From contig CBDAVT010000001.1 in assembly GCA_965201145.1 (NCBI GenBank), positions 70,889 through 134,888 on the forward strand: DNA of 64,000 bases, written 5' to 3'. The notes under the pieces are model-generated. The model worked only from the letters and a program-made list of their open reading frames with translations, searched no databases and had not been told where the DNA came from. Both the position numbers and the translations under genes were made by a program. The first letter of the stretch is position 1. Each line of letters opens with the position of its first letter. The DNA is from Dehalococcoidia bacterium (GTDB lineage Bacteria > Chloroflexota > Dehalococcoidia > Lucifugimonadales > UBA3495). Shown here in pieces: positions 1 to 64,000 of the stretch.

Positions 1-126
1 GCTGTAGAAGATGGGGTTTTCGCCCATAACCTTATGGGAGCCTTCCAGTCCGGCATCAACCACGGCAGCACCCAGGTAATGCGGGACCAGATTGCCCGCC
101 GGGGCTTGGGGATGCCGCGAAGTTAA
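1..126 (+). CDS. acyl-CoA dehydrogenase family protein, C-terminal fragment (5' end outside window)
   Basis: Frame 1 is open from base 1 to TAA at 124-126. The tail ...GSTQVMRDQIARRGLGMPRS resembles the conserved ACAD C-terminal helix. A second ACAD paralogue follows. Confidence 0.55.
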   Translation, partial: AVEDGVFAHNLMGAFQSGINHGSTQVMRDQIARRGLGMPRS

Positions 127-199
127 GCTATCGCTCCGGAGGGTCTCTTTCCGGCAGACAAACCCTTCCGACTACCAACTCTGACTATCGGGGAAATTT

Positions 200-1375
200 A
201 TGGACGTACTGCCCAACGAAGAAGAACAAATGGTAAAGAACCTGGCCCGGGAGTTTCTGGAGGCAGAATGCCCGCCGCGCCTGGCCCGGGAAATGGAAAA
301 GGATGACCTGGGCTACCCACCGGAACTCTGGCAAAAGATGGCCGAGTTAGGTTGGCTGGGCATTTCCCTTCCCGAAGCCTATGGCGGTCAAGGGTTGCCA
401 ATGACTTACCTGGGAATCATTACCGAGGAGTTGGGACGGGCCATAGCTCCCGTTCCCTTTCATTCGACAATGGTTGCCGCTCTGACCATCGCCGAAGCCG
501 GCAGCGCAGAACAGAAGCAAACTCTGCTGCCCCGGGTCAGCAGCGGCAACCTGACTCTGACCTGGGCATTTTCGGAAGAAACCCCCCGCTTCCGTCCGGA
601 AACCATCCACTGCCAGGCCACGGTAGATAACGATGAACTGGAGCTGACCGGAACCAAAATGTTCGTGGACAACTTCAGCGCGGTCGAGAAGTGCCTGGTT
701 GTCTGCCGAACTGCCCCGGCGACGGAGCAAAGCTCCGGAATTTCCCTTCTGCTGGTGGACACCAATGCGCGGGGAGTTTCTCAAGTTCCCCTCACCACCC
801 TGGCCAAGGACAAACAGAGCAAGGTAACTTTTGACCGGGTTCGAGTGCCTAAAACCAATCTGGTAGGTGAAATCAACGAAGGTTGGCCCATAGTTCAGCG
901 AATGTTGGACCGGGGAACGGCCTTGCTGTGCGCTCAAATGGTGGGCGCGGCCCGCAAGGATGCGGAAATGGGCATTGAATACGCCAAGAATCGGGTAGCC
1001 TTTGGCCGGCCCATCGGCGGCTTCCAGTCTATCCAGCACATTTGCGCCGATATGATTCTGTGGGTTGACGGCGGCCAGCTGCTGACCTACGAGGCTTTGT
1101 GGAAGATGGACCAGGGGCTGCCGGCGTCGGTAGAGGTATCCCAGGCCAAAGCCTTTTGCAATGACAAGTGCGAAGCCGTAGTCCGGTCTTCCCAGGTGCT
1201 GCACGGCGGCATGGGGTTTATGATGGAGTTTGATCTCCACCTTTGGTATCGCCGGGTCACCGCCTGGAGTATGCGATTAGGCACCAGCTTTGAACACCGG
1301 GCCAGAATCGCCAAAGCCCTGCTGGACCAACCCGGCCAGGTCCGGTTGGGCATGAACCTGGAAGTTCCCGTTTAG
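200..1375 (+). CDS. acyl-CoA dehydrogenase family protein
   Basis: 391-aa ORF. The N-terminus (EEQxMVKNLAREFLE, ELGWLGISLPEAYGG) and C-terminus (GGMGFMMEFDLHLWYRR) are typical ACAD signatures. Confidence 0.9.
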   Translation: MDVLPNEEEQMVKNLAREFLEAECPPRLAREMEKDDLGYPPELWQKMAELGWLGISLPEAYGGQGLPMTYLGIITEELGRAIAPVPFHSTMVAALTIAEAGSAEQKQTLLPRVSSGNLTLTWAFSEETPRFRPETIHCQATVDNDELELTGTKMFVDNFSAVEKCLVVCRTAPATEQSSGISLLLVDTNARGVSQVPLTTLAKDKQSKVTFDRVRVPKTNLVGEINEGWPIVQRMLDRGTALLCAQMVGAARKDAEMGIEYAKNRVAFGRPIGGFQSIQHICADMILWVDGGQLLTYEALWKMDQGLPASVEVSQAKAFCNDKCEAVVRSSQVLHGGMGFMMEFDLHLWYRRVTAWSMRLGTSFEHRARIAKALLDQPGQVRLGMNLEVPV

Positions 1376-1430
1376 CCGAAACAAGACTCGGCCGGCCCAG
1401 CGACACCGTGAAATTAAGGAGCGAACAACT

Positions 1431-1631
1431 ATGGCAAAAGACCCGGTTTGCGGCAAGGAGATAGACGAGGCCGAAGCGCGGGCCCAGACAGGCCAGACTA
1501 TGCACGGCGCATCGGAAGTTGACCCCCAGCAGGGAACCCGCAGCTTTCACAACGGTCAATGGTACTATTTCTGCTGTATGGACTGCCGCACCAAGTTTCT
1601 GGCTACGCCGACAGCTTACCTGAACCAGTAA
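1431..1631 (+). CDS. YHS (TRASH-like) domain metal-binding protein
   Basis: 66-aa ORF beginning MAKDPVCGKEI and ending ...YYFCCMDCRTKF, a YHS-domain Cys pattern. GGAG lies upstream of the ATG. Confidence 0.75.
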   Translation: MAKDPVCGKEIDEAEARAQTGQTMHGASEVDPQQGTRSFHNGQWYYFCCMDCRTKFLATPTAYLNQ

Positions 1632-1779
1632 ATCCGGGATGCGCTGCGGGAAGTTTCCACCCGACCGCTAACCCACTTTGGCATTTCGGCTCTTCAAAGT
1701 TTCTTTACATTTTGAGGGTAGTCTCTGCCATTGGAAGCCTGAACAATTAGAGAGCTTTGCCGCGGGACGAGGTGGCAAT

Positions 1780-2880
1780 ATGTTTTTCCGCAGCTGGGCA
1801 GCAATGTTGGCGGTCATCGGGAGTTTAACGGCGATTAGCCTGACCGCCTGCGGCGGGTCAACTGCCGAGGAATCCAGCGCTCCGGGCGCCGTCGCGGCGG
1901 CGGCTTTAGCCGGTGAAATCCCGGAAGCGAGCTACGCCAGCGCCGCCGAAGCAGCCCTGGCATTTATAGATACTCTTTCCATCGAACAGCGCGAGCGAGT
2001 CATCTACGAACTTGACGTCCCGGTCCGAGCCAACTGGTCCAATCTGCCCGCCAGCATGGTGAACTTTGAACGCAACGGGGTCCGCATCGGCGACCTGGAC
2101 ACGCAGCAGCGGCGGGCAATGCACGACTTTCTGGCAACCGCCCTCAGCCCGGCCGGGTTTGCCACCGTTTTGGGCATTGCCGGGGCCGATGGTGAAGCAG
2201 GAAGCTCGTTACTTGACCGAATGAATTTCCTGAGTTGGAGCGAAGCGGATTTTTGGCTGGCCTTCTTCGGCGAGCCTGCGGAGACCGCTCCCTGGGGGTG
2301 GCAGTTCGGCGGGCATCACCTGGCGGTGAACGTAACCTTCGCCGGAGGGAGCAGTTATATGTCCCCCACATTTCTCGGGATCGAACCGGCCAGTTATAGC
2401 AACTCCGGCGCCACTATTGAGCCCCTGTCCCCGCACACCGGGGCCGGCTTGGCTTTAGTACGCTCCCTTAGTGTAGAATTGCGGGAAGCCGCCACTGTCG
2501 CCGAGCGTCCCGGGGAGACCTATACCGGGGCCGGCAAAGACGGGGTAATCCCCAAAACGGAAGGCTCAAGAGTTGCCGACTGGCCTCCGGAGCGGCAAGC
2601 CAAACTACTGGAGCTGGTCAGTCTCTGGCCCGGTCTGCTGCCGGAACCAGACGCAAAAGCGCGACTTGCGGAAATCGAAGCAGACTTAAACGACCTCTAT
2701 TTTGCCTGGCACGGCCCGACGGACGGCGCCGGAGCAATATACTACCGGATTCAGGGGCCTTCCCTGATAATTGAATTTTCTACCCAGGGCGACCTGGACC
2801 CGCAAGGTGGACACTATCATTCAGTTTACCGCGACCCAACTAACGAGTACGGAAGACGAGTGGTCGCATCCGGTTTCTAA
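1780..2880 (+). CDS. DUF3500 family lipoprotein
   Basis: The ORF is 1678..2880. I place the start at the internal ATG 1780, which gives a signal peptide with lipobox (LTAISLTAC). The WGWQFGGHHLAVNVTF motif matches what I recall of DUF3500. Confidence 0.7.
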   Translation: MFFRSWAAMLAVIGSLTAISLTACGGSTAEESSAPGAVAAAALAGEIPEASYASAAEAALAFIDTLSIEQRERVIYELDVPVRANWSNLPASMVNFERNGVRIGDLDTQQRRAMHDFLATALSPAGFATVLGIAGADGEAGSSLLDRMNFLSWSEADFWLAFFGEPAETAPWGWQFGGHHLAVNVTFAGGSSYMSPTFLGIEPASYSNSGATIEPLSPHTGAGLALVRSLSVELREAATVAERPGETYTGAGKDGVIPKTEGSRVADWPPERQAKLLELVSLWPGLLPEPDAKARLAEIEADLNDLYFAWHGPTDGAGAIYYRIQGPSLIIEFSTQGDLDPQGGHYHSVYRDPTNEYGRRVVASGF

Positions 2881-2906
2881 AGTCAAAGAGAAGTGAGGCG
2901 CTGAAA

Positions 2907-3998
2907 ATGCACGTCGGACTAGTTATGGAATGTGACTATCGTATGGGAGTAACTCAGGAAGAGGCCTTTAACGAAGCCTTTGCAATGGCCGAGACCGCCG
3001 ACGAATACGGGTTGGACGGAATCTGGCTGGCCGAACGCCATTTCGCGGCGCCCCGCCGGCCCGGCGACCCTATGGGCGCCGGCATCCCGTCGGTAGTTTC
3101 GGTGCCGCTGGTCATGGCCAGCGCCATCGCCGGCCGCACCAAACAGGTTCGCATTGGCACCGGAGTCAGCGTACTGCCCCTGTGCCACCCGGTAAGGTTG
3201 GCTGAGGAAGCCGCCACCGTGGACCAGGTTAGCCGGGGAAGGCTGGAATTCGGAGTGGGCCGCAGCGGATTCCCACGCTCTTATGACGGCTACGGAATAC
3301 CTTACGGCGAGAGTCGAGGCCGGTTTCAGGAAACCCTGGACGTGATTTTGAAGGCATGGGCGGAAGACCGATTTTCCCACGAAGGCGAGTTTTTCCAGTT
3401 CAATGACCTTTGCGTCCTGCCCAAGCCCTACCAGAAGCCGCATCCGCCGATCCGCATCGCGGCGACCACCCGGGATACCTTCCCGGCAGTGGGCCGCAGC
3501 GGGCACAACGTAATCTCCGGCCTGCGGGGTTTCGATGTGAACGAAGTCGAAGAGCATATGCAGATATACCACGAAGGCCGGGCCGAGGCGGGACACGAAG
3601 GCAAGGGTGAAATTTTCCTCCGGGTCCCCATCTACGTAGCCGAAACCGACGCCCAGGGCATCGCCGACCCCGAAGAAAGTACGATGCGGTCCTACCGCCG
3701 CCTCGGCGGGCTGTTCGGGGCATCCGCCAGCGCCTCGGGTACCACCATCTCCGAAGAACGCCGGGAGCGGTCGGAACGATTAGCCAACGTCACCTATGCC
3801 GACCTGCTGCAAGACCGGCTGGCCTACGGCAGCCCGGATACCGTCGTTGAAAAGCTGGTTCAGCTAAAGGAACGAATCGGCCTGGACGGGATAATTATGG
3901 AGCCGAATGTGGGCGGCGGCCTGACCGTGGCGCAGGTATTGAATTCGGTGCGGCTGTACGCTCAGGAGGTTGCGCCCCGGCTTCGCCAAGCCGCCTGA
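2907..3998 (+). CDS. LLM-class (luciferase-like) flavin-dependent oxidoreductase
   Basis: 363-aa ORF with YGLDGIWLAERHF and a GRLEFGVGRSG-type pattern typical of luciferase-like monooxygenases. Confidence 0.85.
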   Translation: MHVGLVMECDYRMGVTQEEAFNEAFAMAETADEYGLDGIWLAERHFAAPRRPGDPMGAGIPSVVSVPLVMASAIAGRTKQVRIGTGVSVLPLCHPVRLAEEAATVDQVSRGRLEFGVGRSGFPRSYDGYGIPYGESRGRFQETLDVILKAWAEDRFSHEGEFFQFNDLCVLPKPYQKPHPPIRIAATTRDTFPAVGRSGHNVISGLRGFDVNEVEEHMQIYHEGRAEAGHEGKGEIFLRVPIYVAETDAQGIADPEESTMRSYRRLGGLFGASASASGTTISEERRERSERLANVTYADLLQDRLAYGSPDTVVEKLVQLKERIGLDGIIMEPNVGGGLTVAQVLNSVRLYAQEVAPRLRQAA

Positions 3999-4115
3999 GG
4001 CCAGACCTTCAGAGCATCGAGGCTGGGCAAGGCAATATAGGGCTGGCGCAAAATTCCGGCCCACTGCTTGCCCGGATTCGGGCTTCTAACTATAATTGAT
4101 AACCAGGTTGCTTTG

Positions 4116-4970
4116 CTATTCCAGGCCCGCGAAAAAGTCGGGGGAGACGGATTCTCCGGCCCGTACCGGCGGCCAGGCGCGGATATAGTACTCCCGACCC
4201 AGGATTTGGTTGGCGGCTTCCCGGGGCACCCGGTCGTAGGGCCAATCGGGAGCCACCTGGGTCCGGTGGCTGAGGATACAACCCATCTTTAGCTCCATTT
4301 GCTCGGAGACGTCCATTTCCAGGTTAATATCTTCCGGGGGAGCGCCGTCGTTGGCCCGGTTCGGGTCGGGCAGGGGAAAGTCAATGCCGTAAGCCCGCAA
4401 GGTCTGCGCCCATTCCAGCCGGAAACCCCGGGGACGGGCGCTGTAAAAGAGCCGTTGGGCCGTGTGCGGTTCCACTCCGTTTATCAAGTGCTGTGGGTAA
4501 GCCGCCGAGTTTGACGCCCGGTGGAAGGCTTCGGTGGCATGGCGGTAAATGGCGATGTGGTCCGGGTGGCCGTAGAGTCCGGCGGGGTCAAAAGTGAGCA
4601 CTACTTGGGGTCGGAACCGCCGAATCTCCTCCACCAGCCGCTCAATCACCACCTCGGCCGGCGCATTGACAAAGGCTTGTGGGTGTTCATTGGGCGGCGT
4701 ACCGGCCATCCCGGAGTCCCGGTAATGCAGGACGATATGATCGGACAGGCCCAGAATGCGTACCGCCCGCGCCAGCTCGACTCGTCTTACCGAGCCCAGC
4801 GTTTCCCGGGTAGCCGCGCCCTCCTGTCGAATTTCTCCCTCTTCTCCCAGGGTGGCGGTTATCAATCGAATCTGTACGCCACGGGCAGCGTGGGCCGCCA
4901 GCGCGCCGCCGACCGGGAAAGCCTCGTCATCGGGATGGGCAAAACAAACCAGAAGTCGCTGACCGGACAT
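4116..4970 (-). CDS. PIG-L/LmbE family N-acetylglucosaminyl deacetylase
   Basis: 284-aa ORF with the AHPDDE motif (LLVCFAHPDDEAF) and GHPDH zinc-binding motif. Confidence 0.85.
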   Translation of the reverse strand: MSGQRLLVCFAHPDDEAFPVGGALAAHAARGVQIRLITATLGEEGEIRQEGAATRETLGSVRRVELARAVRILGLSDHIVLHYRDSGMAGTPPNEHPQAFVNAPAEVVIERLVEEIRRFRPQVVLTFDPAGLYGHPDHIAIYRHATEAFHRASNSAAYPQHLINGVEPHTAQRLFYSARPRGFRLEWAQTLRAYGIDFPLPDPNRANDGAPPEDINLEMDVSEQMELKMGCILSHRTQVAPDWPYDRVPREAANQILGREYYIRAWPPVRAGESVSPDFFAGLE

Positions 4971-5220
4971 AGCAAGATTACCTCATTGAGTTGGAATGGG
5001 CGGCCAATTTAATGCCGGAACGGGAGCAGTCTATCAAAAACCTGCACCGGGAACAAAGGCGCGACATTTGCCGGCATTCCCGCCTACCGGCAACGGCACG
5101 GAGCTGCCCCGATGTACCTGCCGATTTGAGCAGAAATCCCGGCAGCATCCCCTGACGGATCTGCCGGACGCCAACTGATGACCTGCCTTCGATGTCAATA
5201 ATACGCGATTTGGAGCAGGG

Positions 5221-6477
5221 ATGATGCGTAAATCGATGGAAGACCGACTTTGGGCCCTGGCGCAGGAACGAGGGATGGACCGCCGCCGTTTTCTGGGTCT
5301 GCTGTTGGCCGGCGGCGCGGCGGCAGTTCTGGCGGCGTGCGGCGCTGACTCGCCCGGCAGCGACAGCCCGACTACCGCCACAACTTCACCTGCCGGGGAT
5401 ACCTCGCCCGCGGCGACAGCCGGCTGGTTCAAGGACCCGTCTCCTTTTATCGAGCACCCCGGCGGCAAGAGTCTCGAAGCGCGCCTGGAGAATATGCCGG
5501 GACTGATTACCTCGGACCGCTTCTTCTTTGTGCGGAACAATTCGGTCAGTGTTGCTGTGGATGTGGCCGATTGGCGGCTCTCCATAGAAGGAGATGCAGT
5601 CGCCAACCCGCTGACGCTTTCCTACGCTGCCATCCGGGAACTGCCCCGGCGCACACTGGTCGCCTACCTGGAGTGCGCCGGCAACCACCGGGGCATGTTT
5701 GACCGGGTGCTGGGTCAGGCGGCGGACGGCACCCAGTGGGGAACCGGCGGAATCAGCAACGGCGAGTGGAGCGGCGTCTCGCTGCGGGAAGTTCTGGAAT
5801 TGGCCGGCATTCGTTCCGAAGCGGTCAGTGTCCTGTTGATTGGTATGGACGTCGGCTCTCCCGAGGAAGGCTTCCGGCGCGTCCTTCCCGTTGACCGGGC
5901 CATGCACCCGGACACCCTTCTGGCCTACTCTCTCAACGGCGAAGCCCTGCCCCGGGACCACGGCTTTCCCTTGCGCGCGCTGGTTCCCGGCTGGGTAGGT
6001 TCTTCCAGCATTAAGTGGCTGAACCGAATCCTGGTCTCCTCGGAGCAGATCTGGACGCGCAACAACACAACCTCCTATACCCTGATTGGCGACGCCTACC
6101 CGCCGGAAGGCGAATCTATGGGCCGTCCGGTCACCCGTCAAACCATCAAGAGCGCGCTGGCGCTGCCCTGGCCGGCGCAGCTGGAAGCGGGTTCCCAGCG
6201 CATCCACGGCTACGCCCAGTCCCCGGACGGGCCAATCACCCGGGTAGAGTGGAGCGACGATTCGGGCAATACCTGGCACGACGCGACGGTGCTGGAGCCG
6301 CAAGTTCAGTATTCCTGGGCCCGCTTCGAGTTCGTCTGGGAAGCAGCCGCGGGCGAACATACGATAATGACCCGCGCCACCGACCGCGCCGGCGAGACTC
6401 ATCCCGACTCAATCCCCTTTAACGCCAAGGGGTATCTCTTCAACCAGCCGGCCCCCCATCCCATACAGGTACTTTAA
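5221..6477 (+). CDS. Tat-exported sulfite-oxidase-like molybdopterin oxidoreductase
   Basis: 418-aa ORF. It has a twin-arginine signal (MDRRRFLGLLLAGG...AAC), a Mo-pterin binding core (ECAGNHRG) and a C-terminal dimerisation-like domain. Confidence 0.85.
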   Translation: MMRKSMEDRLWALAQERGMDRRRFLGLLLAGGAAAVLAACGADSPGSDSPTTATTSPAGDTSPAATAGWFKDPSPFIEHPGGKSLEARLENMPGLITSDRFFFVRNNSVSVAVDVADWRLSIEGDAVANPLTLSYAAIRELPRRTLVAYLECAGNHRGMFDRVLGQAADGTQWGTGGISNGEWSGVSLREVLELAGIRSEAVSVLLIGMDVGSPEEGFRRVLPVDRAMHPDTLLAYSLNGEALPRDHGFPLRALVPGWVGSSSIKWLNRILVSSEQIWTRNNTTSYTLIGDAYPPEGESMGRPVTRQTIKSALALPWPAQLEAGSQRIHGYAQSPDGPITRVEWSDDSGNTWHDATVLEPQVQYSWARFEFVWEAAAGEHTIMTRATDRAGETHPDSIPFNAKGYLFNQPAPHPIQVL

Positions 6478-6494
6478 GGAAACCCTGATCATCC

Positions 6495-6529
6495 CCCCTC
6501 TCCTTGTGGGAGAGGGGCCGGGGTGAGGG
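6495..6529 (+). repeat. REP-like palindromic element (CCCCTCTCC-N5-GGAGAGGGG-CCGGGGTGAGGG)
   Basis: Hairpin followed by a G-rich tail, 3' of the Mo-oxidoreductase gene. Same family as the copies at 9045-9346 and 50406-50678. Confidence 0.8.
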
Positions 6530-6686
6530 TGTGTGTGAGACCGGGGGTAAGGGCAAATCGATAAATTTGGTCAAAAAATGACAGCAGACACTCTTTGGCC
6601 CGCTACTCAATTACGGCTATAGTTTAGAAAAATACCGGAAGGCCACTGGCTGCCGGGCAGACAAATTTACATCGCGAGGATCTGTC

Positions 6687-8884
6687 ATGGAAAAGTTTCC
6701 CAAATTCACCAACTTGTGGCCCCGGCTGCTGGGCATCGGGGTCCTGGCTTTAGCCCTGCTGCTCTTTTCTACTGTTGCGGTGGCAAACGTCACCCTGGCT
6801 CAGGACGGGGGCGGAACGCAGGAAGAAGAGGAGGCGCCCACCTGTCCGGTGGAGGGAGGCAGCCTGGAATGTGACCGGCAAGCCCTCATCGCCTTTTATA
6901 ATGCGACCGACGGCGATAATTGATGCAACAACGAAGGGTGGAAGGACGATGAAGGCAACTTCAACCCAATCGACAAGTGGCACTGGAATACCGTTTCTTT
7001 CAACAGTCGCGACCGGGTTGACTGGATCAACATGGCGAATGGTCAAGGCTGTGATTCCAAGACCGGGAACAACCTGAACGGTACCCTGATCGACGAGTTA
7101 GGCTGGCTGAATAACGTAAAAACTTTCCACGTTTACGGCAACCCGAAGCTGACCGGCTCGCTCCCGGTAGGAATGAGCAGCATGGGCGCCATGGGGAATA
7201 TGTCTCTGCAGCATAACGGTCTCAGCGGCAGCATTCCCGAGAAATGGAGTGATATGCAGTGGTTGCATGAAATCGAACTCTTTAATATGGGATTGACCGG
7301 CGCTTGGCCCTCGGAATGGGACGATCTGCATCAATTGTGGGTACTCAAAGTTCACGGGAATCAATTGACCGGCAACCCCTTCAGCGAAGACCACGTGATG
7401 GATAATCTGTTTCTAGTGCAGGTCCATGCCAACAAATTCAGCGGCGAGATGCCCAATTGGCTGGGCAAGAAAGCTGCCAACGGCGAACTTTATATGCTTC
7501 ACTGGTACAGCAATGACGGCTTGTGCGCGCCCGATAACACCGACTAGCGCACCGCCCTGCTTCAACCGAAGTGGAAGATAAACGGCCCGATGTGCCCGCT
7601 GCCGGGTGTCGCCCAATCCGGCACCTCCAAGCCATCGGAAACCAAGACGGTTACCACCAAATGGCCCGACGAGACGGCTTTGGAGGTCGTTCTTTCCGTG
7701 TCCACGGACAAGAAGCCTACTTATGACCACGCCGACACCCAGACTAAAAATCCCGGCGTTACTATTACCGCGGCGCCGGAGCTTTCCGACATCGGCAAAT
7801 ATGGCGGAACCCGCACCCTCACCTTTTCCCGCACCGGACACAAGGACATCAAGGTTCACTGGCGCACCTCGGGAGAGTACGACACCACTGACAAGTACGG
7901 AATTTCCATTTCCATCGAAGACTTGAACCTTGCGCCGGATCCGACGCCGACGCCCACGGGTACGCCCACGCCGACAGCTACGGCCACACCGACGCCGACG
8001 GATACGCCAACGGCTACGGCTACTGCTACGCCGGCCCCGACAGACACCCCAACGCCGGCCCCAACGGATACACCCACGCCTACGGCGACCTCAACGCCGG
8101 CCCCAACGGATACGCCCACTCCCACCTCGGCGCCGAATAATCCGGCGGAGTTGATTAGCCCCTTCAGCGACATCGAGTTGTATCATGGCGCTACCAGCGA
8201 CCTGGATATGACCAGCCACTTCAGCGGCGACGGTCTGTCCTACGAAGTGATGGTTACTACCACCCACCAGGGTACCGGCGCGGTGAAGACGGGACTGCTG
8301 AACCAGGTGGCCGTCACAAGGTCACCGGTACCTGGAGCGGAAGCGTCCTGACCCTGCTCGGGGGCCCGGCGGCGCTGCAGGAGTTGACCCTGAAAATCAC
8401 CGCCACCGACCAGAACGGCGGCTCCGCCAGCGACTCCTTTACCCTGGCCCTGGTTGCCGAGCCAACGCCTACCCCGGCGCCGACGTCCACGCCACCGCCG
8501 ACAAGCACACCGACGTCCACACCGCCGCCAACGAGCACACCGACGTCCACTCCGAGTAACCCGGTAAACTTGATTAAGGCTTTCGAAGACATCGAGCTGT
8601 CCGAGGATGACACTAGCCAACTGGATATGACCGACCACTTCAGCGGCAGCTCCCTGACCTATGAGGTGATGGTGACCACGACGCACCAGCGTACCGGGGA
8701 GGTAAGGAGCGGCCTCATCAACACGGTGGCCCGGAACAAGGTCTCCGGCAGTTGGAGCGGCCAGGTTCTGACCCTGACCGGCGGCCCGGCCGTATCCCAG
8801 AATTTGACCATCAAGATAACCGCATCCAACGCTAATGGAAACTCGGCCAGCGACGAGTTCACTATGGCCCTGGACAACGACTAA
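6687..8884 (+). pseudogene. secreted LRR / PT-linker / tandem Ig(cadherin)-like-domain surface protein, disrupted
   Basis: One frame runs 6687-8351 with in-frame TGA (6921-6923) and TAG (7545-7547). A 1-nt loss in a C-run near 8311 shifts into the frame ending at 8884. It has a signal peptide, LRRs (NxLxGxxP), Pro/Thr linkers and two ~105-aa C-terminal domains. Confidence 0.75.
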
Positions 8885-8940
8885 CCGCGCCGAAGCGACT
8901 GCCCCCGGCGGCGCTAAACCGGAAGCCAGCATAGCCAGAA

Positions 8941-8973
8941 GGGTCTATCCCCGGATGTTCCGGGGATAGACCC
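8941..8973 (+). terminator. perfect 14-bp-stem hairpin 3' of the disrupted surface-protein gene
   Basis: GGGTCTATCCCCGG-ATGTT-CCGGGGATAGACCC followed by TTTCC. It may act as a terminator or belong to the local repeat array. Confidence 0.45.
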
Positions 8974-9044
8974 TTTCCATTTGTCAGCACCTTGGTTGGA
9001 ACTGGCGGGACCCGGGCGGCCAGACGGCCCAACCATTCCGGCAT

Positions 9045-9346
9045 CCCTCCTTCTCTCTCAGGGAGAGGGGCCGAGGGTGAGGGCTGTACTGGGGATAGAC
9101 CCTTCTACTTGTCAGCACCTTCCTTCGCAAGGTAGGAAACTGGCGGCCAGCACCCCAACCATCCCAACATCCCCCCGCTCCCCCAGGGAGAGGGGCCGGG
9201 GGTGAGGGCCAGCGGGCGACTCAACAACCATCCCAATACCTCCCCGCTCCCCCAGGGAGAGGGGCCGGGGGTGAGGGCCAGCGGGCGACTCAACAACCAT
9301 CCCAATACCTCCCCGCTCCCCCAGGGAGAGGGGCCGGGGGTGAGGG
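9045..9346 (+). repeat. array of four REP-like elements, including a 69-bp tandem repeat
   Basis: Cores end at 9083, 9208, 9277 and 9346. The 69-bp unit CCAGCGGGCGACTCAACAACCATCCCAATACC...GGTGAGGG is repeated from about 9209. The array lies between convergent genes. Confidence 0.85.
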
Positions 9347-9367
9347 CCAGCGGCCGGGCAAAAAAAT

Positions 9368-9402
9368 ACAGTCCCGCCGGGTAAGTAACCCGGCGGGACT
9401 GT
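9368..9402 (-). terminator. rho-independent terminator of the FN3 surface-protein gene
   Basis: 14-bp perfect stem (ACAGTCCCGCCGGG / CCCGGCGGGACTGT) with a 7-nt loop. A T-run follows on the minus strand (A7 at 9360-9366 on plus). Confidence 0.7.
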
Positions 9403-9435
9403 CGCATTGCCGACCTTCTCTCGATTCCCCTTGCG

Positions 9436-11697
9436 TCAACCGGAGTTGTCCAGGGTAAATGTGAACTCGTCGCTGGCCTCCCCGCCGTACTGGTCGGTGG
9501 CGGTGATTTCGACGGTCAGCTCCTGGGAGGCTGCCGGGCCGCCAGTCAAGGTCAGGACGCTGCCATTCCACTCACCGGACACCTTGTTGCGGGCCACCGT
9601 GTTGATGAGCCCGCTCTTGACCACCCCGGTAATCTGGTGCGTCGTCGTCACCATCACCTCATAAGTCAGACCGTCGCCGCTGAAATGGGCCGCCATATCC
9701 AGGTTGACGGTCTCACCTCCCGACAGTTCAACATCGTCGAAGTCGCTGATCAGCTCCGCCGGGTTCTGCGGCGTCGGCTCCGGGGTGGGTTCCGGGGTCG
9801 GGGTCGGCGTCGCCGTCGGTTCCGGCGTCGGCATTAGCGTAGGCACTGGTGTTGGTTCCGGCGTCGGTGTGGACGTCGGTTCCGGGGTTGGCGTAATGGT
9901 CGGCTCCGGCGTCGGCATTAGCGTAGGCACTGGTGTTGGTTCCGGCGTCGGCTCCGGGGTGGGTTCCGGCGTCGCCGTCGGCTCCGGCGTCGGTGTGGAC
10001 GTCGGTTCCGGGGTTGGCGTAGTGGTCGGCGTCGGTGTGGACGTCGGCTCCGGCGTCGCCGTCGGCTCCGGTGTTGGTACGGTTGTAGGTTCCGGCGTCG
10101 CCGTTGGCGTCGCCGTCGGCTCTGGCGTTGGTACGGTTGTAGGTTCCGGCGTCGCCGTTGGCGCGGTCGTCGGGGCCGGCGTTGGCGTGCTGGTGGGACC
10201 CGGCTTTGGCGTTGGCGGCGGCAGAGGCGCGGCAACCAGCGTCAGCAGGAAGGAGTCGCTGACCAGGCTCCCGGATTCGTCGGTGGCGATAATCTTCAGA
10301 GTCAGTTCCTGCAACGGAGCCGGCCCTCCCTTAAGGGTCAACGTCGCGTCATTCCAGGAACCCGTTACCTTGTTGGTAGCTATCGTATTGAGCGCGTCGG
10401 TCTTCACCTCTCCGGTTCGCTGGTGCGTCGTCGTTACTATCGCCTTGTAGGTCAGCCCGTCGCCGCTGAAATGCTCCGTCATATCCAGTTCGATAGTTTC
10501 GCCGTCATAGAGCTCAATATCGTCAAACTCGGCGATGAGTTTCAGGGTAGGCGCCTGAGGCGTGCCGACGATGGTGTTGGACCAGTCGCCGCCGGGCTGC
10601 CCCGCCGCCAGCATACGCACCCGGAAGGAGTAGGCCATGCCGTTGGTCAACCCATCAATGGAAGTTTCCATGCTTTGCACGGTCTGCGAACCGCCGTCAG
10701 CCCAGGTCTCACCTTCCACCGTGTACCCCACTTCGTAAACCGTTGGAGGCGCCGGCGCAGGAGCCGTTGGAGCCGGCGCATTATTACTGCTGGCGAAGCT
10801 ACGAATGTTGGCGGCCGCACTCTTCAGGGACACCAGGCTCTTGAGGGAAGCGCCCTCGCCCTCGGCTCCGCTCTCTTCAGGCGCTTCCCAGGACAGCGTA
10901 ACCTTGCCGTTGCCCGGAGCAATACCCAGCCCGGTAGGGGGCGCGCCGAAGCCGACCAGATTTGGGGAAACCGTATTAGAGCTGGCAGCCCAGTAATCCG
11001 TCCCGTCGCAGCGCGCGCCGACTTCCACGTCATAGGCGGCGCCGCTGGTCAACCCATCGATTGTGTGCGGGGAAGTGGCAGCGTCGATTGTCGTCCACGA
11101 GGACGAGCCGGATTCCCGGTAGCGCACCTTATGCTGCGCCGCGCCGCCGACATCGGTCCAGGTGACCGTCAGCTCGCCCGCATTCGAGCCCGTCGCCACG
11201 GACACGCCGGTAGGCTGCGCCGACTTGCCGGTCGTTCCCTCGATGAAGTTGGAGTACCCGGTCAAATTCTTGCCGCCAACCGAAGAGATGCCGCCAAGGA
11301 TGATGAGATACTTCGTGTTAGGCGCCAGATTTGTCATGTCGTCCGGGCTGGTAGGCGAGAAATTTTGCCCGGTCTCAATCAAGCCCAGTTCGTCGATCAC
11401 GTGTGCACTAATATCGGTCAGGGTCTTGCCCGCAGGATTTGTCCAGCTGACTTCGAAACCGCACGCGTAGGTGTTTGCGATCTGGATACTCTCCGGGCCT
11501 GGGGCCGGGGTGATCAAATGGCTCGCCGCCCACACGTAATACTGGCTGCCGTCTGCTGCGGTCAAGCTTGCCGAACCGATCTGCACCTGGTAGTTGGTTC
11601 CATTGATCAAGCCGGTCGCCCGGTAGTTGTCGATACTCGACGTGGTCACAATTGTCCAGGCGCCGTCTTTCGCAGTGGTGTCTATACGGTAGCGCAC
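9436..11697 (-). CDS. giant FN3-repeat surface protein, C-terminal part (frame-shifted continuation of 11682..13916)
   Basis: The 753-aa ORF holds FN3 repeats (Y.VRYR...W...T), an Ig/cadherin-like domain, a ~155-aa PT(E) linker and a second Ig-like domain. Upstream of the annotated start the frame still reads [19 protein letters not shown], which is the middle of an FN3 repeat. Confidence 0.85.
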
Positions 11698-13916
11698 TGC
11701 GCTTTCAGCGAAGCCCTTGCCGGGGGTCCAGCGCGCATTGAACCGCCGTCGGTGTGGAAGAGAATCACATCCGTCGGCTTCCCGAAGGGCTTGCCGTCCA
11801 CTGGTCCCTCGATCTTTGGAGACTGCCGCCCGGCGACGGAGTACACCCGCACCTCGTAATCGATGCCGTTTTCCAGATTATTGATGTACAGGTCGATTTC
11901 CGGGCTGATTTCGTATGTGATCCACTCCTGCGTGTTCTTCTTTCGATACTGAACCGTGCTGCGCAGGGTCCCGCTGCCGTGTTTGTAACTGACGTACAGA
12001 CGGCCATCGCGGGGCTCGACGATTAGGCCCGTCGGCGCATTGAAGGGCGTCACCAAAATCTTGTCGGGCGTCCAGTGCGTTTCTATCGGCGGGCCGTTGT
12101 ACACTGCGGCGACATCGATCCAGTACGTCGTTCCGTTGGTCAGACCGGTGATCGTATAGGTCTGCTCAGTCCCGGCAGCCGGGGCGACCGTCGCTGTACG
12201 AGGGGTGTTGGTGGGGGCGCTCTCGTGATTCCACCAGCGCACCGTGTAGGAGTTCACCGTATCCGTGCTCTCCGGACTCTGCCATTTCAGCACAATTTCG
12301 GCATCTCCCGACACGCCGCGCAGGTTTCGGGGAGATTTTGCCGTGGCTGCCGATACCGTAATAACCTCGGAGCCGCGGTGATAATCAGCCGGCGGCTCTG
12401 AGTCGGCATCTCTGAACAGAGCAAACACCCGAACTTCATGGTTCTCGTTGGGCAGCAAATCACCTATTTCGAACATCAATCGATCGGCATTGCCGGCAAC
12501 CGGCTTCGCTTCTGTGCCCACTGACGTCCATGGCTCTGGGTTGTCCGGGTCATCCGCTATCTCTCGAATGATCAATTTGTAGCCATCGGCGTCATCTACC
12601 TTGTCCCAGGACACCGTAAGGTCTGCCGTCTCAGCGTCCGAAGTGGCTGCGATCAGCGACGCTGTGATTTCGGTAGGAGCCGGCGCGACCTGGAAATCAG
12701 GGCCATCGACCCAGCGCGTCGTCCCAGCGCGGACAGCGCCTACCTGCAGTTCATATTCATCGAGTACCGACAGCCCTTCCAGCTCATACGGGGTCGATCC
12801 GTAAGCTTGCCGCCATGCGCCGTTCGAGGACTTCAGGCGATACCTGATTGTATGGCTTGTGACGCCATCGCCTTTAGTCCAGCGCACGGTCAACTTGCCG
12901 TTGTCGGCTTGTGTTGTTATGTCCTCGAGCTGCACATTCGCGGGCTTCCCCAGCGGCGTCCCGATACGCGGACTTGTCCACAGGATTTCGCCGTTGAGCA
13001 TAGCGCCGACTTGTACCTGATACGTGGTGCCGTTGCTCAAACCTTCGATGTAGTGCCGCCGGCTGACGTCTTCGATTCTGATGTTTTCAAAGATTCCCCC
13101 CAGAGGGCGGTATTCGAGGACGTGGGACACCAATTCACCGGGCGCATTGGTCCAATAGACCTTCAATTTGCGGTCGGCGGAGACCACATCAAGGCCGCTC
13201 GGCGGCTCGAAGGGTATCGCTTCTATCTGCTCGGACCAGTGGGTCATTGCCGGGGTGGGCGGCGACGCGCTCGTATCTTCGTCGAACACCGCGCCCACCT
13301 GCACGGCATGAGTAAGGTGATTGTCCAGGACGGACAGCGTGTCGCGGCTGCTCATCGCCTGGCCCTCCGCATTGGGCTTCCACTCAAAGGGATTTTCCGG
13401 CGCCGACTGGCGGTACCGCACCACATACGAATCGGCGTTGGTCACGGCGGTCCAGCTCACCCGCAGGCTGCCGGAGCTGTTGGGAGTAACGGTGACGCCG
13501 GTGGGAGCATTAGGCGAAAGGGGAGTGGCATAGGTCGTCCCCACAATCTCCCCGCCATTCACAAAGGCACGGACCGTTATCTTGTACGTCCGTCCGTTGA
13601 CGAGAGAGGAAATAGTATGTGGCATCGTGAGGGTATCCACCGGGTTTTCCGGGAGATGGGTGACCGAGCCGTCTATCGTATCGGTATAGGTGATGCCGTA
13701 GCGGGTTTCGCTGGTCCCTTTCGGCCAGCTCCAGTTTACTTCGAGGGCAGTATCACCCGGGGTAGCGGTGACCGCGGACTGCTCCTGGGGGTGCGCCTGC
13801 CGGGACCAGGAAAGGAGCACCGTCTCCAGATGCCCGGCCAACAGCGCCGTAGGCACCATCGCAGTTGCCAGAACCGCCAGGATCAACCAGGAACGCAGCC
13901 TGTTTCTCATATCCAA
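11682..13916 (-). CDS. giant FN3-repeat surface protein, N-terminal part with signal peptide
   Basis: 744-aa ORF with GGAGG 9 nt upstream of the ATG and an N-terminal signal/TM segment. It carries at least 7 FN3-like repeats. It ends in out-of-frame sequence after a 1-nt loss in a T-run near 11741. Confidence 0.85.
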
Positions 13917-13953
13917 TATCCTCCCCAGTTACACACACGGGGGGGGGGGGGGG

Positions 13954-14136
13954 CAGGGCTATCGCATATGAAAAATTTTCAGGATGAGAACGGAACTTTC
14001 CGATGTTTTGGCGGCGCTTTACTGGGTAATCAACATCAAAACCAACGGTTTAAGTCTTAAATTACCCAAATTTAGCAGTTAAAAACGGAGATTTAACCGT
14101 CAATTGGCCTCTTAAAATCCATATGCGATAGCCCTG
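13954..14136 (-). mobile_element. 183-bp MITE, copy 1 (inverted orientation), flanked by G15/G17 tracts
   Basis: Termini are CAGGGCTATCGCATATG ... CATATGCGATAGCCCTG. It is near-identical to the other copies and has an AT-rich interior. Confidence 0.9.
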
Positions 14137-14500
14137 GGGGGGGGGGGGGGGGGACTAACTGCCTTTGGCAAACCCTTAATCCGGCGCTGCCGCAATTCCG
14201 ATTGAGACATTGACAAACTGGCAGTTAACCCCAACCTTTGGGGCCCCCACCTCCACCGGTGCGATATATACGAGGCCGGGTTTCGCCGGGTACAGTACAC
14301 CCCGGAAACCCGGAGGAAGAACAAGGCGGCTAATTGAAGGTTCGGGCTGCTCATTCGCAGGCCCGCCCGGTAAAAGCGCAGGCTGTTCATTACCCGGTAA
14401 GGCCCGAGGCAAGCTGAACCGCCCACAAGTTGAAATGTGTCAAGCTCATATATTTGAGACCATTATATATTCTCGATGAGCGTTAACCTGCCCGGTAATA

Positions 14501-14576
14501 TGGTGGAGCTGGGGGGACTCGAACCCCCTACCTCTTCAATGCCATTGAAGCGCTCTCCCAGATGAGCTACAGCCCC
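14501..14576 (-). tRNA. tRNA-Ala (anticodon GGC), CCA encoded
   Basis: The reverse complement reads GGGGCTGTAGCTCATCTGGGAGAGCGCTTCAATGGCATTGAAGAGGTAGGGGGTTCGAGTCCCCCCAGCTCCACCA. It has a 7-bp acceptor stem with G3:U70, anticodon loop AUGGCAU and a T-loop GGTTCGAGTCC. Confidence 0.93.
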
Positions 14577-14680
14577 ACGAAAAGCGGTTGTCTAAACCAG
14601 TGCAATCAAGCATAGCAAAACCAGGCTGCCGGGGCAACCTGGTTTTATCGCCGGTTATCGCCGTTTTAGAAAAATTTTGT

Positions 14681-15598
14681 CTAGCTTTGGCGCACGAACT
14701 TTACCACCGTTCGGCCCTGACTCCCTTCGTAAGGTTCCACCACGTACAGGTCCTTGTGGGAGTCAACCCAAATGCCGTGGCAGGAACGGTGCGTCATTGA
14801 ACCCCATTGGGTCAGCATTTCCCCCTCCAGGTTAAGGATACTCACCAGCCCGCCATTGTGTTCGGCCACATATACGGTATCCTCATCATCTACGTACATT
14901 ACCGCCGGGCCAATCAGCTTAACCGGGAAATCGGTCAGATGCTCGCCGTCCTGGTCGAAAACCTGAATGCGGTCATTTTCCCGGTCGGCAATCAGCAGGC
15001 GGCCCCGGGGGTCGATCCAGGCGCCGTGGGGAAGGTTGAACTGGCCGGGGCCGGAACCGGGCCAGCCCCAGGATTTAATCAGCTCCCCTTCCGGGGTGAA
15101 CTTGTGCACCCGGGCGTTGGCGTAACCGTCGGCGATAAAAATTTCTCCCGCTTCGTTAACGGCAATTCCCGCCGGGAGGTTGAAAGGCTCCGCGCCCCGC
15201 ACTACGTCCGGCCAGGCATTGGAACTGAATACCGAATTGTCCACGCCCGTATCGGAACGGTAGCCCTTGGTGCCGATGGTCATCAGCAATTCACCTTCGG
15301 CGGTAAACTTCATTATTTGCCCATCGTTTCGCTCCACCAGCCAGACATTATCGTGGGAATCGATAAAGATGGCGTGGGGGAACAGGAAAATCCCGGCGCC
15401 CCAGGAATTAAGGTAGTTGCCTTCCCGGTCGAAAATCATCACCGGATGCTCCGGGTCCCGGTTGAAGCAATAGACCCGGTCCTGGGAGTCTCCATAAACG
15501 GCGGCGGCGGGCATAGCCCAACCCTCCGGCACTTTGGCCCAGTCAGTGTGCATTTCGTAAGTGTATTTCCCACTGCCGACGATGGCTCTGGTCGTCAC
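14681..15598 (-). CDS. NHL-repeat six-bladed beta-propeller protein
   Basis: The ORF is 14681..15730. NHL-type repeats are present (ADRENDRIQVFD, YVAEHNGG.VSI). I prefer the GTG at 15598, 6 nt after AAGGAGG; ATG 15631 is an alternative start. Confidence 0.75.
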   Translation of the reverse strand: MTTRAIVGSGKYTYEMHTDWAKVPEGWAMPAAAVYGDSQDRVYCFNRDPEHPVMIFDREGNYLNSWGAGIFLFPHAIFIDSHDNVWLVERNDGQIMKFTAEGELLMTIGTKGYRSDTGVDNSVFSSNAWPDVVRGAEPFNLPAGIAVNEAGEIFIADGYANARVHKFTPEGELIKSWGWPGSGPGQFNLPHGAWIDPRGRLLIADRENDRIQVFDQDGEHLTDFPVKLIGPAVMYVDDEDTVYVAEHNGGLVSILNLEGEMLTQWGSMTHRSCHGIWVDSHKDLYVVEPYEGSQGRTVVKFVRQS

Positions 15599-15738
15599 GG
15601 CGCGCCTCCTTAAGGGTGTATTTGCATCCATTCGCTGCGGTAAAGATAGCCCGGCCCTGATTATGACAATAACCCAAGTGCAGGTCAAATGACGGTGAAA
15701 CCCGGCGCTGTCCGGGTGTCCCGCTCTCACCCCCCTAG

Positions 15739-15921
15739 CAGGGCTATCGCATATGGATTTTAAGAGGCCAATTGACGGGTAAATCTCCGTTTTTAACTGC
15801 TAAATTTGGGTAATTTAAGACTTAAACCGTTGGTTTTGATGTTGATTACCCAGTAAAGCGCCGCCAAAACATCGGAAAGTTCCGTTCTGATCCTGAAATT
15901 TTTTCATATGCGATAGCCCTG
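15739..15921 (+). mobile_element. 183-bp MITE, copy 2
   Basis: Perfect 17-bp TIRs, flanked by the 10-bp direct repeat ACCCCCCTAG (15729-15738 and 15922-15931). Confidence 0.93.
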
Positions 15922-16024
15922 ACCCCCCTAGCCGCCGGGCTGTTGGCTGACGCTGCTTTGGGTTAAACTAACGCGGTTCAGCCCACGAAAACATCCATGC
16001 CACCGGCAAGTCAGGAGGGACATT

Positions 16025-16210
16025 ATGGAAAGACCGCCGGACATCTCGATTGATACAGTTCTGGAAATTCTGGAGCGCCAGGCCGAAGCCCGCTGGGATG
16101 CCGCCTTCCGGGAAGAAAACCGGGAACTGCTGCAGCAAGCGGCGACCTACATCGCCAATATCGCCAACAACCTGCCGGACGCCGAAACCGAACCGGGATT
16201 TTTCCAGTAG
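16025..16210 (+). CDS. small hypothetical protein (61 aa)
   Basis: AGGAGGG lies 6 nt upstream of the ATG. The ORF is acidic and helical and sits directly upstream of the amidase gene. No recognisable family. Confidence 0.45.
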   Translation: MERPPDISIDTVLEILERQAEARWDAAFREENRELLQQAATYIANIANNLPDAETEPGFFQ

Positions 16211-16280
16211 GAACCCATACCGAAGGACGGTCCCGACCCGGACTTCCGGAGTCCCCAATTTGCCATCTACGGAGGATGCC

Positions 16281-17639
16281 ATGGTGGAACTTCACGCCCT
16301 CAGCGCCAACGATGCCGCCGCGCAGATTCGCGACGGTAACCTCTCACCCGGCGCCTACGCCAGCGCCCTGCTGGAACGGATTGACGACTGGGAACCGGAC
16401 TTGCAAGCCTGGGTAACCATCGACCGGGAAGCGGTTATGACCGACGCCCGCCAGCGGGAACGGGAAATAGCCGACGGCCAACCCTCCAGTCTAATGCCCG
16501 GGGTGCCGGTGGCCCTGAAGGACATTTTCTATACGGCGGGAATGGCAACCACGGCCTGCTCCCGGATTTACGCCGATTTCGTACCTCAATACGATGCTAC
16601 CTGCGTAGCCAAACTGAAGGAAGCCGGCGCAATCGTCCTGGGCAAGGCGGTTACCACCGAGTTCGCCACCTCCGACCCGTCGCCCACCCGCAACCCCTGG
16701 AATCGGGAACACACGCCGGGCGGCTCCAGCAGCGGATCAGCGGTGGCAGTGGCATCGGGAATGGCCCCGGCGGCGCTGGGATCCCAGACCGGCGGCTCCA
16801 CCTGCCGGCCCGCCGCCTACAACGGCATCGTCGGCCTGAAACCGACCTACGGCCGCATCAGCCGGTACGGGGTGGTGCCCGTCAGTTGGTCCCTGGACAC
16901 GGTGGGCATTCTGGTACGCACCGTCACCGATGCCGCCTTGCTGCTGCAGGTTATGGCCGGGTACGATGCCAAGGACCCCGGTTCGGCCGACGTGCCGGCG
17001 CCGGACTTTCGCCAGGAAATGTCGCGCCACGACCGGGCGCCCCGGCTGGGGCTATTAAAGCAAGGTTACTTCTTCGACCGGGTCACGCCGGAGGTGCGTC
17101 AGCATACCGAGACGATTGCGGCCCAACTGGCCCAGGCCGGGGCAGCCATTGAAGAAGTGGCTCTCCCGGACAGCTTCGCCACCGCGCCGGACGTGCAGCG
17201 AATTATTATGAACGTGGAATGCGCCGCCTTCCACGAGCAATTCTTCCGCCACCGGGCCGACGAATACGGCCCCAGGCTCCGGGCCAACATCGAAATGGGG
17301 CTGTTGATTCCCAGTGTAACCTACTTGCAGGCGCAGCGGCTTCGCCGGGAGTTTCGGCGGGACCTGACCGAGTTGGCCGAGTCGGTGGACGCCCTGCTGA
17401 TGCCGGCAACTCCGGCCCCGGCGCCTCGGGACTTGAACACTACCGGGGACGCCGCCTTTCAGGCTCCCTGGACCTCCGCCGGCCTGCCGACGCTGGTAAT
17501 TCCTTCCGGTTTAAGCGAGTCGGGGCTGCCGCTGGGAATACAATTGGCCGCTCCGCCCTTTGCCGAGGGGCAACTGCTGGGAGCAGCCCGCTGGTGTGAA
17601 AGGGCCTTGGGGATAACTTTAAGTCCGCCGGGATTTTAG
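16281..17639 (+). CDS. amidase-signature family amidase (GatA-like)
   Basis: The ORF is 16050..17639. I chose the start at ATG 16281, after GGAGGA. The amidase signature GGSSSGSAVAVA and the Ser-cisSer-Lys context are present. Confidence 0.85.
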   Translation: MVELHALSANDAAAQIRDGNLSPGAYASALLERIDDWEPDLQAWVTIDREAVMTDARQREREIADGQPSSLMPGVPVALKDIFYTAGMATTACSRIYADFVPQYDATCVAKLKEAGAIVLGKAVTTEFATSDPSPTRNPWNREHTPGGSSSGSAVAVASGMAPAALGSQTGGSTCRPAAYNGIVGLKPTYGRISRYGVVPVSWSLDTVGILVRTVTDAALLLQVMAGYDAKDPGSADVPAPDFRQEMSRHDRAPRLGLLKQGYFFDRVTPEVRQHTETIAAQLAQAGAAIEEVALPDSFATAPDVQRIIMNVECAAFHEQFFRHRADEYGPRLRANIEMGLLIPSVTYLQAQRLRREFRRDLTELAESVDALLMPATPAPAPRDLNTTGDAAFQAPWTSAGLPTLVIPSGLSESGLPLGIQLAAPPFAEGQLLGAARWCERALGITLSPPGF

Positions 17640-17741
17640 GCAGCCCGGCGTCTTGGACACCCTGGAGAGAGCTGCGAAACAAAGAAGAGGCGCCGGACGG
17701 TATTCCCGCCCGGCGCTGCAACAGCGCTCCGGAAACTAGGC

Positions 17742-19145
17742 TTACCGGCGATAGCTGTAACCTCTTGGGGTGCGTTCACAGTTCAGGCGGCGGTTCAGGT
17801 GCAGCCCATCCAGAATGAACTCGATCGCCGCTGCCTGAACTTCCGGCCGCGGGTCGTCGGTCAAGCGGGACACGGCCTCGGCCAGGCCCTCAACTTCCGC
17901 GGTCATCCGGGAATATTCCCCGGCCGGTTTTTCGCTGCCGGTCTCCGCCTGGCAGCCCAGGTCAAAAGCGGTTACCACGTCATCCAGAGACTCCACGTCA
18001 AAGTAGCGGCCAAAGACCCGCATTACGGCCCGTTTGGTCAAGTCTTCCATCACCCGGTCTTCCCGCCCTTCCTCAAAGGTCTCCAGCTCAATCTTGCCGC
18101 CAAAGGAGGCGGCGATGTAGGGCAAGTCGCTGATTCGGGGACAGGCTATCAGATCCCCGGCCCGAATGGAGCGCCGCACGGCATTGCTCAGCAAAGTCTC
18201 GTAATTGGCGATCGACACCCGCACACTGACCCCGGAACGCTGGTTGATTTCGCTGCTGCTACGCGCCTGAGCCGTAATCTCGGCCAGAATCTCCTTGATA
18301 TACCCGGGAATAACCAGGTTCTCCTCGTCAAAGAACCGGGCCCGCTCCTGGTCCATAATGGTAATTTCCTCTTCAATCCGGCGCGGGTAATGGGTATGAA
18401 TCTGGGAGCCGTAGCGGTCCTTCAAGGGGGTTACAATGCGGCCCCGGTTGGTATAATCCTCCGGATTGGCGGTAGCCACCACGTAAACGTCCAGGGGCAG
18501 CCGGATGCGGTAGCCTTTAATCTGCACGTCCCTTTCTTCCATCAGATTAAAGAGGCCCACCTGAATCCGCTCGGCCAGGTCGGGCAGCTCGTTGATGGAA
18601 AAGATGCCCCGATTGGTGCGGGGAACCAGCCCATAATGGATTGCCAGTTCGTCGGAGAGGTGGCGTCCTTCGGCTACCTTGATGGGGTCGATTTCGCCGA
18701 TCAGGTCGGCAATGGAGATGTCCGGGGTAGCCAGCTTCTCCGAGTAGCGCTGCTCCCGGCCAATCCACTCAATCGGGGTAGCATCGCCCAGCTCGGCTAC
18801 CAGATCGCGGCTGGCCTGGCTGATCGGATTGAAAGGGTCGTCGTTAATTTCGCTGCCGGCAATTATGGGAATGGCCTCGTCCAGCAGGTTGACCAGGCTG
18901 CGAATGAGCCGGGACTTGGCCTGCCCACGCTCGCCCAGCAGGATAACGTCCTGGCCGGCCAGGATGGCATTTTCCAACTGGGGGATGACCGTATCCTCGA
19001 AACCGACAATGCCGGGGAAGACCAGTTCCTCGGCCCGCATCCTGGACACCAGGTTGTTGCGCAGCTCCTCCCGCACCGGGAGGACTCGGTAGCCGGATTC
19101 GCGGAGTTCGCCGATGGTTTGCGGTCGGTTGGCAGCAGTCATCAT
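17742..19145 (-). CDS. AAA+ ATPase, Mg-chelatase ChlI/BchI-like
   Basis: 467-aa ORF with Walker A LLGERGQAKS, Walker B/sensor region (IFSINELPDL) and the ChlI-like segment VFPGIVGFEDTV... Confidence 0.75.
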   Translation of the reverse strand: MMTAANRPQTIGELRESGYRVLPVREELRNNLVSRMRAEELVFPGIVGFEDTVIPQLENAILAGQDVILLGERGQAKSRLIRSLVNLLDEAIPIIAGSEINDDPFNPISQASRDLVAELGDATPIEWIGREQRYSEKLATPDISIADLIGEIDPIKVAEGRHLSDELAIHYGLVPRTNRGIFSINELPDLAERIQVGLFNLMEERDVQIKGYRIRLPLDVYVVATANPEDYTNRGRIVTPLKDRYGSQIHTHYPRRIEEEITIMDQERARFFDEENLVIPGYIKEILAEITAQARSSSEINQRSGVSVRVSIANYETLLSNAVRRSIRAGDLIACPRISDLPYIAASFGGKIELETFEEGREDRVMEDLTKRAVMRVFGRYFDVESLDDVVTAFDLGCQAETGSEKPAGEYSRMTAEVEGLAEAVSRLTDDPRPEVQAAAIEFILDGLHLNRRLNCERTPRGYSYRR

Positions 19146-19240
19146 CCCCTCAATAGTCCAGCGCAGTCAAAATAGTACGGCGGATAGTATAGCACAGCGG
19201 GGAAAGGGGGAATTGGGAAAAGCCTGGAAAGGGAACCGGA

Positions 19241-19717
19241 TTATAAATCCCGGGTCAGATCTTGCAGCTCATCCAGGATTTCAGTGAAAACCGGGAATTG
19301 ATACCGTTCCAGGGTTTCGTGAAATGTCTCTTCGCCGGTGGCCGGGTCGTAGATGCGGTGATGGTATTCTTCCCGGTCGGCATGGAGATTGTGATATTTA
19401 AGCAACAGGTGTTCGCCCGGCAAAAAAGCGACGTAGCGGTAGGTATGCACTCTGACCCGCAGGGTATTTCCAAAGTATCGAATATCGAACTCTTTGTTAA
19501 CGTCCACTATGACACCCTTTTCGCAGTGAACCTGACCCTGCAAATAGAGGATACCCTCATCCTCTGATATGGTGAAGACGAGGGTATCCTGATAGTTCAC
19601 TACAAAAGGATGTTCACTTAGTCGGTTTTCGTGGATGGTTCGGTAGTGGTCCCAGGAGTTCCAGTCGTGGGGATCTCGCCGCGGAGCAATCGGACTCCTT
19701 GCCAGGTGGAATACCAT
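19241..19717 (-). CDS. DUF6516-like protein (candidate TumE-type toxin)
   Basis: 158-aa ORF. The motif YRYVAF...LLLKYHNLH....YHHRIYD...GEE resembles the DUF6516 signature as I recall it. GAGGT lies 6 nt upstream of the ATG. Confidence 0.5.
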   Translation of the reverse strand: MVFHLARSPIAPRRDPHDWNSWDHYRTIHENRLSEHPFVVNYQDTLVFTISEDEGILYLQGQVHCEKGVIVDVNKEFDIRYFGNTLRVRVHTYRYVAFLPGEHLLLKYHNLHADREEYHHRIYDPATGEETFHETLERYQFPVFTEILDELQDLTRDL

Positions 19718-19890
19718 TTAAGTACCTCTGCCGTAGGGCGTATCGCATCCAGCTCCAGCAATTTTGCCATCTTTGCGCTGGACATTTCATAGCGGATTTC
19801 GTACTTTCGGAGCTCGGCTTGCCGTTCCTGAAGTATCTGCTCCCGCGGCACCACCCGCACCTGTACTCTCCCGGTAGTCTTGGTAGCCAT
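19618..19890 (-). CDS. small hypothetical protein (candidate cognate antitoxin)
   Basis: AGGAGGTG lies 5 nt upstream of ATG 19890 (the ORF track starts further up at 19944). The 90-aa product overlaps the downstream gene by 100 nt. Confidence 0.5.
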   Translation of the reverse strand: MATKTTGRVQVRVVPREQILQERQAELRKYEIRYEMSSAKMAKLLELDAIRPTAEVLKWYSTWQGVRLLRGEIPTTGTPGTTTEPSTKTD

Positions 19891-19959
19891 AATTTCACCT
19901 CCTGACCGGACAGCCAGTTTAACAGCGCCGCCCGGAGTTTTCAACCGGGCAGCGTCCGG

Positions 19960-20793
19960 TTAAGTGACCAGCCGGGCGTTCCGGGGGCGCTTCTTGCCGC
20001 CGTGCACCGACGGTTCGGCGCACCATTTCTCCGCCAGCCGCCGCACTCCCAGATAGACTTCCCGGTCAAAACCCAGCAGGTCGCAAAGCACCATCCGGTC
20101 CAGCAAAGCCCGATTTGGATCGGCATCGGCCAGGTAAGCCGGCTGCAACTCCTTATCCCGGAATTCTTCAAAGATTATCTGCGCTGTTTCCAACTGCGAA
20201 TCGGACAGGGTTCGGAAATCGAGGACCGGGAGGGTGTCTATCGCGCTGATGGTCGTTCTTCCTCTACCGTCTTGCTGCCGGTTGGAGTGCCACCACCAAG
20301 ACAATAAACCCAATGTAGAATTACTCCATACCGTAAAGGCGTAGTCTTGCCGCCCATCAGCAAAGCTGACGTTAGGCCAAGCTGTACCACCAATGGACTT
20401 CTTTTCGGTAAAGCAGGCAGCCAGTGGCTGGGAATTGAATCGGAAATCCCGATTTACGTGAGCGCGGCTGGCCGTTTCCCAAACCTCGGCGGCTCTCGCC
20501 TCCATTCCCGGTCTGACCAACAGTTGGGAGTCCGACTCGCAGATTAGCCGAGTCTCTTGCTTGGCATCGTGGTTCCATAAACACGGATAGGTGGCGGTGG
20601 GACTGGGGGTGGACTTGGTGAAGGGGGCTGGGTGGGGCGGCCCTAATATCAGGCGGTCAACCAGACCGCGCTGGCCAATTGTTTGGAGGGCAGCTATCTG
20701 GAGCGGAAGGGGGTTGAGTTGGGTGGGCAACCAGAGTTTGGATTGGGTCAGGGCGTAAGCGGTTTGGGCTACTGCGCCGTCCCGGAAGCGCAC
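19960..20793 (-). CDS. type IIG-like restriction-modification enzyme, C-terminal (target-recognition-like) part
   Basis: It is in the same frame as 20818..22860, separated only by TAG plus 8 sense codons, with no RBS of its own. WSNSTLGLLSWWW...LPVLDF resembles TaqI-like C-terminal specificity domains of Eco57I-family methylases. Confidence 0.65.
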   Translation of the reverse strand: MRFRDGAVAQTAYALTQSKLWLPTQLNPLPLQIAALQTIGQRGLVDRLILGPPHPAPFTKSTPSPTATYPCLWNHDAKQETRLICESDSQLLVRPGMEARAAEVWETASRAHVNRDFRFNSQPLAACFTEKKSIGGTAWPNVSFADGRQDYAFTVWSNSTLGLLSWWWHSNRQQDGRGRTTISAIDTLPVLDFRTLSDSQLETAQIIFEEFRDKELQPAYLADADPNRALLDRMVLCDLLGFDREVYLGVRRLAEKWCAEPSVHGGKKRPRNARLVT

Positions 20794-20817
20794 GGCGCCC
20801 CAGGACGGCGCAAATCC

Positions 20818-22860
20818 CTACGGGATTTGCGCCGTCGCGATTTCGCCCATTTGTTCTAATCCAATCTGCAACGGAGTGGCGCCATAAGGACCTTCCTCAA
20901 TGTTCCGTACCGATGCAGCTACCGCAGCGCTTCGAGCCAACTCTCGAGCCTGAATTCCCCCTTGCGGCCGGCTGGTCAGCGAAGTAAATCGTCCTGTAGT
21001 TGACACATTGCTCTGTCCCGGAGCGTTACGGCGCTTTCGGGCAATTACCAGACACTCCGCCATACCCGTATCTGAGGAGAAGGACATATCCTTGCCATTG
21101 GCCGCAATACTTAAAACTTCCAGGCCCTCATAGTCAGCAGCCAATAGTTGCCGGAACTTGGCCCAGGAAGTTCCGGCGGATACCGACAGGGGCAGGACAA
21201 AGGCTAACACCCCGCCGGGCTTGAGCTTGCGGTGGGCCAGAGCGGTAAAAGCCGAGGCCGTCCCGGCCTTGCCGTCGTAACAACTTTTTTGGCCCAAGTC
21301 TCGCATCCGTTTGCCCATATCATCCATATCGGCTTTGGTAGCCCCAAAAGCGGCAAAGGCCGGATTAACCACGTTGGAGTGCACACCTCCGTGGTTGGTG
21401 GCCCGAGTAAAAGGCGGGTTCATAATCACCAGGTCAAATCCTGCGTCGGGGACTTCCACCAGCACCTGGGCGGCAGTTTCCTCGCCGGCGCTGCCGGTAC
21501 GCAAGGCTGGGTCGGTGGTGTTAAACAAAGTCATCGCCGCCGAGGACTGGAGCAGTTCCAGCGAGCCGATTTTGACGCTGCCGTCCTCCTGCCGGCCGTA
21601 GGGCATAGTGTAGATGTGGGATTGGCCGAAGGACTCATTAGGCTGAATGCCGGAGAGGGTAGCGGCGGTGATATGCACCGCCGAAGGCATCACGTCGCAG
21701 CCATACAGGACTTCCTCCAGCATTGCCCGGTGCAGCTTTGCCGGGTCGCCGCCGCCGGCCTGCTCGTGGCGGGCGGCAATCTGCTCATAGACCGCCGACA
21801 GCAGCGCGCCGGTACCGCAGGCAAAGTCGCCCACCCGCAGCTTTCCGATGGCTTCTTTATCGGCCCAATCCACCTCTTCCAGCTTGGCTACGGCCAGCCG
21901 GGCCAGCTGCGCCGCCGAGGCCGGCAAAGTGTAAAAGGTAGCCAGATACTTGCGGTCGGCAATCAGCCGTTGAAACACCCGTCCGGTCAAGTCGTGAGCG
22001 TTGGTTACACCTCCCTCCTCCACCGATTGAGCGGTGGCGCGCAGAACACTGAGGATCCGGGCCGCTGCGCCGGAGGGCAATTGCATCAGGATGTCTTTAG
22101 CCAGGATGAAGATCGGGTAATAGTTAATCTCGAGAATCTCGTTCCAGGCGCCGAGGATGGCAACCTGGGCCGTAGGTTCCGTCAGCCGGTGCAAAGACTT
22201 GATTTCCGGGTGCATACCGGCGATGCGCTCGTGAAAGATCAGGGCGTTGGCGATTATGGCACCAGCCATTTTGCGGGTTTGGGGAACATCGGGCATCCCC
22301 AGCAAGCTGGCAATGGCGGCCGGCACCTCGGACTCACGTTTTGCCATCTCATCCAGCACCGCGGCGGCCCGGTCTATGCCACCCTGCAAGGACTCGGCGG
22401 CCCGCTCCACTTCCCGCTGCGGCAGGGAAACCAGGCGGATAAGGTCGGACAGGTCGGCCGCGCTGCCGTGGAGCCAGCCGGCGGTGGGGAATCGGGCGCC
22501 ATCCTCGTAGCAGATACAGTATTCCAGACGGGCGGCTTGCAGCGCATCAGACAGATTAGACGCTTCGGGAATTTCCGCCGGGTAGCGCAGGGCAATGGCT
22601 GCCTCGATGGGGCGGTTCTCCCCGGTTACGCTCAGCCCCAGGCGGGATTGGGCCTCCGCCTCGGCAGTGACGGCCGGCAAGTATTCCGCCTCCACCACCA
22701 CTGGCGAGCGGCCCGGGGCGGTTACCAGGATGTCCGGCTGCCGACCGGCGTATCCCGCAAAGACTCGAGTACTCTCGGTGATTACTTCCGCCCGGCCCAG
22801 CATATCACCGAGCAGGGAGCCTAAAACATAGTTGGCGCTGGGTTCCGAATGGCGCGGCAT
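20818..22860 (-). CDS. type IIG-like restriction-modification enzyme, N-terminal nuclease-like plus N6-adenine methyltransferase part
   Basis: 680-aa ORF. It has a possible PD-(D/E)xK region (PDILV...VVVEAEY), SAM motif I (VGDFACGTGALL) and catalytic motif IV (NPPF). Confidence 0.8.
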   Translation of the reverse strand: MPRHSEPSANYVLGSLLGDMLGRAEVITESTRVFAGYAGRQPDILVTAPGRSPVVVEAEYLPAVTAEAEAQSRLGLSVTGENRPIEAAIALRYPAEIPEASNLSDALQAARLEYCICYEDGARFPTAGWLHGSAADLSDLIRLVSLPQREVERAAESLQGGIDRAAAVLDEMAKRESEVPAAIASLLGMPDVPQTRKMAGAIIANALIFHERIAGMHPEIKSLHRLTEPTAQVAILGAWNEILEINYYPIFILAKDILMQLPSGAAARILSVLRATAQSVEEGGVTNAHDLTGRVFQRLIADRKYLATFYTLPASAAQLARLAVAKLEEVDWADKEAIGKLRVGDFACGTGALLSAVYEQIAARHEQAGGGDPAKLHRAMLEEVLYGCDVMPSAVHITAATLSGIQPNESFGQSHIYTMPYGRQEDGSVKIGSLELLQSSAAMTLFNTTDPALRTGSAGEETAAQVLVEVPDAGFDLVIMNPPFTRATNHGGVHSNVVNPAFAAFGATKADMDDMGKRMRDLGQKSCYDGKAGTASAFTALAHRKLKPGGVLAFVLPLSVSAGTSWAKFRQLLAADYEGLEVLSIAANGKDMSFSSDTGMAECLVIARKRRNAPGQSNVSTTGRFTSLTSRPQGGIQARELARSAAVAASVRNIEEGPYGATPLQIGLEQMGEIATAQIP

Positions 22861-23038
22861 AGTTCTTCACCTTCTTGCAGCAATCAACAATTCCGCCGAA
22901 GTATAACAGAAGCGCCGCCGCGGTAGGCCGGCTTGCCGTTGCTGCAACTGTACCGAGGCATCCAGATGGAGCCGCACCTAGGTTACAAATGCCGAGTACC
23001 GGCGACAAAGCGTCCACACCAATTTCAGGCTCACCCGC

Positions 23039-23593
23039 TTAAATGGGCAAAACCGGTTCGGTGCGTTCTTCAGGCAAGTCAATCAGGAAGGTATTGGCGT
23101 TGAAGGCCAGTAGGGCATAGTAGCCGAAAAGGGTGCACAGTTCGGTCAATCCCTGGGCGCCGAACTGGTCGAAGGCCGCCTGAAAAGTCTCCTGGCTGAC
23201 CTGGCGGGTGCGGAAAAACTCCTGGCCCAGATTGACCACCGCCTGCTCATCGGCGGCCAGTTCGGGCAAGGGTTGGTTATCCCGCAGGGCGTCCACGAAA
23301 GCGTCGCTGATCCCCTGGCGGCGAGCGCCGGCGGCGTGGGCGTTCCAGATATACGGGCAGTCGTTGGCCCGGGCGGTAACAATCATCGCCAACTCCTGGA
23401 TGCGCTTGGGCAGCGTCGATTCGTCCCGCAGGTAATTGACCAGCGCATTGGCCCGGCGGCGCATTTCAGGACTGTTAATCATAGCCGAGCCGGGCCCGCC
23501 GGTCACCGTGCCGCCGGTAGTGGCGGTCTCGTGGTGAAAAGCTTCGCGTAATTCCTCGGGAACATTGTCGCGGGTAAGGATGGGAGTACGCAT
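23039..23593 (-). CDS. carboxymuconolactone decarboxylase (AhpD-like) family protein
   Basis: The ORF is 23039..23719. I chose the start at ATG 23593, preceded by AAGGAGGC. ARANDCPYIWNAH is an AhpD-like core. Confidence 0.75.
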   Translation of the reverse strand: MRTPILTRDNVPEELREAFHHETATTGGTVTGGPGSAMINSPEMRRRANALVNYLRDESTLPKRIQELAMIVTARANDCPYIWNAHAAGARRQGISDAFVDALRDNQPLPELAADEQAVVNLGQEFFRTRQVSQETFQAAFDQFGAQGLTELCTLFGYYALLAFNANTFLIDLPEERTEPVLPI

Positions 23594-23690
23594 GATGGGT
23601 GCCTCCTTGCTAATTTTGCTGCCACCTCGCCGACGGAGCGCGCCAATTCTATGTCGCCTGGATAAAAGCGCCGTTATTAGCCGGTAGCGA

Positions 23691-25187
23691 TTACAAGGCT
23701 CGCAACTCAGCCAAGGCATCCTGAAGCTCCCGGTTATTTTTCTCGATCAAGTCAAGAATCTCCGACGGGGTCCTGGTGTCAACAATTTCCTTGCGGTTGG
23801 GGTTGACCGCCTTCAGGTCATAATTCTTTGCCTCTATTTCCTCCCGAGTGACGGTCCAACTATTTTCACTGTCTTCGCGACCAGGCAGCAGCCTAAAGAA
23901 GTCGTCAAAATGGGCTCGAGTCAGGGGATTCCCCTTGTTGACTTTCAGGTAGGAAAGGTCGTAGTACCAGACCTGCTCAGTTTTCTTGCCCTTGTTGAAG
24001 AAGAGCAAATTGGTTTTTACCCCGGCGCCGGCCTGAGTGAAAACTCCCCCGGGCAAGCTGACAATGCAGTAGAGGTCACATTCGTCCAGCAACCAACGCT
24101 TGGTCTGAACAAAAGCGTTTTCATTAGTTCTGAAAAGCAGTCCCTCGTCAACTACTATCCCGGCCCGTCCGCCGAACTTCAGGCTGTTTATTACTTCCTG
24201 CAGGAAAAGTATCTGGGTAGAGGAGGTCTTATAAGTATATTTTACCCGGGCTTCGCTCCCTTCTTTACTTCCAAAGGGCGGATTCATCATTATCACGTCG
24301 AAGATGTTAGGCGCGCCCTGGTACAATCCCCCGTAGATTTCGTTATCGGTCAGAGTGTTGCCGTGCCAAATATTGGGCCGGTTTATGCCATTCAGCATCA
24401 GATTGGCCAGAACAATGGGAGAGAGCAGGTTCTCTTTTTCCTTACCGTAGAAGGTTTCGGTAGCCAATTGTGCCAATTGCTCGCCGGTAGCGTTGAGACC
24501 CAAGCCGTCTCTCATAAAGTGATACGATTGAGCCAGGAATCCCCCGGTGCCACAGGCGGGATCGAAGACCGTCTCACCCAATCGGGGCTTGACGGTTTCT
24601 ACAATTACCTTAATTACATCTCGTGGAGTGAAGAACTGCCCACCATCGTTGTTCTTCTCTCCCATCTTGAGGAGAAGCCCTTCGTAGGCGTGAGAAAGAG
24701 TGGAATTCTGGGTTATCTCTGCACCGGACAGTTTTATAGAGCTAACGGCATCCAAGACATCCAGAAATTTACGCTCAGTATCGACTTGGACCCGCTCTAC
24801 AATGGACAATATTTCGCCGATAACTTTCTGCCTGACTGTAGCGTCATCCCTTTCCCTAAGGACTCGTAGCCGTGGGAGCAGTTCGTTGTTTACGAAATTG
24901 AACAATTCGCCAAGAGAGCCGGCTTCCAGTTCCTGTCGTTTCTGGCCTTCTTTCGACGCCCAGTCTTGCCAGCGGTAGGGGTATCGCAGAGAAGGACTGA
25001 AGGCGCGGCCCAGTATTTCCGATTCCTCTGCTTCCAGCGCTTCTTGCTGGTCCAGAATATTCAAAAAGAGAAGCCAGGTCAGTTCAGGAATGTACTTCAT
25101 GGCCCCGGCACAGTTAGAGCGCCGCAAGATGTCGCAAATACCCTTAATCTGTGCCGCTATGGACACTGGCGCAGTTGAGGTAGTCAT
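23691..25187 (-). CDS. hsdM: type I restriction-modification system methyltransferase subunit
   Basis: HsdM N-terminal domain (LTWLLFLNILD), motif I (FDPACGTGGFL) and motif IV (NPPFG) are present. The ATG overlaps the hsdS stop (TGATG). Confidence 0.92.
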   Translation of the reverse strand: MTTSTAPVSIAAQIKGICDILRRSNCAGAMKYIPELTWLLFLNILDQQEALEAEESEILGRAFSPSLRYPYRWQDWASKEGQKRQELEAGSLGELFNFVNNELLPRLRVLRERDDATVRQKVIGEILSIVERVQVDTERKFLDVLDAVSSIKLSGAEITQNSTLSHAYEGLLLKMGEKNNDGGQFFTPRDVIKVIVETVKPRLGETVFDPACGTGGFLAQSYHFMRDGLGLNATGEQLAQLATETFYGKEKENLLSPIVLANLMLNGINRPNIWHGNTLTDNEIYGGLYQGAPNIFDVIMMNPPFGSKEGSEARVKYTYKTSSTQILFLQEVINSLKFGGRAGIVVDEGLLFRTNENAFVQTKRWLLDECDLYCIVSLPGGVFTQAGAGVKTNLLFFNKGKKTEQVWYYDLSYLKVNKGNPLTRAHFDDFFRLLPGREDSENSWTVTREEIEAKNYDLKAVNPNRKEIVDTRTPSEILDLIEKNNRELQDALAELRAL

Positions 25188-26377
25188 CAAAAATCTCCCG
25201 AAAAGGCTTGCCGCAACAATATTGACCGCAGGACTTCCAAGTCCCCAATTTGATGATGAGCCAGCATTTCAATCTCCCCAACAGTGGCCGCCTTGCGGTC
25301 CAGATTGGCTACAATACGCTGCTGCTCGGCCAGAGGTGCGAGGGGTATCATAAATGACTTTAGTTGTTTGCCGGTTATGGCATCAAATGTGCTGCCTGAC
25401 CCTTTTTCTGCTATGCTATCTTCAAGGAAACGAAGAGCGACAAGCAAGAAATCCTTATCGACATCGCCACTACACTTTATCGCGGCCAGTCCTCGACCGA
25501 TGCAACACTTTTCCACTGCAACGTTAGTAGGACCAACCGGCGCCCTTACAGAAATCAACACATCTCCCGGATCAGCAATTTTTTGGGGTGATATGCACCA
25601 AGCTGTGACCGTCGGATTGTATTCACCAAAGTCTGCTTTCCCTTGAAAAAATGGAAGCCCTTCCGGCTGGTTTCTGTAAGTGGAACTTGGTGGTGATTGT
25701 CCAAGAATTATTTGGCATACCTCCCCCAGCTTAACCCACTTCCAGCCCTGCGGGAGCTGCTGCCCTAAAGAGGGCAGCAGCTCCCGCGTGATCGCGCTTT
25801 TAGAGAACTAATGTTCGCAATTGCTTCTTCAGCAGCCCGTCGAGCTTTATCCACTAACGCCATTTGCTGGTCCAGCCTGGCTACAATACGCTGCTGCTCG
25901 GCCAGGGGTGGGAGGGGGATGGCTAAATTTGACATTGACCTAAAATTCAAAGTCCTGCCCTTTACAGCATGTCCTAAGACACCTTCATAGTCTATTACAG
26001 GCAATAGGTGCTTTAAGAATTCTTTGTCAGTTCGGCTTTCGTCAATCGGTATTAGACCTGCAATCGCTTCGTTGGTGTAGAGATCACAACCTGCAATAGC
26101 TGTCTTGCCGATAGTCAGCTTAAAGCTAAAGATAAGTGTTCCCTCTTCAAGTAGCCTTTGTTTGCACAGATCGGCACCTTCATCCGAGAGCATTTCTTTT
26201 GTATCTATTATGACATTGGACTTCATATCAGAAATGGTCACCCATGGGTGGTCGCCACCCCAATATTCCAATTTGTTTCTACTAGGTGTTCGCCCTATCA
26301 CAATCCGACAAACATCCCCCAGCTTAACCCCACTTCCAGCCGGGAGGCAGGGGTTTGTTGGTATCGGGCAAGGTCAT
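25187..26377 (-). pseudogene. hsdS: type I R-M specificity subunit, two frameshifts
   Basis: MTLPDTNKPLPPGWKW, then an extra G in the run at 26328-26331. TRD1 and LPPLAEQQRIV follow, then an A missing from the run at 25798-25801. After that come LPQGWKWVKLGEV, TRD2 and LAPLAEQQRIV...AFSGDF. The track ORFs 25765..26301 and 25187..25561 are fragments of this gene. Confidence 0.85.
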
Positions 26378-26451
26378 CGGGAGACATCCTTTGCATTAAC
26401 GTTATAGTAGGAGGACGGAGGTTGTCGCGTAGTGAAATCGGAGCAGTAAAA

Positions 26452-26730
26452 TTAGTCCGACTCACGCCAGAGATGCGGCTTTTCGGAGAGCCGTCCTATA
26501 TTGGCAATCGTAATTACATCTTCCTGGACCGTAAAGATTATCCAATGAAACAAATCTCGGTAAAGCTTACCTACCAGCGGAGGCATATCAAAAGGCACAA
26601 TTGCCGGATCGTCGGGAGCCAGGTAATGAGTGTCGGCTAACCAAACAATGTCATTGATAAGCTTGCTTCTGACGTTATTCGGCTGGGTATCCAAAAATTT
26701 TTTGCTAGAACTGGCAAACCGGATGTCCAT
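26452..26730 (-). CDS. RelE/ParE-like toxin
   Basis: 92-aa ORF starting immediately after the Panacea-domain gene stop. LVGKLYRDLFHWIIFTVQEDVITIANIG resembles the RelE/ParE C-terminal beta-strands. Confidence 0.6.
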   Translation of the reverse strand: MDIRFASSSKKFLDTQPNNVRSKLINDIVWLADTHYLAPDDPAIVPFDMPPLVGKLYRDLFHWIIFTVQEDVITIANIGRLSEKPHLWRESD

Positions 26731-27261
26731 CTAGCAGAGCCCATACTCTTTTTTGATTTGTTCCAGGGACCAGGTTCCCTGCTCCTCCAAGTCTCTATGA
26801 TACATCCGGGACTCCGCTTCCGTCGCGCCCATTGCCGGCAAAGATTGTTCCATCTGCAGCCGGTCGTACGGTCGAGCGCCCTCGAAAGGAGCCGTTTCTT
26901 TACTCACCGCCGTGATTTCTTCCACGGAGAGCTTCCCGTACCGGTGAACGACATCGCTCAAAACCATTTGGACCCGGGCGGGCAAGGCGGGAATTGGCGT
27001 ATCCGGTTCCAAGCTGAAATATCTGCTGCCATACCCACTCTTTCGCTCACTGAGCAGAGGCTCCGCCGCAGCAATGATACCATGCTTTATTGCATTAGGC
27101 CCGAAGCGATCCCAGTGATACTCAAAGCCGGTAACCGTTTCACCAAAATGCTGAAAATGGACATAGTCAACCAAATACACCAGTTTGACCAGCTGCATCG
27201 CTTGAACCTGGACACCTAGTTCCGCCATTATATTTAGAATTACATCATTGGCATTATTCAT
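26731..27261 (-). CDS. Panacea (DUF4065, SocA-like) domain antitoxin
   Basis: LVKLVYLVDYVHFQHFGETVTGFEYHWDRFGPN matches the DUF4065 core. The start is ATG 27261 (the track ORF begins at TTG 27273). Confidence 0.75.
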   Translation of the reverse strand: MNNANDVILNIMAELGVQVQAMQLVKLVYLVDYVHFQHFGETVTGFEYHWDRFGPNAIKHGIIAAAEPLLSERKSGYGSRYFSLEPDTPIPALPARVQMVLSDVVHRYGKLSVEEITAVSKETAPFEGARPYDRLQMEQSLPAMGATEAESRMYHRDLEEQGTWSLEQIKKEYGLC

Positions 27262-27450
27262 ACTGCCCCCCAAGCATTGACCAAACCGGTCCCCCTGGAG
27301 TGATCCGGGGGATGTCGTATAGGATGCCCATCAATATTACCATACGAATAACCGGCGTACCTAGAACTTCAGGTAGCGGTATTTCAACCGCCGTGAGATC
27401 TCCACAAATTCCAAAATAACTTTAGGCCGGCTGTCCAGGGAGAAATTTCA

Positions 27451-29298
27451 TCACGCCGAAAACATCCTCCGCTTGGTTTCGGTCATAGCCTCTGCCGGGT
27501 TTCCGAACTCCCACAAGGAAGCGACGCCGCCGGCTAGAGTTACCTCAGGGGTCTGGAATATTTGCGGACTTTCCAAACCTTCCGTGCCGCCCCTGGTGAA
27601 CTGGGAAGTAATGGCTTGGATGACTGCTGCCGTTGCCGCCGGCAGATTATTGAGCCAATCCCGGTTCTTATAAGCAAAGGCTTCGGCTCGGGCTTCCCTG
27701 GTTTTTGCCGCCTGCCCATAGGCCAGGTCAGCCAGCACATCGAACAGGTCGCAGTCTTCCATATCGGAAAACTCCCGAATCAAGTTAGCGCCGGCCTCGG
27801 GCAGATTTTCCAGCACTTCGCGCCGCGCCGCGGGCTGGATCCAGGCAGCCCGAAACTGGTCCAACACCGGTATATCCGCCACCAGACGGGCAGCCAGCCG
27901 CTGTTTATACTCTTCCAGCGTAACCATTACCTGCTGTCCGGCAGCGTCCATTTCCGTGATATAAGCGCCGGCCGAAGATATGCGAACGTCGAACCCGTGG
28001 GCCACTACCAGAGTTTCCGGCTCACGGGGAGAAGTACCATCAGCATCGGTGTCTGAATTACCTTCGGGCCGGAAAGCCTGGATGAAGTCTTCGGCAAATA
28101 GTCGGGTAGCATTAGTGTAGTCATACACTCGGAAGGAGAGCTTGTTGATACGTTCGTCAATCCGGGTGCCTCTGCCCACCATCTGGTAAAAGGCGATGGG
28201 AGAGCTGACGTACTTAAAGAACACTATATTCACCACCGGAGGGACATCCACTCCGGTGGTCAGCAAGTCAACGGTGGTGGCAATAAAGTAGCGCTGGCTG
28301 CTGCTCTTAAAGTCGGCAATCAGACCCTGGCCCTCACTGGCCGCAGTGCACTTGAAGGCATAGCTCTCAACCCTGGTTTGACCATTGGCCTGACACCATT
28401 GGGTATATAGATTGTTCATTTCATTAGCTACGGCGTCGGCATGCTGGTCGCGGATGCAAAAGATAATGGTTTTCTGATGGGGAGTTATTTCGTCCTGCAC
28501 CAAATGGTTGAACAAGTCCTGACACATAGCTTCTATACGGTCCGGGAGCATGAGCCTGGCCTCAAAGCTTTGGGCATTATAATGCTCCCTGACTACCTGC
28601 GGCTCCACCGCTTGGCCGGTAAGTTGATCCGTAAGGGCCTTATTCTCCAAATCGGCACGGTCAACGCCGGTGACACTTTCCGGGGCCGGCTGATCATCAA
28701 GAAATACATCCCGTTTGATTATTTCCATAGCCGCCAGGTAACCGTCTTCTATGCCACGGCCGATGGAGTACTCGTAAATCGGTTCACCAAAATATTTGTA
28801 GTTGTCGTTAGTTATCCGTTGGTCTTCCCTGCTCTCCGGCGTGGGTTTGACATAGTGAAAGGTTCGCGGGGTTGCCGTAAGACCGATTTGCACCGCATTG
28901 GGATTGCGGCGCAAAACATCGTGCCACTTACCCCAGGCAGAGCGGTGGCACTCGTCAATTATGATATGGCTGAAGTAATCAAAGGGATAGTTGGCGGTCA
29001 GGAATGAATCATTAGCATCATCTCGATCTACACCAAGGGTCTGGTAAGTGGCAATGATGATGCGGGCGTTCTTTTGCGGGTTGCCCGCGCTGGCCGCCGC
29101 CGCATTATTGCCAAACTCATTGCTGAAAGCGCTTAATCCCTGGGTCCGCAGCTCATCCCGGTCACACAAGAACAATGCTTTGCGAAGCTGGCCGGCGTCA
29201 GCAATCCGCTTCAGCAGGTTCACCGCAATAAAGGTCTTGCCCGAACCGGTAGCTAAACTGATTAAGGCGCGGTTTTCGCCACGAGCTATCTTTTCCAA
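27451..29298 (-). CDS. hsdR: type I restriction enzyme R subunit, helicase and C-terminal part
   Basis: Walker A ATGSGKT, DEAH box (IIIDECHRS), helicase C motifs and an EcoEI_R_C-like tail are present. Upstream the frame continues as RYYQDAAIRAVLEKIA. Confidence 0.88.
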   Translation of the reverse strand: MEKIARGENRALISLATGSGKTFIAVNLLKRIADAGQLRKALFLCDRDELRTQGLSAFSNEFGNNAAAASAGNPQKNARIIIATYQTLGVDRDDANDSFLTANYPFDYFSHIIIDECHRSAWGKWHDVLRRNPNAVQIGLTATPRTFHYVKPTPESREDQRITNDNYKYFGEPIYEYSIGRGIEDGYLAAMEIIKRDVFLDDQPAPESVTGVDRADLENKALTDQLTGQAVEPQVVREHYNAQSFEARLMLPDRIEAMCQDLFNHLVQDEITPHQKTIIFCIRDQHADAVANEMNNLYTQWCQANGQTRVESYAFKCTAASEGQGLIADFKSSSQRYFIATTVDLLTTGVDVPPVVNIVFFKYVSSPIAFYQMVGRGTRIDERINKLSFRVYDYTNATRLFAEDFIQAFRPEGNSDTDADGTSPREPETLVVAHGFDVRISSAGAYITEMDAAGQQVMVTLEEYKQRLAARLVADIPVLDQFRAAWIQPAARREVLENLPEAGANLIREFSDMEDCDLFDVLADLAYGQAAKTREARAEAFAYKNRDWLNNLPAATAAVIQAITSQFTRGGTEGLESPQIFQTPEVTLAGGVASLWEFGNPAEAMTETKRRMFSA

Positions 29299-29822
29299 TA
29301 CCGCACGAATAGCGGCATCCTGATAGTAACGGCGTGCCGTTCACCCTTGGAATAAGGTGTGACCAAGGGCTTGGCTTCAGTGGAATCCAGTTTGAACCCC
29401 CGCTTTTGTTCATAGCGAACTTGCAATTCCGAGGGGGACGGAAACTCGGACATAGGTCGAGGGTTGGTAGTCAAGCCGGTAAATTGGTCATATTCCACAA
29501 ACTGGTGACCGTTAGAGGAATATACGAAAGGAGTATTCAGGCGGTCGGCGTATCCTTTTGCTTGCTCCAGACCAAATCCAGGGGGATTATCTTCAGACTT
29601 GGCCTCTACCAGAGCCACAGCCACAGGCTGCTTTCCCGCTTCAGACACAACCCGCAACGTATAGTCAACTCGTTTGTTACGGCGACGAGCTCTACCACCA
29701 ACGATTTCAATCTTACCTGCAGTTTCTTCACGCTTAATCAGGTTCTCCGTCCAACCTCGCGCGTGAAGAGCAGGATCGATTAGCTTCGCTCGCGTATCTG
29801 ATTCGTTAAAAGGCATATCCAC
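29286..29822 (-). CDS. hsdR: type I restriction enzyme R subunit, N-terminal nuclease (HSDR_N) part
   Basis: PD-(D/E)xK region (VDYTL...ALVEAKS). It is joined to the helicase part by a 1-nt loss in a C-run (plus-strand GG at 29351-29352). Confidence 0.85.
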   Translation of the reverse strand: MDMPFNESDTRAKLIDPALHARGWTENLIKREETAGKIEIVGGRARRRNKRVDYTLRVVSEAGKQPVAVALVEAKSEDNPPGFGLEQAKGYADRLNTPFVYSSNGHQFVEYDQFTGLTTNPRPMSEFPSPSELQVRYEQKRGFKLDSTEAKPLVTPYSKGERHAVTIRMPLFVRYWKR

Positions 29823-29849
29823 GCCATTCTAGCATATATAACAGCCCCC

Positions 29850-30983
29850 CTACCCCACAATCTCCCTGACCGTCTTGTCCACCAGCTCTATCGGGACGTC
29901 GCGGCGGACGGTGGCTTGGCCTGTTTTTTCCAGCATTATCCAGCGGTTAGCGCCACCGGAGACCTTTTTGTCCAGGGACATAGCCCGGCGGATGTCATCT
30001 ACCGGGACGCCTGGCGCGGCAGTGGGCAGGTTGAACCGGCGCAGCAAGTCATACTGGCGGTCAACCAGGTCCTGACCGTGCAGCCCCATGGCGCAGGCCA
30101 TTTTGGCAGCGCCCATCATCCCGATGGACACCCCCTCGCCGTGCATAAACCGGCCATACTCGGTGGAAGCTTCCAGGGCATGGCCGATGGTATGACCGTA
30201 GTTCAGCAAAATGCGAATGTCCAGGGTTTCCCGCTCGTCCTGGCTGACCACATCGGCCTTGATAGCCATACTGCGGCGGATAACCTCGGTGGAAATTTCC
30301 GGCTCCACCTCCATTAACGCCTCAGCGTGTTCCTCGAACACATCCACCAATGCGGCGTCCAGAATGAAGCCGTGCTTGATCGCCTCGGCCCAACCTTCGG
30401 ACAATTCCCGCTTGCCCAGCGTGGACAGAGCCTGCACGTCAGCCAGCACGGCCCGGGGCTGGTAGAAGGCGCCCACCAGATTCTTGCCATGGGGCAGGTT
30501 CACCGCCACCTTGCCACCGATGGAAGCGTCCACCATCGCGGCCATGCTGGTCGGCACCTGCACGAAGGGAACGCCCCGCAGAAAGGTAGCCGCCACGTAA
30601 CCGGCCAGGTCGCCCACTACGCCGCCGCCGACGGCCAGGATGGCGTGGCCCCGCTCGGCGCGCAGGCTCACCAGCCATTCGTAGATAGCCTGGGCCAGGC
30701 TGTTGGTCTTGCTGGGTTCGCCGGGGGGAATGATGAAACAGTGGGCGGCGATACCGTGTCGCTGCAAGGCCCGCTGGGCCCGGCGTCCGTAACGGTTCAT
30801 CAGGTTTTCGTCGGTGATGATATAAACGGGACTGCCGATACCCAGATCGGTGAGCCAGTCGCCCAGCCGGTCGATGATGCCCCAGCCAGCTACCACCGGG
30901 TAGCTGCCGCCGGAATGATAAACGGTCGCCGCCAGGTCGGGATTAGCGTTGGAGTCAAAAGCAGAGTTTGTTGCGGTGGTCAT
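29850..30983 (-). CDS. aroB: 3-dehydroquinate synthase
   Basis: 377-aa ORF with GGGVVGDLAGYVAATFLRGVPFVQVPTS..AMVDASIGGK, the canonical AroB core. Confidence 0.93.
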   Translation of the reverse strand: MTTATNSAFDSNANPDLAATVYHSGGSYPVVAGWGIIDRLGDWLTDLGIGSPVYIITDENLMNRYGRRAQRALQRHGIAAHCFIIPPGEPSKTNSLAQAIYEWLVSLRAERGHAILAVGGGVVGDLAGYVAATFLRGVPFVQVPTSMAAMVDASIGGKVAVNLPHGKNLVGAFYQPRAVLADVQALSTLGKRELSEGWAEAIKHGFILDAALVDVFEEHAEALMEVEPEISTEVIRRSMAIKADVVSQDERETLDIRILLNYGHTIGHALEASTEYGRFMHGEGVSIGMMGAAKMACAMGLHGQDLVDRQYDLLRRFNLPTAAPGVPVDDIRRAMSLDKKVSGGANRWIMLEKTGQATVRRDVPIELVDKTVREIVG

Positions 30984-31149
30984 AGAAAAGCTCCCAATTT
31001 AATGCTGCCGGTCAACGCCGGCGCCGCCAGGGGACAGGACAGTTTACCGGAAATTCCAGGGGACTAATACCTCGTTGATGTTAAAAAACTCCACAGACTC
31101 CTATTCAATGGAATCATCATCCGCACAGCTACAAATATCTGTTTCAAGA

Positions 31150-31383
31150 TCATGGACGCACATTACCAATATAAGTGACGTGAGTAAACACTATGGCCCG
31201 ACGGTCTTCGGGGATCGGCGCTTCCACCGCGCCCGGAGTCCTCATCCACACGCGCTGGCCCAAGTTGGCATTGTCGAGAATCCACTGACGGGAAACTCGG
31301 TGCGGCATACCATAGTGGCTGGCCGGCAAGCGGTCGAACACTTCAACAACCTCCACAGATTCTAATTCAGGAACCCCGGCCAA
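31150..31383 (-). CDS. hypothetical protein (77 aa)
   Basis: An ORF co-directional with aroB and aroK, lying between them. No family recognised, and coding status is uncertain. Confidence 0.3.
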   Translation of the reverse strand: MAGVPELESVEVVEVFDRLPASHYGMPHRVSRQWILDNANLGQRVWMRTPGAVEAPIPEDRRAIVFTHVTYIGNVRP

Positions 31384-31478
31384 TAGTTCCGGGCAACCCT
31401 AGGTGTTCCCCGGACCAGAGGATAAGCCAGGGCGTAACCGCGGCTAAATCACTTTAATCGGCGGCCGTCAGTGGGCAA

Positions 31479-32033
31479 TCATCCTCCAACTTTTCCGAGA
31501 TTCAGGAAACTCAGCGCCACGTCTGCCACTTCCTCCGGTGTCCGGGTGTCGGTGTCGATGCAGTGGTGGGCCTGGGCGTAGGCGTCGGCCCGTTCCGCCA
31601 GCAGTTCCCGTATCCGGGCTAAAGGGTCGAGGCCGGTCAGCAGGGGACGGGCCGCCGCGCCCGATGCCTGGTCCGATTTCAAGCGTTGGTGAATGGTCTC
31701 AGGCTGGGCGCGGAGGCAGAACACCCGGCCGCCTTGAAGCATAGTTTGACGGTTTTGCGGGTCCACGAAGGCCCCGCCGCCGGCGGAGATGACTTGCCCC
31801 GAACCGGCGCACAATTCGGCGATTACCTCCCGTTCCAGAGCGCGAAAGGCGGACTCCCCATCCTCGGCAAATATACGGTCAATGGACTTGCCGGCCCGGG
31901 CGATTATTTCCGAATCGGCGTCCACCGGAGTCCACCCGGTACGCTGGGCCAGGACACGCCCTACATGGCTCTTGCCCGAAGCCATAAAGCCTACCAGGAT
32001 GATGTTCTGCGGCGGAGTCAATGTTCCCTTCAA
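31479..32033 (-). CDS. aroK: shikimate kinase
   Basis: Walker A GFMASGKSHVG, with DADSEI and the RALE motif. The ORF extends to 32096, but I prefer TTG 32033 (or 32021) because it removes the overlap with the upstream gene. Confidence 0.85.
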   Translation of the reverse strand: MKGTLTPPQNIILVGFMASGKSHVGRVLAQRTGWTPVDADSEIIARAGKSIDRIFAEDGESAFRALEREVIAELCAGSGQVISAGGGAFVDPQNRQTMLQGGRVFCLRAQPETIHQRLKSDQASGAAARPLLTGLDPLARIRELLAERADAYAQAHHCIDTDTRTPEEVADVALSFLNLGKVGG

Positions 32034-32043
32034 GTCAAGAGGA

Positions 32044-32430
32044 TCAGATTTCCAACGTAACGTCCGGGTCCCGAAACGCCAGCGCGAACTGGTCATAATC
32101 CGCCAGCGGGTCAGTCTTGATTATCTCCAGAATTCCGAAAAGCGCGCCTTGCAACTGGAAGTCATTGCCAGTCTTCACCGCTTCGTGCAGCACAACGTAG
32201 AGCTCTTCCAGACTGGCTTTACGCTCCGCAAACTTCAACTCGTAATAGCGCAGCAGCGCTTCCTGCTCTAACCGAAACTTCTCCCGCAACGTTTCATGGT
32301 GGGCTCTAATCCATTCCCGCCGGGATTCTTCCTGCTCGTGGGATTCATACATTTGGACGATCGCTTGCAATCCCAACTTGAAAGCTTGTAATGACAACTG
32401 AGAAACTGCCATGGCAACTTGGGGATTCAT
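32044..32430 (-). CDS. hypothetical all-helical protein (128 aa)
   Basis: GAGGAG lies 10 nt upstream of the ATG, suggesting translational coupling to the upstream ORF. No family recognised. Confidence 0.6.
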   Translation of the reverse strand: MNPQVAMAVSQLSLQAFKLGLQAIVQMYESHEQEESRREWIRAHHETLREKFRLEQEALLRYYELKFAERKASLEELYVVLHEAVKTGNDFQLQGALFGILEIIKTDPLADYDQFALAFRDPDVTLEI

Positions 32431-32437
32431 ACGCTAT

Positions 32438-33031
32438 CTACTCCTCTATGATTCGCCGAGTATCTTCCGATATACCCGGCTGCTCTATCAATTCTCTGAG
32501 CGTCTTCGCAGTCAAGTATATCTGATGCGGCAGATGGAGATCGGGTTCTAAAGGTCGGTTATATTGCATAGGTTCCAGGACCGGTGCAGAAATGCCTCTA
32601 GCCTTCCCCAGCAGATCCCGCAACGCTCGATCTGTATTCTCTGTAATTTCCTGGAGTTCCTCAATTCTGAGTATAGAAGTCTGCATAGCAGTTATCTTAC
32701 GAAGAAGTTTCTTCTCTAAATAAGCAAATCGTTTCAGTCTGGCGTCCACTTGTTTCTCGTAGAGCCATTCCTCAGAGATTTCACTCAATATGTATGGCAG
32801 CGACTCCACTGTGTACTGCTTGGCAACTGCATGCAGGTATATAGCGGCGTCTCCCAAGGTCTGGTTAGCCTCAACTCGGACGCTTCTTAACTGGCTTTCG
32901 GTTCTGAAAAACCAGTGTAATTCAATCCTGTATTGCTTATGAACCTTCAAAACCCCATCAAGGCGTTCATCGTGAATCCTCTTCCATTTGCGCTGATTCG
33001 AAAAACCGGGACCAAAAGGTAATATCGACAT
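32438..33031 (-). CDS. hypothetical protein (197 aa), low-GC
   Basis: The ORF is 32438..33058, and the internal ATG 33031 is preceded by AGGAG. Sampled lines give about 40% GC against roughly 60% background. No family recognised. Confidence 0.6.
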   Translation of the reverse strand: MSILPFGPGFSNQRKWKRIHDERLDGVLKVHKQYRIELHWFFRTESQLRSVRVEANQTLGDAAIYLHAVAKQYTVESLPYILSEISEEWLYEKQVDARLKRFAYLEKKLLRKITAMQTSILRIEELQEITENTDRALRDLLGKARGISAPVLEPMQYNRPLEPDLHLPHQIYLTAKTLRELIEQPGISEDTRRIIEE

Positions 33032-33109
33032 AATTTTAACCACTCCTACCGGGGCCATGCGTCCCTATGGTTTCGTCGCGATTTTTCACGCCCTTCAGCA
33101 AACAACTGA

Positions 33110-33934
33110 CTACCCCGGCAGCTGGGTCAGGTGCATTCGGCTGCCCATGCTGGTGTCGGTGTCGAAGTAGAGGACTTGCTGGCCTACCGAGTTGGTGTTG
33201 GGAGCATCGGCGACGAATCGGAAGCCCTGGCCGCAGCAGTCGGCGATGCCGGCGTGAATGTCATCCATCACGTAGCCAACATGGTCCATAGCGTGGTTCT
33301 CGCCCAGTTCCTCCGGGTTGGCCGGCTCGATCAACTCCACCTGCACCTGCCCGAAGTTGACGAAGGCGTTGCGGCCGCCCCGCCGCGAAGCGCCGCCGCC
33401 GATATGCTCGCCATCAAACTTTTCCACGTACCAGGCGATAGCCTCGTCCAGATCGGGAACCAGGTAGCCGGCGTGGACAATTTTGGCTACCGGCACGCCG
33501 CCGCCCACTCCGGTATGGACGGCGTTTTCCGGCGCCGGCAGTTGGGTCAGGTGAATCAGGATATTGTTGGTAGTGTCGGGATGAAAATAGAGCAGCTGCT
33601 GACCCAACTGGTTAGTACGGGGAGCATCGGCGGCAAACCGGAATCCGCGGGCCCGACATTCAGCGATGGCGGCGTGGATGTCCGGCACTACGTAGGCTAC
33701 GTGGTGCATCACCAGGGCGTCCCGGGGCAAATCCGCCGTATCCGCCGGCTGAATCAGCTCCACCTCCACCTGGCCGAAGCGCAGAAATGCGTTGATGCCG
33801 CCACCGGGAACCTGTACGCTGCTGGCGACGTCGCCGCCGCCGGCTCGTTCAGCGCCAAAGCCCCGGTGGTACCAGGCGATGGCAGCTTCCAGGTCTGCGG
33901 TGTAGTATCCGATATGCTGTATCCTGTCGAACAT
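33110..33934 (-). CDS. VOC (glyoxalase/bleomycin-resistance/dioxygenase) family protein, tandem-domain
   Basis: 274-aa ORF with two internally repeated halves (IxHxGYxVxDLxxAIAWY ... HHVAYV). This is the VOC-fold pattern, as in methylmalonyl-CoA epimerase-like proteins. Confidence 0.75.
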   Translation of the reverse strand: MFDRIQHIGYYTADLEAAIAWYHRGFGAERAGGGDVASSVQVPGGGINAFLRFGQVEVELIQPADTADLPRDALVMHHVAYVVPDIHAAIAECRARGFRFAADAPRTNQLGQQLLYFHPDTTNNILIHLTQLPAPENAVHTGVGGGVPVAKIVHAGYLVPDLDEAIAWYVEKFDGEHIGGGASRRGGRNAFVNFGQVQVELIEPANPEELGENHAMDHVGYVMDDIHAGIADCCGQGFRFVADAPNTNSVGQQVLYFDTDTSMGSRMHLTQLPG

Positions 33935-33997
33935 ATTGCCCTCCCTCAGAGACCGATTTGGCCGATTAGTGGGGTCAGTATGGTTGACGGTGGTGAA

Positions 33998-34424
33998 CTA
34001 ACGTTGGGAACTCTGGAAGATGGCCTCTCGCAGTCCGTCCAGTAGCCCGTCCAAATGGGCCAGACGCTCCCGCATTGCCGCCAGTTCCCCGTCGTGGCTG
34101 TCCATCCTGGATTCCAGCTTGTCAAAACGCAAGTCCTGTCGCCGTTCCAGCACGGTTATCCGCTGATCCATCCTGGTTTCCAGCACGGTTCATCCGCTCA
34201 TCCATTCGGGCTTCAAAAGCGTCGAAGCGCTCATCCATTCGGGCTTCAAAGGCGTCGAGGCGCTGGTCCATCCAAACTTCAAAAGCGTCGAAGCGATGGG
34301 CAGTCCGGCTTTCGGCGTTGTCAATACGCTGACCCAAACGATGGGTGGTAGTCAGCATCAGGGCCACCAACACACCGAAGGCAGTAATTCCCGCACCAAG
34401 AACTGCGATCATATCCGGCGACAT
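33998..34424 (-). pseudogene. membrane-anchored coiled-coil repeat protein, one frameshift
   Basis: An N-terminal TM helix is followed by 11-aa repeats R[FL]DAFEARMDE. The 34122..34424 frame shifts into the 33998..34186 frame at an extra A (plus-strand TT at 34189-34190). Confidence 0.55.
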
Positions 34425-34804
34425 ACACGCTCCTCAAACTGGCAGATTGCAATTAAGTACTCGGGCCATTATGCCACAAAGTCATTGGGCCGGTATATTG
34501 GCTCCTTCGCAAATCATTGGCTGTGGCAAGGCTTTATTCGCCGGCAGCCGTGGCGCGTATCGAAGGCGCACGACCCTTCGGGTAAACATTTGCCAGAAAA
34601 TGTGCCAGGTATTAAACTCATAACTGAAGTATCCTTAACGCTGGGTTGATACGCTTGATGCGGAGAGATTCAACTGTTTTGGCCGGAGTAAGCAGATTCA
34701 CCTAAATCGCTTTACCACCCCAGGGCCAAAATTAAAAATCTTAGAATGATTTTGTTAGTAGCACGAAGATTATCTAGTATCGTAAAGCATCAAACACATC
34801 TTGT

Positions 34805-34894
34805 CAAGTTCCCCATGACTTGGGGATAGACCGCTTCGCGCTACGATTTTGGCCTGTCGTGAGCGATTTCCCCCGCATTGGCGGGGATAGAGGC
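34805..34894 (+). CRISPR. possible degenerate type I-E-style CRISPR remnant (2 repeats, 1 spacer)
   Basis: The repeats are CAAGTTCCCCATGACTTGGGGATAGACCG and ATTTCCCCCGCATTGGCGGGGATAGAGGC. Their GGGGATAGA cores lie exactly 61 bp apart (29+32). An AT-rich leader-like stretch lies upstream. No cas genes are in the window. Confidence 0.3.
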
Positions 34895-35046
34895 CGCAGC
34901 CTGCCAGTTTTATCCGCCGGATTCCAGCTTGACCGGGTAAGAAAGGTATTGCTAAAATTACGGGATTGATCAGTTCGCAACTAAAAAGGTTCAATTAGTG
35001 GGATTTCCGGCCATAATTTCGGAAACTGTTAAGGAATGGTGGCGTT

Positions 35047-36273
35047 ATGGTTACTGCAATTAGCGAAAATATGTTTACCGACGAGGTAATCAACGACCCC
35101 TATACCTATTACGGCCAACTGCGGGAGGAAGATCCGGTTCACTGGAACGAACTTTACGATGTCTGGGTAATAACCCGCCACGATGACCTAGTTTGGCTCA
35201 CCCGCCACAATGAGCTCTTCTCCTCGGCAGTGTTCAAGAACGACCCTCGACCTCCTTATCCCACCATTTACGATACGGACCTGGGCCTGTACGAGTTCGT
35301 GCGGGAGTATCAGTCCCGGCAGTTTATTCAGCACGACCGGCCGGCGCATCTGGATATGCGCAAGGTGGTGCACGGTTACTTCACGCCCCGCTCCATGGAA
35401 GAATGGCGGCCACTGGTGCAGGAAGCCGTCAAAGACTTGCTGGACGAGGCCGAAGAACGGGGCAGTATGGACGTGATGCGCGATTTCGCTACACCCCTGC
35501 CCCTCCTGATTATCGCTCAGATGATGGGCGTACCCAAGCAGGACCGCCCCTACATCCGGGAAGTGGCGGAAAAGCTGCTCTACGTCGGTCGCGGCGAGCC
35601 CTGGCGGATGCAGAATTTTTCCGAGGGCGTTCGGGAGATGATTGAGTACGTTTCGCCGCTGGTGGAAAAGCGCATCGTTGCACCTGAGGACGATTTCATT
35701 TCAGTACTGGCCCAGGGAGAGCGGGCCGGAGTTTTCACCCGCGAGCAGGTAATTTCCAACTCCTCCCTGCTGCTTCTGGCCGGCCACGAGACTACTATCA
35801 ACCTGCTGTGCAACGGGATTCTGTCCTTCCTGCGCAATCCCGACCAGTGGGAGCTGCTGCGCCGCGACCCGGAAGGGCTGAACGTTAAAGCGACCGAGGA
35901 ATGTCTGCGGCACGATTCATCAGTCAAGTCAATCACCCGCATCGCTTCCGAGGACGTGGAACTGCGGGACAAGCTGATTAAAAAGGATGACCGGATTCGC
36001 TGGTTTATCTCTTCAGCCAACCGGGACCCCCGCAAGTTTGAAGACCCGGACCGATTTGACATCACCCGCTGGCCCAATCCCCACGTAGCTTTCGGAGCCG
36101 GCATTCACCACTGCCTGGGAGCTACTCTGGTGCGCGTGGAAGGGCAGGAAGCTTTCAAGGCTTTCGCCGAGCGGTTTGAGTCCCTGCACCTGGACACCGA
36201 CGCGGCCCAACTGGAGTATCAGCCCAGCATCACTTTCCGGTCGCTGAAGTCGCTGCCGATTACGTGGAATTAG
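35047..36273 (+). CDS. cytochrome P450
   Basis: 408-aa ORF with the haem-binding loop FGAGIHHCLGATL, EXXR (ECLR) and I-helix AGHETT. Confidence 0.93.
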   Translation: MVTAISENMFTDEVINDPYTYYGQLREEDPVHWNELYDVWVITRHDDLVWLTRHNELFSSAVFKNDPRPPYPTIYDTDLGLYEFVREYQSRQFIQHDRPAHLDMRKVVHGYFTPRSMEEWRPLVQEAVKDLLDEAEERGSMDVMRDFATPLPLLIIAQMMGVPKQDRPYIREVAEKLLYVGRGEPWRMQNFSEGVREMIEYVSPLVEKRIVAPEDDFISVLAQGERAGVFTREQVISNSSLLLLAGHETTINLLCNGILSFLRNPDQWELLRRDPEGLNVKATEECLRHDSSVKSITRIASEDVELRDKLIKKDDRIRWFISSANRDPRKFEDPDRFDITRWPNPHVAFGAGIHHCLGATLVRVEGQEAFKAFAERFESLHLDTDAAQLEYQPSITFRSLKSLPITWN

Positions 36274-36288
36274 GGAGGAACTGCCGCA

Positions 36289-36519
36289 ATGACCCAGGAG
36301 CGCAAGCTGAAAATTACGGTTGACCACGATGTGTGCGTCGGCAACGCCATGTGCGAGTCTTTCGCCACCAACACCTTTGCCCTCAACGAAGAGCGCCAGT
36401 CGGAAGCGGTCAACCCCCAGGGCGACCCTCTGGCCCAGATTCTGGAGGCGGCGGATAACTGCCCGGTCAGCGCTATCACGGTGGAGGATGCCGAAACCGG
36501 AGAGCGGCTGTTTCCCTGA
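36289..36519 (+). CDS. ferredoxin (single-cluster, P450 redox partner)
   Basis: 76-aa ORF with the pattern CVGNAMC....CP. It starts 15 nt after the P450 stop. Confidence 0.85.
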   Translation: MTQERKLKITVDHDVCVGNAMCESFATNTFALNEERQSEAVNPQGDPLAQILEAADNCPVSAITVEDAETGERLFP

Positions 36520-36563
36520 CCCTCGCCCGGTCGGCAGAATTTCGCCCCAACGATTTAGACTGA

Positions 36564-36589
36564 TGAGGCGGGTTGAGGGACCCGCCTCA
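36564..36589 (+). terminator. rho-independent terminator after ferredoxin
   Basis: TGAGGCGGGT-TGAGGG-ACCCGCCTCA followed by CTCATTTTCC. Confidence 0.65.
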
Positions 36590-36605
36590 CTCATTTTCCT
36601 GCCCC

Positions 36606-37406
36606 CTACCGCCGGGTTGCCCGGCCCCGCAGCGCCATCAGGGCCAGGCTCAGGCTTACTATCCCCAACCCCAGAGTAGCGACAACTCCATCCCGCAAGG
36701 CAGCCAGCTGCCAGCCTTCGGTGATGAGGGAACGCTCGGCGGCCAGCAGATAAGTTACCGGGTTAAAGTCGGCCGCAGTGGACAGCCAGGGGGTCATCTG
36801 CTCCTGCGGAATGAAGAGAGTAGTCATAAAGAGGAAGGGGAAGAAAAGGAGGAACGACAGGTTCACCGCCGCAACATTCCCGGTCTTGAGGGCAATGGCG
36901 TAGGGAAATCCGTTGAAAACCAGGCCCCAGAGACCGGCCAACAGCATGAAGGCCAGGATTCCCAATATCCCGGTCTCGAATTGTACGCCAACAATGAATC
37001 CCATAATTATCACAGGGACGGTCAGGGCCACTATCAGCGTGAAGTCCGCCAGCATCAGCCCCAGCAGCAAGGCCACCCGATTTACCGGCGTTATCACCAG
37101 TCGGTCAAAATACCCTGACTGAATGTCCGTCACCACGGTGATGGCGCGGGAAACGCCGGTAACGGCAAAGAGCACGGCCACCGGCAGTTGGAAAGCGCGG
37201 TAGTCCAGGCCAGGTATGTTTTCCGCAAAATCCTGGAGCGCCCCCACCGTCACGGCAAACATGAAAACGGGTATGAGCAGGGCCGGTATCACCGTTTCCA
37301 AATCCCGCAGCATCGAGCGGACGGCCCGCCGGGACACCGCATATATATCTCCGAAAAACCCGGACTTGCGGGCCTTTATGGTTGTTGTGATTGCGCTGGC
37401 TGCCAC
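36606..37406 (-). CDS. ABC-2 type transporter permease
   Basis: 266-aa ORF with six predicted TM segments, downstream of the DrrA-like ATPase. Confidence 0.85.
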   Translation of the reverse strand: MAASAITTTIKARKSGFFGDIYAVSRRAVRSMLRDLETVIPALLIPVFMFAVTVGALQDFAENIPGLDYRAFQLPVAVLFAVTGVSRAITVVTDIQSGYFDRLVITPVNRVALLLGLMLADFTLIVALTVPVIIMGFIVGVQFETGILGILAFMLLAGLWGLVFNGFPYAIALKTGNVAAVNLSFLLFFPFLFMTTLFIPQEQMTPWLSTAADFNPVTYLLAAERSLITEGWQLAALRDGVVATLGLGIVSLSLALMALRGRATRR

Positions 37407-37456
37407 GACCGGAAAAGCCTCCCTTAATCTATCTGGCGCTTCGGTTGTTTACCCGA

Positions 37457-38434
37457 CTAGTCGCCGGTATCTTCATCGCCCGGCCCGGAGTCATCCTGTT
37501 GCAGCCTTGACCCGGATACCTGCAAGAATACGTCATCCAGGGTTGGCGTGCGCAGGGTCAGCTCCCGTACCGAAACACCCAGTTCGTTTAGTTTGAGGGC
37601 CACTGCGCTAATCAGCGCCGCCCCGTTGCCGGTGCTGACCGTCAACTCAGAATCGTGGGCATCCACCATATCCACCGACGGCAGGGACTGGAGGGCGGCG
37701 CCATCCAGCTTGATGATAATCAGGTCGGCGCCCCGGGAGTGCTTCAACTCCTCCGGCGTTCCTTGCACCGCCAGGCGACCCCGGTTGATTATGCCTACTC
37801 GATGGGCCAGGGCATCGGCTTCTTCCAGATACTGGGTGGTCAGGAAAATTGTCATATCCAGTTCGGTGTTAATTTTTCTAACCTCATCCCAGAGGCGATT
37901 GCGGCTGATCGGGTCCAGGCCAGTGGTAGGTTCGTCCAGAAAGAGAATTTCCGGCTGATGAATCAGGGCCGCGGCCAAATCCAGCCGCCGCTTCATACCT
38001 CCGGAATAGGTTCCAATAAGCCGCCCCATGGCATCGCCAATGTCAATCAGGTCAGTCAGGTCGGCAATGCGGGAAGCAATCTCCCTGCCTATCAGCCCGT
38101 ACAGTCGGCCTTGCAGGGTTAACAGTTCCTTGCCGGTCTGCTTGTCATCCAGCGCCGCATCCTGCAGCGCCGCCCCGATGCTCAGCCGTACCTGGTCCGG
38201 TTCAGTTACTGCATCGTGGCCGGCCACGACGATAGAACCGGCGGTAGGAGCCAACAAGGTAATCAGCATCCGGATTACGGTGGTCTTCCCGGCGCCGTTG
38301 GGGCCGAGGAACCCGTAAATTTCGCCGCGATGGACGGACAGGTCAACACCATCCACAGCTCGTACTGTGCCGAACTGCCGTATCAAGTCTCTGGTTACGA
38401 TTGCTTCTTCAATCATCTCAATACTTGGCGTCAT
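37457..38434 (-). CDS. ABC transporter ATP-binding protein (DrrA-like)
   Basis: Walker A GPNGAGKTT, signature YSGGMKRRL and Walker B ILFLDEPTTGLD. Confidence 0.93.
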   Translation of the reverse strand: MTPSIEMIEEAIVTRDLIRQFGTVRAVDGVDLSVHRGEIYGFLGPNGAGKTTVIRMLITLLAPTAGSIVVAGHDAVTEPDQVRLSIGAALQDAALDDKQTGKELLTLQGRLYGLIGREIASRIADLTDLIDIGDAMGRLIGTYSGGMKRRLDLAAALIHQPEILFLDEPTTGLDPISRNRLWDEVRKINTELDMTIFLTTQYLEEADALAHRVGIINRGRLAVQGTPEELKHSRGADLIIIKLDGAALQSLPSVDMVDAHDSELTVSTGNGAALISAVALKLNELGVSVRELTLRTPTLDDVFLQVSGSRLQQDDSGPGDEDTGD

Positions 38435-38604
38435 CGAATTTCGAAATTAATAAATTTCAATACGATTTCACTAAATAAATTGTCGTTAATTTTGTTGGTT
38501 ATGATTATAACATAAGCGCAAAGCATCCGCCAGTTGTTGGCGACACTTTCAGGAAGTTTTCCGAGAAATCAGACTTTGGACCGATTCCCGGGAGGAATTT
38601 TTCG

Positions 38605-38633
38605 TTGACGTTTATTCCTAGCTATGCTAGTAT
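38605..38633 (+). promoter_or_regulatory. sigma70-like promoter for the HTH regulator / haem cluster
   Basis: TTGACG (38605-38610), a 17-nt spacer, then TAGTAT (38628-38633), about 55 nt upstream of ATG 38689. It sits in an AT-rich divergent region. Confidence 0.5.
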
Positions 38634-38688
38634 CCTTTCGTCAAAATTGGGGCGCTTCGCAAGACTTTTATAGATTTTTATAGATTTC

Positions 38689-39366
38689 ATGTCCAGTCTT
38701 CAGCTTAACGACCGTACCCAGTGGCTGTCCTTGCGGGAAGCGTGCGAACTTTTGCAAGTCAGCCCGGTAACTTTGCGCCAGTGGGCCGACGCCGGACACC
38801 TGCGAGTTTACCGCACTCCGGGCGGACACCGGCGCTTTTCTCAGGCAGACCTGGTGGCCTTGACCCGGAAATCCGCTGCCAACCCCGGGGCTGAAACTCA
38901 GGACAAGCTGGAAGACGCCGCCCTGCGCCGAATCCGCCGCCGCCTCAGCCACGAAGAGGTATCCCGTCAACCCTGGTACCAGAGCGTAGAGGAAGAAAGG
39001 CGGGACCGAATGCGCCTCTTTGGCCGCCGCCTGTTGTCCCTGCTGCTCCAGGGGCTGCCCCAACGCCGCGCTTCCGGACGCCGTCAGGAGATACTGTCGG
39101 AAGGGCTGATGCTGGGCCACGAATACGGGGCTGAAATGTCCGAGCGCAACGTCCCGCTCAAGGACACGGTAGAGGCTTTCATCTTCTTCCGCACCCTGGT
39201 GCTGGATTCCACCGGCCACGGCTCCCAGGGGCCGACGCTGGAAGTAGCAGACCGGGTGCTGGTGGGTGTGGTCGAGTCCTATCAGAAACGTATGGAACAG
39301 GAACTTTTGTTGTTATCCCAGACCCGGGCGGAGGACAGTCCGGCAAACTTTACCGGCCAACCCTAA
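38689..39366 (+). CDS. MerR/excisionase-type HTH DNA-binding regulator
   Basis: The N-terminus reads WLSLREACELLQVSPVTLRQWADAGHLRVYRTPGGHRRF (HTH_17/MerR-like). It lies directly upstream of ahbAB. Confidence 0.75.
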   Translation: MSSLQLNDRTQWLSLREACELLQVSPVTLRQWADAGHLRVYRTPGGHRRFSQADLVALTRKSAANPGAETQDKLEDAALRRIRRRLSHEEVSRQPWYQSVEEERRDRMRLFGRRLLSLLLQGLPQRRASGRRQEILSEGLMLGHEYGAEMSERNVPLKDTVEAFIFFRTLVLDSTGHGSQGPTLEVADRVLVGVVESYQKRMEQELLLLSQTRAEDSPANFTGQP

Positions 39367-39387
39367 TCGGAGGCTAACCGATATTCT

Positions 39388-40443
39388 ATGGACTTGACAG
39401 ATCGCAAACTGCTGAACCTGATCCAGAGCAAATTCCCCATGCTGGAACGGCCTTACCTCACCCTTGCCGATGAACTGGAAATTGGCGAGGCAGATGTCAT
39501 TTCCCGCCTGGAGGAACTGAAGCGGCAGAACGTCGTGCGCCAAATCAGCGCCATCTTCGATACCCGACGCCTGGGCTACAAGACTACTCTGGTAGCTATG
39601 GCCTACGAACCGGAGCAGCTGAATGACGGGGCTCTCTTTATCAACCGCCATCCCGGAGTCAGCCACAATTACGCCCGTGAGGGTTCTTACTATAACTTGT
39701 GGTTCACTCTGGCCGTGCCGCCCGACGGCGACCTGCAAAGCACGGTGGAATGGATGGCGCAGGAGACCGGGGCCCTCAGCTACCGGGTTATGCCCACGCT
39801 CCGCTTTTTCAAAATCGGCGTAAATTTCGATATGGTGCAGCAACGCAGCGCAGCCCATAACTACAATCCCGACAATATCGGCGAGCGCACTCCCGCCCCG
39901 GACTGGAACCAGGCTCAGATTGTTTCCGAGTCGGACAAAGCTGCGATCCGGGAATTGCAGGAGGATCTGCCGCTGATTCCCCGGCCCTTTGACGCTATGG
40001 CCCAGCGGCTGGGGATGGATACGGCCCAGTTGTTCGCCCTGGCAGACGAGCTTCAGGAACGCAAGCTGATGCGCCGGTTCAGCGCAGTACTGCACCATCG
40101 CCGTTCCGGTTTCCGGGCAAATGCCATGGTGGTTTGGCAGGTGCCGCCGGAACGGGCCGAGGAAGTTGGAATGACTATGGCCCAACACTCGGCAGTAACT
40201 CACTGCTACGAACGTCCGACCTTTCCCGATTGGCCCTATTCCCACTTTTCCATGATTCACGCCACCACCCAGGAAGAATGCGAGGAAATCGCCCGGGAAA
40301 TCAGCGCGACCACCCAGATAACCGACAATCTGCTGCTTTACAGTACCCGGGAATACAAGAAGACCCGCGTCCGTTACTTCGTCGAGGACTATGCGGAATT
40401 TTGGGAAGCGGAGCCGGAACTGGAAGAAGCCCTTCCCGATTAG
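39388..40443 (+). CDS. ahbAB: siroheme decarboxylase, fused AhbA/AhbB (NirDL-like, Lrp/AsnC fold)
   Basis: Two tandem halves each begin with an HTH (LDxxDRKLLNLIQ..FP; AIRELQEDLPL) followed by an RRxxAxxxHR-type segment. This is characteristic of NirD/L/G/H-AhbA/B proteins. Confidence 0.8.
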   Translation: MDLTDRKLLNLIQSKFPMLERPYLTLADELEIGEADVISRLEELKRQNVVRQISAIFDTRRLGYKTTLVAMAYEPEQLNDGALFINRHPGVSHNYAREGSYYNLWFTLAVPPDGDLQSTVEWMAQETGALSYRVMPTLRFFKIGVNFDMVQQRSAAHNYNPDNIGERTPAPDWNQAQIVSESDKAAIRELQEDLPLIPRPFDAMAQRLGMDTAQLFALADELQERKLMRRFSAVLHHRRSGFRANAMVVWQVPPERAEEVGMTMAQHSAVTHCYERPTFPDWPYSHFSMIHATTQEECEEIAREISATTQITDNLLLYSTREYKKTRVRYFVEDYAEFWEAEPELEEALPD

Positions 40444-40634
40444 AAATAGATAGTCCCTGATTTGTCCCAATAGACTACCTTGCCATCGGTTGCATACGGA
40501 GAACTTCGAGACTGCGCCGTGGTCAGCGCCTGGAAAACAAGATACATAAAAAAACGCTCTATAGCGCCGGCACAGATTATGCGTCCAGTCTCGATTCTGT
40601 GAACCATTGGGGGATAAATAAACTGAGGAGACTC

Positions 40635-41369
40635 ATGCCCGACTACTACCCTGTTTATCTGAACCTGGCCGGGAAACGCTGCGTAATCATCGGCGGCGGT
40701 ACCATCGCCCAGGGGAAAATCGGCGGTCTGCTGCAGGCCGGCTGCCGCATTACCGTCATCAGTCCAGACGCCACGCCGGGGATTCGGCAGGCGGCCCAAC
40801 GCGGCGATATTGTCTGGCTGGAACGCCGTTATGAGCCTGGCGACCTGGCCGACGCTTTTATTGGCGTAGCCGCTACCAATGTGTGGCACGTTAATCGGGA
40901 AATCTACGAGGAGGCTGAGCGTCTGGGTGTCCTGCTTAACGTAGTAGATGACCCGGACTTGTGCAGTTTCATCGCCCCTTCCATCGTCAAGCGAGAGCCG
41001 GTAACTCTGGCTATTTCCACCGGCGGTGCCAGCCCGGCGCTGGCCCGCAAGCTGCGGGAATCCCTGGCCCAGGCCGAAGCGCTAGAGTGGGCCGATCTTG
41101 CCGACGTACTCTCCCGGGCCCGTCAGCTTATCAAGGAAAGACGCTTGTCCGTTGACCCGGAACGCTGGCAATGCTGCATTTCCCGGGAATTGCTTGAAAT
41201 GGTCCAGCAGGGAAGTTCCGATACGGCCCTGGAAACGCTGCTGTCCCGACTGTTGAACCCGGAGTATCCGGACCTCTGCGCCGACCCGTCCCATTGCCAG
41301 CCCGGCGCTTGCCAGGTGCGTCAGGCGGCCCGCAAAGACGGCGCCCGCCCGCGGGAGGCGATACGATGA
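40635..41369 (+). CDS. sirC: precorrin-2 dehydrogenase / sirohydrochlorin ferrochelatase (SirC/CysG N-terminal type)
   Basis: YPVYLNLAGKRCVIIGGGTIAQGK is a Rossmann motif. I chose the start at ATG 40635, after GAGGAG. The stop overlaps the hemA ATG (ATGA). Confidence 0.85.
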   Translation: MPDYYPVYLNLAGKRCVIIGGGTIAQGKIGGLLQAGCRITVISPDATPGIRQAAQRGDIVWLERRYEPGDLADAFIGVAATNVWHVNREIYEEAERLGVLLNVVDDPDLCSFIAPSIVKREPVTLAISTGGASPALARKLRESLAQAEALEWADLADVLSRARQLIKERRLSVDPERWQCCISRELLEMVQQGSSDTALETLLSRLLNPEYPDLCADPSHCQPGACQVRQAARKDGARPREAIR

Positions 41370-42697
41370 GCCTCCTGATACTCGGCCTGAATCACCGGAC
41401 TGCCCCGGTAGAACTTCGGGAAAAATTGGCCGTGGACAGCAGTCAACTGCCGGCTGCCTTGACCGCTCTAACCAATCAAGTAGCCCCCGGAGTCATTCTA
41501 GCTACCTGCAATCGGCTGGAAATTTATACCCTTATTGACGGCTCGCCGTCGTCCCCCGACCCGTTACGCCGATTGCAGCAGTTTGTCGCCGATTACTGGG
41601 GCATACCCCTAACCGACCTGGCGCCATTCTGCTATTCCTGGCAGGAAGAGGACTGTGTGCGGCATCTTTTCCGGGTAGCCAGCGGGCTGGACTCGATGGT
41701 TGTCGGGGAATGGGAAATTCTGGGTCAGGTCCGGGCAGCTTTCAGCGCCGCCAGCAGCCCCGACACCGGCTCCAGTTATGTCCGAGGCCCCCTGTCCCGG
41801 CTGTTTCACCAGGCCCTTCGGGTGGGTCGCAAGGTACACCATGAGGCGAGCCTGGGCGGAGACCGCCGCCGCTCCGTCAGCCAGGTAAGTGTCCAACTGG
41901 CCCACCACCTGTTGGGCGACCTGGCGCAGCGTCAGGTGCTCTTAATCGGCGCCGGCAGCGCCGGGCAGTTGGCCGGACGGGCGCTGGTCGCCGCCGGCGC
42001 CGGCAATGTGGTGGTAACCAACCGCACTTTCAGCCGCGCCGAAGCGCTGTCCGGGGAACTGGGCGGCGTGGCGGCTCCCTTTGAGCAGATTCCTGGCATA
42101 ATGGAAGATTCCGATGCCGTTATCTGTACCACCGCTTCTCCGGATTACCTGCTGAGCCGGAAGGAAGTTAAGCAGGTAATGGCCCGGCGGAGTGGCCGAC
42201 CGTTGCTGCTAATCGACATCGCCGTGCCCCGGGACGTGGAACCGGAAGTTGGGACTCTGGAAGGGGTGCGCCTCTGCGACATCGACGATTTGCGCACCGA
42301 TTCGGACAGCGACAATGTGGCCCGAGCTCCGGAAGTTATCCAAGCCGAAACGCTGGCAGCCGAGGAGACGGCAAAGTTTCTTCAGTGGTGGGAGTCGCTG
42401 GACACCATTTCCGCCATCGCCGGCATCCGGGAATACGCTGAGGAAATCCGGCGCGCCGAGGTGGAAAAAACCTTGACCCGCTTGCGGAGTCGGACAGCGA
42501 CGGGGCCGGAGCAAACCGATGGCCTTGACCTGGAGACGCTGGAGACCCATCTGAATGCCATGACCGCAGCGCTGGTCAAGAAACTGATGCACCATCCCAC
42601 AATGTATATTCGAGAGGCTAACGACCCGGCGCGCCAACAGTTGGTGCGTGAAATGTTCAATCTGGACGAAGCCGGTGGACGGCATGGCCGCCGCTAA
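41366..42697 (+). CDS. hemA: glutamyl-tRNA reductase
   Basis: MSLLILGLNHRTAPVELREK, active-site TCNRLEIY and the NADPH motif LIGAGSAG. Confidence 0.93.
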   Translation: MSLLILGLNHRTAPVELREKLAVDSSQLPAALTALTNQVAPGVILATCNRLEIYTLIDGSPSSPDPLRRLQQFVADYWGIPLTDLAPFCYSWQEEDCVRHLFRVASGLDSMVVGEWEILGQVRAAFSAASSPDTGSSYVRGPLSRLFHQALRVGRKVHHEASLGGDRRRSVSQVSVQLAHHLLGDLAQRQVLLIGAGSAGQLAGRALVAAGAGNVVVTNRTFSRAEALSGELGGVAAPFEQIPGIMEDSDAVICTTASPDYLLSRKEVKQVMARRSGRPLLLIDIAVPRDVEPEVGTLEGVRLCDIDDLRTDSDSDNVARAPEVIQAETLAAEETAKFLQWWESLDTISAIAGIREYAEEIRRAEVEKTLTRLRSRTATGPEQTDGLDLETLETHLNAMTAALVKKLMHHPTMYIREANDPARQQLVREMFNLDEAGGRHGRR

Positions 42698-43685
42698 CGC
42701 CGACAACCTCGACTCCCCCTACCCGGCGCCAGGCCCCACCGGAGCAAGGGAAGGTTCCCTTGAACCGCAAACTATCCGGGTGGGTACTCGGGCCAGCTCC
42801 CTGGCGCAACGGCAGACGGCCCAGGTTCTGGAACGATTGCATCCCATCTATCCCGACCTGGATTTCCAGGTGGTTACGGTTACCACTCAAGGGGATGCCA
42901 ACGCTTCCGCCCCGTTGGCCGGCATGGGGCTAGGAGTGTTCGTAAAGGAAATCGAGCAGCAGCTTCTGGAAGGGCATTTAGATCTGGCCGTCCACAGTCT
43001 CAAGGACCTGCCCACTCTGCTGCCCCCGGGGCTGGCCCTTGGCGCCTTGCTGCCTCGGGAAGACCCCCGGGACGTTCTGGTGAATCGCTGGAGTTGTTTG
43101 TTGGAGCAGTTGCCCGAAGGGGCCCGCATCGGCACCAGCAGCCCACGCCGTCAGTCCCAATTGCTGAGCATCCGACCGGGAGTTACCGTAGTTCCGATAA
43201 GAGGCAACGTGGAAACGCGCCTGCGCAAGGCCCGGGGAGAGGAATGCGACGGAGCTATTCTGGCCGCCGCTGGACTGACTCGTTTGGGGCTGGATGACCA
43301 AATTTCCGAGCGCCTGTCCCCGCAACGCTTTGTGCCTCCCCCCGGACAAGGCATTCTGGCAGTGGAAATTCGGGCCGATGACGACCGTATGGCCGGCATT
43401 CTCAGTGCCATCGACCACGCTCCGACCCGCTACGCCGCCACCGCCGAGCGAGCTTTTCTGGAACGTCTGGGCGGCGGCTGCCAGGTGCCGGTAGGGGCTT
43501 ACGCTCAATCCAGCGGTGAACTGATGAACTTGACCGTTTTCCTCGGCGCGCCCGACGGTCGGCAGACTTTCAGCGCCAAAGTGCGCGGACTAACACATTC
43601 TCCCCACCAACTTGCCGCCGATGCGCACCTGGCCCTGGTAGAGCGAGGCGGAAGCCGGCTGCTGGAATCCGGGATACAGGGCTGA
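42684..43685 (+). CDS. hemC: hydroxymethylbilane synthase (porphobilinogen deaminase)
   Basis: IRVGTRASSLAQRQT, HSLKDLPT, and GNVETRL plus GGCQVPVGAY motifs. Confidence 0.92.
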   Translation: MAAANADNLDSPYPAPGPTGAREGSLEPQTIRVGTRASSLAQRQTAQVLERLHPIYPDLDFQVVTVTTQGDANASAPLAGMGLGVFVKEIEQQLLEGHLDLAVHSLKDLPTLLPPGLALGALLPREDPRDVLVNRWSCLLEQLPEGARIGTSSPRRQSQLLSIRPGVTVVPIRGNVETRLRKARGEECDGAILAAAGLTRLGLDDQISERLSPQRFVPPPGQGILAVEIRADDDRMAGILSAIDHAPTRYAATAERAFLERLGGGCQVPVGAYAQSSGELMNLTVFLGAPDGRQTFSAKVRGLTHSPHQLAADAHLALVERGGSRLLESGIQG

Positions 43686-43744
43686 GCATCTGTGGATACC
43701 GTTAAAATTAAATTTACACTCAATATATGTCAGGGAACCGTCAG

Positions 43745-45295
43745 ATGAGCCGGGTGAAAGGAAAAGTTTTCCTGGTAGGCGCCGGCCCCGGCGATCCCGG
43801 CCTGATAACCGTCAAGGGGCTGCGCTGCTTGCAGCAAGCCAACGTCGTGGTGTATGACCGCCTCATGGACCCGACCTTGCTCCGTTCCGCCCCCCCGGAG
43901 GCCGAGCTGGTATTCGTGGGCAAGGAGAGAGGCCGGCAAGCTTTGAGCCAGGCTGAAATTAACGATTTGCTGGTGGAACGCGCGGCTAGAGGCAAGTCGG
44001 TGGTACGGCTGAAAGGCGGCGACCCTTTCGTATTCGGTCGAGGTGGGGAAGAGGCTCAAGCCCTGGCCGGAAGTGGCATACCCTTTGAGGTAGTCCCCGG
44101 AATAACTTCGGCCATTGCCGCCGCCGCCTATGCTGGCATTCCCGTTACCCAGCGGGGGCTCGCTACTTGCTTCACCGTGGTTAGCGGCAGCGAGGACCCG
44201 GCCAAGCCCGAATCCTCCATCCCCTGGGACGTATTGGCCCGGACCGGCGGCACGCTGGTGGTGCTGATGGGCTGGGCTGCCTTGCAGTCCATTTTGGAGA
44301 CGCTGCAACGGGAAGGCATGGCGCCGGACACGCCGGTAGCTCTGGTGCAATGGGGCACCTGGAAAAAGCAGGAAACCGTTGCCGGCACGCTGAATGATGT
44401 GGTCGAAAAAGCTCGAGCAGCCGGATTGACACCCCCGGTAGTCGCCATAATCGGGCCGGTGGCGGGCCTGCGCCAGGAGTTGCGCTGGTTTGACCGGCAG
44501 CACCTCTTCGGAAAAAAGGTATTAATCACCCGGTCGCGTACCCAGGCCTCCCGGCTGCGCGAGTTGCTGGAAGAGCAAGGGGCCGAGCCTCTGGAATTGC
44601 CGTCCATTGAAATCGCTCCACTGGAAGACTGCACGGAATTGGACGCTTCTCTGGCTCGCTACGGATTGCTGCCGGGGGAAACTCCTTCCGGCGCCATCGG
44701 CAATTACTGGCTCATCTTCGCCAGCGTCAACGCGGTGGATGCGGTGTTTGGTCGGCTGGAGGCCCACGGGCAAGACTCCCGCGCTCTGTCCGGCGCAACC
44801 ATTGGAGCCATCGGGCCCGCCACGGCTTCCGCCCTGGCGCAGCGGGGTATCCGAGCCGATTTTGTGCCGACCACCTCCGTTTCCGAAGCGGTAGTCAAGG
44901 AACTGGCGAACCGGGATTGGCACGGCATCCCGGTCTTGCTGCCCGGCGCCGACATTGGGAGGGACACGCTGGACAGGGGGCTGTCCGGGCTGGGAGCCAC
45001 GGTTGAAAGAGTCACCGCCTACCGAACCGTTACTCCCGGCAATGCAGGGCAAAGCGCCCGCCATTTGTTGTCCCAGGGCATCGATGTGATAACCTTTACC
45101 AGTTCCTCCACCGTGCGCAACTTGCTGGACATTCTTGAGGGTGAAAAGTCGCTTTTGGACTCATCAGTTATTGCCTGTATCGGGCCGGTAACTGCGGGAA
45201 CTGCCAGAGAGTTGGGACTGCGGGTGGACCTGGTGTCCGATGTCCACACAGTAGAGGGGTTGGCTGAGGCGCTGGTAGATTACTATCGGCAATAA
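43745..45295 (+). CDS. cobA: uroporphyrinogen-III C-methyltransferase / uroporphyrinogen-III synthase fusion
   Basis: The N-terminal half has VFLVGAGPGDPGLIT and VVRLKGGDPFVFGRGGEE, the CobA/SUMT pattern. The C-terminal half of about 250 aa is HemD-like. ATG 43727 is an alternative start. Confidence 0.88.
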   Translation: MSRVKGKVFLVGAGPGDPGLITVKGLRCLQQANVVVYDRLMDPTLLRSAPPEAELVFVGKERGRQALSQAEINDLLVERAARGKSVVRLKGGDPFVFGRGGEEAQALAGSGIPFEVVPGITSAIAAAAYAGIPVTQRGLATCFTVVSGSEDPAKPESSIPWDVLARTGGTLVVLMGWAALQSILETLQREGMAPDTPVALVQWGTWKKQETVAGTLNDVVEKARAAGLTPPVVAIIGPVAGLRQELRWFDRQHLFGKKVLITRSRTQASRLRELLEEQGAEPLELPSIEIAPLEDCTELDASLARYGLLPGETPSGAIGNYWLIFASVNAVDAVFGRLEAHGQDSRALSGATIGAIGPATASALAQRGIRADFVPTTSVSEAVVKELANRDWHGIPVLLPGADIGRDTLDRGLSGLGATVERVTAYRTVTPGNAGQSARHLLSQGIDVITFTSSSTVRNLLDILEGEKSLLDSSVIACIGPVTAGTARELGLRVDLVSDVHTVEGLAEALVDYYRQ

Positions 45296-45399
45296 CAAAG
45301 TCATTTGCTGCGCTGAAGCATAACCGTCGGGAATTTATCCGGCACTTAGGTAGAGAGTCTGAACCCTGCAAGCTGATTCGAGAAACTCGGAGCAAGAAA

Positions 45400-46383
45400 A
45401 TGACCAGCTTTCCTGAGGCGCGACTGCGGCGGGTACGGGAGTTGGAACCGGTGCGTTCGCTGGTTCGGGAAACCCGGCTGAGCGCATCCAATTTCATCTA
45501 CCCACTTTTTGTTACCCATGGCTTGGGGATTAAGCAGCCCATCGAACCTATGCCCGGCAATTACCAACTTTCCCTGGATATGCTGGAGGAGGAGATTGCC
45601 GAAATTGTGGGCCTGAACATTCCGGCAGTCCTGCTGTTCGGGATTCCCGAGCAAAGGGACCCGACCGGCAGCGACGCCTACGACCCGGAAGGCATCATTC
45701 AGGAAGCGATCCGGGTTATCAAGCGAGCGGCCCCGGGATTGATGGTTGTGGGTGATGTTTGCCTTTGCGAGTACACGGATCACGGTCATTGCGGAATTAT
45801 TGACGGCCACCGCATCGACAACGATCAGACTCTGGAACTGCTGGCGCGCACGGCCCTGGCCCAGGTACAAGCCGGCGTCCATATGGTGGCTCCCTCGGCA
45901 ATGATGGACGGGCAGGTCCGGGTAATTCGGAAGGCGCTGGACGCTAACGGAGCGGAATCAGTCCCGATAATGGGGTACGCCGCCAAGTACGCATCCGCCT
46001 TCTACGGCCCCTTTCGGGTAGCCGCCGATTCCACCCCCCAATTTGGCGACCGGCGCAGCTATCAGATGGACCCGGCCAACCGGCGGATGGCCCTGCGCGA
46101 AATTGAAGGCGACATCGCCGAAGGCGCAGACATCGTAATGGTGAAACCAGCCCTGGCCTATCTGGACGTAATCAAGACCGCCCGGGAACGATTTGACCAT
46201 CCTATGGCCGCCTACAATGTCAGCGGCGAGTTCTCCATGGTCAAAGGGGCGGCCCGGCAAGGCTGGATCGACGAGAGGTCGGTTACGCTGGAGCTGCTTA
46301 CCGCCATCAAAAGAGCCGGAGCGGACATCATAATCAGCTACCACGCCAAGGATGCAGCTCGCTGGCTGCAAGAAGAAAACTAG
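45400..46383 (+). CDS. hemB: porphobilinogen synthase (ALA dehydratase), Zn-type
   Basis: Cys-rich Zn site DVCLCEYTDHGHCG, plus MVKPALAYLD and active-site Lys regions. Confidence 0.93.
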   Translation: MTSFPEARLRRVRELEPVRSLVRETRLSASNFIYPLFVTHGLGIKQPIEPMPGNYQLSLDMLEEEIAEIVGLNIPAVLLFGIPEQRDPTGSDAYDPEGIIQEAIRVIKRAAPGLMVVGDVCLCEYTDHGHCGIIDGHRIDNDQTLELLARTALAQVQAGVHMVAPSAMMDGQVRVIRKALDANGAESVPIMGYAAKYASAFYGPFRVAADSTPQFGDRRSYQMDPANRRMALREIEGDIAEGADIVMVKPALAYLDVIKTARERFDHPMAAYNVSGEFSMVKGAARQGWIDERSVTLELLTAIKRAGADIIISYHAKDAARWLQEEN

Positions 46384-46468
46384 TACAACCTGCGAACGAG
46401 TAATTGACCGGCCCCGGTGGTTTTCCGCAGCGCCCAAGACTACAAAACAGATTTCTTTCAGGATTGAT

Positions 46469-47755
46469 ATGAACCAGACCAGGTCCCAACAGCTATTTGC
46501 CCAGGCTCAACAGTACATTCCCGGCGGCGTCAACAGTCCGGTACGCTCCTTCCGTGCCGTAACCGGAATCCCACCCTTTATCGACCGGGGCAGTGGCTCC
46601 CGGGTGTGGGACGTGGACGGAAATGAGTACATCGACTACCTGGGATCCTGGGGGCCGCTGGTTCTGGGCCACGCCCACCCGGCGGTGGTGGAAGCCCTGA
46701 CCCGAGCCGCTCAAGGCGGGACCAGCTTTGGCGCGCCGGTGGAACTGGAGGTGGAGCTGGCGCGTACAATCTGCGCAGCCCTGCCCTCGGTGGACAGTGT
46801 ACGCCTGGTTAGTTCCGGTACTGAAGCCTGTATGAGCGCCATCCGGCTGGCCCGAGCCAGCACCGGTCGAAGCAAGATTATCAAGTTCTCCGGCTGCTAT
46901 CACGGCCACGCGGACGGGCTGCTGGTCCGGGCCGGTTCGGGCGCAATGACTCACGGCATCCCTACCAGCGCCGGGGTACCCGAGTCCTATGCCGCCGAAA
47001 CTCTGGTGGCGGACTACAACGACATTGCCTCGGTCGAGGCGTGCTTTGCAGCCTGGCCCGAGGCTATCGCCGGCGTCATCGTCGAGCCGGTAGCCGGCAA
47101 CATGGGAGTAGTGCCGCCGGCAGAAGGATTCCTGCAATCCCTGCGGCGCTTGACTGCCGATAACGGCGCCATGCTCATATTTGACGAAGTGATAACCGGT
47201 TTCCGGATAGCCTATGGCGGAGCCCAGACTTTCTACGATGTAACTCCGGACATTACTTGTCTGGGGAAGATAATCGGCGGCGGCTTGCCGGTGGGAGCCT
47301 ACGGGGGAAGGCGCGAAATTATGGAAGTGGTCGCGCCGTTGGGCCCGATGTATCAGGCCGGAACCCTTTCCGGGAATCCCCTGGCCGTTACTGCCGGGCT
47401 CACAACTTTGACCGAGCTGCAAAAGGAGGGAACTTACCAGCGTCTGGAGTCTTTAGCCGGGCGGTTGGCGGCCGGCCTTACCCAGGCATTCGCCAATGCC
47501 GAGATTCCGGCCACCCTTAACCGGGTGGGTTCAATGATGACCGGGTTCATCAACGCCGGCCCGGTGGCCGGGTTAACCCAGGTGGAACAGTCAAATACCG
47601 AAGTCTATGGCCGTTACTTCCATGCTATGCTGGAACGGGGAGTGTATCTGGCTCCTTCCCAATTCGAGGCCGGTTTCGTTTCCCTGGCGCATACCGAAGA
47701 GGATATAGATCGCACCGTAGCAATTGCGGCGGAGGCGCTGGAGAGCCTACGTTAA
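46469..47755 (+). CDS. hemL: glutamate-1-semialdehyde 2,1-aminomutase
   Basis: IPGGVNSPVRSF and the FDEVITGFR motif. I chose the start at ATG 46469 (the track ORF begins at 46352). Confidence 0.93.
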   Translation: MNQTRSQQLFAQAQQYIPGGVNSPVRSFRAVTGIPPFIDRGSGSRVWDVDGNEYIDYLGSWGPLVLGHAHPAVVEALTRAAQGGTSFGAPVELEVELARTICAALPSVDSVRLVSSGTEACMSAIRLARASTGRSKIIKFSGCYHGHADGLLVRAGSGAMTHGIPTSAGVPESYAAETLVADYNDIASVEACFAAWPEAIAGVIVEPVAGNMGVVPPAEGFLQSLRRLTADNGAMLIFDEVITGFRIAYGGAQTFYDVTPDITCLGKIIGGGLPVGAYGGRREIMEVVAPLGPMYQAGTLSGNPLAVTAGLTTLTELQKEGTYQRLESLAGRLAAGLTQAFANAEIPATLNRVGSMMTGFINAGPVAGLTQVEQSNTEVYGRYFHAMLERGVYLAPSQFEAGFVSLAHTEEDIDRTVAIAAEALESLR

Positions 47756-47867
47756 TGCAATGTCAACCTTTGGCGGGCAGCAAATACTTGGTGGCGAGGG
47801 CCTGAAGGGAAGTCTTCGGTATAACGGCGAAATTAGAATATGTGAATCTGAAGAATCAGGATGGAGA

Positions 47868-48374
47868 ATGGCAACCGAATTATCAAATCGACATGCCGAT
47901 TTGAGCCGGCGACTGCTGGAGCAAGCCAATTACGAACTGGATCAGAAAGGGGACCGGGTTCAAGCGTCAGAGAAGGCATCCGGGGCCGTGGCCCAGGCGG
48001 TAAAGGCGATTGCTGAAGACCGGCAGTGGCGCCACAGTTCCCATGCCCTGAGGCGAACGATAGTAAATTTGCTGGTGGCTGAGTTCAATCAGCCGGGATT
48101 AGACTCGGTTCAAGCCATTGCCGACCAGTTGCATAACAACTATTATGAAGACCGGTTGTACGATTGGGAATTGCGGAGTTATTTAGACCAGATAGAGTCC
48201 GGGATTGTATTGTTCTGGGAAATTTGGGAGCGGGGGGCAAACTCCGATTTTGTTCCTTCTCCACCGCAGCAAGCTGCCATTGACCGCCTGCGAATTTCCG
48301 AAGCGGAAGCTGCCACCCAACCACTGCTGGATTATCCACCACCCATGCCGCCCTTTGTTCCACCGGAAAGATAG
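47868..48374 (+). CDS. PaREP1/HEPN-like helical protein
   Basis: QASEKASGAVAQAVKAIAEDRQWRHSSHALR resembles the PaREP1-family core (SEK.WGA...AVKA.A...W...SH). I chose the start at ATG 47868. Confidence 0.5.
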   Translation: MATELSNRHADLSRRLLEQANYELDQKGDRVQASEKASGAVAQAVKAIAEDRQWRHSSHALRRTIVNLLVAEFNQPGLDSVQAIADQLHNNYYEDRLYDWELRSYLDQIESGIVLFWEIWERGANSDFVPSPPQQAAIDRLRISEAEAATQPLLDYPPPMPPFVPPER

Positions 48375-48416
48375 GCAAGGGAACGCCGATAATTTGCCAA
48401 CGCGGTAAAAAAAGAG

Positions 48417-48438
48417 AGGCGGGCCGATTGGCCCGCCT
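48417..48438. terminator. bidirectional rho-independent terminator between convergent genes
   Basis: AGGCGGGCC-GATT-GGCCCGCCT, with an A-run upstream and a T-rich stretch downstream. Confidence 0.65.
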
Positions 48439-48473
48439 TCCGGTTTTACGGAGCGACGGTAGGGATACTCAGA

Positions 48474-48929
48474 CTAGGTTCCGTAGCGGGCGGCAGCGTT
48501 GGGATCGCTGTACTCTACGCCTTTAGTGGCCCAGAAAGCGGCAGCGATAGCGTCGACGGCAGCCACCAGTTCCTCACAGGCGGCCATGTCAACCGTCTGA
48601 CGGCAGCGGCCGGCCAGTTTGAGGGCTGAGTTAAAAGAGCCGTGCAAGTCAAAGCCTTCGGGCATATTGGGCCAGGCGTAGTCGGCCCAGAGAATCCGCA
48701 GTTCGCGCTTGCAAACCTCAGCGTGCTCTTCCTTCACCGCGATGTAGCGGGACATCGTATTAGCGTAGGCCACGTGGTCGTCACCCTCTTCCAGAGCCTG
48801 CATCCGGAGTACCATTTTCTGAACGGTCTGGGCAGCGATTTTGGCGGCTACAGGGTCGTAGATGCCGCAGGGGATGTCGCAATGGGCTTCAGCCTCTTGA
48901 ACCTTCAACCATTGGAGCGGGTTAAACAT
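48474..48929 (-). CDS. sodN: nickel superoxide dismutase precursor
   Basis: A 14-aa propeptide is followed by the Ni-hook HCDIPCGIYDP. I chose the start at ATG 48929 (the track ORF begins at 49055). Confidence 0.9.
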   Translation of the reverse strand: MFNPLQWLKVQEAEAHCDIPCGIYDPVAAKIAAQTVQKMVLRMQALEEGDDHVAYANTMSRYIAVKEEHAEVCKRELRILWADYAWPNMPEGFDLHGSFNSALKLAGRCRQTVDMAACEELVAAVDAIAAAFWATKGVEYSDPNAAARYGT

Positions 48930-48956
48930 TCTTGCTCTTCCTCTGTTCAAAGTTTG

Positions 48957-48972
48957 GCCCATATCTATGGGC
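48957..48972. promoter_or_regulatory. 7-2-7 perfect inverted repeat upstream of sodN (candidate operator)
   Basis: GCCCATA-TC-TATGGGC, 28-43 nt upstream of the sodN ATG. Confidence 0.25.
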
Positions 48973-49243
48973 AGTCCCAAGATTACAAGAAAAGCCCCTT
49001 CAACGCAAGCCCTGGATTTGCAGACAACAGTTGTATGTACCGTACCATTTGACACCGGGCTAACTACCAGGCTTTATGAGTCTCACCTTTGTCGGATAAT
49101 CTATGCTGAAATACAGCAGTTTCGGGTCATGGACAGTTGACATACGCCCCTAATCAAGTCTAACGTTAGGCAATCCGTAAAGTATGTAACGCAGCCGGCC
49201 CGACTTCAGGCCTCAAATAAGTTCTTCCGCAGGAGAAGAGAGA

Positions 49244-50389
49244 ATGACGCCATCTATGCGACGGAAGCGAATCTTGCTGCTGGCGACTGCCGCCATAGTA
49301 GTCTTGATTCTCCTTGTCCTGTATCTACTGGGCACCGTGCTGTTGACCCTGGGAATCAGCGCAGTGCTGGCATACGTGCTGCTGCCGGTAGCCAAATTGA
49401 TGGAACGGGTAATGCCCTGGCGCGAAAATCGACCGGGATTAGCCCGGGGCATATCCATCGGCATCATCTTCCTGGCCGGTATTGGCGCGATTGCCGCAGT
49501 TTTGATTGCCGTAATAACTCCCACCATCGAGCAAACCGAAAATCTCATCCGAGACTTCCCCAATCTGATTAACAACGCTCGTACCACCATCGAGGGTTGG
49601 TCCGTCCAATACGTCGACCTGGTCCCCGCCGATGTTCGCAACTGGGCCGAGAGTACGCTGGCCAGCGCCGGAGGCCTTATCGGGGATGCGGCCTGGAACG
49701 TGGCCAAGCAAACCCTGGGCATCATCACCGGTTCCCTTTCACTCATCATGGGCTTGGCGGTGGCGCCGGTTCTGGTATTTTACCTGATGAAAGACTCAGG
49801 CCCCATCCGAGACTCTTTGTACTCCCCTTTCCCGGCTGCCCTTCGACCGTATCTGCGCGATATTCTGGACATATCGGACAAGACTTTGGGCGGATATATT
49901 CGGGGGCAACTCACTTTGGGAGTGATTGTCGGCGTCATAGTAGCCGTCGGTTTGCTGCTGCTGGGCGTGCCTTTCGCCGTAATCCTGGGCCTGGTAGCCG
50001 GTCTTACGGAACTAATCCCCATCATCGGTCCCTGGATCGGGGGAGCTGCCGGCGTGGTGGTAACCCTCGCTACCGCACCGGACAAGATTCTCTGGGTAAT
50101 CCTGCTTTATCTAATCGTGCAGCTGCTGGAAAATGCGCTGCTGGTGCCTCGCATCCAATCTGACACCCTGAATATGCACCCGGTAGCCGTGATTATGGTA
50201 ATCACCATCGGGAGCCAGTATTTTGGCATCTGGGGAATCATTCTGGGCCCTCCCCTGGTCGCCCTGGCCAAGGATGTGGTCATTTATCTGGTACAGCAAT
50301 GGAATGAAGCGCCGGCAGTGGAATCCGGCGAAGCATTGACCGCGGACCCGGATAGCGCCGATTTAATCGAGGCTCCGGCAGAAAACTGA
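49244..50389 (+). CDS. AI-2E family (PerM/UPF0118) transporter
   Basis: 381-aa polytopic membrane ORF with the family-typical LTELIPIIGPWIGG segment. Confidence 0.88.
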   Translation: MTPSMRRKRILLLATAAIVVLILLVLYLLGTVLLTLGISAVLAYVLLPVAKLMERVMPWRENRPGLARGISIGIIFLAGIGAIAAVLIAVITPTIEQTENLIRDFPNLINNARTTIEGWSVQYVDLVPADVRNWAESTLASAGGLIGDAAWNVAKQTLGIITGSLSLIMGLAVAPVLVFYLMKDSGPIRDSLYSPFPAALRPYLRDILDISDKTLGGYIRGQLTLGVIVGVIVAVGLLLLGVPFAVILGLVAGLTELIPIIGPWIGGAAGVVVTLATAPDKILWVILLYLIVQLLENALLVPRIQSDTLNMHPVAVIMVITIGSQYFGIWGIILGPPLVALAKDVVIYLVQQWNEAPAVESGEALTADPDSADLIEAPAEN

Positions 50390-50405
50390 GGCGCAAGCCT
50401 CTTGG

Positions 50406-50678
50406 CCCTCACCCCCGGCCCCTCTCCCTGGGGGAGAGGAGAGAGCTTGTTCCTGGGCGTGTTCGCGCATAGTCAGAAATTACATCCTCTGAAAAAGCGG
50501 GAATAGTCAGCGGCTTTCCTCTCCCAAGCAACGTGAAGAAACTACTCTCCCCTCTCCTCGCGGGAGAGGGGCTAGGGGTGAGGACTTCCCAGCACATAGG
50601 TCAGGATTCACCCTCCCCCAAGCAACGTGAAGAAACTACTCTCCCCTCTCCTCGCGGGAGAGGGGCCGGGGGTGAGGG
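50406..50678. repeat. cluster of three REP-like elements (one inverted) with a ~100-bp tandem duplication
   Basis: Cores lie at 50406-50440 (reverse), 50549-50583 and 50643-50678. The unit ...CAAGCAACGTGAAGAAACTACTCTCCCCTCTCCTCGCGGGAGAGGGGC... is duplicated. Confidence 0.85.
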
Positions 50679-50719
50679 CTTCCCCGACACATACTTGACC
50701 GCAGGGGGATAGAAAAGGT

Positions 50720-50747
50720 GGCGGCCCCGCAGTCTTGCGGGGCCGCC
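50720..50747. terminator. 11-bp-stem hairpin between convergent genes
   Basis: GGCGGCCCCGC-AGTCTT-GCGGGGCCGCC. Confidence 0.55.
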
Positions 50748-50793
50748 TTGGGGTCTGTCGCCCTTGCCTTCCAGCCGGGCCGCGTGGGCCGGG

Positions 50794-52545
50794 CTAGTTC
50801 TTCAGGGACAGGGTGAAGGAGCCACTGGCTTCCTCCCCAGCCGCGTTGCTGGCGATTATCTGGATGGTCAGATCCTGGGAGGCTGCCTTGCCACCCTCCA
50901 ACGTCAGCACCGACCCGTTCCAGCTTCCCGACACCTTGTTGCGGGCAATCTCACCCAGCTTGCCGGTCTTCTGCCTCCCGGTCTTCTGGTGGGTGGTGGT
51001 TACCATCACTTCGTAGGTCAGGTTGTCGCCGCTGAAGTGATTAGCCATGTCCAGGTCGCTGGTCTCCCCCTGGCTGAGTTCGATGTCCCCGAAGGGGTTG
51101 CTCAGCGCTGGCCTTTCCGGCGCGGGTTCCGGAGTAGGTTCCGGCGTGGGCTCGGGAGTCGGCTCCGGAGTGGGTTCCGGGGTCGGCTCCGGCGTCGGTT
51201 CCGGGGTAGGTTCCGGGGTCGGCGCCGCCGTGCCGCCCACGGTCAGTTGGAAGGAGTCGCTGGCCGATTCGCCGGCGCCATCGGTGGCGATGACTTCCAC
51301 CTGCAGGACGTGGTCGCCCTTAGCCCCGGCGGTCAGGGTCAGGACTTCGCCGTCCCACTCGCCCCGCACCTTGTTCCGAGCCACCTCGTTCAGGTTCCCA
51401 ATCTTCACCACCCCGGTCCGCTTGTGGGTAGTAGTTACCTTCACCTGGTAGGTCAGCCCCTCGCCGCTGAAATGCTCCGCCATGTCCAGGGACTGCTCTC
51501 CGCTATTCTCCAGGGTCAGGTCGGCGAACTCCTGAATCAACTCCGTCGGTTCGGTCAGCCCGAACACCTGCCCCACCGGGTAATGGTTCAGCCGGATCGA
51601 GAATCCCCGCCGGTCGTCCCAGACCCCGTACAGGGTCTGCATCCCGTACCCTTCCCGGTAGAACATCATTTTGGCCCGATGTTCCCAGACATTGCCGCCC
51701 GTGCTGTAGGCCGCGTCCGAATGGGCGCTGATGCTGGCCGGGTCCACCGTGACCTTGCCATCGGCATAGGTCAGGGTCATCGAAACTTCCCCACCGGCCC
51801 AGTCATAACTCAAGGTCTCGGTAGTGGGCTTGTAGTCAATCTCGTAGTAGATGCCGTAGTCGGCATCGTAGTACCAGTTCAGGGTCATGCCGTTCTGACC
51901 CGGCCGGTGGAACTCCAGCGACCGCCAGTTCTCGTACCGGTCCAGCCAGCCGCTGTCGTGGTACTCTACCGTCGTTTCCGCCGCTACCGCGCTGTCGTGG
52001 GTCAGGTTGTTGTAGGTCAGCTTGTTGTCGTCGTCCAGGTGCAGGTCCACGTTGATGTGCTTCCCGTCGCTCCACTCCAGCAAGGCGCTGGTGGACGTGA
52101 TGGGCGTGTCCGTCTGGGAAGTGGGCGGGTTCGGGTTCCGCTGCTCATCGCAGTACAGGCCCCAGTGGATGTTCCAGGTGCACTCGAAGAGGGCGTCCCC
52201 GTAGCCCGGCCGCTCGAACCGGATGTAGTTGAAGGTCGTCGCTCCGTTGCGGTGCACCCGGTACCGGAAGGTGGCTTCCGTGTCTTCCCCGTGGCTGATG
52301 CTCTGCGAGGCCAGCTCCGAATGCCGCATCCCATCGTGGTAGAACCGGAAGGAGAACTCCTCCCCATCGCCCCACTGGCCAGTTACCGTCTTGTTGGCAT
52401 CCTGCCGCTGAATCTGGTAGTACAGTCCCGCTTCCGTGTCGTAGTACACCGTCAGGTAGATGGGTCGTAGTTCCCCTGGTCGTACTGCTTCTTCACCACG
52501 ATGGTCTCGAAGGTCGAGTCCTCCATGTAGGAGAAGAACACCCAC
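50794..52545 (-). CDS. secreted repeat protein, C-terminal part (W-x-D-G repeat modules, Ig-like domain, PTE linker, Ig-like domain)
   Basis: 583-aa ORF. Its first ~27 residues are out-of-frame read-through. The true frame joins 52452..53138 at a 1-nt loss in a C-run (plus-strand GGG at 52462-52464). Confidence 0.85.
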   Translation of the reverse strand: MGVLLLHGGLDLRDHRGEEAVRPGELRPIYLTVYYDTEAGLYYQIQRQDANKTVTGQWGDGEEFSFRFYHDGMRHSELASQSISHGEDTEATFRYRVHRNGATTFNYIRFERPGYGDALFECTWNIHWGLYCDEQRNPNPPTSQTDTPITSTSALLEWSDGKHINVDLHLDDDNKLTYNNLTHDSAVAAETTVEYHDSGWLDRYENWRSLEFHRPGQNGMTLNWYYDADYGIYYEIDYKPTTETLSYDWAGGEVSMTLTYADGKVTVDPASISAHSDAAYSTGGNVWEHRAKMMFYREGYGMQTLYGVWDDRRGFSIRLNHYPVGQVFGLTEPTELIQEFADLTLENSGEQSLDMAEHFSGEGLTYQVKVTTTHKRTGVVKIGNLNEVARNKVRGEWDGEVLTLTAGAKGDHVLQVEVIATDGAGESASDSFQLTVGGTAAPTPEPTPEPTPEPTPEPTPEPTPEPTPEPTPEPAPERPALSNPFGDIELSQGETSDLDMANHFSGDNLTYEVMVTTTHQKTGRQKTGKLGEIARNKVSGSWNGSVLTLEGGKAASQDLTIQIIASNAAGEEASGSFTLSLKN

Positions 52546-53138
52546 TGAATCCGCGCGCTGGTGTTCCGAATCGACTCCCGGGCCGCGTCCACGTCAATCT
52601 CCGGGTTCCCGTTCTGCTGGGACACCGGCACCACCAGCTTGGTCCCTTCCAGCCATTCCAGGTCCAGCTCAATCACCGCCGATTCCTGGGGGCCCTTCAC
52701 GCCCGCCGGCGGGTCCGGGTTCCGGTAGGCCACGTAGTTCCGCTGTTCCGGGTAGCCGGCCCACCACTTGATCCACATATCGCCGAAACCGGCCCGCCGG
52801 AAGGTCATGCTCTTCTGGTCGAAATCGCAGCAGTAATCGGCGATCTTGACCGTGGTGTCTGCCCCGTGGACCAGACTGTCCGGGTCATAGGTGGGTTTGC
52901 CGTCCACCCGGGTCAGGGTCACGGAAACTTCCTCGCCGTCGCTCCACTGCAGGGCCACCGTTTCGGTGAGGTCCGATTCGGAGGCGGCGCCGATGGCGGA
53001 GTCCAGGGTCGTGGTGGTCGTGGGGGTGGCGTCGGCCCGGGCCGGGCTGGCGAAGGCCAGGCCGAAGAGGAGGGCCAAAGCGAGGAGGGCGCCGGCGATG
53101 CTGGCCGGGATGAGCCCTTTGCGGTTGAGGTGCAACAT
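52452..53138 (-). CDS. secreted repeat protein, N-terminal part with signal peptide
   Basis: 228-aa ORF with a signal peptide (ALLALALLFGLAFASPARA), then W-x-D-G...F-R-R-x-G-F-G repeat modules. Confidence 0.8.
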   Translation of the reverse strand: MLHLNRKGLIPASIAGALLALALLFGLAFASPARADATPTTTTTLDSAIGAASESDLTETVALQWSDGEEVSVTLTRVDGKPTYDPDSLVHGADTTVKIADYCCDFDQKSMTFRRAGFGDMWIKWWAGYPEQRNYVAYRNPDPPAGVKGPQESAVIELDLEWLEGTKLVVPVSQQNGNPEIDVDAARESIRNTSARIQWVFFSYMEDSTFETIVVKKQYDQGNYDPST

Positions 53139-53314
53139 ATTTTCTCTCTCTCCTGGGTTATGATGGATACATACTATCAGGTAAAGTGGGGTATGCCAAC
53201 AGGATTATGCCACAAATAGATAATCAGACTTTGGAATAGGGATACAATAACATCATTGTAAGGGGGTGATAGGGCAGCGCTGAAGTGTAATGTTGATTAC
53301 AGCAAGGGTGATAT

Positions 53315-53328
53315 TACGTAATTACGTA
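53315..53328. promoter_or_regulatory. 14-bp perfect palindrome TACGTAATTACGTA (candidate operator)
   Basis: Lies in the AT-rich divergent region between the surface-protein gene and the His-rich MFS gene. Confidence 0.3.
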
Positions 53329-53391
53329 TGTGGAATATTGGTAAACAGGATATATAATTTAAGGCAGCCGTAAATCTCGGTAATGCTGCTA

Positions 53392-53408
53392 TATTGCATA
53401 ATGCAATA
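53392..53408. promoter_or_regulatory. 8-1-8 perfect palindrome TATTGCAT-A-ATGCAATA (candidate operator)
   Basis: Same divergent region, about 140 nt upstream of the MFS start. Confidence 0.3.
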
Positions 53409-53549
53409 AAGATATGGAAACTCGCCCTGAATGCCGAATCACCCCACCGCTTACTCTAACCAATGAGCCGTGTTAAACTAGGCCCATTCCTGCAGGCGGC
53501 GCCAGACAGGTCAATGGCGCCAACCTGCAACCAAGGAAGGAGGGCAAAC

Positions 53550-55028
53550 ATGGCGCATGCCCATCACCATCACACCCCTCTTCAAGTCAGCGAGGAGCAC
53601 CGGGGTTTTCGCCGGGGGGCCGGCTTTATTATTGGAGGACTTACCAGTGGGCACGGCGTGTTTCACTGGCTTACCCAGAGTTTCATTGTAGTCCTGCCCG
53701 AAGTCCGGGATGTTTTGCTGGGCGGCAGTGTGGTTGCTACCACCTCGATCCAAACCACCCGGGAAATCGCTTCCGGTGTAGTCTCCCTGCCGGGCGGCGT
53801 GTTGACCGATGCCTTGCGCCGCCATTGGGGTTGGGTCATGGCCGTCTGTATGGCTCTGTTCGGCGTCGGCTGGATTCTGATGGCCGCCGGCGGGTGGACT
53901 GTGCCGGGCAGTTCCTGGCTGACTGCCGAACAGGCTGCCGCCGGCGGTTCCTCCGGCGAACTTAACGTTCTAGGCTATATGCTGCTCCTGCTGGGCATGG
54001 CCGTCGTCGGCATGGCCGCATCTTTCTGGCATCTGCCGGCCGTAGCCGCCCTTTCTTCCCAATTCAGCCACCGCCGCGCCTCGGTACTCTCCTTTCACGG
54101 GGTCGGCGGCAACATCGGCGACGTTATCGGGCCGGTCCTGACCGGTCTCCTGCTTTCCACCCTAACCTGGCAGGGCATCATTACCATCTACGGCGCAGTA
54201 CCCATCTTTCTGGCATTCCTGGTGCTGTGGGCCTTTCGAGACATCGGCCGCCGCCGGGAGGGAGAAACCGGCGACCGACCGGCCAACACGATGCGCCATC
54301 AGATTGAGGAAACCAGAATTCTGGTGCGCAACGGCAGAATGTGGGGCATAACCATGGTGGCCGGGCTACGGGGCATGGCTTATATCGGTTTTATCACCGT
54401 GCTGCCCTTGTATCTGGCCGATGAACTGGGGCTGAAGCTGATTGACGGAGAGGGGGGCTTCGAGAATCTTTTCTACCGTGGTTCCCTCATTGGCTTGCTG
54501 GTCCTGGTGGGGATATTCGCCAGCCCCATTATGGGATACCTGTCCGACCGGCTGGGCCGGAAACTGGTGCTGATACCGGGAATGGCGGTGCTGGCGACGT
54601 TGACCTTGCTGATGGCTTTCTATGGCGACACCCTGACCGGGATGACCATCCTGCTGGCCGGCCTGGGGCTTTTCCTTTACAGCGATCAGCCCATCCTGAC
54701 GGCAGCGGCTATGGACATCGTGCGGGAAGGAACCGCCGCTACCACCATGGGGCTGATGTCCACTTCCCGGTTCCTCTTCAGCGCCGTTTCGCCCATCATT
54801 GCCGGCATCCTTTACGACATCAATGCCGCCAATCTGTTCTACTACACTACGGGCCTTTACCTGGCCGCCATCGTTATCCTGCTGTTCCTGAGGCTCCCCA
54901 AACCGGCGCCCGTCCAGCATAACCACGAGCACGGCCACCAGCACGCCCACGCCGCTCACGATACTCCGGAGGCGCCGCCGGAAGACCACGGCCAGGAACA
55001 TGGGCACGAGCACGGACATCGGCATTAG
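53550..55028 (+). CDS. MFS transporter with His-rich N- and C-termini
   Basis: AAGGAAGGAGGG lies upstream of ATG 53550. The product has 12 or more TM segments, the N-terminus MAHAHHHH and the C-terminus HNHEHGHQHAHAAH...HGQEHGHEHGHRH. Confidence 0.85.
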   Translation: MAHAHHHHTPLQVSEEHRGFRRGAGFIIGGLTSGHGVFHWLTQSFIVVLPEVRDVLLGGSVVATTSIQTTREIASGVVSLPGGVLTDALRRHWGWVMAVCMALFGVGWILMAAGGWTVPGSSWLTAEQAAAGGSSGELNVLGYMLLLLGMAVVGMAASFWHLPAVAALSSQFSHRRASVLSFHGVGGNIGDVIGPVLTGLLLSTLTWQGIITIYGAVPIFLAFLVLWAFRDIGRRREGETGDRPANTMRHQIEETRILVRNGRMWGITMVAGLRGMAYIGFITVLPLYLADELGLKLIDGEGGFENLFYRGSLIGLLVLVGIFASPIMGYLSDRLGRKLVLIPGMAVLATLTLLMAFYGDTLTGMTILLAGLGLFLYSDQPILTAAAMDIVREGTAATTMGLMSTSRFLFSAVSPIIAGILYDINAANLFYYTTGLYLAAIVILLFLRLPKPAPVQHNHEHGHQHAHAAHDTPEAPPEDHGQEHGHEHGHRH

Positions 55029-55184
55029 CGACTAATTACAAGTACATTTATTCGGAAGTCGGGACGCGCAATAGCAGCTGAAACCGGCTGCCGCATTTCT
55101 GCAATCAAAAAAGCCAGCCCGACAAGGACAATAACTTCAAAAACGGGTAATATCCGGTAGGAACCGATTCGGTAAGGTGGGAAG

Positions 55185-57212
55185 ATGTTCTGTTCAAACT
55201 GCGGCCGGGAAGTGTCCGATTCGGCCAACTTTTGTAGGAGCTGTGGCGCGGCCCAGGCCGGAGGACCGACTCCGGAGGACCGGGCCGCCGGGCAAGCAAC
55301 GCCCGCAGAAGCGGGAGCAGCCTCAACCACTGAACAACCGCCGGACGCCGTAACGTTACTGCAAACCCAGCTAAATCACCTGACGGCGCGGGTTTCCGCC
55401 CTGGAAGCCCGGCCGGCAGCGCCGCCGTCAGCAGCCCCCAATGCACCGGCAGAACCCAGGGCCGCGGTCAACCCGGCAGTTGCCCCGACGCCAACGGCCG
55501 GTTCGCCCACCGCTCTTACCGGGTCGGGATCACCGCCAACCGCTCAGCCGGCGGCCGGCTCTCCGACCGGCGGATTCCCCCCGGACCAGCGAGTTCTGGT
55601 CGCCGGTTCCGGGAACTGGGAATGGCTGGTGGGCGGCAATTGGCTGGCCCGCATCGGGATACTGGCTCTAATCATCGGCATCGGCTTTTTCCTGCGGCTG
55701 GCCTTTGAGAACCAGTGGATTGGAGAAACGGGCCGGGTTATACTCGGACTGGCCGCCGGGCTGCTCCTGCTGGCCGCCGGGGATTTCTGGCGGCGTAAGT
55801 ATGCCCTCTGGGCCCAGGCAACTACCGGCGGCGGAATTGCCATCCTGTATCTTTCCATATTCGCCGCCTTTTCCCTCTATGACTTGCTGCCGGCGCCGCT
55901 AGCCCTGGGATTCTCCTTTCTGGTTACCTTGACCGCCGCCGGGCTGTCGCTCCGCTACGAGTCCCGGACTATTGCCGTGCTGGGCATCCTGGGCGGGTTC
56001 GCAACGCCACTGTTACTGGCGGAAAAGCTGCCCCAGCAATGGGCGCTGCTGGGCTACGTGCTAATTCTGGACCTGGGCGTCCTGGCCCTGGCCGCTTTGC
56101 GCAACTGGCGCTGGTTTACCCTGCTGGCGCTGGGCGGCTCCCTCTTGCTGTTTCTGTTTTGGAAAGCGGAGCTGGAACCGCCGCTGGCTCTGGCACAAGT
56201 CGCCATTACCGTCATATTCCTGATTTTTGTGGGGGCTACAACTCTCTTTCATCTCATTTGGCAGCGGCCGCCCCGTGTTTTCGACCAGGCGCTGATGGTA
56301 CTGAATGCGGCGGCCTACCTGATACTCAGTTACTGGCAGCTGTTTGAGGACTTCCGGGTCTGGATGGGAGGATTTACGGTGCTGCTGGCGGCCTTCTACG
56401 GCTTGCTGAGTTACGGGATTTTGCGGAGACATCGGGAGCAGGTATGCCTGAGTCTGTTCGCCATCGGTATTGCGTTAGTCCTGCTGTCAATAGCAGTTCC
56501 GGTGCAGTTGGATGGCCCGTGGATTGCTCCGGCCTGGGCCATTGAGGGAGTTGTGCTGGTCTGGCTGTCCTTTTTCCTGCGGATGCCCGAATTGCGCTGG
56601 TTTGGCCTGGCCGCCTTTGCGGCCACGCTGGGGGGACTGCTGATTGAAGATGCGGTCAGATACCTGGATATTTATTCCATATTTGACCCCGAGCGACAAT
56701 CCGGTTGGCTCGGACTCAGCGCTGCTCTCCTTTCCGATGCAATCGTGATTGCCGCGGTATATGCCACCGCCTTCCTTTGGTGGCGCAATCGGGAGGAGCG
56801 CGCCTACCAATGGGACGCCATTATGCCGGCCGTGTTTCTGGTCGCGGCGAATGGCATCACCCTGTGGGCCTTGAGCCTGCTGGTAATTGATACCGTCAAC
56901 CTGGCTGCCGACGGCGGCCAGCTTCCCCGGCACCTGGTAGGCAATATTGTCAGCCTGTCTCTCAGCGGGCTTTGGGGCCTTTACGCCGCCTTTCTGATCG
57001 TCCTGGGAATCATGCGACAAGCTAAATGGCTGCGGCTAGGCGGTTTGGCGCTGCTGGGGATTCCCATACTGAAGCTTTTCATTTACGATTCCTTCGAGTT
57101 GGACCAGGGATACCGGGTCGCCGCATTTATCGGCTTGGGGGCGCTCCTGGTAATCGGCGGTTTTCTCTATCAGCGACACAGCCGCGCCATCAGAGGTTTC
57201 CTGCTTGAATAA
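55185..57212 (+). CDS. DUF2339 family membrane protein with N-terminal zinc ribbon
   Basis: CSNCG...CRSCG zinc ribbon, a Pro/Ala-rich linker, then many TM helices. The pairing with the downstream DUF3999-like gene is typical. Confidence 0.75.
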   Translation: MFCSNCGREVSDSANFCRSCGAAQAGGPTPEDRAAGQATPAEAGAASTTEQPPDAVTLLQTQLNHLTARVSALEARPAAPPSAAPNAPAEPRAAVNPAVAPTPTAGSPTALTGSGSPPTAQPAAGSPTGGFPPDQRVLVAGSGNWEWLVGGNWLARIGILALIIGIGFFLRLAFENQWIGETGRVILGLAAGLLLLAAGDFWRRKYALWAQATTGGGIAILYLSIFAAFSLYDLLPAPLALGFSFLVTLTAAGLSLRYESRTIAVLGILGGFATPLLLAEKLPQQWALLGYVLILDLGVLALAALRNWRWFTLLALGGSLLLFLFWKAELEPPLALAQVAITVIFLIFVGATTLFHLIWQRPPRVFDQALMVLNAAAYLILSYWQLFEDFRVWMGGFTVLLAAFYGLLSYGILRRHREQVCLSLFAIGIALVLLSIAVPVQLDGPWIAPAWAIEGVVLVWLSFFLRMPELRWFGLAAFAATLGGLLIEDAVRYLDIYSIFDPERQSGWLGLSAALLSDAIVIAAVYATAFLWWRNREERAYQWDAIMPAVFLVAANGITLWALSLLVIDTVNLAADGGQLPRHLVGNIVSLSLSGLWGLYAAFLIVLGIMRQAKWLRLGGLALLGIPILKLFIYDSFELDQGYRVAAFIGLGALLVIGGFLYQRHSRAIRGFLLE

Positions 57213-58578
57213 CCGGGAAGATACCGCAAATTTCTACCGCCGCTTCGTTTCTCGGCATAACCGTTGGATTGTCCCGACGCTGCTGATTCTGGCATTGACC
57301 GCCGGCGCCGGGGCCTCGGCCAGCGCCGATTTCGCCCTAGCCCACTGGCAGTTCGTCAAGCCGGTGGTCTTACCCCCGTCCCTGTCCGGGGAAGGACTGG
57401 TGGAATTGCTGCTGGACCGGGAAGTGTTCCGGGAGTCCAACCCCGGTGCGACCGACCTGCGTCTGGTTAGCGATCAGGGCCAGGAAACACCCTACGCCCT
57501 GGTGGTGCAGGAAAAGAAGCTGAGCCGCAATCCCGTATCGGTCCGGCTCCGGGACCTCGGTTTCGTGCCGGGAGAATACAGCAGCTTCGTGGCCGACCTG
57601 GACCAATCTGCTTCCCGGCACAGTGAAGTAGAGCTAGACATTGAGGATCAGAATTTTCGGCGTCCGGTCCAGGTAGAGACCAGCTTTGACGCCGCTACCT
57701 GGGCCGTTGTCCACGATGCGGCCGAAATTTACGACTTCACCCCGGATGACCAGCAGTTCAAAGCCCGCAACACCCGAGTCAAGTACCCGGAAAGCGCAGC
57801 CCCTTACCTGCGAGTCAAGGTTTATAACCGGGACGAGCCGCCGCTGCAAATTGAGGGCGCAGCCGTATTCTTGACCGAAGACTTTCCTGCCCGGGAAACC
57901 GCCTACCGGCCGGAAACCGTGGCAACCCGTCAGGATGCGGAAACCGGAGACACCATACATCAACTGGACCTGGGCGCTAAAGGTACTCCGGTTAACCGCC
58001 TGTCCTTTCAGACTGACTCGGAAAACTTCCAGCGAGAGGCCGGAGTAGCGGGGAGCGCCGACGGCAAGGATTGGGTGGAGCTGGGCCGCGGCAGTATCTA
58101 CGCCTTTGATACTCCCAAGTTCGTCGGCAATAGTCTCGAATTAGAGTTCGCCGAAAGCCGCTTTCGCTACTATCGGATACAGGTAGCCGATGGGGACGAT
58201 GCGCCGCTACCCCTGACGGATTTCACCCTGCACGGCGTTGACCGGAAGCTGCTGTTCCAGCCCCAGCCGGGGAAAGCGTATTCTCTATATTATGGCAACC
58301 CGGTGGCGGTCGCTCCCAGCTACGACCTGGCTCAAATTGTGCCGTACCTGGAAATTGCGGACCTGCCGGTAGCCGCCCTGGGCCGGCAGGAAGCGAATGA
58401 GGCTTTTTCGGGCTTGGACCTGCCCCTTACCGAGCGGCTGCCCTGGCTGATGCCCGCCGGAGTAGCGCTGGCCGCGCTGATGGTGGCGGCCCTGCTTTAC
58501 GGCGTGGTACGGCAGGCGCGGAGAGTACTGGCGCCGCCCGGTGAAGAGCCTCCACCGCAACCCGACTCTAGCGTTTGA
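57205..58578 (+). CDS. DUF3999-like secreted/anchored protein
   Basis: The TTG start overlaps the upstream stop. The product has an N-terminal signal and a C-terminal TM. The family assignment comes from memory of the DUF2339/DUF3999 gene pair. Confidence 0.6.
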   Translation: MNNREDTANFYRRFVSRHNRWIVPTLLILALTAGAGASASADFALAHWQFVKPVVLPPSLSGEGLVELLLDREVFRESNPGATDLRLVSDQGQETPYALVVQEKKLSRNPVSVRLRDLGFVPGEYSSFVADLDQSASRHSEVELDIEDQNFRRPVQVETSFDAATWAVVHDAAEIYDFTPDDQQFKARNTRVKYPESAAPYLRVKVYNRDEPPLQIEGAAVFLTEDFPARETAYRPETVATRQDAETGDTIHQLDLGAKGTPVNRLSFQTDSENFQREAGVAGSADGKDWVELGRGSIYAFDTPKFVGNSLELEFAESRFRYYRIQVADGDDAPLPLTDFTLHGVDRKLLFQPQPGKAYSLYYGNPVAVAPSYDLAQIVPYLEIADLPVAALGRQEANEAFSGLDLPLTERLPWLMPAGVALAALMVAALLYGVVRQARRVLAPPGEEPPPQPDSSV

Positions 58579-59104
58579 GTCTTTGCCACGCCAGAGCCAA
58601 TCCTATTGCCAGGAAAAGGACGTCCCAGACCCCAAAAAAGAAGGGGCTGAACAGCCGGCTAACCAGAAAGGTCAAGATAAGGGCGAAACAACCGATTAGC
58701 GCCAGTATAATGCTTCGCTTCCGATTGGCCGCCCGACTGATTAGATCCCCGGAGACGTAACCGAAGGGAATCGCCAACATCCCCGAGACCGACCCATAAG
58801 CGCCGAATACCAGCAGCGCCTGGTCCAGCAACAGCCAGAGCGGCGCCCCGAATATCAGCAGAATCATCGCGACGCCGATGGCGCGAGTGTAATTGGTGGG
58901 CCTGACATCATAGGTCGGCATCGGCTGTACCCGGCCGCACTCACGACAACGTATGCCCACCGGAGCCTGCACCAGGCACTGGGCACAAATTTGCTTACCG
59001 CACCGGCTGCAGGACAGGCCCGTTTCTACCTCCGGATGCCAATAGCAAGTTAGAGCAGCCGAAACGCTGTGCCCTTCCTCTCCTGATTGTCCTGGCGTCG
59101 CCAA
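58568..59104 (-). CDS. B-box-type zinc-ribbon membrane protein
   Basis: CYWHPE...CSRCGKQICAQC...CRECG is followed by 4 TM helices. The TTG start lies 4 nt after the plsY stop. Confidence 0.6.
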   Translation of the reverse strand: MATPGQSGEEGHSVSAALTCYWHPEVETGLSCSRCGKQICAQCLVQAPVGIRCRECGRVQPMPTYDVRPTNYTRAIGVAMILLIFGAPLWLLLDQALLVFGAYGSVSGMLAIPFGYVSGDLISRAANRKRSIILALIGCFALILTFLVSRLFSPFFFGVWDVLFLAIGLALAWQRLKR

Positions 59105-59107
59105 CTT

Positions 59108-59887
59108 TTATCCCCTTTCCGGGCCGGGCCGGTCGGGAACCCGGCCTACCCATTCGGCCCGGTCATCTACGTCCCGGTCGCGAAAAATCCGATTGAACAA
59201 TACTCTCCGCATTGGCAGGTTCCCGGGAAATCTGATTGAATTCGAGAGAATCCGCTTGAGCAGCACCACGGCAACTATCATCCCGCAGTACCAGCTTATC
59301 ACACCGGCGTAGCCGGCGGGGATTTCGGGAAACCCGCTTCCGCCCAGCAGCGCCAGGATCCCGGCCCAATCAACCAGCAAGTAACCGCCGGGAGCGAGGG
59401 CCAGCGCCGGCGTGATTCCTACCGCCGCCAGGGCCCACACCGCCGAACTTCGGGTGATTAGCCAACCGGCCAGATAGAGCGATATGGCGAAGGCGAACAG
59501 CAACGGAACCAGCGCTAACAAGGTCCCGCAAATCACCATCAGGCCGCGCCCGCCCTGAAAGCGGAGGAAGATGGACCAGTTATTGCCCACCAGCGCCAAC
59601 AAAGGCGCCGCCACCAGGAGCAATGATTCCCGGTACAGGCCCGGCGCCGAGTCTGACAGGACATAGACTAACAGCACCGGAGACAGTCCCTTCAGCACAA
59701 ACTCGATAGCCGCCAGCGGGACAAACCACCCTTTGCCCAGATTCCGGATTACGTTGGAACCGCCCACATTCCCGCTGCCGTATTTCCTTAAGTCAATACC
59801 CTTTACCAGTCTGGCGATGATCAGGGCGGTCGGGAAAGCCCCGACCAGGTAACAGTAAAGGTACAGCCCAACGACTTCCGGGTGCAT
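59108..59887 (-). CDS. plsY: glycerol-3-phosphate acyltransferase PlsY-like
   Basis: YLVGAFPTALIIAR and the GSGNVGGSNV motif in a polytopic membrane protein. It is longer than typical PlsY. Confidence 0.75.
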   Translation of the reverse strand: MHPEVVGLYLYCYLVGAFPTALIIARLVKGIDLRKYGSGNVGGSNVIRNLGKGWFVPLAAIEFVLKGLSPVLLVYVLSDSAPGLYRESLLLVAAPLLALVGNNWSIFLRFQGGRGLMVICGTLLALVPLLFAFAISLYLAGWLITRSSAVWALAAVGITPALALAPGGYLLVDWAGILALLGGSGFPEIPAGYAGVISWYCGMIVAVVLLKRILSNSIRFPGNLPMRRVLFNRIFRDRDVDDRAEWVGRVPDRPGPERG

Positions 59888-59904
59888 CGTTCGAGAGCGG
59901 GTCG

Positions 59905-60750
59905 CTACCGGTTCTTTGCCAAATTCCTGGAAATCTCCGCCAGCCGTTCCACCGATTCCATGGGTGGCCCCAGCAGTCCCGGCTCCATTTCTCCGGTATT
60001 GCCCAGACCGTGGTAGTCGCTGCCGCCGCAGGGGATTAAGCCATGGCGGTTGGCAACTTCCGCAAGGTTAGCGATGGTTTCAGGATAGTATTGGGCATAA
60101 TGCACTTCCATCCCGACCAGTCCCGCCTCCTTCAGCTCCGCCAACTTGGTATCCAGGTCTTCCAGATTGGCGGGATGGGCCAGGACCGCAGCCGCACCCA
60201 CTTTAGCCAGCATTTCCACGCCTTCCGCCGGGGTCATCTTCTCCCGATCAGCGTAAGCCAACCCGTTTCGGCCCAGATATTCGTAAAAGGCTTCTTTCGG
60301 CTCTTTGAAATAACCGGCTTCCACCATGGCCAGCGCAATATGGGGACGCCCGACGGAACCGTCCCCGGCGATTTCCTGAACGCGATCCCAATCCACCGGC
60401 TTGCCCAGGGCGGCCAACTTTTCCACCATCATTCGGCCTCGCTCAAGACGCCCCTCCCGGAAGCGGCGCAGGATGCCCTGAAACTCCTCATCCTCATACT
60501 GCAGGAAGTAGCCCAACATATGGATTTCATCTCCGGGGATGTCGGTGCTCAACTCGATGGCCGGGATAATCTGGAGGCCGGGGTAGGCCAGGGCGGCCTT
60601 GGTCGCCTCTTTAACTCCATCGGTGGTATCGTGGTCCGAAATGGCTGCCACCTTGACCCCTTTGCTGGCGATGAGGTCAACCAACTGAGTAGGTGAAAGC
60701 CGGCCGTCAGAGGCCAGGGTATGCAAATGCAAATCAACTAATCCGTCCAT
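59905..60750 (-). CDS. PHP-domain metal-dependent phosphoesterase (TrpH/YciV-like)
   Basis: VDLHLHTLASDG, with ISDHD and GGSDYHG motifs. Confidence 0.88.
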   Translation of the reverse strand: MDGLVDLHLHTLASDGRLSPTQLVDLIASKGVKVAAISDHDTTDGVKEATKAALAYPGLQIIPAIELSTDIPGDEIHMLGYFLQYEDEEFQGILRRFREGRLERGRMMVEKLAALGKPVDWDRVQEIAGDGSVGRPHIALAMVEAGYFKEPKEAFYEYLGRNGLAYADREKMTPAEGVEMLAKVGAAAVLAHPANLEDLDTKLAELKEAGLVGMEVHYAQYYPETIANLAEVANRHGLIPCGGSDYHGLGNTGEMEPGLLGPPMESVERLAEISRNLAKNR

Positions 60751-60752
60751 AA

Positions 60753-61523
60753 TCAGTCCACCAAACGATCTATTCTCTGAATTGATAGCGCCTTGCCGGT
60801 GTCAACGTCCACCTCTACCAGGACGGAGTTGAGCATCACCGGCCCCCGGGCTACCGAGAGACGCTGGGGCAGCCCGGTCAAGAACCTTTCCAGCACGGCG
60901 TTGGTATCGCTGCCGATTACCGAGTTCACCGGCCCGGTCATGCCAACGTCGGTCAAGTAGGCCGTGCCTTTGGGCAGAATCCGGGCATCTACCGTGCCAA
61001 CGTGGGTGTGGGTTCCCAGGACGGCGCCAACCTTGCCGTCCAGATACCAACCCAACCCCTGCTTTTCCGAAGTCGCCTCAGCGTGGAAGTCCACGAGTAT
61101 GACCCGGGGAGCATACTCGGCGATTGCCTCCGCCAGGAGGACGCTGGCGGTGCGAAAGGGGCAGTCCAGCGTAGGCATAAACACTCGACCCATCAAGTTA
61201 AGCACCATTACGCCGTCCTGAACCAGATACCCGCGCCCCGGCGCATCCGGGTAATTGGCCGGCCGGATTAGCGGCAGTCCCTCATCCATGTGGGGGATAA
61301 TATCCTTCTGATCCCAGATGTGATTGCCTGAGGTCAGAATGTCCACCCCGCTCTCCAGCAGTTCTTCTGCGGTTTCCAGCGTGATACCAAAACCGCCGGC
61401 CACATTCTCGCCATTGGCCACTACCAGATCGACACCCAGTTCCTCCCGCAGGTCGGGCAGTACCCGGCGTATCGCCTGCCGGCCGGGCTGACCGATAATG
61501 TCTCCGATCATCAAGATTCGCAA
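60753..61523 (-). CDS. ymdB: YmdB-type (TIGR00282) metallophosphoesterase
   Basis: MRILMIGDIIGQPG and VVANGENVAGGFG. It uses a TTG start and sits next to rny, the conserved pairing. Confidence 0.9.
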   Translation of the reverse strand: MRILMIGDIIGQPGRQAIRRVLPDLREELGVDLVVANGENVAGGFGITLETAEELLESGVDILTSGNHIWDQKDIIPHMDEGLPLIRPANYPDAPGRGYLVQDGVMVLNLMGRVFMPTLDCPFRTASVLLAEAIAEYAPRVILVDFHAEATSEKQGLGWYLDGKVGAVLGTHTHVGTVDARILPKGTAYLTDVGMTGPVNSVIGSDTNAVLERFLTGLPQRLSVARGPVMLNSVLVEVDVDTGKALSIQRIDRLVD

Positions 61524-61542
61524 GCTAACTTCCTTCCGGCCA

Positions 61543-61725
61543 CAGGGCTATCGCATATGGATTTTAAGAGGCCAATTGACGGGTAAATCTCCGTTTTTAA
61601 CTGCTAAATTTGGGTAATTTAAGACTTAAACCGTTGGTTTTGATGTTGATTACCCAGTAAAGCGCCGCCAAAACATCGGAAAGTTCCGTTTTGATCCTGA
61701 AAATTTTTCATATGCGATAGCCCTG
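61543..61725 (+). mobile_element. 183-bp MITE, copy 3
   Basis: Perfect TIRs, flanked by the 10-bp direct repeat CTTCCGGCCA (61533-61542 and 61726-61735). It lies 19 nt upstream of the ymdB start. Confidence 0.93.
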
Positions 61726-61935
61726 CTTCCGGCCAACACCGTCGGGGCATTGGCGTCTGAGTAACCGCGCGGGAGGCTTTCATTCCCGTCCCACTGCGCC
61801 CTTGGGCTGCCGCCAAAGCAAGGAAAGCAACAGGCCCAAGCGCCCAATTACCGGCGCTCAGGCCCGACATCTGCGAAAATTCCGGCAAATCGAATATTGG
61901 CAAGTCGCGAAATGCCGATTCCAGCGGCAGCGCCA

Positions 61936-63468
61936 CTAACGGGCGATTTCCACATTCCGGGTTTCCCGTATCACCGTAACCTTAATCTGTCCCGGGAAAA
62001 CCAGGTCTTCTTCCACTTTGCGGGCAATGTCCCGCGCCAGCGAGGCCGAAGCAATATCGTCAATATCCGTGGGGTTTACCATGACTCTTACTTCGCGCCC
62101 GGCCTGAATTGCGAAAGCCCGGTCCACACCCCCAAATCCGATGGCAGTATCTTCCAGTTCCCTCAGGCGCTTAACGTACTGGCCCAGGGACTCCTTACGC
62201 GCCCCGGGACGGGCGGCGCTGATCGCATCGGCGCTGGCGACAATGAATGACTCGATAGTCGAGTGTTCATCGTCGTGATGTTCCAGGATCGACAAGTAGG
62301 AGTTATGGTTAATTCCGTACTTTTTCGCCAGCTCGGCGCCAATTTCGGCGTGAGGCCCGGCGACTTCGTGGGTCAGGGCTTTCCCCAAGTCGTGGAGCAG
62401 CCCACCTATCTTGGCTACCTGAACGTTGGCGCCGATTTCGGCGGCCAGCATTCCGGACAGCAGGCAAACCTCGATCGAGTGCTTCAGGACATTTTCGCCG
62501 TAGCTGTAACGGTACTTCAACTGACCCAGCAGCCGGATCAGCTCCGGGTCGATACCGCTTAACCCGACATCGAAGGTAGATTGTTCACCGGCTTTCCAAA
62601 TGGTTTGCTCGATGTCCACCTGGGCCCGGTTTACCGTATCTTCAATACGGGCCGGCTGGATGCGGCCGTCGCTGACCAGCCTTTCCAGAGCTAATCGGGC
62701 CACTTCGCGCCTTACCGGGTCAAAGCAGGACAAAGTTACAATCTCCGGAGTATCGTCGATGACGATTTCCACTCCGGTCATGGCTTCCAGGGCTCTTATA
62801 TTCCGCCCTTCGCGGCCGATGAGACGTCCTTTCATCTCATCATTTGGCAGGGATACGATGGAAGTGGTAGTTTCCGACACTACGTCGGTTGCCAGACGGT
62901 TAATCGCCAGAGTGATTATGCGGCGGGCGTTCTCCTCGGCAGTCAGCTTGTATTCGCGCTCCAGGTCATAGGTACGGCGAGCGAGTTCATGCCTGGCTTT
63001 TTCCTCGCCTTCTTTTACTACCAGCTCTCTGGCATCTTCCACCGATAACCCGGCGGTTTCTTCCAGAGCCTTAACCTGCTGCTTCTTTAGCTCCTTCGCT
63101 TCCTCATAAGCTAGATCTACCTGGGATTCCTTTTCAGTAAGAGATGTCCGCTGCTTTTCCAGGGCTTCACTCTTACGTTCTAACTGCTCTTCCCGCTGTA
63201 GATAACGTCGCTCCAGGCGAGTAAGTTCCTGCCGTTGTTCCTTGATTTCCTGCTCGCCGGAAGTGCGCAACTTCAGCACTTCTTCCTGGGTTTCCAGAAG
63301 AATTCTCCGCCTTTCATCCTCCGCCTGCGCTACAACCGTACTGGCTTCTTCTTTAGCGCTTTCTACCCGCTTACCATCGACTCGGGAACGATAGACCAGC
63401 CACGAAGCGGCCCCGGTCCCGATTGTCCCTGCAACCGCCAGGACGGCAAGGAAAATTGTCAATTCCAT
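61936..63468 (-). CDS. rny: ribonuclease Y
   Basis: N-terminal TM, coiled coil, KH domain (GREGRNIRALE) and HD domain (LLHDLGKA). I chose the start at ATG 63468, after AAGGGAG. Confidence 0.93.
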   Translation of the reverse strand: MELTIFLAVLAVAGTIGTGAASWLVYRSRVDGKRVESAKEEASTVVAQAEDERRRILLETQEEVLKLRTSGEQEIKEQRQELTRLERRYLQREEQLERKSEALEKQRTSLTEKESQVDLAYEEAKELKKQQVKALEETAGLSVEDARELVVKEGEEKARHELARRTYDLEREYKLTAEENARRIITLAINRLATDVVSETTTSIVSLPNDEMKGRLIGREGRNIRALEAMTGVEIVIDDTPEIVTLSCFDPVRREVARLALERLVSDGRIQPARIEDTVNRAQVDIEQTIWKAGEQSTFDVGLSGIDPELIRLLGQLKYRYSYGENVLKHSIEVCLLSGMLAAEIGANVQVAKIGGLLHDLGKALTHEVAGPHAEIGAELAKKYGINHNSYLSILEHHDDEHSTIESFIVASADAISAARPGARKESLGQYVKRLRELEDTAIGFGGVDRAFAIQAGREVRVMVNPTDIDDIASASLARDIARKVEEDLVFPGQIKVTVIRETRNVEIAR

Positions 63469-63786
63469 TGAATCTCCCTTCCCTATTCCGTCTCGGCTCT
63501 GCAACAAGAGTTAAATCCTCGCTTGATTATCCTAACTAATAGATGTTAATAGTGTCAAGGAAGGGCATATCCGGGTATTCTTAATCTGAGGTGGAAATAG
63601 CTATATAAGGGGTGCGGTGAAATGGAATGAGGGGCTGCCTTCGGTGTGGCGAGGACGGCGGCGGCTGATGCGTCGGACCAGGGGATACATCAGGAAGGGG
63701 GAAATGCCGGCGTACCCCCTGGCCCTGCTATGCTGCCAGGGATGGCCCAAAACTTAATATCAACCAACATTAACAATACCCTGCGG

Positions 63787-63969
63787 CAGGGCTATCGCAT
63801 ATGGATTTTAAGAGGCCAATTGACGGGTAAATCTCAGTTTTTAACTGCTAAATTTGGGTAATTTAAGACTTAAACCGTTGGTTTTGATGTTGATTACCCA
63901 GTAAAGCGCCGCCAAAACATCGGAAAGTTCCGTTTTGATCCTGAAAATTTTTCATATGCGATAGCCCTG
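63787..63969 (+). mobile_element. 183-bp MITE, copy 4
   Basis: Perfect TIRs, flanked by the 10-bp direct repeat TACCCTGCGG (63777-63786 and 63970-63979). Confidence 0.93.
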
Positions 63970-63979
63970 TACCCTGCGG

Positions 63980-64000
63980 CAGGGCTATCGCATATGGAAT
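63980..64000 (+). mobile_element. 183-bp MITE, copy 5 (truncated by window end)
   Basis: CAGGGCTATCGCATATGGAAT begins immediately after the right-hand TACCCTGCGG of copy 4. Confidence 0.8.

Follow-up and report, generated by a model that had tools for sequence, protein, structure and literature searches.

A MITE and its parent ISAs1-family IS probably home to promoters in a Dehalococcoidia genome, the rny-ymdB copy through a promoter-like gene start

Our analyses of a Dehalococcoidia genome indicate that the 183-nt MITE found between rny and ymdB in the window (the whole 64,000-nt stretch of DNA considered here) belongs to a family of elements, both MITE and IS, that insert where their transposase homes to promoters, and that the ymdB copy reached its site through a promoter-like decoy at the beginning of the gene. 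We consider this the best explanation of the data and assign it a probability of roughly 0.8. The evidence comprises ~160 sites that could be scored in a single genome, together with a dose-response to both promoter boxes and an offset shared by several phyla. A transposase that targets promoters would account for the accumulation of copies in 5' regions, for their rarity in convergent regions and for the stacking of several copies at one promoter. The preliminary description of this DNA had proposed that the elements either favour promoter-like DNA as a target or are selected for their regulatory effects; the first proposal is borne out by -35 hexamers lying 9 nt from the edge of the target duplication and 19 nt from the element tip.

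The 3.09 Mb assembly (3 contigs) contains 184 copies of the MITE, each of 183 nt and with 97-100% identity, together with 22 full copies of a parent IS of 1207 bp that has the same ends as the MITE. The two elements occupy 177 distinct sites genome-wide. The MITE is non-coding (40% GC in the ymdB copy) and bounded by inverted ends, CAGGGCTATCGCATATG, that match perfectly over 17 nt; the ymdB copy is overlapped by a single ORF (61619-61936, 105 aa), which extends into the flank. The parent IS shows the same perfect 17-nt ends and a single ORF of 375 aa, whose product matches NF033564 (ISAs1 family) with E = 2.4e-116 and 388 bits against a cutoff of 70, as well as both Pfam DDE_Tnp_1_assoc and DDE_Tnp_1. 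The ends of MITE and IS match over 21-24 nt and their interiors are unrelated; because nothing beyond these 21-24 nt per end is common to both, the 183-nt element is a MITE of the 1207-bp IS. Duplications of 8-11 bp are present in 168 of the 184 MITE copies (10 bp in 148 copies, 9 bp in 16), and those of the IS measure 9-10 bp where the flanks are intact. Because MITE and IS have their ends and their target rule in common and also form mixed arrays, we infer that the transposase of the parent IS would mobilise the MITEs in trans via the common 17-24-nt ends. Most MITE copies differ from the consensus by 1-3 mismatches (a single one in the ymdB copy), a near-identity that suggests amplification in a recent burst, not prolonged retention. 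The MITE was absent from the 40 relatives searched, and an exact-match scan of JGI metagenome contigs for the MITE end gave no match.

Several other features of these elements deserve mention. A subterminal motif, AATTG(AC)GGGTAA, is common to the MITE (positions 30-50) and the IS (27-45), just inside the terminal repeat, and could be a second transposase-binding site. A further 1207-bp IS copy (C2 2134697-2136096) is split by a MITE at IS position 416, inside the transposase gene, where no promoter-like sequence occurs at the offset described below. Matching duplications are missing in 13 of the 22 full-length IS copies, for example C2 1026565-1027771, 1181717-1182923 and 2412179-2413385 and C1 500118-501324, several of which share swapped flanks (GACCCACCCT, GCCCAATATA/TATATTGGGC, GAGGGGAGGG). 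These swapped flanks are what recombination between IS copies, with inversions or other rearrangements, would leave behind; joins made through repeats during assembly could look alike.

The observation that the copies in the window lie upstream of genes extends to the whole genome. We rebuilt the pre-insertion genome by removing every element together with one duplicate, and called genes with our own simple codon-usage caller (2724 genes, 82.7% coding). Intergenic regions, which make up 17% of the genome, hold 146 of the 177 sites (binomial p = 6e-80), and called coding sequence holds 29. The intergenic spacers between divergent, co-directional and convergent genes contain 60, 82 and 4 sites, respectively, with ~41, 86 and 19 expected by length (chi-square p = 3.7e-5). 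The intergenic excess and the convergent depletion show that the upstream bias is real. Within co-directional spacers no start-codon bias is seen (54% of sites are nearer the start); the bias is toward promoters, not start codons. The promoters at 71 of the 81 high-scoring intergenic sites point toward the start of a gene, the median distance being 112 nt. A tRNA or tmRNA gene lies ahead of nine additional high-scoring sites, which are situated 34-121 nt upstream of it (the genome has 49 such genes); this explains some of the sites that apparently face a 3' end. These nine are located at C2 594682, 815848, 1106990, 1443065, 1446112, 1730583, 1853113, 1903275 and 2390134.

The target rule itself is defined by a fixed offset to the -35. 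In the target logo, GTCAA or TTGAC stands out at a constant distance to one side of the duplication. Of the 159 sites, 59 have a hexamer agreeing with TTGACA in at least 5/6 positions precisely at offset 9; any other offset has 0-10 such sites. When sites are oriented by the -35 only, TAnAAT emerges, unselected, at a 17-nt spacer. Judged by these motifs, the targets are complete sigma-70-type promoters facing away from the element. Scores at the fixed offset were obtained with a sigma-70 matrix of textbook E. coli frequencies, unfitted here and applied under an assumed promoter consensus for the host. Against random intergenic positions, 118 of the 159 sites score above the 95th percentile and 91 above the 99th (Mann-Whitney p = 4e-76). 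The offset of 9 is unchanged for spacers of 16, 17 and 18 nt and, since it holds whatever the spacer length, the ruler is anchored on the -35. Both orientations of the element relative to the promoter occur (45:34, p = 0.26). A good promoter at offset 9 is missing from 26-43% of the sites, window copies 1 and 2 being among them. The 41 low-scoring sites revealed no alternative motif; in several of them TTGACA is one position off, at 8 or 10, or the site lies in poly-G. In mechanistic terms, a staggered cut of 10 bp, sometimes 9, would place the end of the duplication 9 nt before the initial T of the -35. The element tip would then stand ~19 nt from the -35, roughly at -55 from the transcription start, and the core promoter would be left intact, still pointing away from the element.

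How much of the promoter is recognized can be approached through the occupancy of potential targets. Intergenic perfect TTGACA hexamers are occupied in 28 of 167 cases when TAnnnT follows at 16-18 nt and in 6 of 208 when it does not (Fisher p = 3e-6); for intergenic hexamers matching at 5/6, the corresponding figures are 17 of 343 and 7 of 3756 (Fisher p = 7e-14). In a strict context, with the hexamer, the gap, the duplication and 20 further nt all intergenic, occupancy in the best -35 bin goes from 0/205 with the worst -10 to 17/106 with the best. Logistic coefficients per bit are 0.46 for the -35 and 0.31 for the -10, the rise with -10 score being nearly as steep as that with -35 score. These figures bear on an alternative that we regard as unlikely, namely that the transposase itself reads the TTGACA hexamer, with no participation of RNA polymerase, and that the association with the -10 and with gene starts is secondary. 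Such a mode would fit the hexamer at its rigid 9-nt offset being the strongest single signal, a ruler that follows the -35 and not the -10, the existence of occupied hexamers that are intragenic or devoid of a -10, and the position of the ymdB decoy inside a gene. However, it does not predict that hexamers of equal quality, whether the best -35s or those matching at 5/6, are occupied according to the -10 that accompanies them, and purifying selection should not favour working promoters over dead, non-functional hexamers. For these reasons, we favour a transposase that reads promoters bound by RNA polymerase. In the simplest version of this polymerase-dependent targeting, the transposase would contact the holoenzyme bound at the promoter, a step deduced from the -10 dependence only. 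We propose tentatively, at somewhat less than even odds, that the transposases of the ISAs1 clade are physically guided by the promoter-bound holoenzyme, through sigma region 4 or the alpha C-terminal domain. If true, promoter tethering would have evolved in bacteria a second time, independently, and MITE/IS occupancy would amount to a natural in vivo footprint of the polymerase, including intragenic decoys such as the ymdB start.

The same offset recurs in related elements of other genomes. From 80 loci with transposases 50-80% identical to that of the parent IS, we retained the 42 with clean ends and exact 9-10-bp duplications, corresponding to 41 distinct sites, and left out the 38 loci without clean ends plus exact duplication. 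The hosts belong to the Dehalococcoidia, the Alphaproteobacteria and the Acidobacteria, along with one gammaproteobacterium. Matches of at least 5/6 at offset 9 occur in 11 of these 41 sites, and in 0-3 at other offsets (Poisson p = 1e-12). As the offset-9 peak recurs across phyla, the promoter habit is that of the ISAs1 clade and not that of the host.

The insertion between rny and ymdB illustrates how this rule can operate on a gene start. The YmdB-like metallophosphoesterase gene ymdB (60753-61523, minus strand; PF13277, E = 1e-100) has a TTG start with its T at 61523, and rny, coding for ribonuclease Y (61936-63469, minus strand; TIGR03319, E = 7e-189), has a likely ATG at 63469 with GGGAAGGGAG upstream. 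The interval separating them (61524-61935) consists of 219 nt of spacer and a 193-nt insertion. The MITE, copy 3 of the window, occupies 61543-61725 on the plus strand (183 nt, perfect 17-nt inverted ends) between two exact copies of the 10-bp target duplication CTTCCGGCCA, one gene-proximal (61533-61542) and one distal (61726-61735). As first described, the element lies 19 nt from the TTG start of ymdB and the duplication overlaps the Shine-Dalgarno, GGAAGGAAG (61529-61537, minus strand), whose AAGGAAG is conserved in congeners; the overlap amounts to 5 nt and the gene-proximal duplicate leaves GGAAGGAAG intact. Exactly 9 nt from the duplication there is a -35-like hexamer, TTGCGA (61518-61523, minus strand), the TTG of which is the ymdB start codon, and 17 nt past it a -10-like hexamer, CATTAT (61495-61500, minus strand), provided by the ymdB codons Asp-Ile-Ile. 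This combination is a moderate match to the consensus (4/6 + 4/6), with a matrix score of 8.19, higher than the 99th percentile (6.94) for randomly drawn intergenic positions, and the site is canonical. The start codon and codons 9-10 of ymdB would act as a decoy promoter within coding sequence. The MITE would thus lie between rny and ymdB because the first 29 bases of ymdB resemble a promoter, and a decoy at this place would put the element 19 nt from the start codon, on its upstream side, and would leave the Shine-Dalgarno partly duplicated but not destroyed. The 19 nt that separate the element from the ymdB start are the standard 19-nt distance of the family from a -35, in this case a putative one.

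In 15 congeners, rny and ymdB are adjacent, separated by 143-248 nt, and no element is present. The simple co-transcription that the preliminary description took for granted is complicated by a terminator-like hairpin (61831-61866, minus strand; 14 pairs, 10 of them G-C) located ~70 nt past the rny stop. Across 16 genomes of the genus, only this hairpin, followed by a T-run in most relatives, and the Shine-Dalgarno are conserved in the spacer. With a conserved terminator-like hairpin between the genes, rny-ymdB co-transcription in the genus is not a given, and the hairpin may be an attenuator tuning the rny:ymdB expression ratio. A consensus scan of 61300-62100 on either strand detected no promoter-like site, including in the stretch from the hairpin to ymdB and in the element, and Rfam yielded no match in 61300-64000 at E <= 1. 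Any transcript reaching ymdB would carry a leader 193 nt longer and strongly folded; in the predicted fold the Shine-Dalgarno is unpaired. Likewise, an exact-protein look-up for contigs with an identical YmdB protein found none on record, and an exact-match metagenome scan for the empty-site junction at ymdB found none.

It is highly improbable that the copies, that of the rny-ymdB spacer included, have been kept upstream of genes for a regulatory gain, whether by supplying an outward promoter, by acting as an upstream activating element or by providing an RNA processing site. Three features speak for such a function: immediately before the ymdB Shine-Dalgarno the element RNA is predicted to fold into one long hairpin (-88.7 kcal/mol, z = -5), A/T-rich tracts occur at both element ends, and weak, AT-driven promoter-like matches of at most 9.5 bits exist within the element. 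However, even the best matrix matches in the element have poor -35 hexamers, so that the initial remark that it has no convincing outward sigma70 promoter still stands, in line with the scan of 61300-62100 on both strands. In addition, the orientation of the element with respect to the promoter is random, its position is fixed to the -35 and not to start codons, the full-length IS and its relatives in other phyla have the identical offset, and the near-identical copies suggest a recent burst. Selection for regulatory effects, the second proposal of the preliminary description, finds no support in elements that insert in both orientations, leave the core promoter intact and lack a convincing outward promoter. 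As for an essentially random insertion in which the pattern would result from the loss of gene-disrupting copies, the 29 of 177 sites in called coding sequence do indicate that intragenic insertion is possible, but we find this scarcely credible because it can produce neither a TTGACA offset sharp to the single nucleotide nor the convergent depletion (4 observed, ~19 expected) nor repeated insertions at one promoter.

Two of the four sites in the window are canonical, that of the ymdB copy and that of an array starting at 63787. In this array, copy 4 (63787-63969, plus strand) is the first of three copies in the same orientation, copy 5 (63980-64000, plus strand) runs past the window end, and a sixth copy, the third array member, lies just outside. 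Its duplications and spacers end in CCCTGCGG, and its target would be a candidate promoter just beyond the window, TTGCTA-18-TATAGT, on the plus strand with a score of 12.0, behind which comes a plus-strand gene for a circularly permuted ATP-grasp protein. The array does lie ~320 nt upstream of rny, as previously stated, but the promoter that it targets is apparently that of the ATP-grasp gene; a candidate rny promoter, TTGACA-18-TAGGAT (63529-63558, minus strand), has no element. Copy 2 (15739-15921, plus strand; duplication ACCCCCCTAG) is found in a divergent intergenic region and is non-canonical, the closest promoter-like sequence (TTGACC-17-CATAAT, 15688-15660) being at a distance of 40 nt. 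Since copy 2 and the 63787 array occupy divergent regions, they are also upstream of plus-strand genes. The placement of all copies in 5' regions of minus-strand genes thus holds as regards the upstream position, whereas the strand pattern is a local coincidence.

The remaining copy of the window, copy 1 (13954-14136, minus strand), is inserted in a poly-G tract upstream of an FN3-domain gene and is also non-canonical, with no promoter at the 9-nt offset. It is bordered by 14 G (13940-13953) and 17 G (14137-14153). Another MITE within long poly-G exists at C1 418454, and at both sites the cut position is ambiguous and the promoter rule not scorable. The FN3 ORF (11682-13916) encodes 742-744 aa in frame with three fn3 domains according to Pfam. 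The distance of 37 nt originally given between copy 1 and an ATG at 13916 has to be corrected: position 13916 corresponds to the TTG of the longest ORF, and the ATG that has a GGAGG at the proper spacing lies at 13910, 43 nt from the copy. The window contains, moreover, a second short repeat family (9143-9356 and 50518-50684) built on a hairpin-forming unit, CCCCTCTCC...GGGAGAGGGGC.GGGGTGAGG. The same CCCCTCTCC-type repeat adjoins the MITE sites C2 34049, 1460484, 2264506 and 2414170, which have the flank ATTGTCAATCC in common.

Arrays like the one starting at 63787 number 22 genome-wide, the one at C2 302975-303927 having 5 copies. Adjacent MITE-MITE pairs have the same orientation in 18 of 18 cases (p = 8e-6), and single insertions are randomly oriented. 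The spacers within arrays keep their promoter-proximal end and vary at the distal one (8-10 nt). A head-to-head MITE pair would form a long palindrome with arms of ~183 bp and would probably be unstable. The existence of tandem arrays is itself accounted for by the target rule. More generally, the copies of MITE and IS flag likely promoters, those of tRNA genes included, in an uncultured lineage, and they offer a clean system for studying how a DDE transposase recognizes a promoter. They also call for caution, as a MITE beside a start codon can mean that the coding sequence is promoter-like and not that the gene is regulated.

Members of the ISAs1 family, as defined in ISfinder, are ~1.2-1.3 kb long and have one ORF, terminal inverted repeats of 14-22 bp that start from CAGGG and direct repeats of 8-10 bp. 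The parent IS resembles these elements (ISAs1, IS1358, the E. coli H-repeat/YbfD-YdcC type) in its transposase, its length of ~1.2 kb, its CAGGG ends and the length of its duplication. The searchable literature describes no promoter target specificity for the family. In a large survey, ISAs1 elements were over-represented between convergent genes (PMC9208149), in the opposite direction to the depletion of convergent regions observed here.

With the Correia, ERIC, RUP and BOX elements, our MITE shares its short size, its lack of coding capacity, its inverted-repeat boundaries, its many copies, its presumed mobilisation in trans and a frequently intergenic, presumably co-transcribed location. 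Those elements are not known to stand at a fixed distance from a -35. Several of these classical MITE families bring along their own promoters or protein-binding sites, whereas the element described here is apparently devoid of a promoter of its own. A parallel can also be drawn with the yeast Ty3 and Ty1 and the Dictyostelium TRE, which integrate upstream of genes transcribed by RNA polymerase III, their machinery being tethered to the initiation complex. The likeness would be one of outline, a 'safe haven' just upstream of genes (nine of the sites reported here face tRNA or tmRNA genes); these are, by contrast, eukaryotic retroelements with an integrase and polymerase III factors.

The closest counterparts in mode of insertion are the TnGBS integrative conjugative elements, the ISLre2 family and the ISKra4 group, for which Guerillot et al. 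2014 (PMC3942029, citing Brochet et al. 2009) report insertion at a point 15-17 bp upstream from the -35 box of sigma-A promoters; the text of that article contains no mention of ISAs1. Their transposases are all Mutator-like (p-MULT3/4, with a motif between domains N1 and N2), their orientation relative to the promoter is conserved but lost if the inverted repeats are symmetrical, and, by analogy with Ty3, the authors propose a contact with the RNA polymerase initiation complex (PMC3942029). Our elements are similar in that a DDE transposase inserts them a short and constant distance ahead of the -35 and spares the promoter. The absence of a conserved orientation (45:34) agrees with the exception of symmetrical repeats, their ends being near-perfectly complementary. 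They differ in the position of the element tip, here 19 bp instead of 15-17 bp from the -35, in their duplication of 10 bp, in the amplification of a MITE derivative to 184 copies and in the -10 dose-response, which comes from the present data and not from PMC3942029. Above all, their transposase is ISAs1/IS4-like according to Pfam and NCBIfam and unrelated to the Mutator-like enzymes, so that they work like the TnGBS group without being members of it. Published cases of promoter homing in bacteria concern a single group of transposases, the Mutator-like ones of TnGBS, ISLre2 and ISKra4, and promoter homing by ISAs1 elements suggests convergent evolution of the same 'safe haven' strategy.
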